A DNA stretch of 64,000 nucleotides from an uncultured bacterium. GTDB lineage: Bacteria > Bacillota_I > Bacilli_A > RFN20 > CAG-826. This document shows positions 1-64,000 of this stretch, piece after piece; the first letter of the stretch is position 1, and each line of letters opens with the position of its first letter. The notes beneath the pieces are model-generated. The model did no database searches and was not told the origin of the DNA. It was given only the letters and a program-made list of their open reading frames with translations. Where the stretch lies: NCBI GenBank assembly GCA_949297445.1, contig CASFSS010000006.1, forward strand, positions 31,228 through 95,227, given 5' to 3'. A program made the translations under genes and the position numbers.

Positions 1-80
1 TCGTAACGGAAACAGGAAAGGCCACCCAAGCAATCTTAGGAATAATAACTCCTTATGATGTTGTTAATCTTGACGATTAA
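1..80 (+). CDS. 3' end of a CDS that starts before the window (product unknown; C-terminus ...AILGIITPYDVVNLDD resembles the end of a CBS-type domain)
   Basis: Open frame from position 3 to TAA at 78-80. Only 25 codons are visible, so the product call is weak. Confidence 0.35.
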   Translation, partial: VTETGKATQAILGIITPYDVVNLDD

Positions 81-140
81 TGCTTGTTTTTTTTGTAATG
101 TTTATATATAATTTATATAGATAAATTTTGTGAGGTAACT

Positions 141-737
141 ATGACTAATAATACTCAATCAACTACTTCTAATGTAGAAGAAAAACTCCCATTAAGCATG
201 CGATTAAAAATCTTTGTTAAGAAGTTTCGCAATTATCGTTTGCTTTCTCTATCGATGGCTATTCTTGGAGTGCTAGCTGTTATTGCTGGTGTTCTTTCTT
301 TAACTTTTTTTGGTATCGAAGAAGAATCTGTCAAAAATTTGCAATTCAATGAATTGGAAAATCAATTCTTAGGAATGTTTGTGTTTTTTGTGTCACTTCT
401 ATTAATTGTTGTTGGCATTGTCGTTACATATTATTCCTATAGTTTTATATTTACGCGCGAGAAGAAAACGATAACAAGAACAGCTTTAATTTCTTTGGCG
501 GTTACTATTGGTCTTCTCTTTTTTACCATTTTTACCGATCTTTCATATATGTTGCAATTTAACAATTGGGTGGATGCCAATTATACTCCAGTCGCTACTG
601 CTGGTTTTGTTACTCTATTTATCTTTATGGCTCTTTTAGGATTAGTTGCTGTTCCGTTTGTCGTTTATGGACTTAAACACTTTAACTTATTATACTTGCC
701 ACCTCGCAAAGAAAAAGTTAAGCCTCATAAAGAATAA
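141..737 (+). CDS. hypothetical multi-pass membrane protein
   Basis: 198-aa ORF with a GAGGT ribosome-binding site just upstream of the ATG. Several long hydrophobic segments, followed by a strong terminator. No family recognised. Confidence 0.75.
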   Translation: MTNNTQSTTSNVEEKLPLSMRLKIFVKKFRNYRLLSLSMAILGVLAVIAGVLSLTFFGIEEESVKNLQFNELENQFLGMFVFFVSLLLIVVGIVVTYYSYSFIFTREKKTITRTALISLAVTIGLLFFTIFTDLSYMLQFNNWVDANYTPVATAGFVTLFIFMALLGLVAVPFVVYGLKHFNLLYLPPRKEKVKPHKE

Positions 738-767
738 TTGTTTTTTTATTCTAATTAAATATTATCT

Positions 768-800
768 AAACTCTTCAGATATTCTGAGGAGTTTTTATTT
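768..800 (+). terminator. intrinsic terminator after the 141..737 gene
   Basis: 12-bp stem AAACTCTTCAGA / TCTGAGGAGTTT with a 3-nt loop, followed by TTATTTTT. Confidence 0.8.
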
Positions 801-974
801 TTAGTGTATCTCAATAAACGCCAGTGGTGTAGCAATCTACACATCTCCAACACATAGTGAATTAAGATATAGCAAGCGCCTATCGTTAGGTTTTGAGACG
901 TAATATCGTGCGATATTAATGTTTCTAAAAACCTACCATATATTCTATTTTCCTAGTTTTATATTACAAGTAAT

Positions 975-998
975 AAAAAAGCCGAATACATCGGCTTT
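975..998 (-). terminator. intrinsic terminator after the 1027..1506 (-) gene
   Basis: On the minus strand, AAAGCCGA-TGTAT-TCGGCTTT followed by TTTATTA. It lies about 30 nt past the stop codon. Confidence 0.75.
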
Positions 999-1026
999 AT
1001 AGTTTTTCAAATATTTGTCGCTTTAT

Positions 1027-1506
1027 TTATTGTTGTTCTTTGTCAAGAACGCCAAGAACTGTTTTGAAAACGTTCAAGGAACCAGCCACTAATACCAAAA
1101 TAGCCATTGCAACAAGCCCGCCACCTAAACCGATATCGGTTTGTGGAGAACCAGCGACAAAGAAATATGGCACAAAGAATAATAAGACGCCAGTGGCAAG
1201 GAGCATGACGCTTAAAACTCCATCAACAATTGGACGCTTTTTGAAGGGAACGCAAACGACAATCGCGAGTAATGAAGATAAACATAATAGGAAGAAAGTC
1301 ACTTGATTCATAACTGCACCATATGTTTCGGTATATTGATTGCTTAATGCTAGGTATTGCCAGGTAATAGCGTAATAGTTACCAATTTGTTTAGCGCTCA
1401 CGTCCCAAGCCGGATAATAAGCGGCAGGTAAAGCGCCAAGACCAAAGGCAACGCCGAGCAAAATAATTACAGAAATTGAGATTATTAGGGCTAAGATTTT
1501 TTTCAT
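1027..1506 (-). CDS. hypothetical membrane protein (about 4 TM segments)
   Basis: 159-aa ORF that is hydrophobic throughout, with N-terminal MKKILALIISISVIILLG. A ribosome-binding-site-like AGGAG lies upstream on the minus strand. No family recognised. Confidence 0.7.
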   Translation of the reverse strand: MKKILALIISISVIILLGVAFGLGALPAAYYPAWDVSAKQIGNYYAITWQYLALSNQYTETYGAVMNQVTFFLLCLSSLLAIVVCVPFKKRPIVDGVLSVMLLATGVLLFFVPYFFVAGSPQTDIGLGGGLVAMAILVLVAGSLNVFKTVLGVLDKEQQ

Positions 1507-1636
1507 TGTAGGTAGTTGACTCCTTTCATAGAGACAATTCGCTTATAAATAATATTACTAACACAAAAGAATTACAAGAATAAAATCTTTCGCGCGCACA
1601 GATTAGGGGTAAAAATGGCAAATAGTTTATTTGTTC

Positions 1637-1665
1637 TTGCAAAATAATTTAAAATTATTTATAGT
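1637..1665 (+). promoter_or_regulatory. candidate sigma-A promoter of the rimP-nusA-infB operon
   Basis: TTGCAA (1637-1642), a 17-nt spacer, then TATAGT (1660-1665). This predicts a leader of about 65 nt before the rimP ATG. Confidence 0.5.
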
Positions 1666-1693
1666 AAATACGCTCGTAAGAGCAACTCTATTT

Positions 1694-1724
1694 AAGAGTG
1701 GCCGTCGGACCACTCTTTGTTTTA
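1694..1724 (+). terminator. intrinsic terminator hairpin inside the rimP-nusA leader (candidate attenuator)
   Basis: AAGAGTGG-CCGTCGGA-CCACTCTT followed by TGTTTT. It ends 12 nt before the GGGGG ribosome-binding site and ATG of rimP. The upstream gene is divergent, so this does not terminate a preceding gene. Confidence 0.65.
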
Positions 1725-1736
1725 AGGGGGAAATTC

Positions 1737-2198
1737 ATGTTTGATAAAGATGCGTTAGGCGATTTATTAAGGCCGGTCATCGAAAAAGAGGGTTATCGTT
1801 TAGACCATATCTCATATAAGATGGAAAACGGCAATCGCATATTGCGAGTTGTGATTGATGCAGATCATCCTATTTCTTTGCAAGATATTGTCAGTGTCAA
1901 TGAAAAAGTATCGCCACTTGTTGATGAACTTGATTGGCTAGATGATAGTTATTATCTTGATGTTTGTTCCCTCGGCGTGGAAAAGCCAATTAATTTGGAT
2001 ACTTTAGAAAAATATGTTGACCAATACGTTTCCTTCCATCTTTCCACTCCTCATGATGGCGATAATTATGTTCAAGGAACGTTGAAATCAGTAAGTGAGG
2101 ATACTGTGGTGGTTGAAACTCAAGTTAAAGCAAACAAAAAGAATGTTAGTGTTAAAAGACGCCAAATCGACCGTGGGCGTTTAGCAATAAAATTTTAA
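1737..2198 (+). CDS. rimP: ribosome maturation factor RimP
   Basis: Conserved position directly upstream of nusA, with RimP-like size and sequence. I chose the ATG at 1737 (GGGGG ribosome-binding site 6 nt upstream) over the ORF-track GTG at 1698, which lies inside the leader hairpin. Confidence 0.85.
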   Translation: MFDKDALGDLLRPVIEKEGYRLDHISYKMENGNRILRVVIDADHPISLQDIVSVNEKVSPLVDELDWLDDSYYLDVCSLGVEKPINLDTLEKYVDQYVSFHLSTPHDGDNYVQGTLKSVSEDTVVVETQVKANKKNVSVKRRQIDRGRLAIKF

Positions 2199-2215
2199 AG
2201 CGAGGTAAAAGAAAA

Positions 2216-3889
2216 ATGTCGAACCAATTTGATGCAAAATTATTTGTCGAAGCAATTGATGCAATTGCCAAAGAAAAGGGCGTATCACAAGAGGCAGTTG
2301 TTAATGCTTTACGCGATGCTTTTTCAAAAGCATATGCGCGTTTAATCGGCATTGAAGAAGATAAAGTCAATGTCAATATTAGCGTTGATCCTGCCAATAT
2401 TGAAATCTTTGTCTATAAAGATGTCATTGCCGATGATGAAGATGATGAAACAGCATATGATATACCATTAAGCAAAGCCAAAAAGATTAATCCAAAATTG
2501 AAAGTTGGCGACAAGTGCCGTGTCGATGTTCAATTGAGTGATTTGACCAAAATGACCGCAATGGTTATCAAATCTGTTTTAAAGCAAAAGATTGCGGATG
2601 CCGAAAAAGTAGCATTATTTAACGACCACAAAGATAAAATTGGTGAAATGATTACCGGCGAAGTCGAAAAGTGTGAAGAACGTGGTTGCTTAGTCAATAT
2701 CGGTCGAACTTCTGTTTATTTGACACGTCGCGATATGATTGGCGATGAGCATTATCAACCACGCGACAATATACGCGTCTATATCGCCGATGTTTCCAAT
2801 TCAGAAAAAGGTCCTCAAATTAAAATTTCACGTAGTGACCCTGGATTTATTCGTCGCCTTTTTGAAGAAGAAGTACACGATATTTATGATGGGACTGTCA
2901 TCATCAAAAATGTCGCTCGTGAGGCTGGCATTCGTTCGAAGATTGCCGTCTATTCTAATGACCCGAATGTCGATCCTATCGGTTCATGCATTGGCATTAA
3001 CGGCTCCTGCATCCAAAAGATAACCGCCCAATTAGGAAATAGTCGTGAGAAAGAAAAAATTGATGTTATTTTATATTCTTCTAATCCGGCGCTATTCATC
3101 ATCGATGCTTTGCGTCCAGCAACCGTCACCAACATATATGTCAATGTCGATGAACACAAAGCAGTTGCAATCGTTCCTGATGGTCAATTGTCTTTAGCCA
3201 TTGGCCGAAAAGGTGCTAACGCTCGAGTTGCGTGCAAGTTAACTGGCTATAACATTGATATTAAAGAAGAAAAGGAATTACAAAATCTTATTGATGAAGG
3301 TTATACCTTCTTAACGCCTGATGAAGTGCGTAAAGAAGATAGTGCCCGTCTTAAAAAAGAAATGTATGATCGCTATCTTGCGACCATTAAAGCAAAGCAA
3401 AATAGCGAAAATTTGAGTAACAATGTTGATAATGTTGCGATTGAAAAGAGCAAACCTATCAATATAACTGATGATTTGATTGCTGAACCTCAAAAAGCAG
3501 AAGAAAAGCCGACCGAAGTTGAGGAAACTACTGCCAGTGTCAATGAGGAAGTTAAGGTTAAAAAGGTTGAGGAATCGGTTGAAACTCCGAAAGCGAGTAA
3601 AGAAGTCAAAACAACCACAACGCTTGAATCACTCGAAAAGGAACTCGAAGAAGAAAAGAAACAAGAGCAATTTAAAGCAATTAAAAAAGAATCGCGTCGT
3701 CCACGAAAAATCACCGACGAAGAATTGCCGCACGAAGAGGTCAAAATTGATCCTCTTAAAAATTCCATGCCAATTTATACCGATGAGGAGTTAGAGGAAT
3801 TAGAAGCTCTCGAAGAGGAAGATGATAGCATCTATGATGACGATTATGACTTCGATGACTTTGATTCTTATTACGACGACGATAAATAA
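2216..3889 (+). CDS. nusA: transcription termination/antitermination factor NusA with a long charged C-terminal extension
   Basis: N-terminal domain, an S1-like segment (GEVEKCEERGCLVNIGRTSVYL) and KH motifs (IGINGSCIQ, IGRKGANARVACKLTG). GAGGT ribosome-binding site. The last ~190 aa are a K/E-rich then D/Y-rich tail. Confidence 0.95.
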   Translation: MSNQFDAKLFVEAIDAIAKEKGVSQEAVVNALRDAFSKAYARLIGIEEDKVNVNISVDPANIEIFVYKDVIADDEDDETAYDIPLSKAKKINPKLKVGDKCRVDVQLSDLTKMTAMVIKSVLKQKIADAEKVALFNDHKDKIGEMITGEVEKCEERGCLVNIGRTSVYLTRRDMIGDEHYQPRDNIRVYIADVSNSEKGPQIKISRSDPGFIRRLFEEEVHDIYDGTVIIKNVAREAGIRSKIAVYSNDPNVDPIGSCIGINGSCIQKITAQLGNSREKEKIDVILYSSNPALFIIDALRPATVTNIYVNVDEHKAVAIVPDGQLSLAIGRKGANARVACKLTGYNIDIKEEKELQNLIDEGYTFLTPDEVRKEDSARLKKEMYDRYLATIKAKQNSENLSNNVDNVAIEKSKPINITDDLIAEPQKAEEKPTEVEETTASVNEEVKVKKVEESVETPKASKEVKTTTTLESLEKELEEEKKQEQFKAIKKESRRPRKITDEELPHEEVKIDPLKNSMPIYTDEELEELEALEEEDDSIYDDDYDFDDFDSYYDDDK

Positions 3890-3900
3890 GGAGAATAGCC

Positions 3901-4167
3901 TTGAAAAAAATTCCGCTCAGAAGAGATTTAACTAGTGGTGAGATGTTGCCTAAAGAGGAACTCTTGCGCATTGTTTTAACTCCCTCGGGTGAAATATTGA
4001 TTGATGAAAGCGGCAAAATGAACGGTCGTGGCGCCTACTTAAAGCGCGACTATCAAGCGCTTCCTATCATCAAGAAAAAGCGCCTACTTGATAAGGCATT
4101 GAAATGTTCAATAAGTGATGAATTCTATCTTATGATAGAAGAATATCTAAAAAAGGAGGTAAAGTAA
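3901..4167 (+). CDS. ylxR: YlxR/RnpM family RNA-binding protein (DUF448)
   Basis: 88 aa with a TTG start. The GRGAYL motif and the position between nusA and infB are typical of ylxR. Confidence 0.85.
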   Translation: MKKIPLRRDLTSGEMLPKEELLRIVLTPSGEILIDESGKMNGRGAYLKRDYQALPIIKKKRLLDKALKCSISDEFYLMIEEYLKKEVK

Positions 4168-5991
4168 ATGGCAAAAAACGATAATCGACGGGCGAATATA
4201 CCGACTGGTAATGTGAACCAAAAGCGCGGTCAATCGCAAATTAGCAACGGTACATTTGTCTATTCAAAAAATATGTCGATTGCTGAATTAAGTAAGCAAT
4301 TGAATGTTCCTGTCAGCGAAATTACAAAATTCCTCTTTTTAAATGGGAAAATGTTTACAATTAACCAATTGCTTGACGATGAAAATATCGGACTTATTTG
4401 TTTACAATTTGGTTATGATTTCCGTAAGGAAAAAATTGTCGACGAAGAAAATTTCGAAGATTTAGAAATCGTCGACAAAAAAGAAGATTTAAAACCGCGT
4501 CCTCCAGTCGTTACAATTATGGGCCACGTTGACCATGGCAAAACTACTTTAATCGACGCGATTCGAAATTCTAATCTTGTCGCTAGCGAGGTCGGGGGCA
4601 TTTCCCAGGCCATTGGCGCCTATCAAAAGGAAATTAATGGACAAAAAATAACCTTTATTGATACGCCCGGCCACGAAGCCTTTACCGCCATGCGTTCACG
4701 CGGCGCTTCTGTAACCGATATTGTCGTTTTAGTCGTCGCTGCCGATGATGGCGTCATGCCGCAAACGGTGGAGGCTATCGATCACGCCAAAGCAGCCAAA
4801 GTTCCTATTATTGTTGCAATAAATAAAATTGATAAAGAAGGTGCCAATATCGATAAAATTAAAAATGAATTGGCCAAATTTGATATTATCTCGGAAGAGT
4901 GGGGCGGCTCAAATATCTTTGTCAATATTTCCGCTAAAAAGAATATCGGCATTGACCGCTTGCTCGATGCGATTTTATTAGTCGCTGAGATGCTTGAATT
5001 AAAAGCTAATCCAAATCGCTATGCAATTGGTACGGTCATCGAAGCAAAACTTGATAAAGGCGAAGGACCAAAAGCGACTTTATTAGTGCAAAATGGTACC
5101 TTGACTTTCCAAGACTATGTTGTGGTTGGTACGGCTTATGGAAAAATACGTCGTATGACCAACGAATTCCAAAAAATAATTAAAAGCGCTACTCCTTCTA
5201 CTCCGGTTGCGGTAATCGGTTTAAGCGAAGTTCCTAATGCTGGCGATCACTTTATGGCTTTTCCTACGGAGAAGCAGGCAAGAGAGATTGCTTTAAAACG
5301 TAAGTTAACGAAAATTGCTGAAGAGCGAGCCTCTTCTAGTGGTGCTAGTTTAGACGATTTATATAATCGTATCCATGAAGGGGAAATTCAGGATTTAAAC
5401 ATTATCTTAAAAACCGATACAACTGGTTCGGCAGAAGCGATAAAGGCTTCCTTAGAAAAATTGTCTAACGATCAAATCCATATCAATGTCATTCATACAA
5501 GTGCCGGCGTTATCACTGAAAGTGACATTATGCTTGCCAGCGCCTCAAAGGCAATTATTTATGGCTTTAATGTTCGCCCAAGTGCCCAAATTAAAGCTAA
5601 AGCTGATTTAGAAAAAATCGAAATTCGTTTGCATCGCATAATTTACGATTTAATCGAGGAAATGCAAGATGCGATGAAAGGCATGCTCAAGAAAGAAGAA
5701 GTTGAAGTAACAACCGGTCAAGCCGAAGTTCGCACCTTGATTAAAATTTCACGCGTTGGCACGGTGGCTGGTTCTTATGTTACTAGTGGTATTATTAAAA
5801 TGGGTGAAAAAGTCCGTATCATTCGTGACGGAATTATTGTTTACGATGGTAAAATTGCTTCTTTAAAGCGTTATAAAGACGATGTAAAAGAAGTCAAAGA
5901 AGGCTTTGAATGTGGCATTACCATTGAAAATTTCAATGATATTAAGGAATTAGATATTATTGAAGGATATGAAATGAAGGTTAAAGAATAG
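4168..5991 (+). CDS. infB: translation initiation factor IF-2
   Basis: G-domain motifs [18 protein letters not shown] and NKIDK. AGGAGG ribosome-binding site. Confidence 0.97.
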
Positions 5992-6357
5992 ATGGATCGA
6001 CTTTTGCGAGTACAAAGCATTATTAGTAAAAATGTTTCGGAAATTATTCAATTTGAATTAAAAAACCCAAACATTGGTTTTTGTACTGTCAATGAAGTAT
6101 TATTGACAAGAGACTTTCAAATCGCCACGATTTATGTCACCTTTTTAGGGGCAAAAAACCCCGAACAAAATCTCAAAGAATTGATTAAATGCGTCGGTTA
6201 TATTCGTCATTCTTTAAGCGGTAAAATGGACACTCGAAAAGTTCCTACTTTACGTTTTGTTTTAGACCGCACAAGGGAAAATCAAGAACATTTAGATGAG
6301 CTGCTTGCAAAAGAAGAAGCTCAATTAGAAAAGCTTAAAAATAGTAAAAAAGATTAG
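5992..6357 (+). CDS. rbfA: ribosome-binding factor A
   Basis: 121 aa, immediately after infB, with RbfA-like sequence (IATIYVTF..., VPTLRFVLD). Confidence 0.9.
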   Translation: MDRLLRVQSIISKNVSEIIQFELKNPNIGFCTVNEVLLTRDFQIATIYVTFLGAKNPEQNLKELIKCVGYIRHSLSGKMDTRKVPTLRFVLDRTRENQEHLDELLAKEEAQLEKLKNSKKD

Positions 6358-6363
6358 TCTCGT

Positions 6364-7383
6364 TTAGTTTGATTTATTAGTTATTAAAGCGGTATATACC
6401 GCTTTTTTTATCTTTGAGTAGCCTCGTTTAACATGTAGAAGAAAGATTGTGCGATTTTTACCTAGCGTTTGAAAAATTATGACCCCAACCGGTTTATTTT
6501 GTGAGTAAATCAATGTGTGCTTTTTATTTATATCTTCCATTAACGATGAATCGTATTTATTCTTCAAAATACTCATTTCAAGACGTGCTTGTTTTGGCGT
6601 GGTAACCGGCATCAAGTAAATATCTTCATTACCGACTTTTTCTTTGACTAAATTATCCCATAAATCACGATGCACATCATCGAGTAACATATGGCAAAAA
6701 TTTAATTTAGCAATAGGAAAATCAATATAGACTTGATGAAGATATTCTTTCATCTTTTCACGCATCGTTTGTTTATCGTTAGGACAGATGTTTGTTGCGG
6801 TGGGGATTTTTTCTTCATTGACTAAAGAAATTATTTGATGCTCTTTAACGAAAATGAATGGTCTAATAAAATCGATGTCGTCTTTATCTAAGTGCATGTA
6901 TGGTGAAAAGGTGGCGATGCGTCCACCGAAAATCATGTTCATTAAAAGGGTTTCCAAAGCATCGTCCAAATGGTGAGCAAAGGCAACTTTTTTAGCGCCG
7001 ACACTATGCGCGTATTCGTCGATGATTGATTTGCGCATTTTTGCGCATATTGAGCAAGGTAAAAGCCCTTTTTCATCCTTATGAAGCGACAATATTTTGT
7101 AAATTTCTTTCTTATCTAAAATGGTCAAATGATAGCCGATGTTTTTTATGTAGTTAGCTATTTTACTATAATCGGTTTCCTTAAAACCCATATCAATTAA
7201 AACGGGGTAGAGGGTGAAATTCTTTTTTGAATATAAATTATATAAACTGAGAGCATAAAACATCGCTAGGGAATCTTTGCCGCCACTAATGCCAATTACG
7301 AGTTTGTCATTAGCATCAATTAATGAGAATTTTTCATCGGCTTCTTTAATTCTTGCTAAAATGCGTCTTATTGTTTTCATCAA
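6364..7383 (-). CDS. PP-loop ATP pyrophosphatase, TtcA-like tRNA thiolation enzyme
   Basis: SGGKDS PP-loop near the N-terminus and a CSIC cysteine pair. 339 aa. The exact tRNA modification cannot be assigned by eye. Confidence 0.7.
   Translation of the reverse strand: MMKTIRRILARIKEADEKFSLIDANDKLVIGISGGKDSLAMFYALSLYNLYSKKNFTLYPVLIDMGFKETDYSKIANYIKNIGYHLTILDKKEIYKILSLHKDEKGLLPCSICAKMRKSIIDEYAHSVGAKKVAFAHHLDDALETLLMNMIFGGRIATFSPYMHLDKDDIDFIRPFIFVKEHQIISLVNEEKIPTATNICPNDKQTMREKMKEYLHQVYIDFPIAKLNFCHMLLDDVHRDLWDNLVKEKVGNEDIYLMPVTTPKQARLEMSILKNKYDSSLMEDINKKHTLIYSQNKPVGVIIFQTLGKNRTIFLLHVKRGYSKIKKAVYTALITNKSN
6386..6409 (+). terminator. intrinsic terminator of the infB-rbfA transcript, embedded in the 3' end of the convergent CDS
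   Basis: AAAGCGGT-ATAT-ACCGCTTT followed by TTTTTA, 29 nt after the rbfA stop. Confidence 0.7.
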
Positions 7384-7409
7384 ATAGATTATAATAAGAA
7401 AATAGAAAA

Positions 7410-8273
7410 ATGGATATGCGTAGTGGTTATTTTTTTATAAATAAAGAACGGGGAATGACTTCTTTTGATGTCGACAAAATTTTAAAAAAGAAATTTAATT
7501 TATCAAAAATAGGTCACGTTGGAACGCTTGATCCTTTCGCGACTGGACTACAAATCATCATGGTCAACGAAGCGACAAAAACCCTATTCTTATTTGACGA
7601 ATGTAGTAAAACATATCGCGCCAAATTAAAATTATTTGTTGCTACTGATACGTTAGATAGTGATGGAAACATCATCGAAGTTGCCAATAAAAAAACCTTT
7701 AATAAAAAAGAAATCGCTGCAGTTTTAACTTCTTTTTTAGGAAAATCTGAACAAATCCCACCTGTTTTTAGCGCTATTAAAGTGAACGGTGTCCCTTCTT
7801 ATAAATTGGCTAGACAAGGAAAAAATCCAATTTTAAAAGCGAGAGAAATTGATATTAAGAATATTAAATTATTAAATTTTGAAGATGATGTAATTGAATT
7901 TCTTGTCACCGTTTCTAAAGGTACATACATAAGGTCTTTAGGCGTAGATATTGCTCATCGATTAGGAACAATTGGTCACTTATTTGAACTAGAGCGCGTG
8001 GCAATAGGTGAATTTAATTTGTCATATGCAAAAAATATTTTAGAAGTGATGGATAACGACTTAATAACAATTGAACAAATTGAATTAGGCATTCCAAAAA
8101 TCAATCTTGACGAAAAAATGTTTTTGCAAGTTAAAAATGGTCAGATGATTACGCTCGACTGTGATAGCAAATTTGTTGAGCTACTTTATAAAGATAAGAT
8201 AGTTGCAATTTATTACAAAAAAGACAATCATTTATATGCATCAAAAAGAGGCTTCCAATATGGAAATAATTAA
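7410..8273 (+). CDS. truB: tRNA pseudouridine(55) synthase TruB
   Basis: Catalytic HVGTLDPFATG motif, the GTYIRS motif, and synteny with ribF. Confidence 0.93.
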   Translation: MDMRSGYFFINKERGMTSFDVDKILKKKFNLSKIGHVGTLDPFATGLQIIMVNEATKTLFLFDECSKTYRAKLKLFVATDTLDSDGNIIEVANKKTFNKKEIAAVLTSFLGKSEQIPPVFSAIKVNGVPSYKLARQGKNPILKAREIDIKNIKLLNFEDDVIEFLVTVSKGTYIRSLGVDIAHRLGTIGHLFELERVAIGEFNLSYAKNILEVMDNDLITIEQIELGIPKINLDEKMFLQVKNGQMITLDCDSKFVELLYKDKIVAIYYKKDNHLYASKRGFQYGNN

Positions 8274-9171
8274 TATTGATTATCGTGCATTACCAACTTT
8301 ATTAACGGATATATCGCTTTGTCTAGGCTATTTTGATGGCATTCATAAGGGGCATGCATCGTTAATCAATTTTGCGCGAAAAACCGCCAAATATGCCCTA
8401 GGCATTTTAACTTTTTCCACGCCGATTAGCCGCTTTATAAATAACGGAAAGAGTTCGGAAGTATTGACATCGATTGATGATCGAAAACGCCTTTTATATA
8501 GTTATGATATTGACTACTTGCTAGTTTTGAACATTGATGAAAATTTTATGAATTTAAGTAGAGACGATTTTATTAACCAAGTGTTAATTCCTCTTAATGT
8601 TAAAGAAATTTTTGTTGGCGAAGATTACCGCTTTGGCAAAGACCAAGCCGGTGATGCTATTTATTTAACGCGGTATTTTAATACGCATATCATTTCGCTA
8701 TTAGAAGAGGATAATCGAAAAATTTCAACTAGAGAAATTATCAAACTTATAAGATGTGGCGATATAAAAAACGCTAATAAATTATTGGGTCATTCATACG
8801 AGGTTACCGGCAAGATTGTTCATGGTTTCAACCGCGGAAAAACAATTGGCTTCCCGACAGCGAATGTTGCTCTCTCTACCGATTATGTTTTACCGCGATT
8901 TGGTGTCTATAAAACACTTTGTTATTTACGTGGCATCCCACGCTTATCAATAACAAATGTCGGTGTTCACCCAACTGTTGGCGCGCTTGATAAACCAATT
9001 ATTGAAATATTTATAAAAGGAATTAATTTCGATATTTATGGTGAAACGGTTTATTTGGCATTTTTAGATTTTGTGCGCGATGAGAAAAAATTTTCAAATA
9101 TTGATGAATTAAAAGAACAAATAGAAAAAGATTTACAGTCGATTGAGGTAGCAAAATGCGAGAAATTGTGA
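8260..9171 (+). CDS. ribF: bifunctional riboflavin kinase / FAD synthetase
   Basis: FDGIHKGH adenylyltransferase motif and GFPTAN kinase motif. I chose the ATG at 8260 (AAGAGG upstream) over the track start at 8203, which lies deep inside truB. Confidence 0.92.
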   Translation: MEIINIDYRALPTLLTDISLCLGYFDGIHKGHASLINFARKTAKYALGILTFSTPISRFINNGKSSEVLTSIDDRKRLLYSYDIDYLLVLNIDENFMNLSRDDFINQVLIPLNVKEIFVGEDYRFGKDQAGDAIYLTRYFNTHIISLLEEDNRKISTREIIKLIRCGDIKNANKLLGHSYEVTGKIVHGFNRGKTIGFPTANVALSTDYVLPRFGVYKTLCYLRGIPRLSITNVGVHPTVGALDKPIIEIFIKGINFDIYGETVYLAFLDFVRDEKKFSNIDELKEQIEKDLQSIEVAKCEKL

Positions 9172-9899
9172 TGAAATTATTTTCAACTAACCTACAAAAA
9201 TATAAAACATTGCACATATATTTGCCGACTAAATATTCTATAAAAAATACATATCCCGTTATTTATATGCACGACGGTCAAAATCTAGTGCACAAAAGCC
9301 CTTATTCACAAGCATCTTGGCAAGTCGTGAAAACATTAAAAAGTCAAAAACGTGATTTAATTGTTGTCGGCATTGATTCTGATAAAGATCGCGAAAAAGA
9401 ATATTGTCCGTTCATTCCTTTTTACGCGCGAAAAAATGCAAAAAGCCGCGCTGATAAGTACGCGAAATTCATAGTTGAGGAACTTAAGCCTTTAATTGAT
9501 GCTCAATTCTCGACCAAAAAAGAATTTTTATCTTCTTATATGGCAGGTAGTTCCTATGGCGCATGCATAAGCGTTTACATTTCATTAATGTATCCAAGTG
9601 TCTTTTCAAAAATTGGTGTTTTTTCTTTGGCAAGTTTTCCTTTTCAAGATAATTTTGAACAGCTGATAAAGTCCGTTTCTTTTAATCCGAAAGCTTTTTA
9701 CTATGTAACAGTTGGTACCAACGAATGTAACAAGGATTTATCCAAGATTCACGGCAATTATTATTTAATGGCAAGTCGTACCTTTGTAAAAGAATTAGAG
9801 TTAAACAAAATACCCCATTATTATCAAGAATTCGATGGCGACTATCATAGCGAAAAGTGTTGGCGAGGACAATTTGTTAATTTTGCTAAATTATTTTAA
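9156..9899 (+). CDS. putative esterase (PF00756-like alpha/beta hydrolase)
   Basis: YMHDGQN motif and a GSSYG nucleophile elbow. GAGGTA ribosome-binding site 7 nt upstream. Confidence 0.75.
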   Translation: MREIVMKLFSTNLQKYKTLHIYLPTKYSIKNTYPVIYMHDGQNLVHKSPYSQASWQVVKTLKSQKRDLIVVGIDSDKDREKEYCPFIPFYARKNAKSRADKYAKFIVEELKPLIDAQFSTKKEFLSSYMAGSSYGACISVYISLMYPSVFSKIGVFSLASFPFQDNFEQLIKSVSFNPKAFYYVTVGTNECNKDLSKIHGNYYLMASRTFVKELELNKIPHYYQEFDGDYHSEKCWRGQFVNFAKLF

Positions 9900-9911
9900 T
9901 TTATTTTCTAA

Positions 9912-9940
9912 TTGCTTCTTATTTAATAAGGTTGTATACT
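9912..9940 (+). promoter_or_regulatory. candidate promoter of rpsO
   Basis: TTGCTT, a 17-nt spacer, then TATACT. It lies about 80 nt upstream of the rpsO ATG. Confidence 0.45.
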
Positions 9941-10018
9941 CAATTTGCGACTTTTTCTAAGTTTAGCGAATCTCCGACGCTATACCTGGATGAAGTTAAG
10001 AATTGAAAGGAGATTTAA

Positions 10019-10288
10019 ATGGCACTATCGAAAACTAGAGTTGCTGAAATCGTCAAAGAATACGGCAAAGATGAAAAAGATACTGGTTCAGTTGAAGTTC
10101 AAATTGCCCTCTTGACCGCTCAAATTAACGATTTGTCAGCGCATCTTAAAAAGAATAAAAAAGATGCTTCAGCAAGACGTGGACTATTTTTATTAGTTGG
10201 AAAACGTCGTGGTCTACTTGATTATTTAAATCGCACGGATCGTGACGGCTATATCAAACTATTACGTAGCCTCAATATTCGTAAATAA
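10019..10288 (+). CDS. rpsO: 30S ribosomal protein S15
   Basis: 89 aa with typical S15 sequence (GSVEVQIALLT..., RRGLL..L). AAGGAG ribosome-binding site. Confidence 0.97.
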   Translation: MALSKTRVAEIVKEYGKDEKDTGSVEVQIALLTAQINDLSAHLKKNKKDASARRGLFLLVGKRRGLLDYLNRTDRDGYIKLLRSLNIRK

Positions 10289-10306
10289 TCATCAAATTTT
10301 ATTTAT

Positions 10307-10335
10307 AAAAGAGCCACTATGTGGCTTTTTTTATT
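10307..10335 (+). terminator. intrinsic terminator after rpsO
   Basis: AAAAGAGCCAC-TAT-GTGGCTTTTT followed by a T-run. Confidence 0.8.
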
Positions 10336-10416
10336 TTAATATAAATTTTTTTGTCGTAAGTGATACCTTTAATGTGTTAAACTTTAAATAGTTTAATTGA
10401 AAGGTTAGAAAATAGT

Positions 10417-12606
10417 ATGAAAAATGTATTCGAATTAGATTTCGAAGGAAGAAAAATCGTCGTTGAAATTGGTGAACTTGCCAAACAAACGGCGTCAGCA
10501 GTTTTAGTTCGCTATGGCGAGACTGTTGTTTTGAGCAACGTCACAATGAGTGCTCATACGGTTGATTGGGACTATTTCCCGTTAACCGTCGAATACCAGG
10601 AAAGAATGTATGCAGCTGGCAAGATTCCTGGCTCCTTTTTACGTCGTGAATCACGTCCATCAACGCACGCCATTTTGGCTGGCCGTCTTACTGACCGCAC
10701 AATGCGTCCTCTTTTCCCTGAAGGATTTAGAAACGAAGTGCAAGTGGTTAGTCAAGTCTTAAGTGTCGACTATGATTATTCGCCCGAGATGACAGCAATG
10801 CTAGCATCATCTTTATGCGTTTCTATTAGTGATATTCCATTTGATGGCCCGATTGCTGGCGTTTATGTTGGCCGCGTCGATGGAAAATTTATTATTAATC
10901 CAACCGTCGAAGAAAAAGCAAAGTCTGATATTGATTTAGCGGTTGCTGGAACGGTTGATGCCATCAATATGGTTGAAGCCGGCGCCAAAGAAGTTAGTGA
11001 TGAAGATATGCTTGACGCTTTAATGTTTGGCCATGCTGCTGTCAAGAAACTATGTTTGTTTGAAAAAGAAATAATTGAAAAAGTTGGGCTTCCTAAGCGT
11101 GAAGTTCAATTGAAACTCATTCCTGATGAATTGCGCGAGGAGGTAACAAAAGTCGCTGACGCTCGTTTAAGAAAGGCGGTTTCAATCTTTGATAAATTAG
11201 AAAGACAACATGCAATCGATGAAATCGAGCAAGAAATTGAAGCTGAATATGCCGCAAAAGAATATCCAACTGAAAAAGATAAAAATACGACAGTTACTAA
11301 TGTCCATAATGTCATGGAAGATATTGTCCATAATGAAGTACGTCGTTTAATTACGGAAGAAAAAATTCGTCCAGATGGTCGTAAAGTTGATGAAATTCGT
11401 CCTTTGGACGCCCAAATCGATATTTTGCCGCGCGTTCATGGTAGTGCCTTATTTACAAGAGGACAAACCCAAGTATTGTCCGTAACCACTTTAGGACCGT
11501 TGAGCGATGAACAAATAATTGATGATCTTACTCCGGTCGAAACCAAACGTTTTATGCACCATTATAATTTCCCTCAATGGTGCGTTGGTGGCACTGGTAA
11601 ACTCGGCGTTTTAGCAAGACGTGAAGTTGGGCATGGTGCATTAGGCGAAAGAGCATTATCATATGTAATTCCATCCGAAGAAGAATTCCCATATACAATT
11701 CGTGTCGTCAGCGAAGTTTTAGAGTCAAATGGCTCGTCTTCGCAAGCTTCTATATGTGCTGGTTGTATGTCTTTGATGGCTGCTGGCGTGCCGATTAGCG
11801 GAATGGTCAGCGGCATCGCTATGGGACTTATTACTTCTGGTCCATTAGATGGTAAACACCCATATACAATATTGACCGATATTCAAGGTTTAGAAGATCA
11901 CTTTGGTGATATGGACTTTAAAGTTGCTGGTACAGCAAAGGGCATTACAGCCTTACAAATGGACATCAAAATCGAAGGTGTCACGAAAGAAGTTTTAGCC
12001 GAAGCTTTGCATCAAGCCAATCGCGCTCGTGCTGAAATTCGCGCCGTGATGGAGAAAGCGATTGCTGAACCGCGTCCCGATGTCAGCAAATACGCACCAA
12101 AACTTGATAAATTGCAAATTGATGTCGATAAGATTCGTGATGTTATCGGTACCGGCGGTAAGGTAATTAATGATATCATCGCTAAATGCGACAATTGCAA
12201 GATTGATATTAGCGACGATGGTCATGTCGTCATTTATCATATGGACCGCGATGTCATTAATCGAGCGAAAACAATGATTGAAGATATCGTTAGAGAGGCT
12301 AAAATTGGCGAAGTTTATGATGGCGTCGTCACACGTGTGGAAGATTATGGCGCATTTGTTAAACTATTTGGTAATGTTGAAGGTTTATGCCACGTTTCCC
12401 GCCTCGCCTATGGTTATATTGAAAAAGCTCAAGATGTTGTAAAAGTTGGTGATGTTTTAAAAGTTCGCGTGACGGAAATAGACGACCACGGTAAAGTGAA
12501 AGTTTCCCACCGTGAATTTACTGAAAAACCTGATGGCTATATCGAAAAACCTGATTTATGTAAACCAAAACATTTTGGGGCAAAAAATAAAAAAGGAAAC
12601 AAATAA
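10417..12606 (+). CDS. pnp: polynucleotide phosphorylase
   Basis: Two RNase PH domains, a KH domain (IGTGGKVINDI) and an S1 domain (GEVYDGVVTRVEDYGAFV). 729 aa. Confidence 0.97.
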   Translation: MKNVFELDFEGRKIVVEIGELAKQTASAVLVRYGETVVLSNVTMSAHTVDWDYFPLTVEYQERMYAAGKIPGSFLRRESRPSTHAILAGRLTDRTMRPLFPEGFRNEVQVVSQVLSVDYDYSPEMTAMLASSLCVSISDIPFDGPIAGVYVGRVDGKFIINPTVEEKAKSDIDLAVAGTVDAINMVEAGAKEVSDEDMLDALMFGHAAVKKLCLFEKEIIEKVGLPKREVQLKLIPDELREEVTKVADARLRKAVSIFDKLERQHAIDEIEQEIEAEYAAKEYPTEKDKNTTVTNVHNVMEDIVHNEVRRLITEEKIRPDGRKVDEIRPLDAQIDILPRVHGSALFTRGQTQVLSVTTLGPLSDEQIIDDLTPVETKRFMHHYNFPQWCVGGTGKLGVLARREVGHGALGERALSYVIPSEEEFPYTIRVVSEVLESNGSSSQASICAGCMSLMAAGVPISGMVSGIAMGLITSGPLDGKHPYTILTDIQGLEDHFGDMDFKVAGTAKGITALQMDIKIEGVTKEVLAEALHQANRARAEIRAVMEKAIAEPRPDVSKYAPKLDKLQIDVDKIRDVIGTGGKVINDIIAKCDNCKIDISDDGHVVIYHMDRDVINRAKTMIEDIVREAKIGEVYDGVVTRVEDYGAFVKLFGNVEGLCHVSRLAYGYIEKAQDVVKVGDVLKVRVTEIDDHGKVKVSHREFTEKPDGYIEKPDLCKPKHFGAKNKKGNK

Positions 12607-12607
12607 A

Positions 12608-14053
12608 TTGTACGACGTAATTGTCATCGGAGCCGGTGTCATCGGCTCCTTAATTGCTCGGGAACTAGCTCGCTATGAACTAGATGTTTTATTGCTTGAT
12701 AAAGAAAATGATGTTGGTAACGGCTCTTCTATGGCTAATAGCGCTATCGTGCACGGTGGTTATGATCCTGTCCCAGGCACCAAGAAAGCATATTTTAATG
12801 TTCGTGGGAATGCCCTTTATGAACAAATGTGCGATGAACTAGATGTTTCATTAGGCAAAATTGGTTCTTTGACGGTCGCGACCGAAGATGAACAACTGCC
12901 AATTTTAAAAGAACTTGCTCTAAGAGCAAAAGAAAATGGCGTGCAAGTTGAGTTACTAGATCGCCAAGCGACTTTAGATATTGAACCAGGTTTAGTTGAT
13001 GCTGTAAAAGGATCTTTGTTAGCTAAAAGCGCCATGATTGTCAATCCGTTTACTTTAGTGGCGCACGCCGTCGAAAACGCTCTTGATAATGGCGTTTCAC
13101 TAAAGCTTGGACAAAAGGTCATTAATATTGTCGAAAAGGACGGTGCTTTTGATGTCGTTACCGAAAAGACAACATTTTCGACTAAGATTGTCATCAACGC
13201 TGCCGGACTATATGGCGATAAGATAGCTAAATTGCTTGAACCAGATCTTCCATTAGATATCATGCCACGCAAAGGCGAATATTATGTTTTAGATCACTTT
13301 GGTCGCTATTTGGTTAATCATGTTATTTTCCCTTTGCCAAGCGCGAAAGGAAAGGGAATTCTAGTCTCTCCCACGACTTCCAACAATTTTATTGTTGGTC
13401 CTAGTTCTGAGCCCGTCGATTCGCTTGACGATTTGTCGACCGATAAGTTAACGCTTGATTCGGTTAAGCAAGGTGCATTATCGTTAGTTAAAACAATTCC
13501 TTTTAACGAAACAATTCGTGTTTTTAGTGGCCTAAGGGCGACTCCCTCTACACACGATTTCTATATTGAAACAAAAAAAGATAACAAACATTTTATTAAT
13601 GTCATTGGCATTGAGTCTCCTGGTCTTGCTTCATCGCCAGCCATCGCTAAGTATGTTACGCAAGAGATGGTTGGTAAAGTTATTTCGCTTAAAGAAAAGA
13701 CCAATTTCAATCCTTGCGTCAAGAAGCGCATCGTCATCAAAACGCTTCCTAATGAAGTAGCTAACAAATTGATAAAGGAACGTCCTGAATATGGACAAAT
13801 GATTTGTAATTGCGAAAAAGTTTCTGTTGGCGAATTACTTGATGAATTAAATCGCAATAATCCGCCTAGAACAATCAAGGCGATTAAAAAACGCTTGCGA
13901 ATTGGCTTCGGCAAGTGTCAAGGAGGTTTTTGCCAACCGAAAATCGTCAAATTCCTTTCTGAATATTATGGTGTAAAGATGACTGACATTTTATATGACA
14001 AAGATGGTTCAAATATCCTTTTAGAAGAGACGAAAAAGGAGGCTAAAGAATAA
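12608..14053 (+). CDS. FAD-dependent oxidoreductase, GlpA/LhgO-like (putative glycerol-3-phosphate dehydrogenase/oxidase subunit) with a BFD-like [2Fe-2S] domain
   Basis: YDVIVIGAGVIGS dinucleotide fold. C-terminal ICNCEKVSVGEL...GKCQGGFC. I chose the TTG at 12608 (AAGGA upstream, 1 nt after the pnp stop); the track start at 12512 overlaps pnp. Confidence 0.8.
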   Translation: MYDVIVIGAGVIGSLIARELARYELDVLLLDKENDVGNGSSMANSAIVHGGYDPVPGTKKAYFNVRGNALYEQMCDELDVSLGKIGSLTVATEDEQLPILKELALRAKENGVQVELLDRQATLDIEPGLVDAVKGSLLAKSAMIVNPFTLVAHAVENALDNGVSLKLGQKVINIVEKDGAFDVVTEKTTFSTKIVINAAGLYGDKIAKLLEPDLPLDIMPRKGEYYVLDHFGRYLVNHVIFPLPSAKGKGILVSPTTSNNFIVGPSSEPVDSLDDLSTDKLTLDSVKQGALSLVKTIPFNETIRVFSGLRATPSTHDFYIETKKDNKHFINVIGIESPGLASSPAIAKYVTQEMVGKVISLKEKTNFNPCVKKRIVIKTLPNEVANKLIKERPEYGQMICNCEKVSVGELLDELNRNNPPRTIKAIKKRLRIGFGKCQGGFCQPKIVKFLSEYYGVKMTDILYDKDGSNILLEETKKEAKE

Positions 14054-15312
14054 TGGTTAATTATGATTTAGTTATTATTGGCGGTGGTTCCGCCGGTATG
14101 TCTGCAGCCATCGAAGCTTATGATTTAGGCATCCGTAATTTAGTTATCTTAGAAAAAAATGGCTACCTAGGTGGCATATTGGATCAATGCATTCATAATG
14201 GTTTTGGCCTCGAAGAATTTAAAGAGGAATTAACCGGACCAGAATTTATGAGTCGTTTTGCCAAACAAGTTAACGAGCGAAAGATTCCTGTAAAATATGG
14301 AACAACTGTCACAAATTTATCTAAAGATAAAGTCATCACTTATATAAATAAAGAGAAAGGAAAAGTTCAAATCGGCGCTTCCTCAATTATTTTGGCAACT
14401 GGTTGCTATGAGCGAAGTGCAGGCGCAATTATGCTAGGCGGCGATCGTCCAGCCGGCATTTATACCGCTGGTCAAGCCCAACTTTATTTGAATAATTATG
14501 GTTATCTTGTTGGAAAAAAAGTATTTATTTTAGGCAGCGGAGACATTGGCTTAATTATGGCTCGACGAATGACGCTTGAAGGAGCAAAAGTTTTAGGCGT
14601 GGCCGAATTAATGCCATATTCTGCCGGATTAAACCGCAATATCGTTCAATGCTTGCAAGATTATAATATTCCCTTATACTTATCGACGACTGTTAAGACG
14701 GTTATTGGTAAAGAGCGGCTAGAAAAGATTATTTTGGCCAAGGTTAATGAAAAATTTAATTTTATCCCCAATACTGAGTTTACAGTCGAATGCGATACTC
14801 TTTTACTGTCGGTTGGTCTATTACCTAACGTCTCACTGATACAAAACTTGCCAGTAAGTTTATCGTCAACGCGCGGAATGCGTGTCAATGAATATATGGA
14901 AGGAGACATTCCTGGCCTATTTAGTTGTGGCAATGTTTTGCATGTTCATGATTTAGTCGATATGGTCGTCAAAGAAGCTCGTCAAGCTGCTAAAGGCGCC
15001 TATTTATATTTGCACGGTCAACTTGAAAAGCACGAAAATGTCACTCTTTGTTTGGCGGAAGAAGGCATTTCCTATTTGTTGCCGCAAGTTTTATATCTAG
15101 ATGAAATCGACGAAGATGTGACATTCAAATTGCGTGTTCGTAAACCATATAAAGAAATATATATCGATTTAATCTTTAATGATCAAGTCATCAAATCAAT
15201 TTATAAAAACGCGATTGTTCCTAGCGAGATGGAAATATTTAAAATAAAGCGCTCATTATTTACGAGCAATCAGGGAAAACTTATTGCGAAAGTGAGGCAT
15301 AAAAATGGCTAA
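14053..15312 (+). CDS. FAD-dependent pyridine nucleotide-disulfide oxidoreductase (partner of the GlpA-like protein)
   Basis: DLVIIGGGSAGMSAA and a second Rossmann motif ILGSGDIGL. AGGAGG ribosome-binding site and a TAATG stop/start overlap. Confidence 0.8.
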   Translation: MVNYDLVIIGGGSAGMSAAIEAYDLGIRNLVILEKNGYLGGILDQCIHNGFGLEEFKEELTGPEFMSRFAKQVNERKIPVKYGTTVTNLSKDKVITYINKEKGKVQIGASSIILATGCYERSAGAIMLGGDRPAGIYTAGQAQLYLNNYGYLVGKKVFILGSGDIGLIMARRMTLEGAKVLGVAELMPYSAGLNRNIVQCLQDYNIPLYLSTTVKTVIGKERLEKIILAKVNEKFNFIPNTEFTVECDTLLLSVGLLPNVSLIQNLPVSLSSTRGMRVNEYMEGDIPGLFSCGNVLHVHDLVDMVVKEARQAAKGAYLYLHGQLEKHENVTLCLAEEGISYLLPQVLYLDEIDEDVTFKLRVRKPYKEIYIDLIFNDQVIKSIYKNAIVPSEMEIFKIKRSLFTSNQGKLIAKVRHKNG

Positions 15313-15655
15313 AGAATTAATTTGCATTGTTTGCCCACGTGGTTGTCGCTTATCGGTTGATGAAAAGATGAATGTTACTGGTAATTTTTGTCCGCGCGGT
15401 ACGAAATATGCCATTATGGAACTTACTCATCCGACGCGCATGGTAACCTCGACGGTTAAAATTCGTTTAAAAAACGGTTATTATCGCTTGCCAGTTAAGA
15501 CAAATATCGCGATTCCTAAAGAAAAAATCTTTGATATTATGCGGGAAATTGATAAAGTATTAGTAGTAGGACCAATAAAAATTGGCGATGTTATAATCAA
15601 AAACGTTTGTGGTCTTGGTGCCGATATTATTGCCACTAAAAATATGGAGGAGTAA
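15305..15655 (+). CDS. DUF1667 domain protein (third member of the GlpA-like trio)
   Basis: 116 aa with N-terminal CIVCPRGC...FCPRG cysteine motifs. Overlaps the upstream gene by 8 nt. Confidence 0.75.
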   Translation: MAKELICIVCPRGCRLSVDEKMNVTGNFCPRGTKYAIMELTHPTRMVTSTVKIRLKNGYYRLPVKTNIAIPKEKIFDIMREIDKVLVVGPIKIGDVIIKNVCGLGADIIATKNMEE

Positions 15656-15663
15656 TTTCAAGT

Positions 15664-16215
15664 ATGAAAGCATTTATTGTAAGTGATATTCACGGTTCGT
15701 TGAAGGCCGCCGAAGCGATAGACAAAATTATTCAAGCTGAAAAACCAGATATGATTTTGATGCTAGGCGATTTTTTGTATAACGGCCCCCGCAATGGTGT
15801 TTTTGACGATTATGATCCGATGGGTGTCGTTGAGATATTAAATAAATATAGCGATAAAATTATCGCTGTGCGCGGTAATTGTGACTCGCGTATCGATCAA
15901 GAATTGCTCGGCTTTAAGATGCCTGATGTCAACGAAGTGATGTTCCATGGTCGCCGTTATGTGATGGTGCACGGTGATTTGCTCGATAAAAGCATGGTCA
16001 CGTTGAATCAAGGTGATATTTTGCTTTATGGTCACACACATTTGCCAAATATCGAGGTAGTTGATGGCGTCTTATTGCTTAATCCCGGATCAATTACTTT
16101 TCCAAAACAAAAAGATCATGAAAAGACTTACATGATTATAATCGATAATGAACTACGATTATATGGCGGTGAAGGCAAACTGATTGCCTTAAAAAATATT
16201 GACGAATTAATTTAA
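15664..16215 (+). CDS. YfcE/MJ0936-family metallophosphoesterase
   Basis: Motifs SDIHGS, LGDFLY, RGNCD, VHGD and GHTH. GGAGGAG ribosome-binding site. Confidence 0.85.
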   Translation: MKAFIVSDIHGSLKAAEAIDKIIQAEKPDMILMLGDFLYNGPRNGVFDDYDPMGVVEILNKYSDKIIAVRGNCDSRIDQELLGFKMPDVNEVMFHGRRYVMVHGDLLDKSMVTLNQGDILLYGHTHLPNIEVVDGVLLLNPGSITFPKQKDHEKTYMIIIDNELRLYGGEGKLIALKNIDELI

Positions 16216-16244
16216 ATGCAATATTTGCTTGAGATATAAAATTT

Positions 16245-17924
16245 ATGGATAACAAAATACGTGTTTTTGCTTTAGGAGGCCTCGATGAACTAGGTAAAGA
16301 TTTATATGTCATCGAGATTGACAATGATATTTTTATCATTGAGTGCGGCATAAAGCTACCTGATAAGACGATGCCAGGTATCGACTTTATCATGCCACAA
16401 TTCGACTATCTTGTCGAAAATAAGGAGAGAATTCGCGCCTATATTATTACGCATGGTCACGATTTAGAAATAGGCGCGTTGCCATTTATTTATCATCAAT
16501 GTCCTGCACCAGTATATTGTACGAATGTAACGCGCGTTTATATCGAAGGATTTAAACGTTACACATCGATGCACGATGTGAATATTAAATACGAAATTGT
16601 TAATCCAACCGACGAAAGAATAATAGCTGGTCGCCAAGTTCGTTTCTTTTCGACCGCTCATAATATCGCGCAATCGTTTGGCGTCGCTATTTCAACGGAG
16701 CAAGGAAATATCATTTTTATTGATGATTTTGTTATCGATTATAATGGCACGCCTGGATTTATTTATGATGCGAAGGCGCTCGCCAAAATCGGTGAAGAAA
16801 AAACTTTATTATTGATGCTTGAATCTGTCTATGCTGACCGCATCGGATACACGGCGCCCAAATACAAAGCAGCGCCATCATTAATTAGTGCCATTAAAGA
16901 CGCGAAAGGTCGACTCGTTTTCGCCATACCTTCGACCGATATTTATAACTTTGTTAGTCTCGCTCAATTGGCCATCCAATTTAATAGAAAAATCTTTGTT
17001 TACGATGATGAGACACGCGAATGTTATTCGGCCTTAAGAACGGTGGAACCATCCTTTAACGTTCCCGAGCGCGCTGTTGGTCATCGCGACGATATAAATC
17101 GCTATAAAGAAAGTGACATTGCCATATTTATGACGGGTTTTGGACCTAAATTATTCCGTAAATTGGAACTATTTGCCACCAAAGCTAACTCTGATCGCCG
17201 CTTGCGCATCAGCGAAAACGACACGGCAATTGTCGTCAATCCCTTCGCTTATGAAAATGAAATTAGCGAAAATGATGCGATTAATGAACTATATCGCGTC
17301 TTAAATAATGTCAAATATTTCCGTCGCAACGAATTTCTTAAAATGCACGCCTCCGAAGATGATTTGCGCGGTGCTATTTCTCTCCTCGCTCCTAAATATT
17401 ATTTGCCGGTGCGCGGTAGTTTCTCTTCCTTACTAGCCAACGCTAAAATCGCCTTAAACACTGGCCTAGGTTTAAACCATCAAAATGTTTTTGTGCTCGA
17501 TAACGGAACCGTCTTAGAGATTACAAAAAATGGTGCCTATATTGCCAAAGAAGAAGTTAAGCATGGCGACTTGTTGATTGATGGGAAGGTGTTTGGCACG
17601 CATGATTCGAAAGCACTTGAGGAACGACAAAAGCTCAGCGACGATGGAGTAGTCGTTTTAGGAGCGACCATTTCATTATCAAAAAGAGCAATTGTCCTCG
17701 GCCCCGATGTCCAGATGCGCGGTTTTGTTTTCTTAAAGGATTCTGAAATGATTCTTCGCGAAGTGACAAGAGGCTTTATTGCTTGCATTAAACAAGAACT
17801 AGCAAAAGATAATTTTAACGTTAATAATTTATACCAAATCATTGACGAAACAATCTATCGTCAAGTACGGCGCGAAACCGGCAAAGGACCTTTGATTATT
17901 CCACACGTCGCAATGATTGACTAA
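16245..17924 (+). CDS. rnj: ribonuclease J homologue (metallo-beta-lactamase/beta-CASP) with a degenerate motif II
   Basis: RNase J-like N-terminus (IRVFALGGLDELGKDLYVIE), and the STAHNIAQS and DDFVIDYNGTP motifs. 559 aa. Motif II reads THGHDLE where HGHEDH is expected. Confidence 0.85.
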   Translation: MDNKIRVFALGGLDELGKDLYVIEIDNDIFIIECGIKLPDKTMPGIDFIMPQFDYLVENKERIRAYIITHGHDLEIGALPFIYHQCPAPVYCTNVTRVYIEGFKRYTSMHDVNIKYEIVNPTDERIIAGRQVRFFSTAHNIAQSFGVAISTEQGNIIFIDDFVIDYNGTPGFIYDAKALAKIGEEKTLLLMLESVYADRIGYTAPKYKAAPSLISAIKDAKGRLVFAIPSTDIYNFVSLAQLAIQFNRKIFVYDDETRECYSALRTVEPSFNVPERAVGHRDDINRYKESDIAIFMTGFGPKLFRKLELFATKANSDRRLRISENDTAIVVNPFAYENEISENDAINELYRVLNNVKYFRRNEFLKMHASEDDLRGAISLLAPKYYLPVRGSFSSLLANAKIALNTGLGLNHQNVFVLDNGTVLEITKNGAYIAKEEVKHGDLLIDGKVFGTHDSKALEERQKLSDDGVVVLGATISLSKRAIVLGPDVQMRGFVFLKDSEMILREVTRGFIACIKQELAKDNFNVNNLYQIIDETIYRQVRRETGKGPLIIPHVAMID

Positions 17925-17944
17925 CAAAGACTTATTTTTGAAGG

Positions 17945-17970
17945 AAAAGCGAAATTTTTCGCTTTTTTTC
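17945..17970 (+). terminator. intrinsic terminator after rnj
   Basis: AAAAGCGAAA-TT-TTTCGCTTTT followed by TTTC. Confidence 0.75.
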
Positions 17971-18018
17971 TAAAATTTTTCTTTAATATAAAATTTTAAA
18001 TAATATATAATATGAGTT

Positions 18019-20916
18019 ATGAAGAAGACAAAAATTAATGGTGAGCACGTTTGCATAATGGTCGGTTTACTTATTTGCTTAGTTGCTCTTATTTTCTTTT
18101 TGTCGCCCCTCACACCTATTGAATTTTTAAGCTACGGTGTCGTTGCCGCTTTTGGCTTCATTGGCTATTGGCTATTTATTCCTTTTTTGTTCTTGCTTGG
18201 TATCTATATCATGTTCAAAGGTAAACTGGTTCGTTTCCGTTTTGACATTTCCCTTGGTGGCTTGTTTTTAATCATGATTAATGTGATGATTTTGGCGTCT
18301 TATTGGGGGAGTATTGGCATCACCTTGAGCGATGGTTCAATTATCAATAATCAAGATGTATTCATCGATTACAAAAACTTCATGGATGCCCTGACGAATG
18401 TTTTAAGTGACACCACAAAGCAAAACATTACTCTCAATTCGATGACTGGCGGTGGCTTTGTTGGCTTTTTACTGCTTGGACTATTTAATTCCGGCTTTAC
18501 AACCGTCGGAATGATGGTGGTCGCTTGGATTTTGATTGCGGTCGGTATCATGTTAGTCTTCAATCGACAAATTAAAAAGTTTTTTGTCTTTTGCCATTCA
18601 CGTGCAAAACTACGCAAAGAAAAAAATAAAAACACCGATGAAAAAAGTAGTGAGACTCCTCGTCCTGCGACGCGCGTTGATCAAATGAATGCGACAAACG
18701 ATTCTGGTCCAAAAGATAACGAAAAAAATTTATTTGCTTTCTTAAAAAGACAACCGAAGCTTGTCAATCCAAATAAAGACGATGATATCGGTTATGACGA
18801 CGATTTAATATTTTCGGATACTTATTCGACGATGCCTAATGAAGAGATTGCCCGCAAAGCTCCTTATTCTAACGATGAAATATCCGCGATGCGCATCAAT
18901 CAACAAAACCATTTTAGTGGCATGCATAAAGCAAAATTTGCTTTTGGAGATGGCTTTGAAACATGCCACGAGGAAGTGCCTTTAGAAGAATCAATGACTA
19001 ATAAAAATTTCCCGCTTGAAGAAAATGGTAACTATGCTTCTGAATCGACGTTTGAATCGGCAAGCTTTTCAAGTAATTCCTCAAGCACAAATGATTCTTC
19101 CTATATGGAAGGGCCTGTTAATCAGGAATCTATTTATGATGCAGCTAATAACGAGATAGCAAATCAGGAAGAAGAGACGGTCGAAGACATCATTGAACAA
19201 AATGAAGAAGTTAACCAAGAAATCGAATTAATTAGTCAAGATAATGATGCTCCTAATAGACACAATAACGAAGCTTTATCGGAAATATTTGCAAATAAAG
19301 CTGTGGCGAATACTTTAACTTCCGCTAAAAGCGCGGAAGAGATTTTACCAAAAGAAGAAAAGAACGAGGAAAGCGATGAAAAGAACGATCCTTTATATGT
19401 TCCGCCGGCGAAAAAGCGACCCAAATATAATTTGCCGCCCTTAACCTTGCTAGATAAGCATGAAGCACCTGATGATGTCACCCGGAATAATGCTTCTTGT
19501 GAAGAACGTCAAGCAACCATTAACCAAGTTTTTGAAGATTTAAATATTGGCGCTAAAGTTGTCAGCTATACAATTGGCCCATCCGTAACGCGTTTTAATG
19601 TCCAAACATTTACTAATGTTTCGGTAACGACGTTAGGCAAATATGTGAACGATATTTCAATTCGACTTGGTGGCGTTCCTGTCCGCTTTGAACCAATTGT
19701 TTATGGTATGCCTCATTCCGGTTTAGAGATTCCTAATGAAATTCGCACCAATGTTGGCTTGCGCGAGACATTAGAAATTTTACCACTCGATAAGAAGCAT
19801 CAAATTGATATTCCTTTTGGGAAAAGTATTTCCGGCGATTTGATTGAGGCATCACTTGGTGATTTCCCTCATATGTTAGTTGCCGGAACAACCGGTTCTG
19901 GTAAATCAATCTTTATGCATTCTGTCATTTTGTCGCTAATTATGCGCAATCGACCGGAAGATTTAAAAATCGTTTTAATCGATCCAAAACGAGTTGAACT
20001 TTCTTATTATAAAAATATTCCTCATCTACTTTGCCCGTCAATTAGTGATGCTAGTGAAGCTAAAGTTGCGTTAGAAAAACTCGTTGAAGAGATGGAAAGG
20101 CGCTACTCTTTGTTTGAAAAGTATGCCGTTCGTGATATCAAGTCTTTCAATGCAATGTGCGAAATAAAAAATTTGGAAAAGCTGCCTTATATTCTTGTTT
20201 TTGTCGACGAATACGCTGATCTCGTGATGAATTGCAAAGAAATCGGCGTGCCAGTTGTTCGTATCGGTCAAAAAGCGCGTGCTGCCGGCATTCACTTAGT
20301 CATTGCTACCCAACGACCAGAAGTTAAAATTATTACCGGCGATATTAAAGCTAACTTACCCACAAGAGTGGCCTTGATGGTCGGCTCTGCCTATGACTCA
20401 CAAACAATTATCGGTGAAGGCGGTGCAGAAAAATTACTCGGTAATGGTGACATGTTGGTCGATTGCTCTTTGATTTCTAAGACGAGTAAGCCCCGTGTTC
20501 AGGGTTGTTTCGTCGACATAAACGAAATCATTCGCGTTTGCGACTATCTTCGCGCGGAAATGGGCCCCTTATACGATAAACGCTTTCTTGATTTAAGTGA
20601 CCATTCGAAAGAGACACAAATGGTTCCCGAAGAGTCCATTCACATCTCAAAAGAAATGGCTGAAGACGATTTATACAATAAAATTAAAGAGGTTGTTTAT
20701 CAGCGCGATTATGTTTCCATTTCGTTTTTAACGCGAACATTTGGCATTGGTTTTCCACGTGCTGGTCGCTTATTTGCTAAATTGCAAAAAGAAGGAATTG
20801 TTTCGACGATTGCCGATAGTTCGCGCGGTTCCCCCGTATTAAAAAAAGCAGAAAAGATTAGTGAAAATCCGGGCTCTATCGATCAATCAATTATTGTGGA
20901 AGGTGACGACGAGTAA
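18019..20916 (+). CDS. ftsK: DNA translocase FtsK/SpoIIIE
   Basis: N-terminal TM segments, a long low-complexity linker, Walker A GTTGSGKS, Walker B VFVDEYADL, and a gamma winged-helix (ISFLTRTFGIGFPRAGRLF). Confidence 0.95.
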   Translation: MKKTKINGEHVCIMVGLLICLVALIFFLSPLTPIEFLSYGVVAAFGFIGYWLFIPFLFLLGIYIMFKGKLVRFRFDISLGGLFLIMINVMILASYWGSIGITLSDGSIINNQDVFIDYKNFMDALTNVLSDTTKQNITLNSMTGGGFVGFLLLGLFNSGFTTVGMMVVAWILIAVGIMLVFNRQIKKFFVFCHSRAKLRKEKNKNTDEKSSETPRPATRVDQMNATNDSGPKDNEKNLFAFLKRQPKLVNPNKDDDIGYDDDLIFSDTYSTMPNEEIARKAPYSNDEISAMRINQQNHFSGMHKAKFAFGDGFETCHEEVPLEESMTNKNFPLEENGNYASESTFESASFSSNSSSTNDSSYMEGPVNQESIYDAANNEIANQEEETVEDIIEQNEEVNQEIELISQDNDAPNRHNNEALSEIFANKAVANTLTSAKSAEEILPKEEKNEESDEKNDPLYVPPAKKRPKYNLPPLTLLDKHEAPDDVTRNNASCEERQATINQVFEDLNIGAKVVSYTIGPSVTRFNVQTFTNVSVTTLGKYVNDISIRLGGVPVRFEPIVYGMPHSGLEIPNEIRTNVGLRETLEILPLDKKHQIDIPFGKSISGDLIEASLGDFPHMLVAGTTGSGKSIFMHSVILSLIMRNRPEDLKIVLIDPKRVELSYYKNIPHLLCPSISDASEAKVALEKLVEEMERRYSLFEKYAVRDIKSFNAMCEIKNLEKLPYILVFVDEYADLVMNCKEIGVPVVRIGQKARAAGIHLVIATQRPEVKIITGDIKANLPTRVALMVGSAYDSQTIIGEGGAEKLLGNGDMLVDCSLISKTSKPRVQGCFVDINEIIRVCDYLRAEMGPLYDKRFLDLSDHSKETQMVPEESIHISKEMAEDDLYNKIKEVVYQRDYVSISFLTRTFGIGFPRAGRLFAKLQKEGIVSTIADSSRGSPVLKKAEKISENPGSIDQSIIVEGDDE

Positions 20917-20919
20917 TTT

Positions 20920-21237
20920 ATGGAAATGGGCGTCGATTTAGTCAAAATTTCTCGTATTACGAATACGAACGAATTGGCGTCTTTTATCTTATCTAATGAT
21001 GAACTTGGTCAATATCATTCGCGCACAAACAAGATGGAGTTTTTAGCAGGTAGATTCGCTGCCAAAGAAGCATTTTTAAAAATGAAACATAGCGGATTAG
21101 GAACGATTCCTTTTAAAGAAATTGAAGTTTTTACTGAAGATAATGGTGCTCCCTATATCAAATATCAAGGAAAGGTTTATGGCCTAAGTATATCTCATGA
21201 TGATGACTATGCTATAGCCATATGTTATGAAAAATGA
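20920..21237 (+). CDS. acpS: holo-[acyl-carrier-protein] synthase
   Basis: GVDLVKISRI N-terminus, FAAKEAF motif and SISHDDDYA motif. 105 aa. TGA stop overlapping the next ATG. Confidence 0.88.
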   Translation: MEMGVDLVKISRITNTNELASFILSNDELGQYHSRTNKMEFLAGRFAAKEAFLKMKHSGLGTIPFKEIEVFTEDNGAPYIKYQGKVYGLSISHDDDYAIAICYEK

Positions 21238-23381
21238 ATCAATTAAATTTCTATGCTGATGCAAAAGCCTTTGATTTTAATAAAATTACTTTAGTAATTT
21301 ATTCTGATGCTCGCTTTTCAATCAATAGTTTTGTTTTGCTCAAAAATGGCAAAAAATTTAAATCGATTTACCCAACTAAGCGCAGCTCGTTACACATGAT
21401 TTATTATTACGAGTTTTTGCTCGACGAGAAGTTAGAATTAGGTAATTTATATACAATTTCATTAGGAACGCATGTCGGCGAAGTAAATATTGATTTATCG
21501 CCGCTTGCCCAATTGGCAACATTCGATGATTTATTCGCTTATGATGGCGATGATCTTGGCGCTAATTATGATAAAAAAAGTACAACTTTTGCCCTTTGGG
21601 CGCCTTTAGCCAATCGTGTCATCTTAAAATACGCCAAGCACAATAGTGACAATTTTCATCTAGTGGAAATGCATCGCTACGATAAAGGAGTATATCGAAT
21701 TAAAATTGATGGCGATTTAGATGGTGCTAGATACCAATATATTGTTAATAATTATGGCCATGTTGTAGAAGCACTTGACCCATATGGCAAGTCCTCGACG
21801 GCCAATTCACAATATTCCGTCGTTATCGATTTAAAACGCTTGGTTGCAATTAACACTCATCGTGATAAATTGCCATTCTTTAAGTCAAATTGTCACGCCA
21901 TAATCTACGAAGCAAGCGTGCGCGATTTGACATCGTTTGATGGGACGGACATCGTTAATAAAGGTAAATTTTTAGGTTTAATCGAAAAAAATCGTCGCTC
22001 AAAAGGTGGCAACAAAGCCGGATTTGACTACTTAGTCAGCTTAGGATTTACCCATCTTCAGCTCTTGCCAGTGCAAGATTTTGCTAATGTCGATGAGCTA
22101 TTGCCTCGCCATAAATACAATTGGGGTTATGATCCTTTGCAATATTTTACCATCGAAGGGTCATACTCAACTGACCCACAAGATCCTTATTCAAGGATGC
22201 GCGAATTTAAAAAGATGATTGGTGCCTTCCATAAAGCTGGTATTCGCATCAATCTTGATGTTGTCTACAATCATGTTTTTGAAGTTGAATATTCTTTATT
22301 TGAAAAGATTGTTCCTAACTATTATTTTCGACGCAATAGCGATGGTTCAAGGGCGAGCCATTCTGGCTGTGGCAACGATTTTGCTTCTGAACGCAAGATG
22401 GCTCGTAAATTAATTTTAGATAGCATTAAATTTTTATTAGATGTTTATGATATCGATGGCTTACGTTTCGATTTGATGGGTTTAATCGATGTTAATACCA
22501 TGAAAGAAGTTGCCACTCTTGTTAAATCGATTCGACCAGACGCTATGCTATACGGTGAAGGCTGGAATATGGGTGGCAAAACCTTTGATAATTCCCCTTT
22601 AGCGACACTAGAAAATGCTAATTTGCTACCAAATTACGCTTTTTTCAACGATCGATATCGCAATATAGTCAAAGGTCTTGGTCAAGGCACATATCTTGAA
22701 GAAAACGGCTTTTTATTCGGCAATAAGAATTTTTTAGACGGCTTTAAATTTGTTTATACTGGTTCGTGTATCGATCAAATTTATCCAAGACTATTCGCCA
22801 AAGCTAGTCAATCGATAAATTATGTTGAGTGTCACGATAACGGAACAATTTTTGACGTGATTGATCAGACACTTCCAAACGAAACGATGGAAGACAAAAT
22901 AGGGCGACTTTCCCTCATTAACAAGACAATTTTATTGTCTTATGGAATCCCATTTTTCCATATGGGACAAGAAATAGGCCTTTCAAAACATTTTCATACA
23001 AATACCTATAATGAAGGGGATTTTTATAATCAGTTTAATTATGACATTATGGATGAACGCATCGAGCTGGTACGCTATTTTAAAAATTATATTAAAATGC
23101 GGAAGGAATTATCCTTTTTAAGAATCGATGAACCTGAAATAATCGATGCATTAATTAAATATCCGCCTTTTAGTGATGGCCTACAAATTGATTTTCAAGA
23201 CGAATTGTTACACGATTTCCGTGCTTTTAAAATTTTCATCAATCCCTATCATCATGTTATGTATTACGATTTGAAGGACGATTTCAACATATATCATCCT
23301 GACTATAGAAATTCCGATTATATAAAGGTTTCGAATTTGATGGTTGCACCTTTATCGGCTCTTATGCTTTTTAAAGATTGA
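21234..23381 (+). CDS. pulA: type I pullulanase / debranching enzyme (GH13), no signal peptide seen
   Basis: GH13 regions VVYNHV, GLRFDLMG, YGEGWN and YVECHDN, with a CBM48-like N-terminal part. Confidence 0.88.
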   Translation: MNQLNFYADAKAFDFNKITLVIYSDARFSINSFVLLKNGKKFKSIYPTKRSSLHMIYYYEFLLDEKLELGNLYTISLGTHVGEVNIDLSPLAQLATFDDLFAYDGDDLGANYDKKSTTFALWAPLANRVILKYAKHNSDNFHLVEMHRYDKGVYRIKIDGDLDGARYQYIVNNYGHVVEALDPYGKSSTANSQYSVVIDLKRLVAINTHRDKLPFFKSNCHAIIYEASVRDLTSFDGTDIVNKGKFLGLIEKNRRSKGGNKAGFDYLVSLGFTHLQLLPVQDFANVDELLPRHKYNWGYDPLQYFTIEGSYSTDPQDPYSRMREFKKMIGAFHKAGIRINLDVVYNHVFEVEYSLFEKIVPNYYFRRNSDGSRASHSGCGNDFASERKMARKLILDSIKFLLDVYDIDGLRFDLMGLIDVNTMKEVATLVKSIRPDAMLYGEGWNMGGKTFDNSPLATLENANLLPNYAFFNDRYRNIVKGLGQGTYLEENGFLFGNKNFLDGFKFVYTGSCIDQIYPRLFAKASQSINYVECHDNGTIFDVIDQTLPNETMEDKIGRLSLINKTILLSYGIPFFHMGQEIGLSKHFHTNTYNEGDFYNQFNYDIMDERIELVRYFKNYIKMRKELSFLRIDEPEIIDALIKYPPFSDGLQIDFQDELLHDFRAFKIFINPYHHVMYYDLKDDFNIYHPDYRNSDYIKVSNLMVAPLSALMLFKD

Positions 23382-23436
23382 GAATAGCTATTTACTTCTC
23401 TTTTTATAATTTGCATATAAAGGGGGAGGCTATTCT

Positions 23437-23727
23437 ATGATTAGTGATGTTTGCGTAATTGGACGCGTTGGTGAAATTGTTTCGCCCAATTTAAGGATGG
23501 TGGAAGTAGAACGGGTTGCGCCTATCAACGGGCGATTCGTCGTCGACCAAATACCATGCCGATATTGGACGAAAAAAGATGGGAATTATTTTATGAAAAT
23601 GCTTGAAGGAAGTTATGTAGCGATAAAAGGACGACTAGAAAAAGATGGAGAAATGGGTATAATTGTCATTGTAGAAGAGTTAGTTACTCTTCAACGTGGT
23701 AAATTATATCGAGAGGAGAAAACCTAA
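23437..23727 (+). CDS. small OB-fold, SSB-like protein (function uncertain)
   Basis: 96 aa with a GGGGGAGG ribosome-binding site. The pattern VCVIGRVGEI...YVAIKGRLEKDGE resembles an SSB OB fold but lacks the acidic C-terminal tail. Confidence 0.55.
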   Translation: MISDVCVIGRVGEIVSPNLRMVEVERVAPINGRFVVDQIPCRYWTKKDGNYFMKMLEGSYVAIKGRLEKDGEMGIIVIVEELVTLQRGKLYREEKT

Positions 23728-23728
23728 T

Positions 23729-24532
23729 TTGTTTAAATATTTACGCCTAATCTTAATTGTTGGGTTTAGAATTTTATACGATTTCCTTTTTTATATTAAT
23801 CGATACGCTCGCCATCCGGAACGTTATCCGTTCATGGTTAGATATAACCGTATCCGTAATTTAATCATTAAAGTAAATGCTGCTTTCGGTGTCGATTATA
23901 ACATTAAAGATTTTGAGAATTTTACTAATTTGGATGGCAAATGTGTTTTGATAAGTAACCATTTATCAGATTGTGATCCATTAATTTTTATTGCAATGAG
24001 CGAAAAACCACTTACTTTTGTAAGTAAGCAAGAAGCTTTTAAGTACCCGTTTGTTGGCAAATGTATTAAGGCATTAGAAGGCATACCATTAGATCGCGAG
24101 AATCTACGTAGTCAAATTGAAGCAGTTGAGCAAATAGTAAAAGTTGCAAAAGACGGCGTTCCAAACGTCGTAATTTTTGCCGAAGGAACCCGCAACAAGC
24201 AACCCGGCACCCCATGCTTAGAATTTAAGGGTGGTTCAATAAAAATTGCTATGAAGGCAGAAGTTCCCATTGTACCTATATCTTTGTATGGTACTTTTCG
24301 CGTTTTCTCAAGCAAAATTAACATTAAAAAATATCCTGTTTTCTTCGACTTTTTTAAACCAATAACATCCGATGACTATAAAGATATCAAATCGCCTCAA
24401 TTAGCGTCCTCTATTAAGGAAATGGTCGATAAAGCGTTACAAAAGAATAAAAAATTAGATAAAGAATATATTGAAAAAATGCCTCTTTCTGACAAAAAGA
24501 AACGTGAGCTTGTCGCTCCAGATTTACTCTAG
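23729..24532 (+). CDS. plsC: 1-acyl-sn-glycerol-3-phosphate acyltransferase
   Basis: NHLSDCDP (HX4D) and FAEGTR motifs. I chose the TTG at 23729 (GAGGAG 8 nt upstream, directly after the previous stop) over the overlapping GTG at 23696. Confidence 0.85.
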   Translation: MFKYLRLILIVGFRILYDFLFYINRYARHPERYPFMVRYNRIRNLIIKVNAAFGVDYNIKDFENFTNLDGKCVLISNHLSDCDPLIFIAMSEKPLTFVSKQEAFKYPFVGKCIKALEGIPLDRENLRSQIEAVEQIVKVAKDGVPNVVIFAEGTRNKQPGTPCLEFKGGSIKIAMKAEVPIVPISLYGTFRVFSSKINIKKYPVFFDFFKPITSDDYKDIKSPQLASSIKEMVDKALQKNKKLDKEYIEKMPLSDKKKRELVAPDLL

Positions 24533-25831
24533 TTATTGCCGTTCGCTTTTTGGATATAGATTCTTAATTTTTTGACCATCATAATGGCAGAAAGCAACAT
24601 TTAAATTTTTATAAGATAAAAGATAATAACCCTTTTCTAGTGGCATAGTTAAATGTATTTCTTCACCCTTAATATATTTTGCATAATTTTCATCATCGAG
24701 AGCCAAACTATTTGTGCTATCTAAATATCTTGCCAAATGATACGAGGGTACAAATTCCGATTTTAACCATCCTAAAACTAAACCAGGTCGTAAAACATTA
24801 AAGGGTTTTAAATTGATATAAAATGGCAATGAGCAATAGTAACCTTTGTACTCGAAGTTATGGCGTTTTGATAATTTTACACTTGTTAATATTTTTTCTA
24901 ATGAAAGTTTATCGATTAATGAAATTGTCTTTTTCATAAGGATGGTGTTGTCAATCGTCGAATCTAATTTTTGCATAAGGCAAATAAATTGCCCATCGCC
25001 ATCGTAAAGAAATGGATAAAGGTAAATTGCCTCCTTTAACGAAGGATGAGAGTAGGAATTTTTTATATAACTTAAATCGATTAATTTCATATGATGCTTT
25101 TTTAAAAAGCTGATAATTATCGCCTCATTTTCTTCGTAGGAAAAAGAACATGTAGAATAGACTAAAAAACCGCCGTTTTGCAGCAAAAAGTACCCTCTTT
25201 CCAATAATTTTTCTTGAATTTTGGCACACTTTAGAACTTTTTTATATGTCCAATCTGCCATCATTTTTTCATCTTTATAGAACATGCTTGAACCGCTACA
25301 AGGGGCATCGATAACTACCGAAGAGAAAGCGGATTTTAATTCGTCAATGTTTTCTTTCGTCAAGTAATTATCATTGGTAACAATCGCGTTATCGATTCCT
25401 AATTTAGCAATATTATAAGCGAGAATTTTCGCTCGATCATATGAGGCATCGTTACTAATTATTAGACCATTATTATTGCGAAACGCTAGTTGGATTGTTT
25501 TGCCTCCAGGAGCGGCACACATATCCAAAATTATATCTTTATTATCAATTGGTAAAATGGATGCGACAAGCATTGCCGCAGGATCTTGGACATAGTAACA
25601 TCCTAATTCGTATAAATAATTGTTCGTGTATAATTTCTCATTGCTTTGGCAAATATATCCATGTTCAACATTGGGATGCTTTAATAATGGCAAATTACTA
25701 TTTAATATTTCTTTTTCATTAATTTTATTTGGATTAATCAATAAACCGCGATGATGTTCACCTTCTTGATTAATAATCCTTTCGACTATTTCTTTTGGAA
25801 AAAAATTAATTAAATGATTATAAAAATCCAT
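24533..25831 (-). CDS. NOL1/NOP2/Sun-family rRNA cytosine-C5 methyltransferase (RsmF/YebU-like)
   Basis: SAM-binding DMCAAPGGKT, DAPCSGS and YSTCS motifs. 432 aa. Confidence 0.85.
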   Translation of the reverse strand: MDFYNHLINFFPKEIVERIINQEGEHHRGLLINPNKINEKEILNSNLPLLKHPNVEHGYICQSNEKLYTNNYLYELGCYYVQDPAAMLVASILPIDNKDIILDMCAAPGGKTIQLAFRNNNGLIISNDASYDRAKILAYNIAKLGIDNAIVTNDNYLTKENIDELKSAFSSVVIDAPCSGSSMFYKDEKMMADWTYKKVLKCAKIQEKLLERGYFLLQNGGFLVYSTCSFSYEENEAIIISFLKKHHMKLIDLSYIKNSYSHPSLKEAIYLYPFLYDGDGQFICLMQKLDSTIDNTILMKKTISLIDKLSLEKILTSVKLSKRHNFEYKGYYCSLPFYINLKPFNVLRPGLVLGWLKSEFVPSYHLARYLDSTNSLALDDENYAKYIKGEEIHLTMPLEKGYYLLSYKNLNVAFCHYDGQKIKNLYPKSERQ

Positions 25832-25868
25832 AAAATTATATTATCATATTTTTATAATAGATTTATTT

Positions 25869-26447
25869 ATGGAAAAACTTTTATATATCGACGGAACATT
25901 GCGAGAAAATGACTCACGGACTAAAATTTTAGCCGATGCTTTTGTAGAGGCATTAGCGGATAGATTTTCAGTTGAAAAAGTTGTCATTTCTAAACTTGGT
26001 TTTACACCGAAAAAATATGTTGATGTCGATTATTTTAATCCCGCTTTACCGGGTGAAAAAGAAATCGCTGAAGCAAAAAGGCTGGCGACGGCTGATGTCA
26101 TTGTTTTGGCCGCTCCATTTTATGATATGGGTCTTCCAAGCTTTGTTCATGCATATTTTGAAAGAATATCTATTGATGGTTATACATTCAAGAGCGTTCC
26201 AGGTTCATATCAAGGTCTTTCCGTAGCGCGCAAATTTATTTATATAACGACGCGAGGTGCCTTAATTGAAGATAACTCACCTTCAGACGGTGCTTCTTTA
26301 TATCTAAATGCTTTATCTCATTTATGGGGATTTCAAAATTTGCAGGTTATATCTGCGAACGGATTAGATGTTTTACCAGAAAATATAGCTAAAGAACGTT
26401 TATTGCGTGCTATAAGTCGCGCAAAACGTTTGGCTAAAAAAATATAA
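25869..26447 (+). CDS. flavodoxin-like fold NAD(P)H oxidoreductase (AzoR / ACP phosphodiesterase family)
   Basis: 192 aa. N-terminal LLYIDGTLRENDSRT and VLAAPFYDMGLPSFVHAYFE are typical of the FMN-dependent azoreductase family. Confidence 0.7.
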   Translation: MEKLLYIDGTLRENDSRTKILADAFVEALADRFSVEKVVISKLGFTPKKYVDVDYFNPALPGEKEIAEAKRLATADVIVLAAPFYDMGLPSFVHAYFERISIDGYTFKSVPGSYQGLSVARKFIYITTRGALIEDNSPSDGASLYLNALSHLWGFQNLQVISANGLDVLPENIAKERLLRAISRAKRLAKKI

Positions 26448-26470
26448 TAATAAAAAAGGAGATTTTGTTT

Positions 26471-27778
26471 ATGAGTTTACGAATGGTTGATTTAATCATT
26501 AAAAAAAGAGATGGCAAGGCCTTGACTGATCAAGAAATTGCTTTCTTTATCGATGGCTATGTAAAAGGCAATATACCAGATTATCAAGTTAGCGCCTTAT
26601 TAATGGCAATATTGTTTAAGGGGATGACAAAGAAGGAAATTGTCACCTTGACAGATAAAATGGAACATAGCGGTGATACCATTGATTTATCAATGATTGA
26701 AGGCATTAAAGTTGACAAACATTCTACTGGTGGTGTTGGTGATAAAACCTCGCTTGTCCTAGGACCAATCGTAGCTTCTTTGGGTGCTAAATTAGCCAAA
26801 ATGAGTGGTCGTGGATTAGGTCATACCGGCGGTACGCTTGATAAAATGGAATCAATTCCGGGCATGCGAATAGCTATCGGCGAAGAGGAATTTATTAAAC
26901 AGGTCAACGACATCGGTATCGCTATTGTCGGCCAAACTGGACACTTAGTGCCGGCTGACAAAAAGCTTTACTCGCTGCGCGATGTAACGGGCACGGTCGA
27001 GTCATTACCTTTGATTGCTAGCTCGATTATGTCCAAAAAACTTGCTAGTGGTAGCGATTGCATTTTGCTCGATGTTAAATTCGGGGCTGGTGCGTTTATG
27101 AAAACGCTCGACGACGCCCGTGAATTAGCCAGGACGATGGTTGAAATAGGTGATGCTTTGCATCGTGATACACGTGCCATCTTAACCGATATGGAACAAC
27201 CGCTTGGTTTAGCGATAGGTAATGCTTTGGAAGTTAAAGAGGCGATTGCTACTTTAAAAGGTCATGGACCAAAGGATTTAGTTGAGCTTTGTACCAAGGC
27301 GGCCAGCATCATGCTTGAACAAGCGAAAATCGTTACTTCCTTAGAAGCTGGTGAAAAGTTGGTGAAAGAAGTTATTGCTGATGGCCGTGCATTCAATAAA
27401 TTAAAAGAATTCGTCAAAGCTCAAGGCGGCGATGTTCGCTATTTAGATAATCCTGAATTATTCCCGCTCGCTAAAAATATTGTCGAAGTAAAAGCCGAAA
27501 AAAGTGGCTATGTCCATTCAATCAATGCTCTCCAAATCGGCGAGGCAGCCATGAAACTTGGTGCTGGCCGAGAAACATATGATGATGTGATTGATTTAAG
27601 TGCCGGCATTGTGTTACACAAAAAAGTAGGCGACTATGTCGCTATTGGGGATGCACTTTGTGAAATCCATACAAACAAAGAAAATTTTGAAGACGCTTTA
27701 AAAGAAATCCATGATGCCTTTGTGGTAAAAGAAGAACCTGTGAAAGTTTTGCCGATTGTTCACGATTATATAAAATAA
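26471..27778 (+). CDS. pdp: pyrimidine-nucleoside phosphorylase
   Basis: HSTGGVGDK and SGRGLGHTGGTLDK signatures. I preferred the ATG at 26471 (AAGGAG upstream) to the TTG at 26465. Confidence 0.93.
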   Translation: MSLRMVDLIIKKRDGKALTDQEIAFFIDGYVKGNIPDYQVSALLMAILFKGMTKKEIVTLTDKMEHSGDTIDLSMIEGIKVDKHSTGGVGDKTSLVLGPIVASLGAKLAKMSGRGLGHTGGTLDKMESIPGMRIAIGEEEFIKQVNDIGIAIVGQTGHLVPADKKLYSLRDVTGTVESLPLIASSIMSKKLASGSDCILLDVKFGAGAFMKTLDDARELARTMVEIGDALHRDTRAILTDMEQPLGLAIGNALEVKEAIATLKGHGPKDLVELCTKAASIMLEQAKIVTSLEAGEKLVKEVIADGRAFNKLKEFVKAQGGDVRYLDNPELFPLAKNIVEVKAEKSGYVHSINALQIGEAAMKLGAGRETYDDVIDLSAGIVLHKKVGDYVAIGDALCEIHTNKENFEDALKEIHDAFVVKEEPVKVLPIVHDYIK

Positions 27779-27779
27779 G

Positions 27780-28235
27780 ATGCGCATCATTATCCAAGTT
27801 GTCAAAAACGCTAGTGTCACTATCGATAATAAACTCGTCAGTGAAATAAAACGTGGATATTTGCTTTTTGTCGGCTTTTCCGCCCATGACGACGCTGAAA
27901 TAGTTTATAAAATGTGCGACAAACTATTAAGTTTGCGCCTTTTTCCTGACGAAAACGGCAAAACCAATAAGTCGTTATTCGACGTCGGAGGCGAAATATT
28001 ATCGGTATCGCAGTTCACTCTTTATGCATCTTTAAAAGATGGTCGTCGTCCTTCTTTTATCGAGGCGAAAAAGGCTGATGAAGCGAATGAATTATACAAT
28101 TTGTTCAACGATTGTTTGCGAAAGGCAAACGTCAAACTTTCTACCGGCGTATTTAAGGCTATGATGGATGTTTCATTAATTAATGAGGGACCGATGACAA
28201 TCATTTTAGATAGTAAGGAATTGTTCAATAAATGA
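27780..28235 (+). CDS. dtd: D-aminoacyl-tRNA deacylase
   Basis: The motifs SQFTLYA and NEGPMT are characteristic of Dtd. 151 aa. Confidence 0.9.
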   Translation: MRIIIQVVKNASVTIDNKLVSEIKRGYLLFVGFSAHDDAEIVYKMCDKLLSLRLFPDENGKTNKSLFDVGGEILSVSQFTLYASLKDGRRPSFIEAKKADEANELYNLFNDCLRKANVKLSTGVFKAMMDVSLINEGPMTIILDSKELFNK

Positions 28236-29362
28236 AAGTTTTACTAGGTTTGAGTGGTGGTGTCGATAGTGCTGTTGCCCTCTATTTGCTTTTAAAAGAA
28301 GGCTATGAGGTCGAGGCCTGCTTTATGCGCAACTGGGACGCCTTGGCCAATAATGATTATTTGGGTAATCCGACAATAAATGATGACATATGTCCGCAAG
28401 AGCAGGATTATCAAGACGCTTTAGCGGTCGCTAATCTTTTCGATGTTAAACTGCATCGCGTCGATTTTGTCAAAGAATATTGGGATAATGTGTTCGCTTT
28501 TTTTCTTGCGGAATATGAATGCGGAAGAACACCAAATCCAGACATTTTATGTAATAAATATATTAAGTTTGATGCTTTCTTGAAATACGCTAAAGAACAT
28601 GGCTTTGATAAGATAGCCATGGGTCATTATGCGGATATAACCTTATATAACAACCATTACTACATTAAAAAATGTCTTGATGAGACAAAAGATCAAACAT
28701 ATTTTTTATCCGAATTAAATGAAGAACAAATTAAGACGGCACTTTTTCCTTTAGGAAAGTTAACTAAAAAAGATGTGCGACAAATTGCTAAAAAGTTACA
28801 AATACCAATTGCCGACAAAAAAGATTCGACGGGTATCTGTTTTATTGGCGAACGTGAGTTTCGTTCTTTTTTAGAAAATTATATACCGGCAAAAACTGGC
28901 GATATTATCGACATGAAAACCGGCAATAAAATTGGTCAACATCGTGGAGTATTTTATTATACAATCGGCCAACATCGTGGACTTGGCATCGGAGGTATCC
29001 ACGGCCAAGAAGCGAAAGGCTGGTACATCGTGAAAAAAGATGTTCTTAAAAACATTTTATATGTGCAAAGTGGGGATGAAGAAAAATATCTCTATTCCGA
29101 TGAGGCACTCATAAAAAACATCAGTTATATCGATATAAACGATTTATCAACATCTAATGATGTCTACGTGAAATTCCGCTACCGGCAAAAAGATATTCCA
29201 GCAAAAATTGCGATGGTTGACAATAATACTTTACGATTATCATATGCGCCATTTAAAGCGGTGACACCTGGGCAAGAAGCGGTGATATACGCAAACGATG
29301 GTCGTTTGATTGCTAGCGGTAGAATTGATGCGACCTATCGAGAAGGTCGTCTCGTTAGCTAA
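28232..29362 (+). CDS. mnmA: tRNA-specific 2-thiouridylase MnmA
   Basis: GLSGGVDS PP-loop, CNKYIKF and DQTYFL motifs. 376 aa. Confidence 0.95.
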   Translation: MKVLLGLSGGVDSAVALYLLLKEGYEVEACFMRNWDALANNDYLGNPTINDDICPQEQDYQDALAVANLFDVKLHRVDFVKEYWDNVFAFFLAEYECGRTPNPDILCNKYIKFDAFLKYAKEHGFDKIAMGHYADITLYNNHYYIKKCLDETKDQTYFLSELNEEQIKTALFPLGKLTKKDVRQIAKKLQIPIADKKDSTGICFIGEREFRSFLENYIPAKTGDIIDMKTGNKIGQHRGVFYYTIGQHRGLGIGGIHGQEAKGWYIVKKDVLKNILYVQSGDEEKYLYSDEALIKNISYIDINDLSTSNDVYVKFRYRQKDIPAKIAMVDNNTLRLSYAPFKAVTPGQEAVIYANDGRLIASGRIDATYREGRLVS

Positions 29363-30156
29363 GCAAGTAACATTGTGTCGCTCATTTCTTTTGTGGCGAG
29401 CGAATTAAATTTTTCGAGCAAATCAGCGACAGTGAGTCGCTTTTTTTCTTCGCCGCTGGCTTCGAAAATTATCTTTCCTTCATCCATCATTATTAATCGA
29501 TTGCCATAACGAATAGCATCTTTCATATTGTGCGTTACCATTATTGTTGTAACTTGCATTTCATCGACAATTTTTTCAGTAAAATCCATGACTGTTTTAG
29601 CTGTTTTTGGATCTAATGCGGCAGTATGTTCATCGAGCAAGATTAATTTGGGATTATTGAAGGTTGCCATTAGTAGTGTTACCGATTGTCTCTCGCCGCC
29701 CGAGAAAGCCTCCATTCGTTCGTCGAGACGATTTTCTAATCCTAAGCCTAAGGGCGCTAGCATTTTTTTATAATCTTCTCTTTTTTTACGGCTATCCGAC
29801 CACTTTAAATTCAAATGTTTGCCACGTGAAAAAGCGAGGGCTAAATTTTGGCTCAAACTCATTTCACTGACGCTTCCTTGTTTAGGATCTTGAAAGACTC
29901 GCGAAATATAAGCGGCTCTTTTATGCTCTTTTAATTTTAATAAATTAATATCATCCAATCTAATTTCACCTAAATCCGGTACGATTTTACCGGCAATGAC
30001 GTTCAACAGAGTTGATTTACCAGAACCGTTTGAGCCTATAATTGTGACAAAATCGCCATCATTAATCCTTAAATTAATGCCTTTTAAAGCATAACGATCA
30101 TTTTTAGGATTATTATCGAGCATGAAAGTTTTATGAATATTATTTAATGTTAACAT
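29359..30156 (-). CDS. ABC transporter ATP-binding protein (putative Trp/Tyr-type uptake system)
   Basis: Walker A GSNGSGKST, signature FSGGERQ, Walker B LLDEHT. Last gene of a three-gene operon. Confidence 0.9.
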   Translation of the reverse strand: MLTLNNIHKTFMLDNNPKNDRYALKGINLRINDGDFVTIIGSNGSGKSTLLNVIAGKIVPDLGEIRLDDINLLKLKEHKRAAYISRVFQDPKQGSVSEMSLSQNLALAFSRGKHLNLKWSDSRKKREDYKKMLAPLGLGLENRLDERMEAFSGGERQSVTLLMATFNNPKLILLDEHTAALDPKTAKTVMDFTEKIVDEMQVTTIMVTHNMKDAIRYGNRLIMMDEGKIIFEASGEEKKRLTVADLLEKFNSLATKEMSDTMLLA

Positions 30157-31084
30157 CTCGATACCTCCTTTTTCTATTTTGCTTACTTTTAAAGTAAAAC
30201 ACTAATTCAGGAATGACCATCACCAAAACGATTATGGCAGCTTGAACAGCGTATTGATAAGAAGTATTAAACCCTTTAATTGATAAAATGAGCGATAGAA
30301 GCAACCAATAAACATATCCGCCGACTGTAACGGCAATAAGATGCACTTTGAAAGTCTTCGGATTAAAGATAACTTCCCCTAAAAAGACGATTGCTAAACC
30401 AATCACGATTGATCCTTTACCAGTTGTGGAAGTAATCGATTGATTATATTGTCCGAGCAAAGAGCCCGCTAACGCAATTAAAAGAGAAGAAATGGCCATG
30501 CCGATTATCTTCATTAAATCGACATTGATTCCTTGGGCTTTGGCCATAGTTTCGTTTTTGCCGGTCGCTCTTATTGCAACACCTAAATTTGTACCAAAGA
30601 ACCAGTATAAAGCGCCGGAAACTATCGCGATGACAATTAATAAAATTATTGTTGTACCTAAAAAGTTTCCCCAAAACACATTGCCCATTGCGCCTATCAA
30701 GGCGTTGGACAGCCCGCTATAAATTGTCTCTTTATCTTGATTTAATGCTAAATACCCATTGCTTAGTACAACTATAAATGAGACCAAAGCCGTCATCATA
30801 ACAATGCCGGATAATAGTGGTGGCAACTTTAGAAAAGTTGATAGCGAAGAGGTAATCATGCCTAATATGACGCCAGCAAGGCAAGAAATTAATAAGGCCA
30901 CAATGGCCGGCACGCCAGCGTTTATTAGAAGAATGGTAATAACCGCCGATAAAGGCATTACGCTTTCGACGCTCAAATCGGCAATGTCTAAGAGGCGAAA
31001 GGCAACAAAAACGCCCAAGCCGAAGACCGCCCAAATCAATCCTAATTCAATCGGATTAGTAAAAATATAACGCAATATGTCCAT
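30140..31084 (-). CDS. ABC transporter permease (BPD_transp_2-like)
   Basis: 314 aa with about 9 hydrophobic segments. Lies between the binding-protein and ATPase genes and overlaps the ATPase start. Confidence 0.88.
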   Translation of the reverse strand: MDILRYIFTNPIELGLIWAVFGLGVFVAFRLLDIADLSVESVMPLSAVITILLINAGVPAIVALLISCLAGVILGMITSSLSTFLKLPPLLSGIVMMTALVSFIVVLSNGYLALNQDKETIYSGLSNALIGAMGNVFWGNFLGTTIILLIVIAIVSGALYWFFGTNLGVAIRATGKNETMAKAQGINVDLMKIIGMAISSLLIALAGSLLGQYNQSITSTTGKGSIVIGLAIVFLGEVIFNPKTFKVHLIAVTVGGYVYWLLLSLILSIKGFNTSYQYAVQAAIIVLVMVIPELVFYFKSKQNRKRRYRDVNIK

Positions 31085-31086
31085 TT

Positions 31087-32079
31087 TTAAATTATTTCAT
31101 CGGCTACCGCCAATAAAGAGGCTGGTAGCTCGATTCCCCACGCAGTTGCCAATGTTTGATTCACCGATAGCAAGCAATCAGTTTGAAAGTATACAGGAAT
31201 ATCACCGGGTTTTTTGCCGTTTAGTATCTCTAGAGCAATTTCTCCAACTGCCTGCCCTAATTTGAGATAATCAACGCCTAATGACAAAATGCCTGCGCCA
31301 GAAAGTTGGTTGCTTTCACCAACTAATACAATCGGTTTATTTGACGAAGCGTCGATGGCAGCTTTTACCTCGTTGATTGAACTCGCAATCAAATTGTCGG
31401 TTGGAATATATAGCGCGTCGATTCCTTCATTTAATAAAGCACCTATATTTAATTTTGTTTCATTGACCGATGTAAAGGATCTCTCTACCCACGTCCAGCC
31501 ATTCTCTTCGATAGTTGCCTTGGCTAGATTAATTTGTTGGATAGAATTGCTCTCGCTAGCATTAAATGCTAAACCAACTTTTTCAATTTTATCGCCAAAA
31601 TATGTTTCTAATAGGCTAATGGCTTCTTCGACTGGTCCCATATCGGAAGCACCAGTTACATTCGCACCGGGATGATTATTATCTTCGACCAAACCAGCAT
31701 CGATTGGATCGGTGACGGCAGAAAACAAAACAGGTGTCGTTTTTCCGCTTCTTTTAACAGCATTTTTTAAACCGACCGAGGCGTCGGTAGCAATGCCGAG
31801 CAATAAATCCGAATTGCTCGTTAAATTAGCGGCCATTGTCTGCAAAATATTCAAATCACCTTCTGGATTTTGGGTATTGAAGACAATTTTTTGTCCGTCA
31901 ATTTCGCCCGCTTCGTTTAAGACCTCTTGAAAACCTTGATTAACTTGACTAAGCGCCGGATGGGTGGCAAGTTGTAAGATTCCAATGTCAATTGTGTCTG
32001 CATCGTTGCAAGATGTTAGTGGTACAACCAAAGCGATAAGAGTTGAGGCCACAAGTGTTGCTTTGAGTTTGTTTTTCAT
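31087..32079 (-). CDS. ABC transporter substrate-binding lipoprotein, PF04392 family (KEGG K01989-type, putative tryptophan/tyrosine binding protein)
   Basis: Signal peptide with lipobox PLTSC. Family-typical IGILQLATHPAL, LLLGIATDAS, VLFSAVTDP, NVTGASD and IPTDN blocks. AAGGAG ribosome-binding site. Confidence 0.85.
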   Translation of the reverse strand: MKNKLKATLVASTLIALVVPLTSCNDADTIDIGILQLATHPALSQVNQGFQEVLNEAGEIDGQKIVFNTQNPEGDLNILQTMAANLTSNSDLLLGIATDASVGLKNAVKRSGKTTPVLFSAVTDPIDAGLVEDNNHPGANVTGASDMGPVEEAISLLETYFGDKIEKVGLAFNASESNSIQQINLAKATIEENGWTWVERSFTSVNETKLNIGALLNEGIDALYIPTDNLIASSINEVKAAIDASSNKPIVLVGESNQLSGAGILSLGVDYLKLGQAVGEIALEILNGKKPGDIPVYFQTDCLLSVNQTLATAWGIELPASLLAVADEII

Positions 32080-32099
32080 ATTTTTCTCCTTTTAATAAA

Positions 32100-32130
32100 T
32101 AAAAACCCAAGTATCGTAGGACACCTGGGT
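32100..32130 (-). terminator. attenuator terminator in the leader of the ABC importer operon
   Basis: On the minus strand, ACCCAGGTGTC-CTAC-GATACTTGGGT (11 bp including G-U pairs) followed by TTTTTATTTATT. It ends about 20 nt before the ribosome-binding site of the binding-protein gene. Confidence 0.8.
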
Positions 32131-32195
32131 ATCATATGTTAACTATTGACTGTCCGGGTATCCTAACGGGGAATACCCAAACCAAGAAAAAGGCT

Positions 32196-32282
32196 TTAGA
32201 GTATTACACCCTCCTTTTGGCAATAGTAATAATAGTAGTACGCGCTGATGGGTAATACGCTAAAGCAATTATTGTTCATCAT
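32196..32282 (-). CDS. leader peptide with six consecutive tyrosine codons (MMNNNCFSVLPISAYYYYYYCQKEGVIL)
   Basis: 28 codons plus TAA, too short for the ORF track. AGGAGG lies 5 nt upstream of the first ATG. The Tyr run TAC TAC TAT TAT TAC TAT is at 32223-32240. The ORF sits between a promoter and the attenuator terminator. Confidence 0.7.
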   Translation of the reverse strand: MMNNNCFSVLPISAYYYYYYCQKEGVIL

Positions 32283-32306
32283 TGTTTCCTCCTATTGAAT
32301 GAAGAT

Positions 32307-32335
32307 ATTAAAGCAAATATTAAATTTTTTGCCAA
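32307..32335 (-). promoter_or_regulatory. candidate promoter of the leader-peptide/ABC importer transcript
   Basis: On the minus strand, TTGGCA, a 17-nt spacer, then TTTAAT with a TGC extended -10. The predicted start is about 15-20 nt before the leader ATG. Confidence 0.5.
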
Positions 32336-32382
32336 GCATTTTTGCACGAAGTTAAAAAAATTTATTTTTCTATACTATCACG

Positions 32383-32582
32383 CGATTAAAAGTGCTATTA
32401 TTAGAAAGCATTGGAAGGAAAGAAGCCATTCCTGGCGAGCCACTCCTTCAACAAGCGACCAATCATCGCCGTCGGCTGCGTTAAGGCTAAAAAGAGCGTT
32501 TGCCAAAAGGAAAAACATGGTAAACGAAATAGGATGGTACCGCGATATAATCGTTCCTTACGAGGCGGTTTTTTATTTTTTT
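32383..32582 (+). promoter_or_regulatory. T-box riboswitch leader of alaS
   Basis: T-box sequence AAATAGGATGGTACCGCG (32527-32544). The antiterminator has helices AGGA/TCCT and GCGA/TCGT flanking a 7-nt UGGUACC bulge. F-box-like GCGTTA lies at 32478-32483. The competing terminator (ACCGC...TCGT-TCCTT-ACGA-G-GCGGT) is followed by TTTTTTATTTTTTT just before the alaS ribosome-binding site. Confidence 0.9.
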
Positions 32583-32595
32583 AGGAGGTCTTTAT

Positions 32596-35205
32596 ATGCA
32601 TTATCTATCGAGCAGTGAAATAAGACAAAAATGGTTAGAATTTTTTCAAAGCAAAGGTCACCACGTAGAAAAAGGAGCGTCATTAATTCCTTATGATGAT
32701 CCAACCTTATTGTGGATTAATTCCGGAGTTGCTGCGCTTAAAAAATACATGGATGGTCGTGAAGTGCCGCCAGCAAAGCGCATAGTTAACGTACAAAAAT
32801 CTATTCGCACCAACGATATGGATAATGTCGGATATACCTCAAGACATCATACGTTCTTCGAGATGCTCGGTTGCTTTTCAATCGGCGACTATTTTCGCAA
32901 GGAGATAATTGCGTGGGCAAGCGAAATATTAACTAGTAAAGATTACTTTGATTTAGATAAAGATAAAATTTATATTACGTATAATCCGAGCGACTTAGAA
33001 ACTAAACAATTGTGGATAGAACATGGTTTTGCGGCCAACCACTTGATTCCACTAGAAAATAACTATTGGCAAATTGGCGAAGGACCGTGTGGGCCGAATA
33101 CCGAAGTGTTTTATGATCGGGGCGAAAAATATGATCCAAACCATTTGGGTGTACGACTATTGCAAGAGGAAATTGAAAACGATCGTTACATCGAAATATG
33201 GGGAATCGTCTTTTCTCAATATAATGCCGTTAACGGACAAAAACGTTCTGAATATAAAGAATTACCTAATAAAAACATCGATACAGGTGCTGGTTTAGAG
33301 CGCATCGCTTCGATTATTCAGCAGACTGATACAAATTTTGAAACTGATTTATTTTTGCCAATCATTAAGCAAATTGAAACGATGACCAAGTGCCCATACA
33401 AAGGCGAACATCTAATTGCCTACCGAGTCATTGCCGACCATATTCGAGCCTTAACCTTCGCTTTGAGCGATGGCGAAATCTTTTCTAACGAAGGCCGCGG
33501 CTATGTATTAAGACGTTTACTTCGTCGAGCGATGCGTTACGGTTCGACATTAGGTATCAAAGAACCATTTTTATATAAACTAGTAAAAACAGTTATTGGA
33601 ATATATAAAGATTTTTATCCTGAATTAGTTGATCATCAAAAGGATGTTGAAAAAAACATCAAAGGTGAGGAAGAACGTTTTTTAAAAACGTTAGAAAAAG
33701 GTGAATCGATTTTAGCTGATCTTCTAAAAAAAGAGAAATTTATTTCTGGCCAAGATGCTTTTAAACTCTATGATACATACGGCTTCCCGCTCGATTTAAC
33801 GAAAGAAATATGTCGACAAAAAGGCGTTGAAGTCGATGAAAAAGAATTTGCGACCTTGATGCTCCATCAAAAAGAATTGGCCCGCTCATCCCGTGAGGTA
33901 GCCGATAGCATGCATCGTCAGTCGAGCGATTTGTTACATTTCGAAGAACCGAGCACCTTTTTGTACGATAAATTGACAATTAAAGCGCGCGTTATCGGTC
34001 TATTTATTAATGGAGAAGCTGTCGATAAAATAACATCGAACGGCGAAGCAATCTTTGATCGTACAACTTTTTATGCCGAAAGCGGTGGTCAAGTTTGTGA
34101 TAGTGGTGAAATTTATAACGCTTCTTTTAAAGCTGAAGTCGTCGCTGTCAACAAAGCTCCTAATAAGCAACACCTTCATTCCATAGTAGTCACGAAGGGG
34201 CAGCTAAATGTCGGCGATGAATGTACGCTTTCTGTCAATCGTGCTAACCGCAATTTAACCATGCGTAATCATACGGCGACCCACTTGTTGCAAGCAGCTA
34301 TTGAAAAGGTATTAGGTGTGCAGGTTAAGCAAATGGGTTCTTATGTTTCTAAGGATTACCTTCGTTTTGACTTTTCTTATTTAGATAAAATCAAAAAATC
34401 TGAACTTTCTGAAATTGAAACGCTCGTCAATCGTTGGGTTAGCGAAGCAATTCCTGTAAAAATTCGCAATATGCCAATCGAAGAAGCCTACACATTAGGC
34501 GCCAAACACTTCTTTATGGATAAATATGGCAAAGAAGTTCGTGTCGTCATTATCGGCGATGTCTCTAAGGAGTTCTGTGGAGGCACCCACCTAAAATGCA
34601 CTGATGAGATTGGTCTTTTTAAAATTGTCAGCGAATCGTCAATTGCCGCCGGAGTGCGTCGCATTGAAGCTCGCACCTCACTCAACGCGCTTGACTATAT
34701 TAAGGGCGAGGAAGAAATCATTAATAACGTTGCAACCTCTTTAAATGCAAAATCAAACGCCGAAATCGACGACCGCTTAAAAGTGTTTATGAAGGATAAT
34801 GAACAATTGAAGACCGCCAATCTATCTTTGATAGATAAGTTGTCCGTCGTTTACGCTAAAGCGCTAAAAGAAGACATTGAATATGTTGGTAAAACTGCCT
34901 ATTTATTCGTGCACTTGCCAAAAGAAAATCGCCCAACAATCACTAAAATAAGCGATGCCATGAAAAGCGCGTTTACCGATTATGTCTTTATTTTTGTCGG
35001 AGCAAGCGAGGAGCGTAATCCTCTTCTTGTCGCCGTTGGCGAAGAGACGATTAAGCGTGGTATTAATGCGAATTCCTTAATGAGCGCCATCAACCAAGTA
35101 TGTGGCGGGCATGGCGGTGGCAAACCGCATTTTGCCCAAGGTTCAATTCAAGATGTTCAAAACATTAATCAAGCGAAAAAATGCGTTAAGGATTTATTAT
35201 CATGA
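32596..35205 (+). CDS. alaS: alanine--tRNA ligase
   Basis: 869 aa with HHTFFEMLG, the editing-domain motifs HTATHLL and CGGTH, and a C-terminal DHHA1-like GGHGGGK. AGGAGG ribosome-binding site. Confidence 0.97.
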   Translation: MHYLSSSEIRQKWLEFFQSKGHHVEKGASLIPYDDPTLLWINSGVAALKKYMDGREVPPAKRIVNVQKSIRTNDMDNVGYTSRHHTFFEMLGCFSIGDYFRKEIIAWASEILTSKDYFDLDKDKIYITYNPSDLETKQLWIEHGFAANHLIPLENNYWQIGEGPCGPNTEVFYDRGEKYDPNHLGVRLLQEEIENDRYIEIWGIVFSQYNAVNGQKRSEYKELPNKNIDTGAGLERIASIIQQTDTNFETDLFLPIIKQIETMTKCPYKGEHLIAYRVIADHIRALTFALSDGEIFSNEGRGYVLRRLLRRAMRYGSTLGIKEPFLYKLVKTVIGIYKDFYPELVDHQKDVEKNIKGEEERFLKTLEKGESILADLLKKEKFISGQDAFKLYDTYGFPLDLTKEICRQKGVEVDEKEFATLMLHQKELARSSREVADSMHRQSSDLLHFEEPSTFLYDKLTIKARVIGLFINGEAVDKITSNGEAIFDRTTFYAESGGQVCDSGEIYNASFKAEVVAVNKAPNKQHLHSIVVTKGQLNVGDECTLSVNRANRNLTMRNHTATHLLQAAIEKVLGVQVKQMGSYVSKDYLRFDFSYLDKIKKSELSEIETLVNRWVSEAIPVKIRNMPIEEAYTLGAKHFFMDKYGKEVRVVIIGDVSKEFCGGTHLKCTDEIGLFKIVSESSIAAGVRRIEARTSLNALDYIKGEEEIINNVATSLNAKSNAEIDDRLKVFMKDNEQLKTANLSLIDKLSVVYAKALKEDIEYVGKTAYLFVHLPKENRPTITKISDAMKSAFTDYVFIFVGASEERNPLLVAVGEETIKRGINANSLMSAINQVCGGHGGGKPHFAQGSIQDVQNINQAKKCVKDLLS

Positions 35206-35657
35206 GCAAGATTATCGGTCTTGATTTAGGAACAAAAACCATTGGCTTTGCTATTAGCGACGCTTTAAATATTGCTGCTTATCCAGTCAAAACACTGACA
35301 TTTAAACGGTTAGATTATAATGAAGCGGCAGACATCGTAAATAATTTGTTTTCGGAATACGAAACAAATTTTGTAGTAATAGGTAATCCTCTACATTTAA
35401 GTGGCAAAGCGTCGTTTATGTCCAATAATGTTTTGACTTTTATCAATTTACTCAAAGAGAAAGCTCCTCAAGTGAAGATTGAATTAATTGATGAACGCTT
35501 TTCGACCATCAGCGCGACAAATTCCTTACACGAGGTAAATATGCATGGCAAAAAAGCTAAAGAGATTGTCGATGCAATCAGCGCTGCAATCATTTTGCAA
35601 ACATATCTCGACAAACTTAAAACTAAAGAAAAAGGAGACGAAAATCTGAATGAATAA
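35202..35657 (+). CDS. ruvX: Holliday junction resolvase-like pre-16S rRNA nuclease YqgF/RuvX
   Basis: IIGLDLGTKTIGFAISD N-terminus. 151 aa. Conserved position after alaS. Confidence 0.9.
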   Translation: MSKIIGLDLGTKTIGFAISDALNIAAYPVKTLTFKRLDYNEAADIVNNLFSEYETNFVVIGNPLHLSGKASFMSNNVLTFINLLKEKAPQVKIELIDERFSTISATNSLHEVNMHGKKAKEIVDAISAAIILQTYLDKLKTKEKGDENLNE

Positions 35658-35925
35658 TAAATATGACTCAATTGATTTAGACGACAATACACTCGTCGCT
35701 GAAATCGGTGGCGTAAAAAAAGTTTTTAATATTCTATTTTCTTATCATCACGATGAACGCAATAAAGACTATGTATTTATTGTTGAACCGGAGAACGAAG
35801 ATGATGTTTTGGTTTTTTCTTATGATGAAACTACTCATGAGCTTGCAGAAATTGAAGACGATGAGGAATTTTCTGAGGTCGAGGAAGTCTTCAACGCCTA
35901 TCTAGAAGATTTTCCGACCGAATAA
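35650..35925 (+). CDS. DUF1292 family protein (YrzB-like)
   Basis: 91 aa, acidic. The pattern F..L..........YV......E.....V..F...........E.I.D..E...V is typical of this family. Conserved position after ruvX. Confidence 0.8.
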   Translation: MNNKYDSIDLDDNTLVAEIGGVKKVFNILFSYHHDERNKDYVFIVEPENEDDVLVFSYDETTHELAEIEDDEEFSEVEEVFNAYLEDFPTE

Positions 35926-36031
35926 ATTTTCATTGCTTTATTTTTTGTCTTTGATAAGATATAGAAAAGTTGCTACTGTAGCCAAATCTCGCTCAAAGAC
36001 AACAACTCTATGAGGTTTTTTAAAAAACTTG

Positions 36032-36060
36032 TTTACAAGAAAAAATGTTCTTGTTAACAT
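36032..36060 (+). promoter_or_regulatory. candidate promoter of greA
   Basis: TTTACA, a 17-nt spacer, then TAACAT with a TGT extended -10. It lies 32 nt upstream of the greA ATG. Confidence 0.5.
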
Positions 36061-36092
36061 TACTTGCGTTATACGTAAAAGGAGACGAAAAA

Positions 36093-36572
36093 ATGGAAAA
36101 AATTATCCTTACTAAAGATGGTGTAAAAAAACTCGAAGCGGAATACCGTCATTTAATTGATGTTGAACGCCCGGAAGTAATTGAACAATTGACATTTGCT
36201 CGCGCTCAAGGTGACTTAAGTGAAAATGCCGACTATGATGCTGCTAGAACTAGACAAGCCGAGGTCGAGGGAAGAATTCGCGAAATCGAAAACATTTTAA
36301 ATAATGCTAAAATCGTCGATGCATCGCCGAAAAATAGCAAGGTGGTTACTCTCGGCTCATACGTCGAGGTTCGTAATTTGCGAAATAACAATACAACAAA
36401 ATATAAAATAGTTGGAACGGTGGAAGCAAATCCACTCGCCAATCCGCCTCAAATATCTAATGTTTCTCCTGTCGGTGAAGCTTTGATTGGACGTCGTGTA
36501 AACGATGTAGTGACAATCAAGACGAATAATCCTTACGACGTGGAAATCATTAAAATCGATCTAAACGCATAA
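36093..36572 (+). CDS. greA: transcription elongation factor GreA
   Basis: ILTKDGVKKLEAEYRHL... and GDLSENADYDAA motifs. I chose the ATG at 36093 (AAGGAG upstream); the track start at 36045 lies inside the promoter. Confidence 0.93.
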   Translation: MEKIILTKDGVKKLEAEYRHLIDVERPEVIEQLTFARAQGDLSENADYDAARTRQAEVEGRIREIENILNNAKIVDASPKNSKVVTLGSYVEVRNLRNNNTTKYKIVGTVEANPLANPPQISNVSPVGEALIGRRVNDVVTIKTNNPYDVEIIKIDLNA

Positions 36573-36587
36573 GAATTAAAAAACAAG

Positions 36588-36616
36588 AAAATGACCCATT
36601 TTGGGTCTTTTTTTAT
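36588..36616 (+). terminator. intrinsic terminator after greA
   Basis: GACCC-ATTTT-GGGTC flanked by an A-run and a T-run (AAAATGACCCATTTTGGGTCTTTTTTT). Confidence 0.8.
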
Positions 36617-36643
36617 ATTAAGAAGATAAAGGGGGGTGAAATT

Positions 36644-36823
36644 ATGAAACACGCTTTATCTTATAAAGAAAAGAATCAACTCGTCGTTGGCGAAGCCATT
36701 ACCTTGACAACGGTGATGGCCATTTGTGCGATTGCCGTCATGGCCGTCGTTTTATATCGCTTATTTTTATCGAATGAGGGTTCGACAACCATACCTGGTG
36801 GATGGAAATTCTCTTGGGAATAA
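36644..36823 (+). CDS. small single-pass membrane protein (59 aa), hypothetical
   Basis: Not in the ORF track. Strong AAAGGGGGGTGA ribosome-binding site 5 nt upstream of the ATG. Sequence MKHALSYKEKNQLVVGEAITLTTVMAICAIAVMAVVLYRLFLSNEGSTTIPGGWKFSWE has one clear TM helix. It overlaps the radC start by 22 nt. Confidence 0.6.
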   Translation: MKHALSYKEKNQLVVGEAITLTTVMAICAIAVMAVVLYRLFLSNEGSTTIPGGWKFSWE

Positions 36824-37503
36824 AAATAAAAGATTTACCAAAAGAAATAAGGCCAAGAGAAAAAGCCTTGCGTATCGGCGTCGATAAACTAAGCGACGAA
36901 GAACTATTAGCGATAATTGTCGCTTCCGGCATCAAAAATCATTCGGCTAAAGACATTGCCCGCGAACTAATTGATCAACAGTTGGATATTGCTAATCTAC
37001 CTTCAATTACTATGCCTAAATTGCTCATTATTCCGGGCATTTCGCGTTACAAGGCGTTATTGCTCATGGCTATTTTCGAACTATATCGTCGTCTAGATGC
37101 CAAGAAAGAATCAACGATACTGATCAATCCGCAAGATGTATATAATCGATACAAAAAATACGGATTAGCCGACAAAGAAAAATGTCTTTTAATCGGTGTG
37201 AGCTCTAAAAGAATGCTGCTTTTTGAACAGACGATATATATCGGAACTAGTGAGGGTATTTTGTTTTCGCCTAAAGAAATAATTCGTGATGTTTTGCTAA
37301 ATAATGGTCGGCATTTTATCGTGATACATAATCATCCAGACGGTCAGCTATTTCCTAGTCAAGACGATATTGTCGCGACGGCGATATTGGCAAAAGAAGC
37401 GCGTAAATTTGATTTAGAATTACTTGATCACATCATCATTACAAAAGATGGCTATTTTTCCTTTCAAGAAGCTGATTTTTTGAAAAATAATAAGAATTTA
37501 TAA
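36802..37503 (+). CDS. radC: RadC-like JAB-domain protein
   Basis: N-terminal IKDLPKEIRPREKAL, the HhH-like LSDEELLAII, and the JAMM motif HNHPDG. Confidence 0.9.
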   Translation: MEILLGIKIKDLPKEIRPREKALRIGVDKLSDEELLAIIVASGIKNHSAKDIARELIDQQLDIANLPSITMPKLLIIPGISRYKALLLMAIFELYRRLDAKKESTILINPQDVYNRYKKYGLADKEKCLLIGVSSKRMLLFEQTIYIGTSEGILFSPKEIIRDVLLNNGRHFIVIHNHPDGQLFPSQDDIVATAILAKEARKFDLELLDHIIITKDGYFSFQEADFLKNNKNL

Positions 37504-37539
37504 AAAAAGATTGCAAATATTTATTGTTTTATTAAAATA

Positions 37540-37640
37540 ATAAACGTTGTAGACCTCACCCCTACAACCGCCTAGAAGAGGTTCCTAACATCCTATGATG
37601 ACCTCAATAGCGAGTCATTAGTGAGAAAAAGGAGGTTCGT
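37540..37640 (+). promoter_or_regulatory. structured 5' leader of the rplU-prp-rpmA operon (L21-leader-like)
   Basis: Two hairpins: GTTGTAG-N9-CTACAAC (37546-37568) and TGATGAC-N11-GTCATTA. They lie directly upstream of the AGGAGG ribosome-binding site of rplU, where Firmicutes carry the L21 leader. The consensus was not verified. Confidence 0.45.
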
Positions 37641-37645
37641 TTATT

Positions 37646-37954
37646 ATGTACGCAATTATTGAAACTGGCGGTAAGCAAGTTCGCGTTGAAGTAGGACAAA
37701 AGATTTTTGTTGAACGATTAAATGTCGAAGAAAATCAAGAATATACTTTTGACAAAGTTCTACTTTTAGCCGATGACAAAGTCAAAGTCGGCAACCCATA
37801 TGTGAAAGGTTCAACTGTTGTTGCGAAAGTGGTGAAAAATGGTTTGAATCGCAAGATTCGCATCTATAAATATAAAGCAAAAGCCAATTATCGTCGCACA
37901 ATCGGCCATCGTCAACCTTACACTTGTCTAGTCATTGAAAAAATTAATGCTTAA
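37646..37954 (+). CDS. rplU: 50S ribosomal protein L21
   Basis: [19 protein letters not shown]-terminus. 102 aa. Confidence 0.97.
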
Positions 37955-38259
37955 TGATTGAAATTAAATATCGCCTTATTGACGGAAAATTAAAATTCCA
38001 AGTTAAAGGACATAGCGAGTCCGCTCCAAAAGGCAAAGACCTCGTCTGTGCGGCCGTCAGTGCCATTACCATCGGCGGATTAAATGCCTTGGTAGGTGAC
38101 TATGAAGTGATAATGCAAAACGGACTTATTGATGTCGCTGGTAAAACTCCGTTAATAGAAGATGACAAAAAAACAATGCAAGTTATCATTAGACAACTTG
38201 AAACGGTGGCAGAAAAATATCCAGCCTTCGTTAGGCTAGATATAGAAAGGATGGAATAA
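37954..38259 (+). CDS. prp: ribosomal-processing cysteine protease Prp (YsxB)
   Basis: 101 aa between rplU and rpmA. Candidate catalytic His (KGHSE) and Cys (DLVCAAVS). Confidence 0.88.
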
Positions 38260-38261
38260 CA

Positions 38262-38543
38262 ATGCGCTTTACTCTAAATTTACAATTATTCGCCTCTAAA
38301 AAAGGCGTTGGTTCAACCAAAAACGGCCGTGATAGTATTGCAAAACGTTTGGGGATTAAACTTCACGATGGGCAAAAATGCCACGCCGGTGCTATCATTT
38401 ATCGTCAAAGAGGCACCAAAATGCTCTCTGGCAACAACACCAAAGTCGGTGGCGATGATACTATTTTTGCTTTAATCGACGGTGTCGTTCGTTACGAACG
38501 TGTTGGCCGTAATCGCACACGTGTTAGCGTTTACGAAAAATAA
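38262..38543 (+). CDS. rpmA: 50S ribosomal protein L27 with an N-terminal propeptide
   Basis: [25 protein letters not shown]. This is the Prp cleavage-type motif followed by the conserved L27 N-terminus. Confidence 0.97.
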
Positions 38544-38558
38544 CTTTTCTTTGAATTA

Positions 38559-38590
38559 GAAGCGATGTTTATGCATCGCTTTTTTTATTT
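38559..38590 (+). terminator. intrinsic terminator after rpmA
   Basis: AGCGATG-TTTATG-CATCGCT followed by TTTTTTTATTTTT. Confidence 0.85.
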
Positions 38591-38613
38591 TTGTCAAATG
38601 CTATAATACTTAT

Positions 38614-39576
38614 ATGGAAAAATTATCTTTAGTGGTGGCAATGTATAACGAGGAAGCGATGGCTTCATATTTTTTAGAGGTCCTATCGGCCACTCTCGAT
38701 GAGATTAGCGATTTTGAAAAAGAAATTATTATCGTCAACGATGGCTCAAGCGATAAAACCCTAGAAATTTTACGCGCCGCTCAACAAAAATATAAGGATT
38801 TAAAAATCGTTTCTTTATCTAGAAATTTTGGTCATGAAGCGGCTATTGCTGCAGGATTAAACATCGCTAGCGGCGATGCCATTATTCCTCTCGATGGTGA
38901 CTTACAAGATCCGCCTTATCTAATTCCATTGATGCTTGAAAAATATCGAGAAGGTTACGATGTCGTCAATGCAAAAAGAGCGAAAAGAAAAGGCGATACT
39001 TTATTTAAGAAATGGACCGCTTCGGCATTTTATAAACTAATTGATTCATTGTCTGGCAAGGTAAAAGTTCCGCAAAACGTTGGACATTATCGTTTAATAT
39101 CGCGGCGCGTTTTAAACGAAGTAATAAAATTAAATGATTATGTACGTGTTTTTCGCGTCGAGGTACCATTTGTCGGTTTCAAGACTTGTGAAATAACTTT
39201 TGAACGCGGAAATCGAACATTGGGTAAAACACACTATAATATCAAAGCGATGACTGATTTAGCCGTGGATGCCATCGTTTCAACTTCAATTGAGCCATTA
39301 AAACTTATCACTAATTGGACAATTGGTTTTGCGATTGTTTTTCTACTTAGTGTCGTAGCGTTAATTATCACTTTTAGCGTTGATGTATCGCTAGAATATC
39401 ATCTAATTGCGACGCCTTATTATGTGCTTTGGCTCGCCTTAGAAATCGTGTATTTATTATTCATAATAATCATGATTGCTTTAAGCATTATGTCGCAATA
39501 TCTTGGACGAACTTATCTCGAAGCACAAAAGCGTCCATTTTATGTCATTGATAAAATATTTGAAAATAAGAAATAA
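38614..39576 (+). CDS. family 2 glycosyltransferase, GtrB/polyprenyl-phosphate glycosyltransferase-like, with two C-terminal TM helices
   Basis: LSLVVAMYNEE, VNDGSSD and DGDLQDP (DXD) motifs, and a hydrophobic C-terminus. No Shine-Dalgarno sequence; a TGCTATAAT box ends 6 nt before the ATG. Confidence 0.85.
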   Translation: MEKLSLVVAMYNEEAMASYFLEVLSATLDEISDFEKEIIIVNDGSSDKTLEILRAAQQKYKDLKIVSLSRNFGHEAAIAAGLNIASGDAIIPLDGDLQDPPYLIPLMLEKYREGYDVVNAKRAKRKGDTLFKKWTASAFYKLIDSLSGKVKVPQNVGHYRLISRRVLNEVIKLNDYVRVFRVEVPFVGFKTCEITFERGNRTLGKTHYNIKAMTDLAVDAIVSTSIEPLKLITNWTIGFAIVFLLSVVALIITFSVDVSLEYHLIATPYYVLWLALEIVYLLFIIIMIALSIMSQYLGRTYLEAQKRPFYVIDKIFENKK

Positions 39577-39579
39577 GCT

Positions 39580-40851
39580 ATGTTTATTGATCGAGCGGTA
39601 ATTGAAGTAAGAGCAGGCAAAGGTGGCAATGGAATGATTTCCTTTTTGCGGGAGAAATACGTTTCAAAAGGCGGCCCAAGCGGTGGTAATGGCGGTCATG
39701 GTGCATCTATTATTTTAAAAGCGAGCAAAAGCATCAATAATCTGTTGCCGTTTCGTCACGGCAAAGCCTTTATCGGTAAAGACGGCGAAGATGGTATGAC
39801 GAAAAACCGCTACGGAAAAGGCCAAGATGATTTAGTGATTTTAGTCCCAGTTGGTACGCTGGTTTATGATGAAAAAGACCATACATTACTCGCTGACTTA
39901 GCCAAAGATGGCGATGAAATCATTGCCGCTAAAGGTGGACGCGGTGGACGCGGTAACGCTTCCTTTAAAAGTGCCACTAATCGCGTTCCAAAAGTTGCTG
40001 AAAATGGTTTTGAAGGTGAAAAGAAACGCTTAATTTTAGAATTGAAATTACTCGCTGATGTCGGCCTTATCGGACTTCCAAACGCTGGAAAATCGACCTT
40101 CCTAGGCACAATCAGCAACGCTAATCCAAAAGTCGCTCCATATCCATTTACAACCAAAGAACCATATTTAGGAGTTGTCCAAGTCAACAAATATGATTCC
40201 TTTGTTGTGGCCGATTTGCCCGGTCTAATCAAAGATGCCCATCTTGGCAAAGGATTAGGATTTGTATTCTTACGCCATGTTGAGCGATGCAAAATATTGC
40301 TCCATATGGTTGATATGTCAGCCATCGATCCCGTTTCTAACTACTGCATGATTCAAAACGAATTAAAACAATACGGTCATTTGCTAGACGAAAAAATACA
40401 AATTATTGCCGCGACTAAGATGGATGAAGAAACTAGTGAAAAAAATCTAGTTGAATTTAAAAAGAAAGTTAAAAATGTTCCTATTTATCCTATTTCTTCA
40501 TTGACACGAGACGGGATACAAGAACTTTTAAATAAACTCGATGAGTTGGTTCAAAAAACTCCGATGCCGACATTTGAATATGAAAATGTTTCTGAACGGA
40601 AAATTTACGATGCTTATCAGCAAGAAAAAGAGAATCTGCGAATTGCTCATCCAAAAGATCACCTTTTTGTCATAGAAGGTGAAAGCATTATTTCCATTTA
40701 TCGTCGCACCAATATGTCAACCGATGAAGGAGTACTTAAATTTTTGCATTACCTTGATAAAATAGGCATCGATGACATGTTAAAAAAAGCTGGTGCCGTC
40801 GACGGTGATACAGTCATAATTGACGATTTTGAATTTGAATATTTTGAATAA
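39580..40851 (+). CDS. obg: GTPase Obg/CgtA
   Basis: MFIDRAVIEVRAGKGGNG, the glycine-rich Obg fold, the G-domain GLPNAGKST, and a C-terminal OCT domain. Confidence 0.96.
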   Translation: MFIDRAVIEVRAGKGGNGMISFLREKYVSKGGPSGGNGGHGASIILKASKSINNLLPFRHGKAFIGKDGEDGMTKNRYGKGQDDLVILVPVGTLVYDEKDHTLLADLAKDGDEIIAAKGGRGGRGNASFKSATNRVPKVAENGFEGEKKRLILELKLLADVGLIGLPNAGKSTFLGTISNANPKVAPYPFTTKEPYLGVVQVNKYDSFVVADLPGLIKDAHLGKGLGFVFLRHVERCKILLHMVDMSAIDPVSNYCMIQNELKQYGHLLDEKIQIIAATKMDEETSEKNLVEFKKKVKNVPIYPISSLTRDGIQELLNKLDELVQKTPMPTFEYENVSERKIYDAYQQEKENLRIAHPKDHLFVIEGESIISIYRRTNMSTDEGVLKFLHYLDKIGIDDMLKKAGAVDGDTVIIDDFEFEYFE

Positions 40852-40913
40852 ATGTAAGTTAGACTAAACAATTGGCATAATTTTTAATAATATTAAATAA
40901 GGCTGGTTTCAAA

Positions 40914-41474
40914 ATGTATTATTATTTCAAAGGACAAATAAACGAGTTACATAAAGATTATTTAATAATCGAGGTTGATAATATTGGTTATCAAGTTTTT
41001 ATCTCGCGCCCCGACGAATATCAAATTGGCGAATATCGAAAGCTTTATATTTATAATGTCGTAAGAGAAGACGAACAATATTTGGCCGGCTTCCCTTCTT
41101 TGGCCGAAAGGCAAGCTTTTGTTTCCCTTATTAAGGTAAAAGGCATTGGACCAAGAACCGCTTTGAGCGCTTTATCAATGACAAATGGTGAACAATTGTT
41201 CCAGGCGATTGCTTCAAATAATGTTTCTTATTTAAAGAAATTACCAGGCATTGGGGCAAAAGCTGCCTCACAAATCATTTTGGATTTAAAAGGCGAGTTG
41301 AGTGGGGTCGATTCTAAAGCCAATCCCAAACAATATGATGAGGTACGTTTGGCTTTAAAACAATTAGGCTTCCGCATTAAAGAAATAGATGATGTATTGG
41401 CAGGTATTAATATACCAAACGCTACCAACGAGCAAATTTTGAAAGAAGCTCTCAAACGATTAGGTAAAAAATAA
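40914..41474 (+). CDS. ruvA: Holliday junction DNA helicase RuvA
   Basis: [10 protein letters not shown]-fold N-terminus and the HhH motifs VKGIGPRTA and LPGIGAKAA. Confidence 0.93.
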
Positions 41475-42484
41475 TGTCTAGAATTGTCGATGCTAAAAAA
41501 ATAAAAGGCGAGGAAGAAGAAGAGATTTCTTTACGGCCAAAGAAAATCAGCGAATATGTCGGCCAAAAAGAAATTATCGATAATTTAAAAATATTTATCG
41601 GCGCCGCCAAACATCGGGGCGAGAGTTTAGATCATGTTTTATTATATGGCCCACCGGGATTAGGCAAAACGACACTCGCTTATGTCATCGCTAACGAGAT
41701 GAATTCTGCCATTAAAGTCGTCAATGGTCCCTCAATTGAAAGAACTGGCGATTTGGCGTCTTTACTATCAACAATTGAACCCGGCGATGTGCTATTTATC
41801 GATGAAATTCATCGCTTACCGCGGGTCGTAGAAGAAGTTTTATACGGTGCGATGGAAGATTTTAAACTATCCATTTTGATTAATCGTGGCGGTTCATCAT
41901 CATCATTAAACATCGATTTACCGCCCTTTACTTTGGTGGGAGCTACCACGAGAGCAGGCGATTTAAGTTCGCCACTTCGGGCTCGTTTTGGCATCGTTGC
42001 AAAAATGAATTATTACACCGAAGACGAGATAGCTAAAATTATTCGGCGTAGCGCCAAAGTTTTTCATACACCTATCAGCGAAGAAGCTGTTCAACTAATT
42101 GCTAAACGGAGTCGCGGTACACCTAGAATAGCCAATCGTTTATTAAAACGAGTGCGTGATTTTGCCAATTTTGCTGGCAAGAATAACATCGATGAAGAAG
42201 ATGCTTTAAAGGCGCTATCAGCGCTCAAAGTCGATACGATTGGACTAGACGATGTCGACATTAAATATTTAAAAACGATTGTTGAGCGTTTTCATGGCGG
42301 TCCAGTAGGCTTAGAAACGCTGGCGAGCAGCATCGGCGAAGAAGTCATGAATCTCGAAGATATTTATGAACCGTACTTATTGCAGATTGGTATGATAAAT
42401 CGTACACCGCGAGGAAGAATTGTTACCGAAAAAGCTTATGCTCATTTAGAAAAGTATCATTCAGAGCCTTTATTTAAGTTCTAA
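41474..42484 (+). CDS. ruvB: Holliday junction DNA helicase RuvB
   Basis: [12 protein letters not shown], Walker [12 protein letters not shown], Walker B FIDEIHRL, and [11 protein letters not shown]. Confidence 0.97.
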
Positions 42485-42607
42485 TCAGTAATTTTTCCTT
42501 TTTCCCACCTCAATTTATTGTTGTCAAACAATTCAAAAAGTAGTATCTTATTTAAGCAAATGTAAATTTGAAAAATTTAAACTAAAAACGAAAAGTAGGA
42601 ATATATT

Positions 42608-45199
42608 ATGCGTCGATTAATTGCTTATCTCACTCTATGTCTATCCATTCTATTGATGGTTGGTGTTTCATTTTCTCCCGCTCTATCCATGCTTAATAGC
42701 GATATGAACTACTCAAATGGCTACGAGGTTGTCTATCAACTAACCGATTGGGAAAATTCCGCTACCGACTTAGAAACTGATGAAAGTGCCGCTCAAAGCG
42801 TTGCTAATGAAATGGCAATTCGTTTAAATAATTACGATGTTGATTCCTACGAAATCGAAGTGGAAGGTAACGACATTGTTCGCGTTACATTCGCCACGAT
42901 TCCTAACGCGACTGTCCGTGCCAATATTGAACAATATTTAGCGTTTTCGGGCGACGATTTTTCTTTAGCGACCGAAAATGAAGAAACTCGTTTAACGCAA
43001 GACCAAATTTTTGAGGACAGTGTTGCTTATATTGAATATAACGGCGTCGTTCCTTATGTTATTATTCCGGTTTCTAATAGTAGTTTGATTAATACAATGC
43101 TCGAAACATTCAATACATCGAACGATGATACGAGTGACGATTCATCGGAAGAAGAGGCAACTGCCGATATTTTCCTTTGGGCCAACTGGGTCGAAGGTGA
43201 CGATTATGAAAAGGCTCAAAACGACGAATATACAAGTGCTAAAATTATCGCAAGTTTTAACCACGAAAATTTATGGTATCCCGATAGCGATGAAGCAGAA
43301 ACGGAAATTCAATATCTTTGTGGTTATGCCGATTCGGAAGGAAATTACGATGTTAGCCGAATTGAAGAGGCCAACAATTTAGCGGTTCGCGTATGTAATT
43401 TCTTTAATGCTTCAAAATATGAATATGAAGTTACTTTGCTTTACGAAATAACCGTTCCTGCACAAGTTGAAACCTTGGTCAATTACGGTGCTGAACGAAC
43501 TTTGGCAATGTCCTTGACTTTGATAGCGACGATTGTAGCCATGTGTGTCGTTTCATTAATTTTGACTTTATTCTACCGCTTAAATGCTCTAGCAATTATT
43601 TCTAATACTGCCGGCACGACATTTTTGACGATGGTTCTCTTTGTTTACCTTGGTTCCACATTTAATGTGGCGGCATTGGTGGCGATATTGACATTAGGCA
43701 TCGCATCGATAGCGACAAACATTATTTATTGTAACGCTTATAAAGAAGAAATTTATAAGGGACGTGCTAGCAAAAAGGCTTATCAAGAGGCCATGAAAAA
43801 AATTACCATGCCAACAATCGATTTAGCGGTGATTTTTGCATTCGCTGGTTTGATGTGTTATTTTGCCGGTGGCAACATTTTAATGGGTGCTGGTGTAATT
43901 TTCTTCTTTGGTGCTCTCTTCTTATTGGCTATGAATTTATTGGTATTCCGTCTAATGATGTATTTTGTTAGCAACGCGAACAATCTGCAAAATAAATACA
44001 AAGTATTTGCAATCGAGGAAAAGATGGTTCCCGATTTGAGTAAGGAAGAAAAACCAACTTACGAGGCTCCATACGAAAAGCGCGATTTTACCAAACATAA
44101 AAAGCCAATCGGAATCGTTGCAAGCGTCCTCTTTTTAGCCTCCGTCATCGGCATCGCCGTCTTTGGCTCTCTTAATGGTGGATTAATTTATAATTCATCT
44201 ACCTATACTGCTTATAATACGCAAGTTTATGTTGTTTTGACGAGCGATGTATTGCCGACGCCGACAATTACAGACGCCGAATATTTCGAACAAAATGTCT
44301 TACCACGCATTTATGTCAATGGCGAAGTGCTAACTTATTCAGATGTGGAACATGGTGAGCGTAGTGTTGACGATTACGATTTAGAGATTACAATCGATTA
44401 CGATTATTATGTGACATCCATTGACGGAACATTCGATGCCAATACTAAATATTCATATTTAGACGAAAACGATCAACAAGTAGAAGTGACAACCCTAGCT
44501 GAAGCTTTTGATGGTGCCGTCATGGCGATTGAGGGTGTTAGCGATGAATTCGCGACAGAAAGAATTGGCCGATTGACCGATTTAACACCAAATAACGGAT
44601 GGATTGCCTTGGCAACCTCGATGTTAGCGCTCGGTGCAACGATATACTTCTGCTTCCGCTACGGAATAAGTCGTGCCCTTTCTTCTTTACTTGTCACTGT
44701 TGGAGCGACAACAATTACAGTTGGCTTCTTCGTTTTAACACGTATCGAAACATTGCCAATCATCGGTGTAGCGATGGTGGCGGTCGCCCTTTATTCATTA
44801 ATCATCAACACCATTATTCTTCATAAAGAAAAAGAATTGCGCAATGAAAGACACGGTGAAAAGTTAACGAACGAGGAAAAACAAAGCATTTTTGTCAAGG
44901 CGATTGCTTTGGCGGCCGGTCCTGCCTTGATTGTTACCATTTTAGCGGCCTATTTGGCCATTAACTACTTTGGCATTGGTCCAGCACAATTCACATTAAT
45001 ATTTGCTGCCATCTTGTTAGGCGTAGTTTTAGCGACAATCTTCGCGTTTGTTTTGCTTGCACCAACCGCCAATCTCTTTGAAAGATTATTTAGCAAGATT
45101 ACCTTGCATACTCCAAAACGTAAAAAAGTTAAAAAGGTTCGTCCGAAATCAACTTCTAGCGAACCAGAAGAAACGATTTTTATCGGTATAAACGATTAA
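42608..45199 (+). CDS. secDF: fused protein-export membrane protein SecDF
   Basis: 863 aa with an N-terminal TM segment, a large extracytoplasmic domain and two blocks of six TM segments. Adjacent to recJ, as in Bacillus. Confidence 0.85.
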   Translation: MRRLIAYLTLCLSILLMVGVSFSPALSMLNSDMNYSNGYEVVYQLTDWENSATDLETDESAAQSVANEMAIRLNNYDVDSYEIEVEGNDIVRVTFATIPNATVRANIEQYLAFSGDDFSLATENEETRLTQDQIFEDSVAYIEYNGVVPYVIIPVSNSSLINTMLETFNTSNDDTSDDSSEEEATADIFLWANWVEGDDYEKAQNDEYTSAKIIASFNHENLWYPDSDEAETEIQYLCGYADSEGNYDVSRIEEANNLAVRVCNFFNASKYEYEVTLLYEITVPAQVETLVNYGAERTLAMSLTLIATIVAMCVVSLILTLFYRLNALAIISNTAGTTFLTMVLFVYLGSTFNVAALVAILTLGIASIATNIIYCNAYKEEIYKGRASKKAYQEAMKKITMPTIDLAVIFAFAGLMCYFAGGNILMGAGVIFFFGALFLLAMNLLVFRLMMYFVSNANNLQNKYKVFAIEEKMVPDLSKEEKPTYEAPYEKRDFTKHKKPIGIVASVLFLASVIGIAVFGSLNGGLIYNSSTYTAYNTQVYVVLTSDVLPTPTITDAEYFEQNVLPRIYVNGEVLTYSDVEHGERSVDDYDLEITIDYDYYVTSIDGTFDANTKYSYLDENDQQVEVTTLAEAFDGAVMAIEGVSDEFATERIGRLTDLTPNNGWIALATSMLALGATIYFCFRYGISRALSSLLVTVGATTITVGFFVLTRIETLPIIGVAMVAVALYSLIINTIILHKEKELRNERHGEKLTNEEKQSIFVKAIALAAGPALIVTILAAYLAINYFGIGPAQFTLIFAAILLGVVLATIFAFVLLAPTANLFERLFSKITLHTPKRKKVKKVRPKSTSSEPEETIFIGIND

Positions 45200-45202
45200 A
45201 TT

Positions 45203-45227
45203 AAAAGTGGCCAAAGCCACTTTTTTG
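45203..45227 (+). terminator. intrinsic terminator after secDF
   Basis: AAAAGTGGC-CAAA-GCCACTTTT followed by TTGTT. Confidence 0.8.
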
Positions 45228-45246
45228 TTAAATATTACTCCTTCAT

Positions 45247-46833
45247 ATGACATTTTTTGAAAAATTACTAAATTTTTATCAAATTGATGACGAAACATTG
45301 GCTAAATTGATGGCAAAACCGTCACTCGATAGTTTGCCAAAAATAGCTGATATTGATGTTTTAAATTTGTTTAATGCGAGGATTAAAAAAGCGATTGAAA
45401 GCCATGAAAAAATTTGTGTTTATGGCGATTACGATTGTGACGGAATATTAGCTAGCGCCATCTTGGTAGCAACTTTCAAAAAATTAGCCTATGACAATAT
45501 TTTCTTTTATATTCCTGATCGTTCAAAAGATGGTTACGGACTCACAAAAGAAAATGTCCAAAAGATGGGAAAGGCTAATTTTACTTTAATAATCACAGTC
45601 GATAACGGGATTAGTGCCTATGAGGCCTTAGAAGAAGCACAAAAGCTCGGCATCGATGTCTTAATAACCGACCATCACGATTTAGTTAATAAAAATAGAA
45701 CAATTGAGGCTTATGCAATCTTGCATCCATTATTTTTATCTATAGATAAATATAATTTTAGCGGCGGTTTTGTTGCTTTGCTATTAAGCGCAAAATTATT
45801 AGGCTACTATGACGATTATCTAACCGCACTAGCCGCTATAACAGTCGTTTCCGATATGATGCCTATTCTAGGTTATAACCGAGAATTAGTGAAAATTGGT
45901 ATACAACTTATTAATGAAAATCGATACTCAACAATTGTTGGATTGCTAAATGACAATAATAAAACAATCGATGAACAAGATTTTGGCAGCGAAATTGCTC
46001 CTAAAATTAACGCCATGGGGCGCTTGCTTTCCGGCAAGCCACTCCAAAAAATTGTGACTTATTTTGTCACTGACGATGTTGCAATTCAACGCAAGATTTT
46101 ATTCCAAATCAACAATGTTAATGATCAACGGAAAAAATTGACCGCTTTAGCAATCGAAAAAATTACCCCGCCAAATAAAGACGATAAAGCAATCGTAATA
46201 TATGATCAAATCGAAGAAGGCTTGCTTGGCTTAATTGCCAATCGCCTTTTGCATACATATAATCTGCCAGTTGCCGTCTTCACAGACGATAAAATCGATA
46301 GTTCAAGCTTAAAGGCCTCCATAAGAACGGCCGACGGCCTCGATTTAGGTGACTTTTTTACAAAAAACAGCGATATTTTTCTTCGCTATGGTGGTCACGA
46401 TAAAGCTGCTGGCTTAGCAATAAATCGCGATGATATAAATGTTTTTAAAGAACGTTTTTCTACTTACGCTAAGGAACATCCTTTTGCCACAAATAACGAT
46501 AAATATATCGAAATTGATTTACGCGATATTTCTTATGAAAATTATCAAATCGTTAAACAATTTAAACCGTTTGGTATCGATTTTGTTGAACCAACTTTTC
46601 TAATTAAAAATATTATGACTGAGAGGCTAACTTATTCTAAAGATGAACGCCATTTGATAACACAGCTTTCAAGCAAAAGTAAATTGCTTGGTTTTGCCTG
46701 CTCAAAAGAAAAAATATCTATGTATCAATCGATAGACGTTGTGGGAAAATTTCGTCTAGCCATCTATAAGATGAGCGAAACGGTGGAATTTAATATAATG
46801 CAAATTTTTAATAACAAACAAAAGATTTTATAA
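45247..46833 (+). CDS. recJ: single-stranded-DNA-specific exonuclease RecJ (short form)
   Basis: DHH family motifs VYGDYDCDG, ITVDNG and ITDHH, plus the DHHA1 motif GGHDKAAG. Confidence 0.9.
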   Translation: MTFFEKLLNFYQIDDETLAKLMAKPSLDSLPKIADIDVLNLFNARIKKAIESHEKICVYGDYDCDGILASAILVATFKKLAYDNIFFYIPDRSKDGYGLTKENVQKMGKANFTLIITVDNGISAYEALEEAQKLGIDVLITDHHDLVNKNRTIEAYAILHPLFLSIDKYNFSGGFVALLLSAKLLGYYDDYLTALAAITVVSDMMPILGYNRELVKIGIQLINENRYSTIVGLLNDNNKTIDEQDFGSEIAPKINAMGRLLSGKPLQKIVTYFVTDDVAIQRKILFQINNVNDQRKKLTALAIEKITPPNKDDKAIVIYDQIEEGLLGLIANRLLHTYNLPVAVFTDDKIDSSSLKASIRTADGLDLGDFFTKNSDIFLRYGGHDKAAGLAINRDDINVFKERFSTYAKEHPFATNNDKYIEIDLRDISYENYQIVKQFKPFGIDFVEPTFLIKNIMTERLTYSKDERHLITQLSSKSKLLGFACSKEKISMYQSIDVVGKFRLAIYKMSETVEFNIMQIFNNKQKIL

Positions 46834-47114
46834 TGTAACTATTGCGCGCAAATACACACGTGCGTAAATTAATCGCTTGCGCTAACTTTAAGAAGTTGTT
46901 AATATAATTATGGTAATTAGATTATGCTCTTTGATAGAACATCGTCAGAAGCAATAAATAACTCTACGAGCGATAAACTCGCCATTTGATTTTTAATCAA
47001 GTCGTTTTTTGTTTTTTTATTTTGGTATTAACATCGTATGACGATTATTAAAAAATAATTAATATAGACGATGTCGATATAAATTGAGTAATAGAAGAAA
47101 GGAGCGTTTATCAA

Positions 47115-49232
47115 ATGAAAAAGAAATTACTATTTCTATTACCGATATTCGCGTTGGCTTTAGTTGGCTGTGACGAAACAACCGAAACTACTGATACAAG
47201 TAGCTCGAGTGATACAACAACAACCAGCGTCGAAGAAGGACCTTGGAATGATGATTTAGTCGAAGGTGAAACGGCATTTAGTGCTGTTGCAAGCCTTGAA
47301 GAAAACGCTTGGGTTACAGTCCGTGGTACTGTGGCCGGCACAAGTGGATCGTCTTTTTCGCTATATCGTAATGGCGAATGGCTTTATGTCTATAATATTC
47401 AAAGTTCTTCAACACCTGATTTAATCGAAACCGGTGTTCCTTCAGGTGCATATATTGAATTGACTGCCCAAAAATCATCATATTCTGGTTCTGTTCAATT
47501 AACTGGTTATGTTGATGGTGCCTATTCTACTGGTCGTAAGATTACCGTAATTCAAGATGAAGGACAGACTATTGTTCCTCTTGAATATGCTAGTATCAAT
47601 GACTATGAACCAGCAATGGCCGGTGCAATGGTCGACATTACCTTAATGGCCACTGAGGATTGTGAGTTCGTCGTTTCAACCAGTCGTCAAGATTTAGAGT
47701 TTGGCGATTTGCTCAATCCAGATGCTGATTTCCAAGTTCGTTTAGAACAATATCATACCGAAGAAGTCATGCAAGCATTAATAGATGCAATGCCAAAATT
47801 CGAAAAATATCATTATTATGATTTCTATGTCATGGCAACCCAAACTTCAAGTGGTTGGCGTGCAGTTATCGTCGATACTTCAACTGTTGTTGAATCAGAG
47901 ACCGACCCATATGAACCTCCGGCGGCTGAAACAGTTAATCTTTATCCTGTCTCAACAGCTGATAGTCCTATCGAAATTACCTACGGCTATACAAGCAAAG
48001 TATCCGTCGATATTTCTCCTGCCTTAGCTGAACAAGACTTAACAATTACTGTTCAAGAAGGTGCTCCATTTACCGTTTCAGAAGTTTCTAATGCTTCTGT
48101 AACTATTACTCCAACAGTAAATGCCACAAGTGAAGTCTATACAGTAAAATTTGCGGCGACTAGCAATCCTGAGGTCTACGCAACTACTTATGTTAAAGTC
48201 TTAGAATCGACTGCAGTCGCAACTGACTTGCCAAATGGCACATATAGTGTCGTTGTCAATAAAGGAAATTCTGCTGCATTAGGTACCGAATATACAACCG
48301 AAGCCGTCGACATCGAATATACCATTTTAGCTAATACTACCAGTGCTAATTATCCAACTCTCGCTGGTACATGGACTGCTGGCAACCGTCAAAATCCAGG
48401 CTATGATGAGATTGATGTCAACAAAGGTGCCGGAGTCGTATTCACAGCTCCAGATAATGCTAAAATAACAAATATTGCTCTTGATTTTTATAGATACGAA
48501 AATATCAAAGTCTATGACGGCACAGATACAACTACCGCAATCGTTGGCACTGATTTACCAGCTAGCAGCCAAGGTGGAAGCTTAAATAAAAATTATGCGT
48601 TAAGTGGAGATAACAACGTTGTGACCCTACTTAATGACAGTACATATAGTAATTCTGTCTTCACCTTTACTTTGACTGTCGTTGTTGGTGATGGCCAATC
48701 AACAGGTGGCGATCAAGGATTACCAACCTTAGATGGTTATAATCTCGTTGCAACCTACGATTTTTCCAGCTTAACTGCTAAAGGAACTGCGCTAGATGCT
48801 ACTTCCGCACTTCAAAAAATCTCTAGTTGCTATGTCGATGGAAGCAACGCTACTGGCAATCCATTAACCGCTATTGGTTCCGAAATCGCCAAAATCTATG
48901 ATGGAAACGGATCAGGTGGTGCCTGGGAAAATACCGCTGGATTATTAAAATTCGGAACAGGCTCTGTAAACGGCGTCTTACCATTAGTATTCAATACCAA
49001 CGTCGATGCGGTTGTTATTAACTGCCATGACTGGTACACATCAAGCGATCAATATCCAACTAATTCCAATACTGTAACTGTCAATTCTGAAACTCCAGTT
49101 CTAGCACCTTATAACACAACTGGTGCTGGCGAAGATGTCGTCTTTGAGTTAGCTGCTGGCACAACAGATATTACAATTACCTCAGCATATCGTATCTTTG
49201 CTTTTGAAATTAGTGTTTTCGCCAAAGCTTAA
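47115..49232 (+). CDS. large surface lipoprotein, family unknown
   Basis: Signal peptide MKKKLLFLLPIFALALVGC with a lipobox, a Ser/Thr-rich linker and 705 aa of beta-rich sequence. AAGGAG ribosome-binding site. The N-terminal module (WVTVRGTVAG...YIELTAQKSSYSGSVQLTG) looks like an OB fold. Confidence 0.85.
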   Translation: MKKKLLFLLPIFALALVGCDETTETTDTSSSSDTTTTSVEEGPWNDDLVEGETAFSAVASLEENAWVTVRGTVAGTSGSSFSLYRNGEWLYVYNIQSSSTPDLIETGVPSGAYIELTAQKSSYSGSVQLTGYVDGAYSTGRKITVIQDEGQTIVPLEYASINDYEPAMAGAMVDITLMATEDCEFVVSTSRQDLEFGDLLNPDADFQVRLEQYHTEEVMQALIDAMPKFEKYHYYDFYVMATQTSSGWRAVIVDTSTVVESETDPYEPPAAETVNLYPVSTADSPIEITYGYTSKVSVDISPALAEQDLTITVQEGAPFTVSEVSNASVTITPTVNATSEVYTVKFAATSNPEVYATTYVKVLESTAVATDLPNGTYSVVVNKGNSAALGTEYTTEAVDIEYTILANTTSANYPTLAGTWTAGNRQNPGYDEIDVNKGAGVVFTAPDNAKITNIALDFYRYENIKVYDGTDTTTAIVGTDLPASSQGGSLNKNYALSGDNNVVTLLNDSTYSNSVFTFTLTVVVGDGQSTGGDQGLPTLDGYNLVATYDFSSLTAKGTALDATSALQKISSCYVDGSNATGNPLTAIGSEIAKIYDGNGSGGAWENTAGLLKFGTGSVNGVLPLVFNTNVDAVVINCHDWYTSSDQYPTNSNTVTVNSETPVLAPYNTTGAGEDVVFELAAGTTDITITSAYRIFAFEISVFAKA

Positions 49233-49251
49233 TCGATTAATCTGATTAAAT

Positions 49252-49282
49252 AAAAAGGGACCCATTAGGGTTCTTTTTTTAT
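49252..49282. terminator. bidirectional intrinsic terminator between the lipoprotein gene and htpG
   Basis: AAAAAGGGACCC-ATTA-GGGTTCTTTTTTT, with an A-run on one side and a T-run on the other, between two convergent stops. Confidence 0.8.
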
Positions 49283-49296
49283 ATTAAATTATTTCG

Positions 49297-51237
49297 TCAT
49301 TCACCAATTGCTTTTAATAGCAATTCATTGAGACGTTTGACAAACGAAGCTTTATTCTTTATGTCAATGCCTTCTAGTAACATTGCTTCATCATATAATA
49401 ATTTAGCGTACATCTTCGTTTCCTCATCGTTTTGTACCTTTATAATATTTTGGAACAATTGGTGGTTAGGATTAATTTCTAAAACTTTTTTCGCCTTGAC
49501 TTCTTCCCCTTCTTTTCGGGTCGGATCGTTATTCAATGTTTCGGCCATATTCATCGATAAACCATCTTTGGTTTTTAAACAAACTGGAGCGTTGACTAAA
49601 TCGAGCGAGAAAGTAACTTCGTCAACATCCTCTTTTAACGCCTCGCGCACATTGTCGATGAAGCGCTTATTTTCAGCGATTAAAGTATCGATTTTTTCTT
49701 TTTCTTCTTCGCTAGGTGTTTTCGCATCTACCATGGAAATATTTTTAAACGGCTTTTTGTCGTAGTCGTTCATCATCATGATGACAAAATCGTCAATCTC
49801 ATGGTCGCATAGTAAGACATCTTCTTCCTTTTGACGATAACTATCAAGCTGCGGCAACATCTTAATTTGTTCCAAATTTTTGCCCGCAACATAATATATT
49901 TCTTTTTGCTCTTTGGACATCTCTTCGACATATTTCTTCAAAGAAATATATTCATCACCGTGCTTTAGTGTTTTAAATAGTAACAAGTCTTGCAACAAAT
50001 CTTTCTTTGCACCATAAGTAGAATAGATACCGAATTTAATGTGGTCACCGAAATTTTTATAAAAGCTTAAATATTTCTCATAATCGTGCTCTTTTAAATC
50101 TGTTAGTTTATCGACTATTTTCTTTTCAATATTTTCTTCAATGCGTTTTAATAGTGGTGAACTTTGGAGCATTTCACGCGAAATGTTTAATGAAAAGTCA
50201 TTGCTTTCTACTAAACCTTTAACGAATTTTAAATAATCAGGAATTAGCTCTTTACACTTTTCTTGGATGAAAATGCCTTTCGCATATAAATCCAATCCTT
50301 TCTCGTAATTTTCGCTATATAAGTTATATGGAACATGGCTAGGAATGAATAACAAAGCATCGTAACTAATTCGCCCGTCGACATGAAGCGAGAGATACGT
50401 TAAAGGATTTTCATAATCATAAAATTTATTTTTATAAAATTCATTGACCTCTTCTTCCTTCAACTCTTTTTTGCTCTTTTTCCATAACGGAATCATCGAA
50501 TTAAGTGTCTCGCTTTCAATCGATTCAACATATTCGTCTTTGATCGACTGGCCCTTATTGTCTAATTTTGGCTCTCGTTTCTTAACATCCATCACAATTG
50601 GATAACGAATATAGTCGCTATATTTTTTCACCAATTCGCGAATTTTATATTCGTGAAGATATTCGCCATATTGAACGCCGTCTTTTTCATCTTTTCTTAA
50701 ATAGATGCGCACAATAGTTCCATTATTGTCCTTTTGGGCTTCTTCAATGGTGTAATTTTTCTTTCCATCGCTAGTGAATAAATAAGCGGTGGTTTCAAAA
50801 GGAGATTTTGTCAACACCTCGACCTTATCGGCCACCATGAAGCAGGAATAAAATCCGACACCGAATTGACCGATTATTGAAATGTCGTCGGATTTTTTGG
50901 CATCTTTTAGTTTACTGAGGAATTCCTTACTGCCCGATTTTGCAATTGTTCCTAAATTATCAATTAATTCGGTCTTGGTCATACCAATACCGTTATCTTT
51001 GACAACGATTGTTCGTTCTTTTTCGTTAGGAATAATTTCAATTTTATAATCTAATATTGGCAATTTATTAGACTCGGTTAAGGCTGCAAATTTGTATTTA
51101 TCAATTGCATCGGAAGCATTAGATATAACTTCTCTTAAAAATATTTCTTTATTGCTATAAATTGAATTAATCATCAAATTTAGCAATTCTTGTGATTCGG
51201 CTAGAAACTCTTTTGTTTCTTTCATATCGATCACCAT
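49297..51237 (-). CDS. htpG: molecular chaperone HtpG (Hsp90)
   Basis: Hsp90 N-terminal signature LLNLMINSIYSNKEIFLREVISNASDAIDK and GQFGVGFYS. The start may instead be the second ATG at 51225 (MKETKEF). Confidence 0.95.
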   Translation of the reverse strand: MVIDMKETKEFLAESQELLNLMINSIYSNKEIFLREVISNASDAIDKYKFAALTESNKLPILDYKIEIIPNEKERTIVVKDNGIGMTKTELIDNLGTIAKSGSKEFLSKLKDAKKSDDISIIGQFGVGFYSCFMVADKVEVLTKSPFETTAYLFTSDGKKNYTIEEAQKDNNGTIVRIYLRKDEKDGVQYGEYLHEYKIRELVKKYSDYIRYPIVMDVKKREPKLDNKGQSIKDEYVESIESETLNSMIPLWKKSKKELKEEEVNEFYKNKFYDYENPLTYLSLHVDGRISYDALLFIPSHVPYNLYSENYEKGLDLYAKGIFIQEKCKELIPDYLKFVKGLVESNDFSLNISREMLQSSPLLKRIEENIEKKIVDKLTDLKEHDYEKYLSFYKNFGDHIKFGIYSTYGAKKDLLQDLLLFKTLKHGDEYISLKKYVEEMSKEQKEIYYVAGKNLEQIKMLPQLDSYRQKEEDVLLCDHEIDDFVIMMMNDYDKKPFKNISMVDAKTPSEEEKEKIDTLIAENKRFIDNVREALKEDVDEVTFSLDLVNAPVCLKTKDGLSMNMAETLNNDPTRKEGEEVKAKKVLEINPNHQLFQNIIKVQNDEETKMYAKLLYDEAMLLEGIDIKNKASFVKRLNELLLKAIGE

Positions 51238-51271
51238 CCTTTCGTGTTTAGAATGTATTATAGCACAATTT

Positions 51272-51298
51272 TTAGCACTGTAAAGACAAGAGTGCTAA
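51272..51298 (-). promoter_or_regulatory. CIRCE (HrcA operator) overlapping the htpG promoter
   Basis: TTAGCACTG-N9-GAGTGCTAA, one mismatch to the consensus TTAGCACTC-N9-GAGTGCTAA. On the minus strand a TGCTATAAT extended -10 (-10 hexamer at 51257-51262) follows it. Confidence 0.85.
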
Positions 51299-51377
51299 TT
51301 TTTCTTTCCATAGGAAAAACACCGAATTTTCGAAAGAAAATGAATAAAATTTAGAATATGTGTATAATTTAATTGCT

Positions 51378-53579
51378 ATGAACGCTCCTTCAAATAATAA
51401 AAATGACGAAAATAAGTTGCACACATTCGAAGAAGTTCGCGAACGTTATTATGTCTATATAACAAAAAAAGAATCGCGCGACCTCGTAGAACGAGCGTTT
51501 TTATTTGCAAAAAAAGCGCATGAAGGTCAATTTCGTCGTTCGGGAGAACCCTATTATCATCATTTGCTTGAAGTCGTATATATTTTAACGTCTTTATCTT
51601 GCGGTCCTTCCACTTTAGCGGCGGCCTTTTTGCACGATGTCGTTGAAGACACGCCGGTAACATTAGATGAAATTGAAGCAAATTTTGGTAAAGATGTCAC
51701 TTTGATTGTCGACTCATTGACCAAAATACAGCGTTTAAAACTGTCACATCGCCAGGAAGACGATTTTGTCGCCGAAGATCATCGTAAAATCTTTTTAGGA
51801 ATGGCAAAGGATGTGCGAGTTATTTTGATCAAGCTGGCCGATCGCTTGCACAATTTAAGAACCTTAGACGCCCTCTCGAAGGTACGTCAACAAGTTATTG
51901 CGAAAGAGACGCTCGATGTATTTGCCCCCATCGCCCATCGACTAGGTATCAATACCATTAAAAGTGAGCTCGAAGATTTATCGCTAAAATATTTACATCC
52001 GGAAATCTATAATGACCTACTACAAACATTAAATCAAAGAACAAAAAATCGCACCAAATCGTTAGAAGGTCTTAAGAAGCGAATTGCCGATATCTTATTC
52101 GAACATAATATACCTTTCACGATGGAAAGTCGCGTCAAGTCGATATATTCTATATATCGAAAGATATACGAAAAAGGACATAATATCGACGAAATATACG
52201 ATCTATTAGCCATCCGTGTCATAACGAAAACGGAGCTAAATTGTTATGAAATTTTAGGCTTAATTCACGCGACCTATAAACCGATTCCTGGCCGCTTTAA
52301 AGACTACATCGCCGTGCCTAAACCGAATATGTATCAATCGTTACATACTTGTATCATTTCTGGCGATGGCAATATCTTTGAAATCCAAATTCGCACCGAA
52401 GAAATGGATGAAGTGGCCGAAACAGGAATCGCCGCGCACTGGCGTTATAAAGAAGGTTCGAATTATAACGCCAAGCAAGAACAAAAAGAAATCGAAGAAC
52501 AATTGCATTGGTTTCGTGATTTAGTAAACATTTCCGAAGAAGATTATAATGCGAAGGACTACATGTCGAGCTTAACGCACGATATCTTTGAAGCGAATGT
52601 CTATGTTTTTACTCCGCGGGGAAAAGTAATTGACCTCCCTAACGGATCGACGCCACTAGATTTTGCTTACAAAATTCATACTGGCGTTGGCGATAGCGCC
52701 ATCGGTGCATTGATTAATAATCAATTAGTGCCGCTTAACACGACCTTAAAAACCGGCGATGTCGTCGAAATCAAAACCTCAAAAAACTCACCTGGTCCTA
52801 ACGAAGGTTGGCTAAAGATTGCTAAAACAAACTTTGCCCGTTCCCACATTCGCAAAGTGATTGCCAAGAAAAATGCCGCCTTAATGAAAGATGAAAATCT
52901 TGTTAAAGGAAAAGAAGCTTGTCTTGAAACATTTAAGGCATGTGGCAAAACGGAAACTGAAATGAATAGTTACTTATCTGATGCCAATCTTTTAAGCAAT
53001 TTTCACGTCAAAGATCTCGAGGAATTATATCTTGCGGTTGCTCGTAAAGGCATCACGCCAGGCGCCATTGTCGATTTTCTTAAATTAAAGCGCGTTAAAG
53101 AAAATAAAATTTCTTTAATGAAGGTTGATTCTAACCCTTCTTGTCCGGTGTATGTCAAAAACGCTGGACGAATCATGATAACGCTTGGAAGCTGCTGCAC
53201 GCCAATTCCTGGCGACGATATTGTCGGATATATTACGAAAGGAAAAGGTGTGACTGTCCATCGCAAAAATTGTCCAAACATTCAAGAAAGTCAACGACTC
53301 ATCGAAGTTTATTGGAAAGAAGATTTGGGGTTAGCCACTTATCCTGTTGACATCAAAATCGAAGCTAACGACCGCGCAAGCCTCCTCGTCGATATTATGG
53401 GACTATTTTCTCAACACAAAATACCTGTTACTTCGATATCAGCTAAGATGCATCCTAACACAATGACATCAACCATTTCGGCCACTATCTATGTGAGCGA
53501 CGCCAAGGTGCTGACCGATATATTCAATGTCATTACCAATGTGACAGGTGTCTATGAAGTGGCTAGAGTCATTCACTAA
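51378..53579 (+). CDS. relA: bifunctional (p)ppGpp synthetase/hydrolase RelA/SpoT (Rel)
   Basis: HD domain (HHLLEV...HDVVEDT), synthetase motifs (YKPIPGRFKDYIAVPKPNMYQSLHT, EIQIRT), and TGS and ACT domains. I preferred the ATG at 51378 because the GTG at 51360 lies inside a TATAAT box. Confidence 0.93.
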   Translation: MNAPSNNKNDENKLHTFEEVRERYYVYITKKESRDLVERAFLFAKKAHEGQFRRSGEPYYHHLLEVVYILTSLSCGPSTLAAAFLHDVVEDTPVTLDEIEANFGKDVTLIVDSLTKIQRLKLSHRQEDDFVAEDHRKIFLGMAKDVRVILIKLADRLHNLRTLDALSKVRQQVIAKETLDVFAPIAHRLGINTIKSELEDLSLKYLHPEIYNDLLQTLNQRTKNRTKSLEGLKKRIADILFEHNIPFTMESRVKSIYSIYRKIYEKGHNIDEIYDLLAIRVITKTELNCYEILGLIHATYKPIPGRFKDYIAVPKPNMYQSLHTCIISGDGNIFEIQIRTEEMDEVAETGIAAHWRYKEGSNYNAKQEQKEIEEQLHWFRDLVNISEEDYNAKDYMSSLTHDIFEANVYVFTPRGKVIDLPNGSTPLDFAYKIHTGVGDSAIGALINNQLVPLNTTLKTGDVVEIKTSKNSPGPNEGWLKIAKTNFARSHIRKVIAKKNAALMKDENLVKGKEACLETFKACGKTETEMNSYLSDANLLSNFHVKDLEELYLAVARKGITPGAIVDFLKLKRVKENKISLMKVDSNPSCPVYVKNAGRIMITLGSCCTPIPGDDIVGYITKGKGVTVHRKNCPNIQESQRLIEVYWKEDLGLATYPVDIKIEANDRASLLVDIMGLFSQHKIPVTSISAKMHPNTMTSTISATIYVSDAKVLTDIFNVITNVTGVYEVARVIH

Positions 53580-53641
53580 ACCATTTAATACTTGTTATTA
53601 AAAATGTTACATGTGAAAATAAATTTGTAACATTCATAATT

Positions 53642-54590
53642 ATGCCTAACCAAACTAACGACAACGATTTTTTTGTTTTTAATGAAGGCCAAAAAGGGAA
53701 AGAATTTTTTGTTGCCGGTTCTGAAATTAATGAGATTAAAACTTTTATAGACCCGACTGAATTTAACGAAAATTATGTTAGCGATTTAAAGGAACATAAA
53801 AAAATCGTCACAAAATAGTAAACTTTTTACAGTCGGTGCTTCCTTTGCTTCTGCAACCGGTGGTGCTTTAATAATTATTTTTTCTTACATTAGCACGCTT
53901 CAACCGGTGAAAAGTGTTTTGGCTGTCAGCTTATTAACCGATTCTATCATGCCTAACATCGCTTCGATAAAGTGCGCATTTAACGTTGAAGAAACAATTG
54001 ATGAAACATTATATGGCACGATTTATACCATCGACGGAATAAAAATGGATGAAAAAGAAATTTATAAAAATGATGAGTTAAATATTTATCAATGTCTATT
54101 TAGTAATCTAAGTCCGGCAACAACATATTTTGTTTCAGTTTCTTTAGAAAATGGTGAAAGAAGGACTGATTTAGGGCAAGTTTCTACCATCGCTATACCT
54201 ACTTACGATATAACATATGATTTAGTAGCCTTTGAAGATTATGTTCATGGCACATTCACAATTGATAATCCTAATCAATATTTAATTAAGGCGGATTTGT
54301 ACGCTGATGAACTATTAATCGCTAGCAAAGAGACATCCATTGAAATGATTGTTTTCGATACTATCCCAACTGTAGCTAGTTGTCGATTAGAACTATTTCA
54401 AGAAGGTTATCCCGTCGGCGCGTTGGATTTTGATGTCGACTTTTCACTTATTTATGTCAGAATGCATGAAAATGGCGCTTATCCAACAAGCGCACCTACA
54501 TCTTTTCCTTTTGTTTTAGAAGATGGATATAGCGAGCAAATAAATGTGCCATTTAGAGCATTTGACATTTATAGTGTTATTTCACTATAA
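53642..54590 (+). pseudogene. membrane-anchored beta-rich (FN3-like) surface protein gene split by a +1 frame change at an A7 tract
   Basis: ORF A (53642-53818, 58 aa, soluble) ends at TAG. The other frame is open from 53790 and encodes a TM helix (KLFTVGASFASATGGALIIIFSYI) with no start codon before the ribosome-binding-site-less GTG at 53907. Deleting one A of the A7 tract at 53798-53804 fuses them into a single ORF of about 315 aa. Confidence 0.55.
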
Positions 54591-54619
54591 TAATTAGGCT
54601 TATTAGAGGTAATTTTATA

Positions 54620-55945
54620 ATGAAAGTTAATCCAGTAAAAGGCGTCCATGATATATTTGACAAGGATGCCTTAGACTTAAAAAGAATCGAAACAATTGCC
54701 GCAATGGTGGCAAATAATTACGGCTACTCACCAATTGTTATACCCACCATTGAACAGACTGCCTTATTTGCGCGCGATATAAAAGATAGTAGCGACATGG
54801 TCACAAAAGAGATGTATACTTTTTTAGATAAGGGTAATCGCTCCTTGTCGCTACGACCAGAATTTACGGCCGGCATTATTAGAGCAATTGTCCATAATAA
54901 ATTATATGCGCTAGACGATTTACCCCTTCGATTATTCTATGAAGGCTCTTGCTTTCGCTATGAACGCCCACAAGCTGGTCGCTACCGCGAATTTCACCAA
55001 CTAGGCGTTGAGTTAGTTGATGAACCATCGATTTATAACGATGTCGAAGTCCTTTTACTAGGCTATCGAATAATTACTGCGCTTGAGATTCCTTGCCTTG
55101 TCAAAATTAATTATTTGCCCAAAAAGGAATCGCGTGAAAATTATCTAAATGCGCTAAGAGATTATTTTGCGCCACAAGCGGATAAATTATGTGAAGATTG
55201 TCAAAGACGATTATCAACTAATCCTCTTCGCATTTTAGATTGCAAAGTATCTGATTGCCAAAAAATAATTGCTAACGCCCCTAAAATCAACGATTATCTT
55301 TCATTAGAAGAAATTAGTGAATTTAATAAAATTCAATCGCTCATCAAAGAGAGCGAAGTTGATTTTACTTGTGATTCAACCCTCGTGCGTGGCCTAGACT
55401 ACTACTCGGGTCTCGTCTTCGAATATCATATCGATAGTAGCTCGGGCGATTTAGTTGGCGCCGTTGGTGGTGGCGGTCGTTACGATAAACTCATTGAAGA
55501 ACTCGGTGGACCTGCCAATTTGGTAGGCATAGGCTTTTCTTTAGGACTCGAACGCCTCTTATACGTCTATCAAAATAGCGATAATTATGAAGAAAGCGAC
55601 AAACACATCGCCTTCTATTTTATAAGTATGGATGAAAAGGCTTTACCGATTGCCTTTTATACGGCCGAGTTGATTCGTTCCGAAATTGGATTGCCTTGTT
55701 ATTTTGAGCCGCGTGTAAAAAGCGCTAAGAGCGGTCTACGCGCCGCCAATAAGAAACATGCCTTATATGCTGTCATTATCGGCGAAGAGGAAGTAGGAAA
55801 AGGCATTGTATCAATTAAAAATTTAAAAAGTGGTGAGCAAACTGGCGTTGATATGTCCAATCTTATTAGCGTTTTAACCAACATATTTGATGAAGAAAAC
55901 GAGGATCTTGATGGCGAAGATGTTCCACAAACAAAAAAATCTTAA
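54620..55945 (+). CDS. hisS: histidine--tRNA ligase
   Basis: Class II motifs (LRPEFTAGI, FRYERPQAGRYREFHQ, GGGRYD). 441 aa. Confidence 0.95.
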   Translation: MKVNPVKGVHDIFDKDALDLKRIETIAAMVANNYGYSPIVIPTIEQTALFARDIKDSSDMVTKEMYTFLDKGNRSLSLRPEFTAGIIRAIVHNKLYALDDLPLRLFYEGSCFRYERPQAGRYREFHQLGVELVDEPSIYNDVEVLLLGYRIITALEIPCLVKINYLPKKESRENYLNALRDYFAPQADKLCEDCQRRLSTNPLRILDCKVSDCQKIIANAPKINDYLSLEEISEFNKIQSLIKESEVDFTCDSTLVRGLDYYSGLVFEYHIDSSSGDLVGAVGGGGRYDKLIEELGGPANLVGIGFSLGLERLLYVYQNSDNYEESDKHIAFYFISMDEKALPIAFYTAELIRSEIGLPCYFEPRVKSAKSGLRAANKKHALYAVIIGEEEVGKGIVSIKNLKSGEQTGVDMSNLISVLTNIFDEENEDLDGEDVPQTKKS

Positions 55946-55968
55946 TAGAAGAAGAGTAGGTATTACAT

Positions 55969-57690
55969 ATGATTTATCGAACACATCTAAATAAAGAAAT
56001 CGATGAAAAATTAGTTGGAGAAGAAGTCATGCTGGCTGGCTGGGTTAAAACCATCCGCAATTTGGGCGGTCTTGCCTTTATTGACTTACGTGACCACGGC
56101 GATATCGTTCAATTATTTTTCTCAGACGCGAAAGCTGTCAGCAATCTTTCGCCCGAAGACGTCATATCCATTAAAGGAAAAGTACGTCTTAGAGAAAAGG
56201 CCAATCCACAATTAAAATCAGGTAAGGTCGAAGTGGTTGTCACTTCTTTAACTTTGCTATCCGAAGCAAAAACTACTCCATTAATTATCGACGATGCGAC
56301 CGATGCCTTAGAAGATACGCGATTAAAATATCGTTATCTCGATTTAAGAAGACCTATCATGCAACACAATTTAAAAGTGCGCGCCCAAATCGTCAAAGCG
56401 GTGCATGAATATTTAGATGCCCACGATTTTACCGAAATAGAAACGCCATTATTATGTTTATCTACTCCAGAAGGCGCGCGTGATTTTTTAGTGCCTTCAA
56501 GAATTAATAAAGGTGCTTTCTACGCTTTACCGCAATCTCCTCAAATCTTTAAACAACTTCTAATGATTGGCGGTTTAGAACGTTACTATCAAATCGCCAA
56601 ATGTCTACGTGATGAAGATTTAAGAAGCGATCGACAGCCCGAATTTACTCAAATTGATATTGAGACATCCTTTATGGATGAAGAAGAAATTTTAACCCTC
56701 ACCGAGGGATTATTAGCGAAGATATTCCAAGATGTCGCTCATAAAAAGATTTCTTTACCATTGCGACGTATTCCTTACGCTGAAGCAATCAGTCGCTATG
56801 GTTCGGATAAACCTGATACACGTTTTGGCTTAGAAATTAAAGCTTTGGATAGCTTATTCGAGGATAGTGAGTTCACATTGTTTAAAACCGTCGAATGCAT
56901 TCGTGGCTTTATCGTTCCTAATTACGCCCATATTTTGACGCGTAAAGTGCTAGATAGTCTAAACTTAGAGGCCAAGAAATTTTCTCCGCATGGTCTCATT
57001 GCTTTAAAATACGAAAATGGCACCTTATTAGGATCGATTACCAAATTCTTAAGTGAGGAGAAAATCGAAGAAATTATTCAAACACTCGAACTTAAAAATG
57101 ATGATGTATTAATTTTAGGCGGTGGCGATTATTATAAAGTCTCCTTCATGTTAGGGGCGATAAGAAAGCAATTAGGCGATGAATTATCATTATATGATAA
57201 AAATGTGGATGATTTATTGTGGGTCACCGAATTTCCTCTCTTTGAGAAGCGCGATGACGGCACCTTTACTTCTTCGCATCATCCCTTTACACGACCTAGC
57301 GAAGCGACAATACAATATTTAAAAAGCCAACCAGAAAAGGTTTTATCGAGCGCTTATGACATTGTCATTAACGGCTACGAAGCCGGCGGTGGTTCATTAA
57401 GAATTTATAACCAAGATGTCCAAAAACAAGTTTTTACAATTTTAGGTTTAAGTGAAGAGGATATCGCAAGAAAATTTGGCTTCTTCGTCGAGGCCTTTGA
57501 CTACGGCACGCCTCCTCACGGTGGTTTAGCTTTCGGTCTAGAACGTCTAACGATGATATTGTGCCATACCGATAATATCCGCGACGTCATCGCCTTCCCC
57601 AAAAATCTACGTGGGGTGGATATGATGTCAAACGCTCCTCGTCCAGTCGATCCTAAACAATTAGAAGAGCTAGGAATAAAAATTGATTAA
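55969..57690 (+). CDS. aspS: aspartate--tRNA ligase
   Basis: OB-fold N-terminus, CLRDEDLRSDRQPEFTQID, GGGSLRI, and FGLERL in motif 3. 573 aa. Confidence 0.96.
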   Translation: MIYRTHLNKEIDEKLVGEEVMLAGWVKTIRNLGGLAFIDLRDHGDIVQLFFSDAKAVSNLSPEDVISIKGKVRLREKANPQLKSGKVEVVVTSLTLLSEAKTTPLIIDDATDALEDTRLKYRYLDLRRPIMQHNLKVRAQIVKAVHEYLDAHDFTEIETPLLCLSTPEGARDFLVPSRINKGAFYALPQSPQIFKQLLMIGGLERYYQIAKCLRDEDLRSDRQPEFTQIDIETSFMDEEEILTLTEGLLAKIFQDVAHKKISLPLRRIPYAEAISRYGSDKPDTRFGLEIKALDSLFEDSEFTLFKTVECIRGFIVPNYAHILTRKVLDSLNLEAKKFSPHGLIALKYENGTLLGSITKFLSEEKIEEIIQTLELKNDDVLILGGGDYYKVSFMLGAIRKQLGDELSLYDKNVDDLLWVTEFPLFEKRDDGTFTSSHHPFTRPSEATIQYLKSQPEKVLSSAYDIVINGYEAGGGSLRIYNQDVQKQVFTILGLSEEDIARKFGFFVEAFDYGTPPHGGLAFGLERLTMILCHTDNIRDVIAFPKNLRGVDMMSNAPRPVDPKQLEELGIKID

Positions 57691-57746
57691 CTTTGTTAAA
57701 ACAACTAAAATATAACTAAATTTTAACTAAATGGAGGAAAACACAC

Positions 57747-59732
57747 ATGGCAAAGATTAACTATGATAATTTGGATACCTGCTATTTGCGCGCATTATGT
57801 ATCGACATGATTAATAAGGCCAATAGCGGCCATCCTGGTATGGCGTTAGGGAGCGCCCCGGTATTAGAAGTCCTTTTCAAAGAGTACTTAACATCCGACG
57901 TACGTCACCCCGATTGGATTAATCGCGATCGTTTTGTTTTAAGCGCCGGTCACGCTTCGGCTCTTTTATATGCGATGATTCATCTAGTTGGCTACCCATT
58001 ATCGCTTGACGACTTGAAACAATTCCGCCAAATCGGCAGTTTGACACCTGGTCATCCTGAATATCGACATACTGTCGGCGTCGATGCAACCAGTGGTCCT
58101 TTAGGACAAGGCATCTCGCAAGCGGTTGGTTTAGCGATTGCCGAAAGACATTTACACGCTATTTTGCCCGAAAAGTACCAATCACTTGTCGATCACTACA
58201 CTTTTGCGTTATGTGGCGATGGTTGTTTAGAGGAAGGCATCTCGCAAGAAGCAATTTCTCTCGCCGGACATTTAGGTCTCAACAAATTAATTTTAATTTA
58301 CGACTGTAATGATGTTACATTAGATGGCCCGCTAGCCGCTTCTAGTAGCGACATGACCGCGCTTCGCTTTAAAGCCGCTAATTGGAATGTTATTTTGGTC
58401 GATAAGGGACAAGTCGACCCCTCGAAAGATGCCATTAGTAAAGCGATCAAAAAGGCCAAGAAAGAAACCGAGCGGCCGACCCTTATTATTGTTCATACCA
58501 CAATAGGCTATGGTTCGAGCAAACAAGGCACATCGAAAGTGCATGGCTCGCCATTAGGCGAGAGCGATGGATTAATTGCCAAACAATCATATGGTTATCC
58601 AGATTTTGATAAAACATTTTGCTTGCCCGAGGATGTTTATAGCCACTTCCGTGATCCCTTTGCTAAACGCGGCAAAAAGGCCTATGCAAAATATAATTCT
58701 TTATTAAAAGAAGCAAAGCGAGAAATACCCGAGCTTGTCGATATGCTTCTACGCGGCCACTACGGCGCTTATTCATACGAAAAAATCCAAGATTTGGCCT
58801 ATCTACCAGAGGCTAGTGGCAGCGAATCAACCAGAGCAGCCAGCGGGAAAATTTTAAATTTGTTGCATCCGCTTCTTCCTAACCTGCTTGGCGGAAGTGC
58901 CGATGTCGCCGGCAGTGTAATGACAAAAATTAAAGGCGCTAGCGATTTTTCTAAAGAAAACTATGCTGGCACAAATATCAACTATGGCATTCGTGAATTC
59001 GCCATGGCCTCCATTAATAACGGCATATTGCTCCATGGCGGTTTAAGAGCCTATGGCGGTTGCTTTTTGGTGTTTAGCGATTATTTAAAACCAGCTATCC
59101 GCTTGGCTAGTTTATCAAAACTTCCAGCCATTTATTTATTCTCTCACGATTCGGTTGCCCTCGGCGAAGATGGCCCAACCCATCAGCCAATCGAACAATT
59201 AGCAATGTTAAGAAGCATTCCTGGCGTCAATGTTTATCGACCGGCTGACGGCTATGAAACATTGGTGGCTTATAAGATGGCTCTTAAAGATGATAGTCAT
59301 CCTTCATGTTTGATTTTATCTAGACAAAATTTACCATATTTGACCGAAGCGCACACCGATGAGGCGATGCGTGGGGCGTATATTCTAAAGCACGAAACCG
59401 CTCCTTTAAAAGGAACAATCATTGCTTGCGGCAGTGAAGTCGCCTTGGCGTTAGAAGCCATCAAAGATCGCGATGATATCCGCCTTGTCTCCATGCTTTG
59501 TAGCGAGGTTTTCGACCGACAAGATGAGAACTATAAAGAGGAGACATTGGGTGCTCGCTATTGTCAGCGAATTGCTGTCGAAATGCTTTCATCGTTTGGC
59601 TGGCACAAATACGCTAAGCACGTTATGAGTGTCGATAATTTCGGTTATAGTGGCAAAAGTTCTGACATTATTGCAAAAATAGACTTTACGCCCAATCGAC
59701 TAAGAAAACTAATTGAAGAGACGCTCGATTAA
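57747..59732 (+). CDS. tkt: transketolase
   Basis: SGHPGMALG, GDGCLEEGISQEA and HDSVALGEDGPTHQPIE motifs. 661 aa. GGAGGA ribosome-binding site. Confidence 0.96.
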   Translation: MAKINYDNLDTCYLRALCIDMINKANSGHPGMALGSAPVLEVLFKEYLTSDVRHPDWINRDRFVLSAGHASALLYAMIHLVGYPLSLDDLKQFRQIGSLTPGHPEYRHTVGVDATSGPLGQGISQAVGLAIAERHLHAILPEKYQSLVDHYTFALCGDGCLEEGISQEAISLAGHLGLNKLILIYDCNDVTLDGPLAASSSDMTALRFKAANWNVILVDKGQVDPSKDAISKAIKKAKKETERPTLIIVHTTIGYGSSKQGTSKVHGSPLGESDGLIAKQSYGYPDFDKTFCLPEDVYSHFRDPFAKRGKKAYAKYNSLLKEAKREIPELVDMLLRGHYGAYSYEKIQDLAYLPEASGSESTRAASGKILNLLHPLLPNLLGGSADVAGSVMTKIKGASDFSKENYAGTNINYGIREFAMASINNGILLHGGLRAYGGCFLVFSDYLKPAIRLASLSKLPAIYLFSHDSVALGEDGPTHQPIEQLAMLRSIPGVNVYRPADGYETLVAYKMALKDDSHPSCLILSRQNLPYLTEAHTDEAMRGAYILKHETAPLKGTIIACGSEVALALEAIKDRDDIRLVSMLCSEVFDRQDENYKEETLGARYCQRIAVEMLSSFGWHKYAKHVMSVDNFGYSGKSSDIIAKIDFTPNRLRKLIEETLD

Positions 59733-59733
59733 C

Positions 59734-59762
59734 TTGTTAATGACGCTCGTTCTCGCTATAAT
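59734..59762 (+). promoter_or_regulatory. candidate promoter of the asp23-nusB-xseAB-dxs cluster
   Basis: TTGTTA, a 17-nt spacer, then TATAAT. It begins 2 nt after the tkt stop and ends 19 nt before the asp23 ATG. Confidence 0.55.
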
Positions 59763-59781
59763 ATTAACTTAGGAAAGAAAA

Positions 59782-60123
59782 ATGGCCGACTACGTTTTAA
59801 TTAAAAATTATTCGAACATTGGCGATCTCGGTATTTCGAGAAAGTGTTTTATTGCCGTCGCAAATGAGGCGGTAAAGCGCGTTCAAGGAGCGGAAGTTAC
59901 GACTGGAAAGAAAGAAATATTATCTTTCAATGTTAAACGTCCTATCCAAGTGTTCTTTAAAAGTAACGGGCAAGTTGAATTCGACATTTCTATCGATGTT
60001 AAAGGCGGTAATAATGTCACGAAAATATGCACGTCAATCCAAGAAGAAGTCAGCAATTCTTTAATTGCCATGACTGAATCTGTTCCCTTCAAAATTAACA
60101 TTAAAGTCGCCTCGATTTCATAG
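59782..60123 (+). CDS. Asp23/Gls24 family envelope stress protein (YqhY-like)
   Basis: 113 aa. GISRKCFIAVANEAVKRVQG is typical of the Asp23 family. The position upstream of nusB matches Bacillus yqhY. Confidence 0.8.
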   Translation: MADYVLIKNYSNIGDLGISRKCFIAVANEAVKRVQGAEVTTGKKEILSFNVKRPIQVFFKSNGQVEFDISIDVKGGNNVTKICTSIQEEVSNSLIAMTESVPFKINIKVASIS

Positions 60124-60125
60124 TT

Positions 60126-60770
60126 ATGGCGCTTTTTAAGAAGAAAAAGAAAGAAGCTCTCACCTACGTTGAAGCCCATAATCGGGCAGTAGGCAAATAC
60201 AAAAAAGCTTCTTTTTTTCTACTGTGGGCCGGGATAGTTAATTTTTTAAGTGCAATTATCGGCGCCTTTCAAAGCATGTCTAGTGCTTGGCCAAGTTCGG
60301 GTTATGCCATGAGCTTTTCGGTACAAATTTTGATAAATGCAACTCTAGTCGAGTATCTAGATACCTGGGTGGCAATCATTCTAATACTTTTAATTTCAGC
60401 AATCTTGGGCGGATTATTTTGTTTACTTGGCGCCTTCGCCGTGCGTGGCTTCAAAGTTTTTCTATTTGTTGGCATCGGCTTATATTTAGTCGATTTCGCT
60501 TGCATGTTTCCTTTTTACGAAATTAGTGTTTTAAAACAATATTGGAACTGGACACCGTACGCTTTTACTTTAGCGACGCATCTTGTAATATTAATATTCT
60601 TATTTATCGCAGTTTATTATTACTTTTTAGTAATAAACATTGAGAAACACAAAAACAATAGTCAAGTTGACTCGGCGACCACTTTTGAAACGAAAGAGGA
60701 AACAGAGGTCATTGCGATTAGCGAAGAAGAAAGCGAGGGCAAAGACAAAGATGACAGTAAGCAGAAATAA
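60126..60770 (+). CDS. hypothetical multi-pass membrane protein with an acidic C-terminal tail
   Basis: 214 aa with about 5 hydrophobic segments. Lies between asp23 and nusB. No family recognised. Confidence 0.7.
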   Translation: MALFKKKKKEALTYVEAHNRAVGKYKKASFFLLWAGIVNFLSAIIGAFQSMSSAWPSSGYAMSFSVQILINATLVEYLDTWVAIILILLISAILGGLFCLLGAFAVRGFKVFLFVGIGLYLVDFACMFPFYEISVLKQYWNWTPYAFTLATHLVILIFLFIAVYYYFLVINIEKHKNNSQVDSATTFETKEETEVIAISEEESEGKDKDDSKQK

Positions 60771-61158
60771 ATCCTATGAAATTTTAATCGGTGTCATTTA
60801 CGACTTTTTAATCGCCGTCGACATGAATGAAGAAGTCGATGTCGAGAAAACGATGTCCGATGCTTTTAATGTGCCATACGCCGACATCGATGTTTTGCCA
60901 AAGGAAATCGTCATCCAAACTATCAAAAATTTTCAAGCGATCGTTAAAACATTTCAAGCGGCAATGCCTACGTGGCGTTTTGAGCGATTAAATCGCCTCA
61001 TCCAAGCTATCTTATTGATGAGTTACGCTAACTACACCTACGTAAAAAATATCGATAAAGCTGTCGTGATAAATATCGCTATAAAACTCGCGAAAAGATA
61101 TGGCGACGCCAACGATTATAAATTCGTAAATGCCATTTTGGACAACGTGTTAAAATGA
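60751..61158 (+). CDS. nusB: transcription antitermination factor NusB
   Basis: About 135 aa of NusB-like helical sequence, upstream of xseA. I chose the ATG at 60751; the track start at 60640 gives a K/R-rich out-of-frame overlap with the upstream gene. Confidence 0.8.
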   Translation: MTVSRNKSYEILIGVIYDFLIAVDMNEEVDVEKTMSDAFNVPYADIDVLPKEIVIQTIKNFQAIVKTFQAAMPTWRFERLNRLIQAILLMSYANYTYVKNIDKAVVINIAIKLAKRYGDANDYKFVNAILDNVLK

Positions 61159-62363
61159 ATATTTTCTCGCCAACCACCCTCAATCAATATATCAAAAGCC
61201 GGCTAGATAGCGACCCGTTTTTATATAATATAAACATAAAAGGTGAGCTATCGAATTTTCGCGGTGCTAGCGGAAACGGACATTGTTACTTTTCTATTAA
61301 AGATGAACGCTCGTTAATCGACTGTGTGATGTTTCATGAATACGCCGCCTATATGGATCCAAACCTCAAAGATGGCGATGAAGTGATTGTGGAAGGATCA
61401 ATCGGCGTTTATTTGGCGCGCGGAAAATATCAAATCTATGTCAAACGCTTAGAAATTTACGGAAAAGGTGCGCAACTAGTCGAACTCGAAAAACTAAAAG
61501 CTAAGTTATTCGCTGAAGGTCTTTTTGACAGCCATCATAAAAAGGCACTTCCTCTTTATCCTGCAAAAATAGCCCTTATAAGCGCCAAAAATAGTGCGGC
61601 CTTAAAAGATATGACGAGCAACATCTTTCGTCGCTTCCCGCTCGCGAAAGTGGTCATTTTCGACGCGTTGACGCAAGGAGAGGAGGCTAGCAAGTCATTA
61701 ATTGAAGCCCTGAAGGCTGCAATCGATGCTAGTCCTAGCGTCATCATTATTGGTCGCGGCGGTGGCTCTAATGAAGACTTAAGTCCTTTTAATGATGAGC
61801 AACTCGCTCGGGCAGTCTACGCTTCCCCCGTTCCAATTATTTCGGCGGTCGGTCACGAAATAAACACTACTATCATTGATTTAGTTGCTGATTGTCGTGC
61901 CTCAACGCCGACTGGTGCCGCTGAGCTAGCAACGCCAGATATTGACGATATATACGCAAGGCTCGCGTTTTTGAAAACGCACTTCAATACAAAGATAAGC
62001 GAAATATATAAACGAAATGAAAATAAATTAAAACTCTTATCAACTAGAATTCGTTATGATAAGCCTTGGGAAAAGATTCTTGAAAAAAATCTTGACCGCT
62101 TGGCAAAATATCGTACAGACATTAATTTAAAAATTAATGCTATATTAAACGAGAATGCTCAAAGAATCTTAATTGCTAAAAAAAGATTGAATGCTTTATC
62201 GCCATACGAAGTTTTAAATAGAGGTTATTCAATCGTTTTGACAAGTGAAGGCAATGTCGTTGATTCAATCGGCAAAGTGCGAGAAAACGATGAACTTTAT
62301 ACACGCTTAAAAGATGGTATAATAACTTCAACCGTCGTCAGCAAAAAGAAAAAGAATAGCTGA
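61155..62363 (+). CDS. xseA: exodeoxyribonuclease VII large subunit
   Basis: OB-fold N-terminus (IKGELSNF....GHCYFSIKD) and IIIGRGGGSNEDL motif. 402 aa. Confidence 0.93.
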   Translation: MNIFSPTTLNQYIKSRLDSDPFLYNINIKGELSNFRGASGNGHCYFSIKDERSLIDCVMFHEYAAYMDPNLKDGDEVIVEGSIGVYLARGKYQIYVKRLEIYGKGAQLVELEKLKAKLFAEGLFDSHHKKALPLYPAKIALISAKNSAALKDMTSNIFRRFPLAKVVIFDALTQGEEASKSLIEALKAAIDASPSVIIIGRGGGSNEDLSPFNDEQLARAVYASPVPIISAVGHEINTTIIDLVADCRASTPTGAAELATPDIDDIYARLAFLKTHFNTKISEIYKRNENKLKLLSTRIRYDKPWEKILEKNLDRLAKYRTDINLKINAILNENAQRILIAKKRLNALSPYEVLNRGYSIVLTSEGNVVDSIGKVRENDELYTRLKDGIITSTVVSKKKKNS

Positions 62364-62380
62364 GCAAGGAGTATCTAGGT

Positions 62381-62596
62381 ATGAAAAATAATGATTTTGC
62401 AAAAAAATTAGAACAGCTCGAGACAATGTTAGATGATTTAGAAAACAAAGTATTGCCTCTAGAAGAAAGCATTGATATCTACGAAAAGGCATTAAAACAA
62501 ATCGATGAACTTGAGAAAGTTCTTAAAGAAGCACAAGAGCGCATTTTGGCAGCTCAAGAAAAAACCGACAAAGTCGGTGATAATACCAATAGTTAA
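62381..62596 (+). CDS. xseB: exodeoxyribonuclease VII small subunit
   Basis: 71-aa helical protein (FAKKLEQLETMLDDLEN..LPLEESI..YEKA) directly after xseA. AAGGAG ribosome-binding site. Confidence 0.9.
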   Translation: MKNNDFAKKLEQLETMLDDLENKVLPLEESIDIYEKALKQIDELEKVLKEAQERILAAQEKTDKVGDNTNS

Positions 62597-62615
62597 ATTT
62601 TAGTAGTTTTTTAGT

Positions 62616-64000
62616 ATGAAAAATAAGAAAAAACAATTAAAAAATATTCCTCTTGAGACGATTAGTGATCCGACTTTTTTACACGAATTGAACTATAAAG
62701 AACTTGATTTATTAGCGGAAAACATTCGACAAAAAATCATTGAAACAACCTCGATTAACGGCGGACACTTATCATCAAATCTCGGTGTCGTTGAATTGAC
62801 AATTGCATTGCATCGAGTTTTCGACTTTAAAACTGATAAACTTATTTTCGATGTTGGCCACCAGGCTTATACACATAAAATTTTAACGGGACGTGACATA
62901 TCAACCATTCGTAAAAAAGATGGCGTCGCATCCTTTCAAAAAATGGATGAATCCATTTATGATGTTTATGAAGCTGGTCATTCTTCTACTTCCTTAAGCG
63001 CGGCAAGTGCGATGGCCATCGCTCGCGATTTAAACCACGAACAATATAACGTCGTGGCTTTGATTGGTGATAGTTCAATCGTTAACGGTCTAGCCTTTGA
63101 GGCTTTGAATAACATATCTCACACAAATCATAAAGTAATTATCATTTTAAATGATAACGAGATGTCCATTTCTCAACCGGTCGGAGGAATGGGAAGATTC
63201 TTCTCCAAAATTTCTACCGGCTATCGTTATAATAAAATGAAAAATCAATTGAAACATAGTCTATATAAAACGCGCCCCGGCCAACATTTTTTCAATTTTT
63301 TAGCTAGATTCAAAAATGCGGTCAAACGTAAATTGGTGCCAACGACAGTGTTCGATAATCTTGGCTTAATCTATTCAGGTCCTTATGATGGTCATAATAT
63401 TAAGGCATTAGAAAAAGCTTTTCGACGCGCGAAGAACACTAATCGCTCAGTTGTAATTCACGCCATTACAACCAAAGGAAAAGGCTACAAATTTGCCGAA
63501 AGCGATCGAACCGGTTATTGGCACGGCGTCTCGCCTTTTGATGTTCAAACAGGCGCGCCAAAGGTTATCTATCAAAATAGCGTCTCCTGGTCTCACTTAT
63601 TCGCCGACTTAACTTATGAACGAATGTTAAGCGATGAAAAGACTATATTAATTTCTCCCGCGACCGAAAAAGGGGCGGGCATGGATCGCATCTTTCACGA
63701 TTTTAAGGAGCGTTCATTTGATGTCGGCATAGCCGAAGAACATGCGGTGGTCTTGGCGGGCGCACTTGCTTTATCGAGCTATCACCCTATCATTTCAATC
63801 TATTCAACCTTTTTACAAAGAACTTACGACATGATTGCTCATGACGTTGCTCGCATGAATGAAAAAGTTACTTTTTTAATCGATCGAGCTGGTCTAGTTG
63901 GACCGGATGGAGAGACGCATCAAGGAATATACGATATTGCTTTTTTGTCGACTATACCTAACGTGACAGTTGTTATGCCTACAACAATTAATGAAGCAAA
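62616..64000 (+). CDS. dxs: 1-deoxy-D-xylulose-5-phosphate synthase (5' part; runs off the window)
   Basis: Open frame from the ATG at 62616 to the window end. Motifs GGHLSSNLG, DVGHQAYTHKILTGR, GDSSIVNGLAFEALNN and IAEEHAV. It is absent from the ORF track because no stop lies within the window. Confidence 0.92.
   Translation, partial: MKNKKKQLKNIPLETISDPTFLHELNYKELDLLAENIRQKIIETTSINGGHLSSNLGVVELTIALHRVFDFKTDKLIFDVGHQAYTHKILTGRDISTIRKKDGVASFQKMDESIYDVYEAGHSSTSLSAASAMAIARDLNHEQYNVVALIGDSSIVNGLAFEALNNISHTNHKVIIILNDNEMSISQPVGGMGRFFSKISTGYRYNKMKNQLKHSLYKTRPGQHFFNFLARFKNAVKRKLVPTTVFDNLGLIYSGPYDGHNIKALEKAFRRAKNTNRSVVIHAITTKGKGYKFAESDRTGYWHGVSPFDVQTGAPKVIYQNSVSWSHLFADLTYERMLSDEKTILISPATEKGAGMDRIFHDFKERSFDVGIAEEHAVVLAGALALSSYHPIISIYSTFLQRTYDMIAHDVARMNEKVTFLIDRAGLVGPDGETHQGIYDIAFLSTIPNVTVVMPTTINEA

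Follow-up and report, generated by a model that had tools for sequence, protein, structure and literature searches.

A predicted tyrosine-run leader-peptide attenuator upstream of a tyrosine-type ABC importer operon in an uncultured lineage of Bacilli

The classical leader-peptide attenuators of enterobacteria have in common with the locus described here a short open reading frame (ORF), a run of cognate codons and an intrinsic terminator, as well as mutually exclusive helices set by the position of the ribosome and termination of the untranslated RNA, the last two being predicted for our locus. Nearest among the classical systems come the six-segment his operon leader and the pheA and pheST leaders (pheL). 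In the his operon leader, the layout opposes A:B, C:D and E:F to B:C and D:E. To our knowledge, no classical leader carries a run of Tyr codons. In Bacillus subtilis, RNA polymerase runs ahead of the leading ribosome, so that leader-peptide attenuation in Bacilli would need pausing of the polymerase or local coupling.

Several elements described in other Gram-positive bacteria come near to such a system. His leader-peptide attenuators have been predicted in the Bacillus cereus group, Peptostreptococcaceae and Erysipelotrichales (PMC2965389, PMC9413887), and a review (PMC11802643) describes an aroR leader peptide upstream of aroF in Corynebacterium glutamicum (Neshat et al. 2014). The Rfam family RF02863 corresponds to sRNA_2410 of Enterococcus, published as a trans-acting small RNA (Sinel et al. 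2017, PMC5593968), while elements of 195 and 270 nt have been reported in Streptococcus agalactiae upstream of gbs1262 and gbs2033 (Rosinski-Chupin et al. 2015, PMC4448216), a short transcript having been detected from these elements by northern blot or RNA-seq (PMC5593968, PMC4448216).

Here we present the analysis of a 64,000-nt stretch of bacterial DNA (hereafter the window), focusing on the leader region of an ABC importer operon on its minus strand. From its sequence, we predict a leader-peptide attenuator in this region, by which translating ribosomes would sense charged tRNA-Tyr and set the transcription of a tyrosine-type ABC importer operon; we give this reading a probability of roughly 80%. 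Tyrosine would then be a candidate new amino-acid class within the known mechanism of leader-peptide attenuation.

The leader ORF, its terminator and the transporter operon

The Shine-Dalgarno sequence, start codon, six Tyr codons, stop codon, terminator and U-tract of the leader are all present at the positions listed below, together with the RNA segments obtained by folding and the genes of the operon (all on the minus strand).

32307–32335: candidate sigma-70 promoter read from the sequence, with −35 TTGGCA (32335-32330), a 17-nt spacer and −10 TTTAAT (32312-32307)
32288–32293: Shine-Dalgarno sequence AGGAGG of the leader ORF, 5 nt before the ATG at 32282 and 8 nt before the ATG at 32279
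32196–32282: leader ORF of 28 codons plus stop, read from the sequence, peptide MMNNNCFSVLPISAYYYYYYCQKEGVIL
32223–32240: six consecutive Tyr codons, TAC TAC TAT TAT TAC TAT, read from the sequence
32247–32266: segment 1, 5' of the Tyr run, partner of segment 2 when the leader is untranslated (minimum-energy fold of the free leader)
32192–32213: segment 2, last ORF codons and stop, partner of segment 1 or 3 (folding)
32168–32183: segment 3, 5' arm of the central hairpin, pairing with segment 4 (12 bp) or 2 (11+5 bp) (folding)
32152–32165: segment 4, 3' arm of the central hairpin and antiterminator strand, partner of segment 3 or of the terminator 5' arm (folding)
32117–32130: segment 5, terminator 5' arm (terminator scan and folding)
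32105–32115: segment 6, terminator 3' arm (terminator scan and folding)
32094–32104: U-tract of the intrinsic terminator, UUUUAUUUAUU (sequence reading and terminator scan)
31087–32079: substrate-binding lipoprotein gene, PF04392 (Pfam E = 4e-56)
30140–31084: ABC permease gene, PF02653 (domain match)
29359–30156: ABC ATPase gene, PF00005 (domain match), overlapping the end of the permease gene

Read directly, the minus strand gave the same coordinates as the original prediction for AGGAGG and for the 28-codon ORF with its six Tyr codons; the first ATG lies at 32282, the second at 32279 and the stop codon TAA at 32198-32196. The promoter hexamers, the 17-nt spacer and the TGC of that prediction are also in place, with the TG of the extended −10 at 32315-32314, but a consensus promoter scan did not call the candidate promoter at 32307-32335 because its −10 element, TTTAAT, has a T rather than an A at position 2. 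At the equivalent site, two relatives (L007 and L009) have TTGCCA as −35 element, with TATAAT after it. The leader ORF is the sole short ORF with at least 5 consecutive Tyr/Phe codons on either strand of the 64-kb window, in which no other codon-run leader ORF was found, and when the 300 nt upstream were shuffled 5000 times, no Tyr/Phe-run ORF arose by chance. Downstream, a terminator scan independently recovered the 11-bp hairpin with U-rich tail that had been proposed before the transporter, as a stem of 11 pairs spanning 32130-32105, after which comes TTTTATTTAT (minus strand); it is located 25 nt upstream of the binding-protein ATG.

This ATG, at 32079, is preceded by AGGAG (32090-32086, minus strand) and opens an operon of binding-protein, permease and ATPase genes whose assignment to the PF04392 transporters is borne out by Pfam. 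The best solved relative of the binding protein is CD0873 (6HNI), in which tyrosine specificity comes from a Glu/Tyr residue pair (PMC6816091), and the positions mapped to this pair are occupied by Glu255 and Tyr271. The protein is therefore predicted to be of the tyrosine type, a specificity that fits the cognate Tyr codons of the leader and supports annotating these PF04392 transporters as tyrosine (or Tyr/Phe) importers. Among the sampled homologues, nearly all of the Glu/Asp + Tyr type, the specificity residues did not separate loci with and without a leader.

Conservation and alternative pairings of the leader RNA

The source is an uncultured, metagenome-assembled lineage of Bacilli in which 23 contigs carry the locus, and the leader is identical in all 23, with no within-population polymorphism. 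A single-protein query of species-representative genomes returned no relative, and an alignment query was needed. A scan of metagenomes gave no relatives closer than 44%, so that covariation was not countable on sequences directly alignable with the window leader. Upstream regions of relatives nevertheless bear the conserved aromatic-run ORF that the original prediction called for: in 5/5 distinct loci fetched among the closest homologues (binding protein 45-58% identical), an ORF with Shine-Dalgarno sequence, ATG and Tyr/Phe run is found together with a terminator, the peptides being:

L006: MEKIVQNKNINLFNSYYYFYYRLK
L007: MKANAKLVVISNSYFYYYFYYERNVSHE
L008: MKDSITSIQIVTSFYYYYYLGFYLPF
L009: MKTITKISLISNSYFYYYYYYKGIVSRGK
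L011: MNKKYIQQVSSSYFYYYFYYFK

About 35 further, more distant loci also carry a Tyr/Phe-run leader ORF, making about 40 leaders in all, from lineages that include, as labelled in the records, Acholeplasmatales, Mollicutes, other uncultured Bacilli, Erysipelotrichales and some Clostridia. With the start chosen as the ATG with the best Shine-Dalgarno sequence, such an ORF was present upstream, on the sense strand, at 22/80 species-representative loci, against 1/80 on the antisense strand and 1/1698 among other 300-nt tiles. GGAG, GAGG or AGGA occurs within 4-16 nt of an ATG in almost every related leader, and a terminator stands 20-40 nt before the transporter gene at nearly all leader-ORF loci. 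The runs are composed of TAT (94), TAC (45), TTT (27) and TTC (3), with no other codon; they are contiguous, in frame with the Shine-Dalgarno sequence and ATG, and always free of UAA and UAG. Outside the run, peptides and RNAs diverge, and the in-frame succession of Shine-Dalgarno sequence, ATG, Tyr/Phe run and stop is the sole feature common to all ~40 leaders. The RNA sequence is not conserved between leader subfamilies; the subfamily closest to the window has the conserved motifs AGGUG...CACCU...AGGUG.

Comparison with known RNA families yielded no match in the transporter leader, either at gathering score for the whole window or at E <= 10 for region 31980-32700. This covers the His, Leu, Thr, Trp and Phe leaders and the leu/phe leader in both searches, and, at E <= 10, RF02863 and the T-box (RF00230, permissive cmscan of 31980-32700); nor did any family match at the leader-ORF loci compared with Rfam. 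Among the Rfam models, no known riboswitch or T-box thus explains the leader better. The T-box announced for the divergent alaS gene was found on the plus strand at 32402-32561 (50.9 bits, E = 3.9e-10), below the gathering score of 93. The claim that T-boxes are the usual control for this transporter family did not hold in our sample, where leader ORFs occurred at 22-25/80 loci and T-boxes at 6/80. All six of these T-box loci are without a leader ORF, the binding proteins of T-box-bearing homologous loci being 34-43% identical, and their specifier contexts, read by eye, are Tyr (UAC) or Phe (UUC).

Folding of the window leader favours a predicted six-segment relay, in which 2:3 and 4:5 would alternate with 1:2, 3:4 and 5:6, a design that we take to be his-like. 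When the free leader is folded to minimum energy, the 1:2 helix comprises 18 pairs (32266-32247 with 32213-32193); the 7+7 bp pairing of the original prediction is thus real but longer than claimed. Masking the footprint of a stalled ribosome produced 2:3 and 4:5 (−32.7 kcal/mol), the 11 pairs of 4:5 having probabilities of 0.79-1.0 that hold with segment 1 masked and the terminator 3' arm not yet made, whereas with the ribosome masked at the stop codon 3:4 formed and the terminator arm was free. Segment 4 is the best upstream duplex partner of the terminator arm (−15.6 kcal/mol), with a z of −2.05 against shuffles that is modest, 8/200 shuffles being equally good, and the ensemble difference between the stalled and at-stop states of the window, 0.17, was reached by 11/40 shuffles. 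On the full RNA, the terminator conformation is ~7 kcal/mol more stable than the antiterminator and is the thermodynamic minimum in every ribosome state; read-through must therefore be kinetic. Since the terminator hairpin of the full RNA has an equilibrium probability of ~0.95 whatever the state of the ribosome, which is uninformative, sequestration of its 5' arm was measured before the 3' arm was transcribed.

The antiterminator of the original prediction was revised by these folds. The 10-nt complementarity between segment 2 and the terminator flank exists (9/10 pairs, one A.G mismatch) but is not the favoured antiterminator: when forced as the main alternative, the direct pairing of 32211-32202 with 32136-32127 reached −25.7 kcal/mol, compared with −32.7 kcal/mol for the relay, and its ensemble probability was about 1e-5. 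The hairpin at 32152-32182 is present, but rather than a separate local structure its arms, segments 3 and 4, make the relay.

At the scale of the family, sequestration of the terminator arm (stalled minus at-stop) was 0.32, against 0.05 for shuffles (Wilcoxon p = 2e-6), and the antiterminator duplexes had a mean z of −1.6, with z < −2 in 18/39. By a permissive MFE switch criterion, 32/40 leaders switched, compared with 41% of shuffles, and the relay class takes in the window and 29/41 relatives. Covariation was counted for 4:5, 3:4 and 5:6 on a MAFFT alignment of nine relatives fitted to no structure; the window was left out because MAFFT misaligns its segments 3 and 4 with those of the relatives, and 2:3 because its register shifts between sequences. 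In the 4:5 antiterminator, 82.7% of cells were paired, against 23-37% when the helix was slid, with changes on both sides in 4/9 pairs; in the central hairpin and terminator, 83.2% were paired, against 23-42% when slid, with 7 pairs changed on both sides. Compensatory changes are thus present in relatives for both alternative conformations, 4:5 on one side and 3:4 with 5:6 on the other.

Proposed mechanism and competing explanations

Transcription would start ~10 nt upstream of AGGAGG, and a ribosome would translate the 28-codon leader. When Tyr-tRNA is plentiful, this ribosome would reach the stop codon, where it would mask segment 2; 3:4 and 5:6 would then form, halting RNA polymerase on the U-tract 25 nt upstream of the binding-protein gene. 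When Tyr-tRNA is scarce, the ribosome would stall on the six Tyr codons, keeping segment 1 off segment 2 and leaving segment 2 exposed. The first base of segment 2 lies ~12 nt past the last Tyr codon, which would correspond roughly to the 3' half of the ribosome footprint. Segment 2 could then capture the emerging segment 3, the freed segment 4 would pair with segment 5, the terminator would be blocked and the operon transcribed. Without translation, 1:2, 3:4 and 5:6 would all form, leading to termination. The sequence features, their conservation and, in silico, the alternative pairings with their covariation in relatives are what the analysis shows; the site where transcription starts, translation of the ORF, a stalled ribosome, a kinetic competition between helices and a tyrosine signal are what we infer. 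The overall reading of a Tyr-run attenuator proposed originally has stood, given the conserved ORF, the compensatory changes and the lack of a better RNA model, with its antiterminator details revised.

A riboswitch whose metabolite is tyrosine, a different aromatic amino acid or a precursor, next to which the mini-ORF would be incidental, would agree with the premature termination reported upstream of the paralogous gbs1262-1260 and gbs2033-2031 operons, for which new riboswitches were proposed (PMC4448216), and with the AGGUG...CACCU...AGGUG motifs of the subfamily closest to the window. These motifs are however fully explained by the exclusive helices 3:4, 4:5 and 5:6, no unpaired, conserved, aptamer-like core is visible, and the ~40 leaders share only the in-frame ORF signature while their RNA differs between subfamilies; the S. 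agalactiae locus itself, once fetched, displayed a leader ORF with a Shine-Dalgarno sequence (MLIKSSIIKQTNTYYYFSFFR) upstream of the transporter. We consequently hold a riboswitch to be improbable. The same ORF signature bears on a reading without translation, in which a trans-acting factor, either a TRAP- or HutP-like protein or a T-box-style uncharged tRNA, would recognise the UAY repeat or another element. Triplet repeats are indeed the recognition elements of TRAP and HutP, and T-boxes regulate homologous transporters in other lineages. By direct reading, though, the leader holds six contiguous UAY codons and none of the spaced (G/U)AG or UAG triplets of the TRAP/HutP type, and it has no T-box match at E <= 10. 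The repeats are always in frame with the Shine-Dalgarno sequence and ATG, without UAA or UAG; the interchange of Tyr and Phe codons is sensible at the level of amino acid or tRNA, not for a fixed RNA motif; and the placement of segment 2 with respect to the stop codon agrees with the footprint of a ribosome, all of which makes such a factor still less probable.

Least probable of all, in our view, is that the ORF encodes a functional small protein or arose by chance, and that the hairpin is a constitutive, partial or bidirectional terminator without amino-acid sensing. AT-rich intergenic DNA (window GC 37.6%) easily yields TAT and TTT, and the terminator form is the energy minimum in every state. 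Against this stand the shuffles (0/5000) and control tiles (1/1698) with such an ORF, the conservation of the run but not of the rest of the peptide, and an antiterminator complementarity that exceeds shuffles and covaries.

Beyond the window, we consider it probable, with less confidence than for the attenuator itself, that Tyr/Phe-run leader peptides are a widespread and unrecognised control of tyrosine-type PF04392 importers across Bacillota, possibly extending to aro/tyrA of Enterococcus faecium, and that sRNA_2410 and the 'aromatic amino-acid riboswitch' candidates of S. agalactiae are terminated attenuator products. RF02863 matched with 61-177 bits upstream of homologous genes in Enterococcus, Vagococcus, Desemzia, Aerococcus, Alkalibacterium and a Carnobacteriaceae bacterium, and in one Enterococcus locus (L206) the match overlaps the 3' end of the leader ORF. 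In Lactobacillales, 46/79 loci have a conserved leader ORF with Shine-Dalgarno sequence and ATG that ends in ...FYFSYFR or ...FYYFSFFR; this Phe/Tyr form is found in enterococci, streptococci and carnobacteria. If our reading is true, functional coupling of ribosome and RNA polymerase operates in the leader regions of many Bacilli, tyrosine joins the short list of amino acids sensed by leader peptides, and an importer, not only biosynthetic operons, is under leader-peptide control in Bacillota. It also suggests re-annotating the 'sRNA' family RF02863 and the two published riboswitch candidates, and the related form in the tractable S. agalactiae, S. salivarius and enterococci makes leader coupling in Firmicutes directly testable.

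Relation to known attenuators and T-boxes

No description of a Tyr-run leader peptide was found in the literature searched, the coverage of which was incomplete, so that an earlier description is possible. With respect to classical attenuators, the window leader differs in its target, an importer instead of a biosynthetic operon or an aminoacyl-tRNA synthetase gene, and in its hosts, which belong to Bacillota; it has no sequence similarity to them. The aroR leader, as presented in PMC11802643, resembles it by its Phe-Tyr-Phe codons, ribosome stalling, aromatic amino-acid gene and Gram-positive host, but has one Tyr codon only, responds to Phe and not Tyr, and belongs to an actinobacterial biosynthetic gene. 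The His leaders of Firmicutes provide a precedent for leader peptides replacing T-boxes, likewise from comparative genomics only, with His codons, his or hisS genes and a sequence unrelated to the window.

RF02863 is similar to the window leader in lying directly upstream of homologous PF04392 genes and in ending in a terminator. In the Lactobacillales peptides, both Phe and Tyr occur around a conserved Ser, whereas the window has a pure Tyr run, and their binding proteins have Ser at the specificity position where that of the window has Glu. Finally, the Tyr/Phe/Trp T-box leaders of trpXYZ-type PF04392 transporters, such as Streptococcus suis trpX (PMC9382623), occupy the same genomic position and serve the same goal, inducing an importer through a terminator/antiterminator choice when the cognate tRNA is uncharged. 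The T-box binds the tRNA directly, whereas the window leader, without T-box motifs, is proposed to act through ribosome stalling, and homologous transporters that use a T-box or a leader peptide for the same signal would offer a natural example of sensor replacement.

Leader anatomy and predicted folding

All the sequence elements named in the original prediction, i.e. a Shine-Dalgarno (SD) sequence, two start codons, six tyrosine codons, a stop codon and a hairpin with its tract, were recovered by reading the minus strand between a candidate promoter and the binding-protein gene, and the promoter hexamers lay where they had been placed.

Features of the leader and its operon (window positions, minus strand; segments 1 to 6 are the pairing strands of the leader RNA, 5 and 6 being the terminator arms)
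Upstream of the leader ORF, minus: candidate promoter TTGGCA, 17 nt, TGC TTTAAT (read from sequence)
32293-32288, minus: SD sequence AGGAGG (direct reading)
32282 and 32279, minus: leader ATG codons (direct reading)
32240-32223, minus: Tyr codons TAC TAC TAT TAT TAC TAT (direct reading)
32198-32196, minus: stop TAA of the leader ORF encoding MMNNNCFSVLPISAYYYYYYCQKEGVIL (direct reading)
32130-32105, minus: terminator hairpin of 11 pairs, then UUUUAUUUAUU (direct reading and independent terminator scan)
32079, minus: start of the next gene, preceded by AGGAG (direct reading)
From 32079, minus: operon of PF04392 binding protein (first), PF02653 permease and ABC ATPase
32266-32247 with 32213-32193, minus: helix 1:2, 18 pairs (free-leader fold)
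32182-32171 with 32163-32152, minus: helix 3:4, 12 pairs (free-leader fold)
32165-32154 with 32128-32117, minus: helix 4:5, 11 pairs (stalled-ribosome fold)

The candidate promoter was not called by a consensus scan because the second position of its -10 element is a T; at the equivalent place, relatives L007 and L009 (handles denote loci of homologous PF04392 transporters) carry TTGCCA followed by TATAAT. The leader ORF was the sole short ORF with at least five consecutive Tyr/Phe residues in the entire 64-kb window, which contained no other codon-run mini-ORF with an SD, and when the upstream 300 nt were shuffled 5000 times, ORFs with such a run never appeared.

The free leader folded into three helices, 1:2, 3:4 and the terminator 5:6. 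The ribosome was then modelled as masking its A-site codon and 12 nt downstream, and only the RNA existing before transcription of the terminator 3' arm was folded. With the ribosome on a Tyr codon, the minimum-energy structure combined 2:3 (11+5 pairs) with 4:5 at -32.7 kcal/mol, with 4:5 pair probabilities of 0.79-1.0, while at the stop codon segment 2 was masked, 3:4 formed and the terminator arm had no partner 5' of the terminator. The 1:2 helix and the terminator of the original prediction were therefore retained, but not its antiterminator: when segment 2 pairs straight with the terminator flank, the fold is 7 kcal/mol worse than the relay 2:3 + 4:5 and of negligible probability, so that the hairpin initially regarded as separate and local serves as the relay in a six-segment attenuator.

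The geometry agrees with this scheme: the distance from the end of the last Tyr codon to segment 2 is 9 nt, and the first base of this segment lies ~12 nt past that A-site codon. Judged by typical footprint sizes, a stalled ribosome would thus just fail to cover segment 2, and one at the stop codon would mask it fully. In the full-length RNA, the terminator conformation (-39.9 kcal/mol) is favoured over the antiterminator (-32.7 kcal/mol), so that the decision on read-through must be kinetic. When the complete free leader is folded, the minimum-energy structure also includes a predicted pairing of the SD (UAGGAGGAA) with UUUUUCUUG right after the stop (32286-32294 with 32183-32191, minus), which could block re-initiation on finished transcripts.

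Conservation and covariation among homologous loci

The window binding protein is identical on 23 metagenome contigs, without leader polymorphism among them, and its nearest other homologues share only 45-58% identity; where these carry a source name, they are labelled as metagenome-assembled genomes (MAGs) of a Bacilli bacterium. Five loci from among the closest homologues were examined, and in each of them the sequence just 5' of the binding-protein gene contains an SD+ATG mini-ORF, which encodes a Tyr/Phe run and precedes a terminator, i.e. the conservation of ORF and aromatic run that had been proposed as a check.

Leader peptides of the five close loci
L006: MEKIVQNKNINLFNSYYYFYYRLK
L007: MKANAKLVVISNSYFYYYFYYERNVSHE
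L008: MKDSITSIQIVTSFYYYYYLGFYLPF
L009: MKTITKISLISNSYFYYYYYYKGIVSRGK
L011: MNKKYIQQVSSSYFYYYFYYFK

A wider survey, based on an alignment query, covered 80 loci from species-representative genomes. A short sense-strand ORF with at least five consecutive Tyr/Phe, including at least three Tyr, was found within 300 nt upstream in 22 of them, against 1/80 on the antisense strand and 1/1698 in other 300-nt tiles. With the window and its five close relatives included, lowering the threshold to four residues gave 28 leaders, nearly all with GGAG, GAGG or AGGA before the ATG, and a metagenome scan added a further 14 of 71 loci with the ORF. Carriers were labelled Acholeplasmatales, 'Mollicutes' and Bacilli MAGs, Erysipelotrichia (e.g. 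Absicoccus), Candidatus Onthovivens, Ruminococcus sp. CAG:382 and Anaerofustis stercorihominis, although a few MAG labels may reflect binning errors. Across leaders, the run is written exclusively with TAT (94), TAC (45), TTT (27) and TTC (3) codons, the peptides show no conservation beyond it, and an intrinsic terminator lies 20-40 nt 5' of the transporter start in nearly all leader-ORF loci.

One subgroup (L014, L016, L023, L027, L028, L044, L081, L094 and L099) mostly has the Tyr run followed by Pro-Arg (YYYYPR...), with a terminator 5' arm, GUUAUUAC in most members, that resembles Tyr codons; these leaders may follow a more trp-like layout, in which segment 1 is the run of Tyr codons itself.

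The equivalent relay was predicted in L006, L007 and L009, and 41 classified leaders included 29 relays and 7 direct four-segment types. Sequestration of the terminator 5' arm, stalled minus at-stop, averaged 0.32, compared with 0.05 when the spacers were shuffled (Wilcoxon p = 2e-6, n = 25). Against shuffles, the most stable duplex formed by the terminator arm with upstream sequence had a mean z of -1.6, with z < -2 in 18 of 39 leaders and -2.05 in the window. A stricter switch criterion was passed by 32 of 40 real leaders, a supportive but permissive result since 41% of shuffles also passed.

Covariation was assessed on nine relatives of the AGGUG/CACCU subfamily, aligned with MAFFT without structural input; the window leader, too diverged for this alignment, was left out. 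The antiterminator 4:5 had 82.7% of cells paired vs 23-37% with the partner slid, four of its nine pairs changed on both sides (e.g. GC:6 and AU:3; AU:3, GC:2 and UA:2), and its covariation score exceeded all 500 shuffles. The termination conformation 3:4 + 5:6 reached 83.2% vs 23-42%, with seven pairs changed on both sides. In these nine relatives, both exclusive structures are thus under selection, and the window leader forms equivalent helices out of different sequence.

Known RNA families, T-boxes and a Lactobacillales sister element

At gathering score, no Rfam family was detected in the window, its leader included, nor in the 27 leader-ORF loci scanned, and the leader matched neither T-box, RF02863 ('Enterococcus sRNA_2410') nor Rfam leader families. 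T-boxes do serve homologous transporters: six loci without the leader ORF carry a bona fide one at the equivalent position, with specifier contexts read by eye, as provisional assignments based on the usual specifier-loop context.

T-boxes at transporter loci
L040:1200-1449 and L077:1117-1355: GAA-UAC-A, Tyr
L054:1027-1282, L063:782-1034 and L084:1036-1300: GAA-UUC, Phe
L079:89-342: ambiguous

Since all six lack the leader ORF, the two are alternative, mutually exclusive solutions at homologous loci, the ORF being the commoner in this sample; the locus would then be one at which evolution has exchanged one sensor for another.

A T-box also precedes the divergent alaS gene (start 32596), as originally claimed:
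32402-32561, plus: alaS T-box (50.9 bits, E = 3.9e-10)
It is recognisable, though below the Rfam gathering score of 93, so that default annotation would miss it. It has a conserved GGUGGUACCGCG-type box, and its stem I appears shortened, with large deletions relative to the model. On the other side, mnmA and dtd (D-tyrosyl-tRNA deacylase, PF02580), together at 27780-29362, plus, run towards the 3' end of the transporter operon. L007 and L009 share this order (alaS divergent, mnmA and dtd convergent downstream); the arrangement also occurs in L001, the binding proteins of these relatives being only 47-48% identical.

In Lactobacillales, RF02863 lies directly 5' of the homologous PF04392 gene at six Enterococcus loci and in Vagococcus, Desemzia, Aerococcus, Alkalibacterium and one Carnobacteriaceae bacterium (L206, L203, L208, L209, L212, L213, L210, L195, L224, L048 and L065), and 46 of 79 Lactobacillales loci have a conserved mini-ORF with SD and ATG whose peptide ends in ...QLNNFYFSYFR or ...FYYFSFFR. 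In Enterococcus thailandicus (L206), the 5' end of the RF02863 match (648-838) overlaps the 3' end of the ORF (602-664), and this 'sRNA' probably arises by termination at a Phe/Tyr leader-peptide attenuator. Northern blots by Sinel et al. 2017 confirmed sRNA_2410, of 195 nt and seen as two transcripts, and no leader interpretation was given (PMC5593968). Rosinski-Chupin et al. 2015 reported premature termination at 195- and 270-nt elements 5' of the paralogous S. agalactiae ABC operons gbs1262-1260 and gbs2033-2031, the latter element also being reported in front of E. faecium aroFBC-tyrA. The authors put these forward as new aromatic amino-acid riboswitches, and 'peptide' is absent from the main text (PMC4448216). 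In S. agalactiae ATCC 13813 (L233:516-838), the region 5' of the binding-protein gene contains a TTGACA/TAAACT promoter, AAGGAGAG, an ORF encoding MLIKSSIIKQTNTYYYFSFFR and a terminator ~285 nt downstream of the promoter, and we infer that it is probably one of these two candidates. Both studies support premature termination of this sister class in vivo, and its leader-peptide reading was not found in the searchable literature.

Cognate amino acid and relation to known attenuators

The best solved relative of the window binding protein is Clostridioides difficile CD0873 (6HNI, E = 1e-50), followed by S. pneumoniae SP1069 (3LFT) and V. cholerae VC_1101 (3LKV). CD0873 binds tyrosine; its specificity is ascribed to Glu-263, a residue bonded to the phenol OH and replaced by Ala in Trp and Phe binders, and Tyr-279, Gln in the Trp binder, is also indicated (PMC6816091). 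In the window protein, a HMMER alignment places Glu255 and Tyr271 at these positions, a signature which does match the Tyr codons of the leader. Glu/Asp + Tyr occurs in 27 of 28 leader-bearing loci, window included, and likewise in most homologues without the leader, and thus marks the sampled subfamily rather than the leader class.

Leader-peptide attenuators have five defining features, the fifth being translation and a response to tyrosine in vivo; the four tested here were all found in silico. We consider the leader to be a tyrosine-sensing, ribosome-mediated transcription attenuator with a probability of about 0.8, the weak -10 element and the need for kinetic antitermination being among the main caveats. 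The original observation is confirmed and its interpretation supported, with a corrected pairing scheme. A further caveat is that in Bacillus subtilis transcription and translation are uncoupled, which these leaders would have to overcome by pausing. This requirement, together with related forms in tractable streptococci and enterococci, makes the family interesting.

A literature search of incomplete coverage found no described Tyr-run leader peptide. Gram-positive precedents include predicted His leaders in Firmicutes (PMC2965389, PMC9413887) and the Phe-responsive Phe-Tyr-Phe leader of Corynebacterium aroR (PMC11802643). Mechanistically, the window leader is an ordinary leader-peptide attenuator, of a six-segment relay type like the his operon leader, with tyrosine as a new amino-acid class within this known mechanism.
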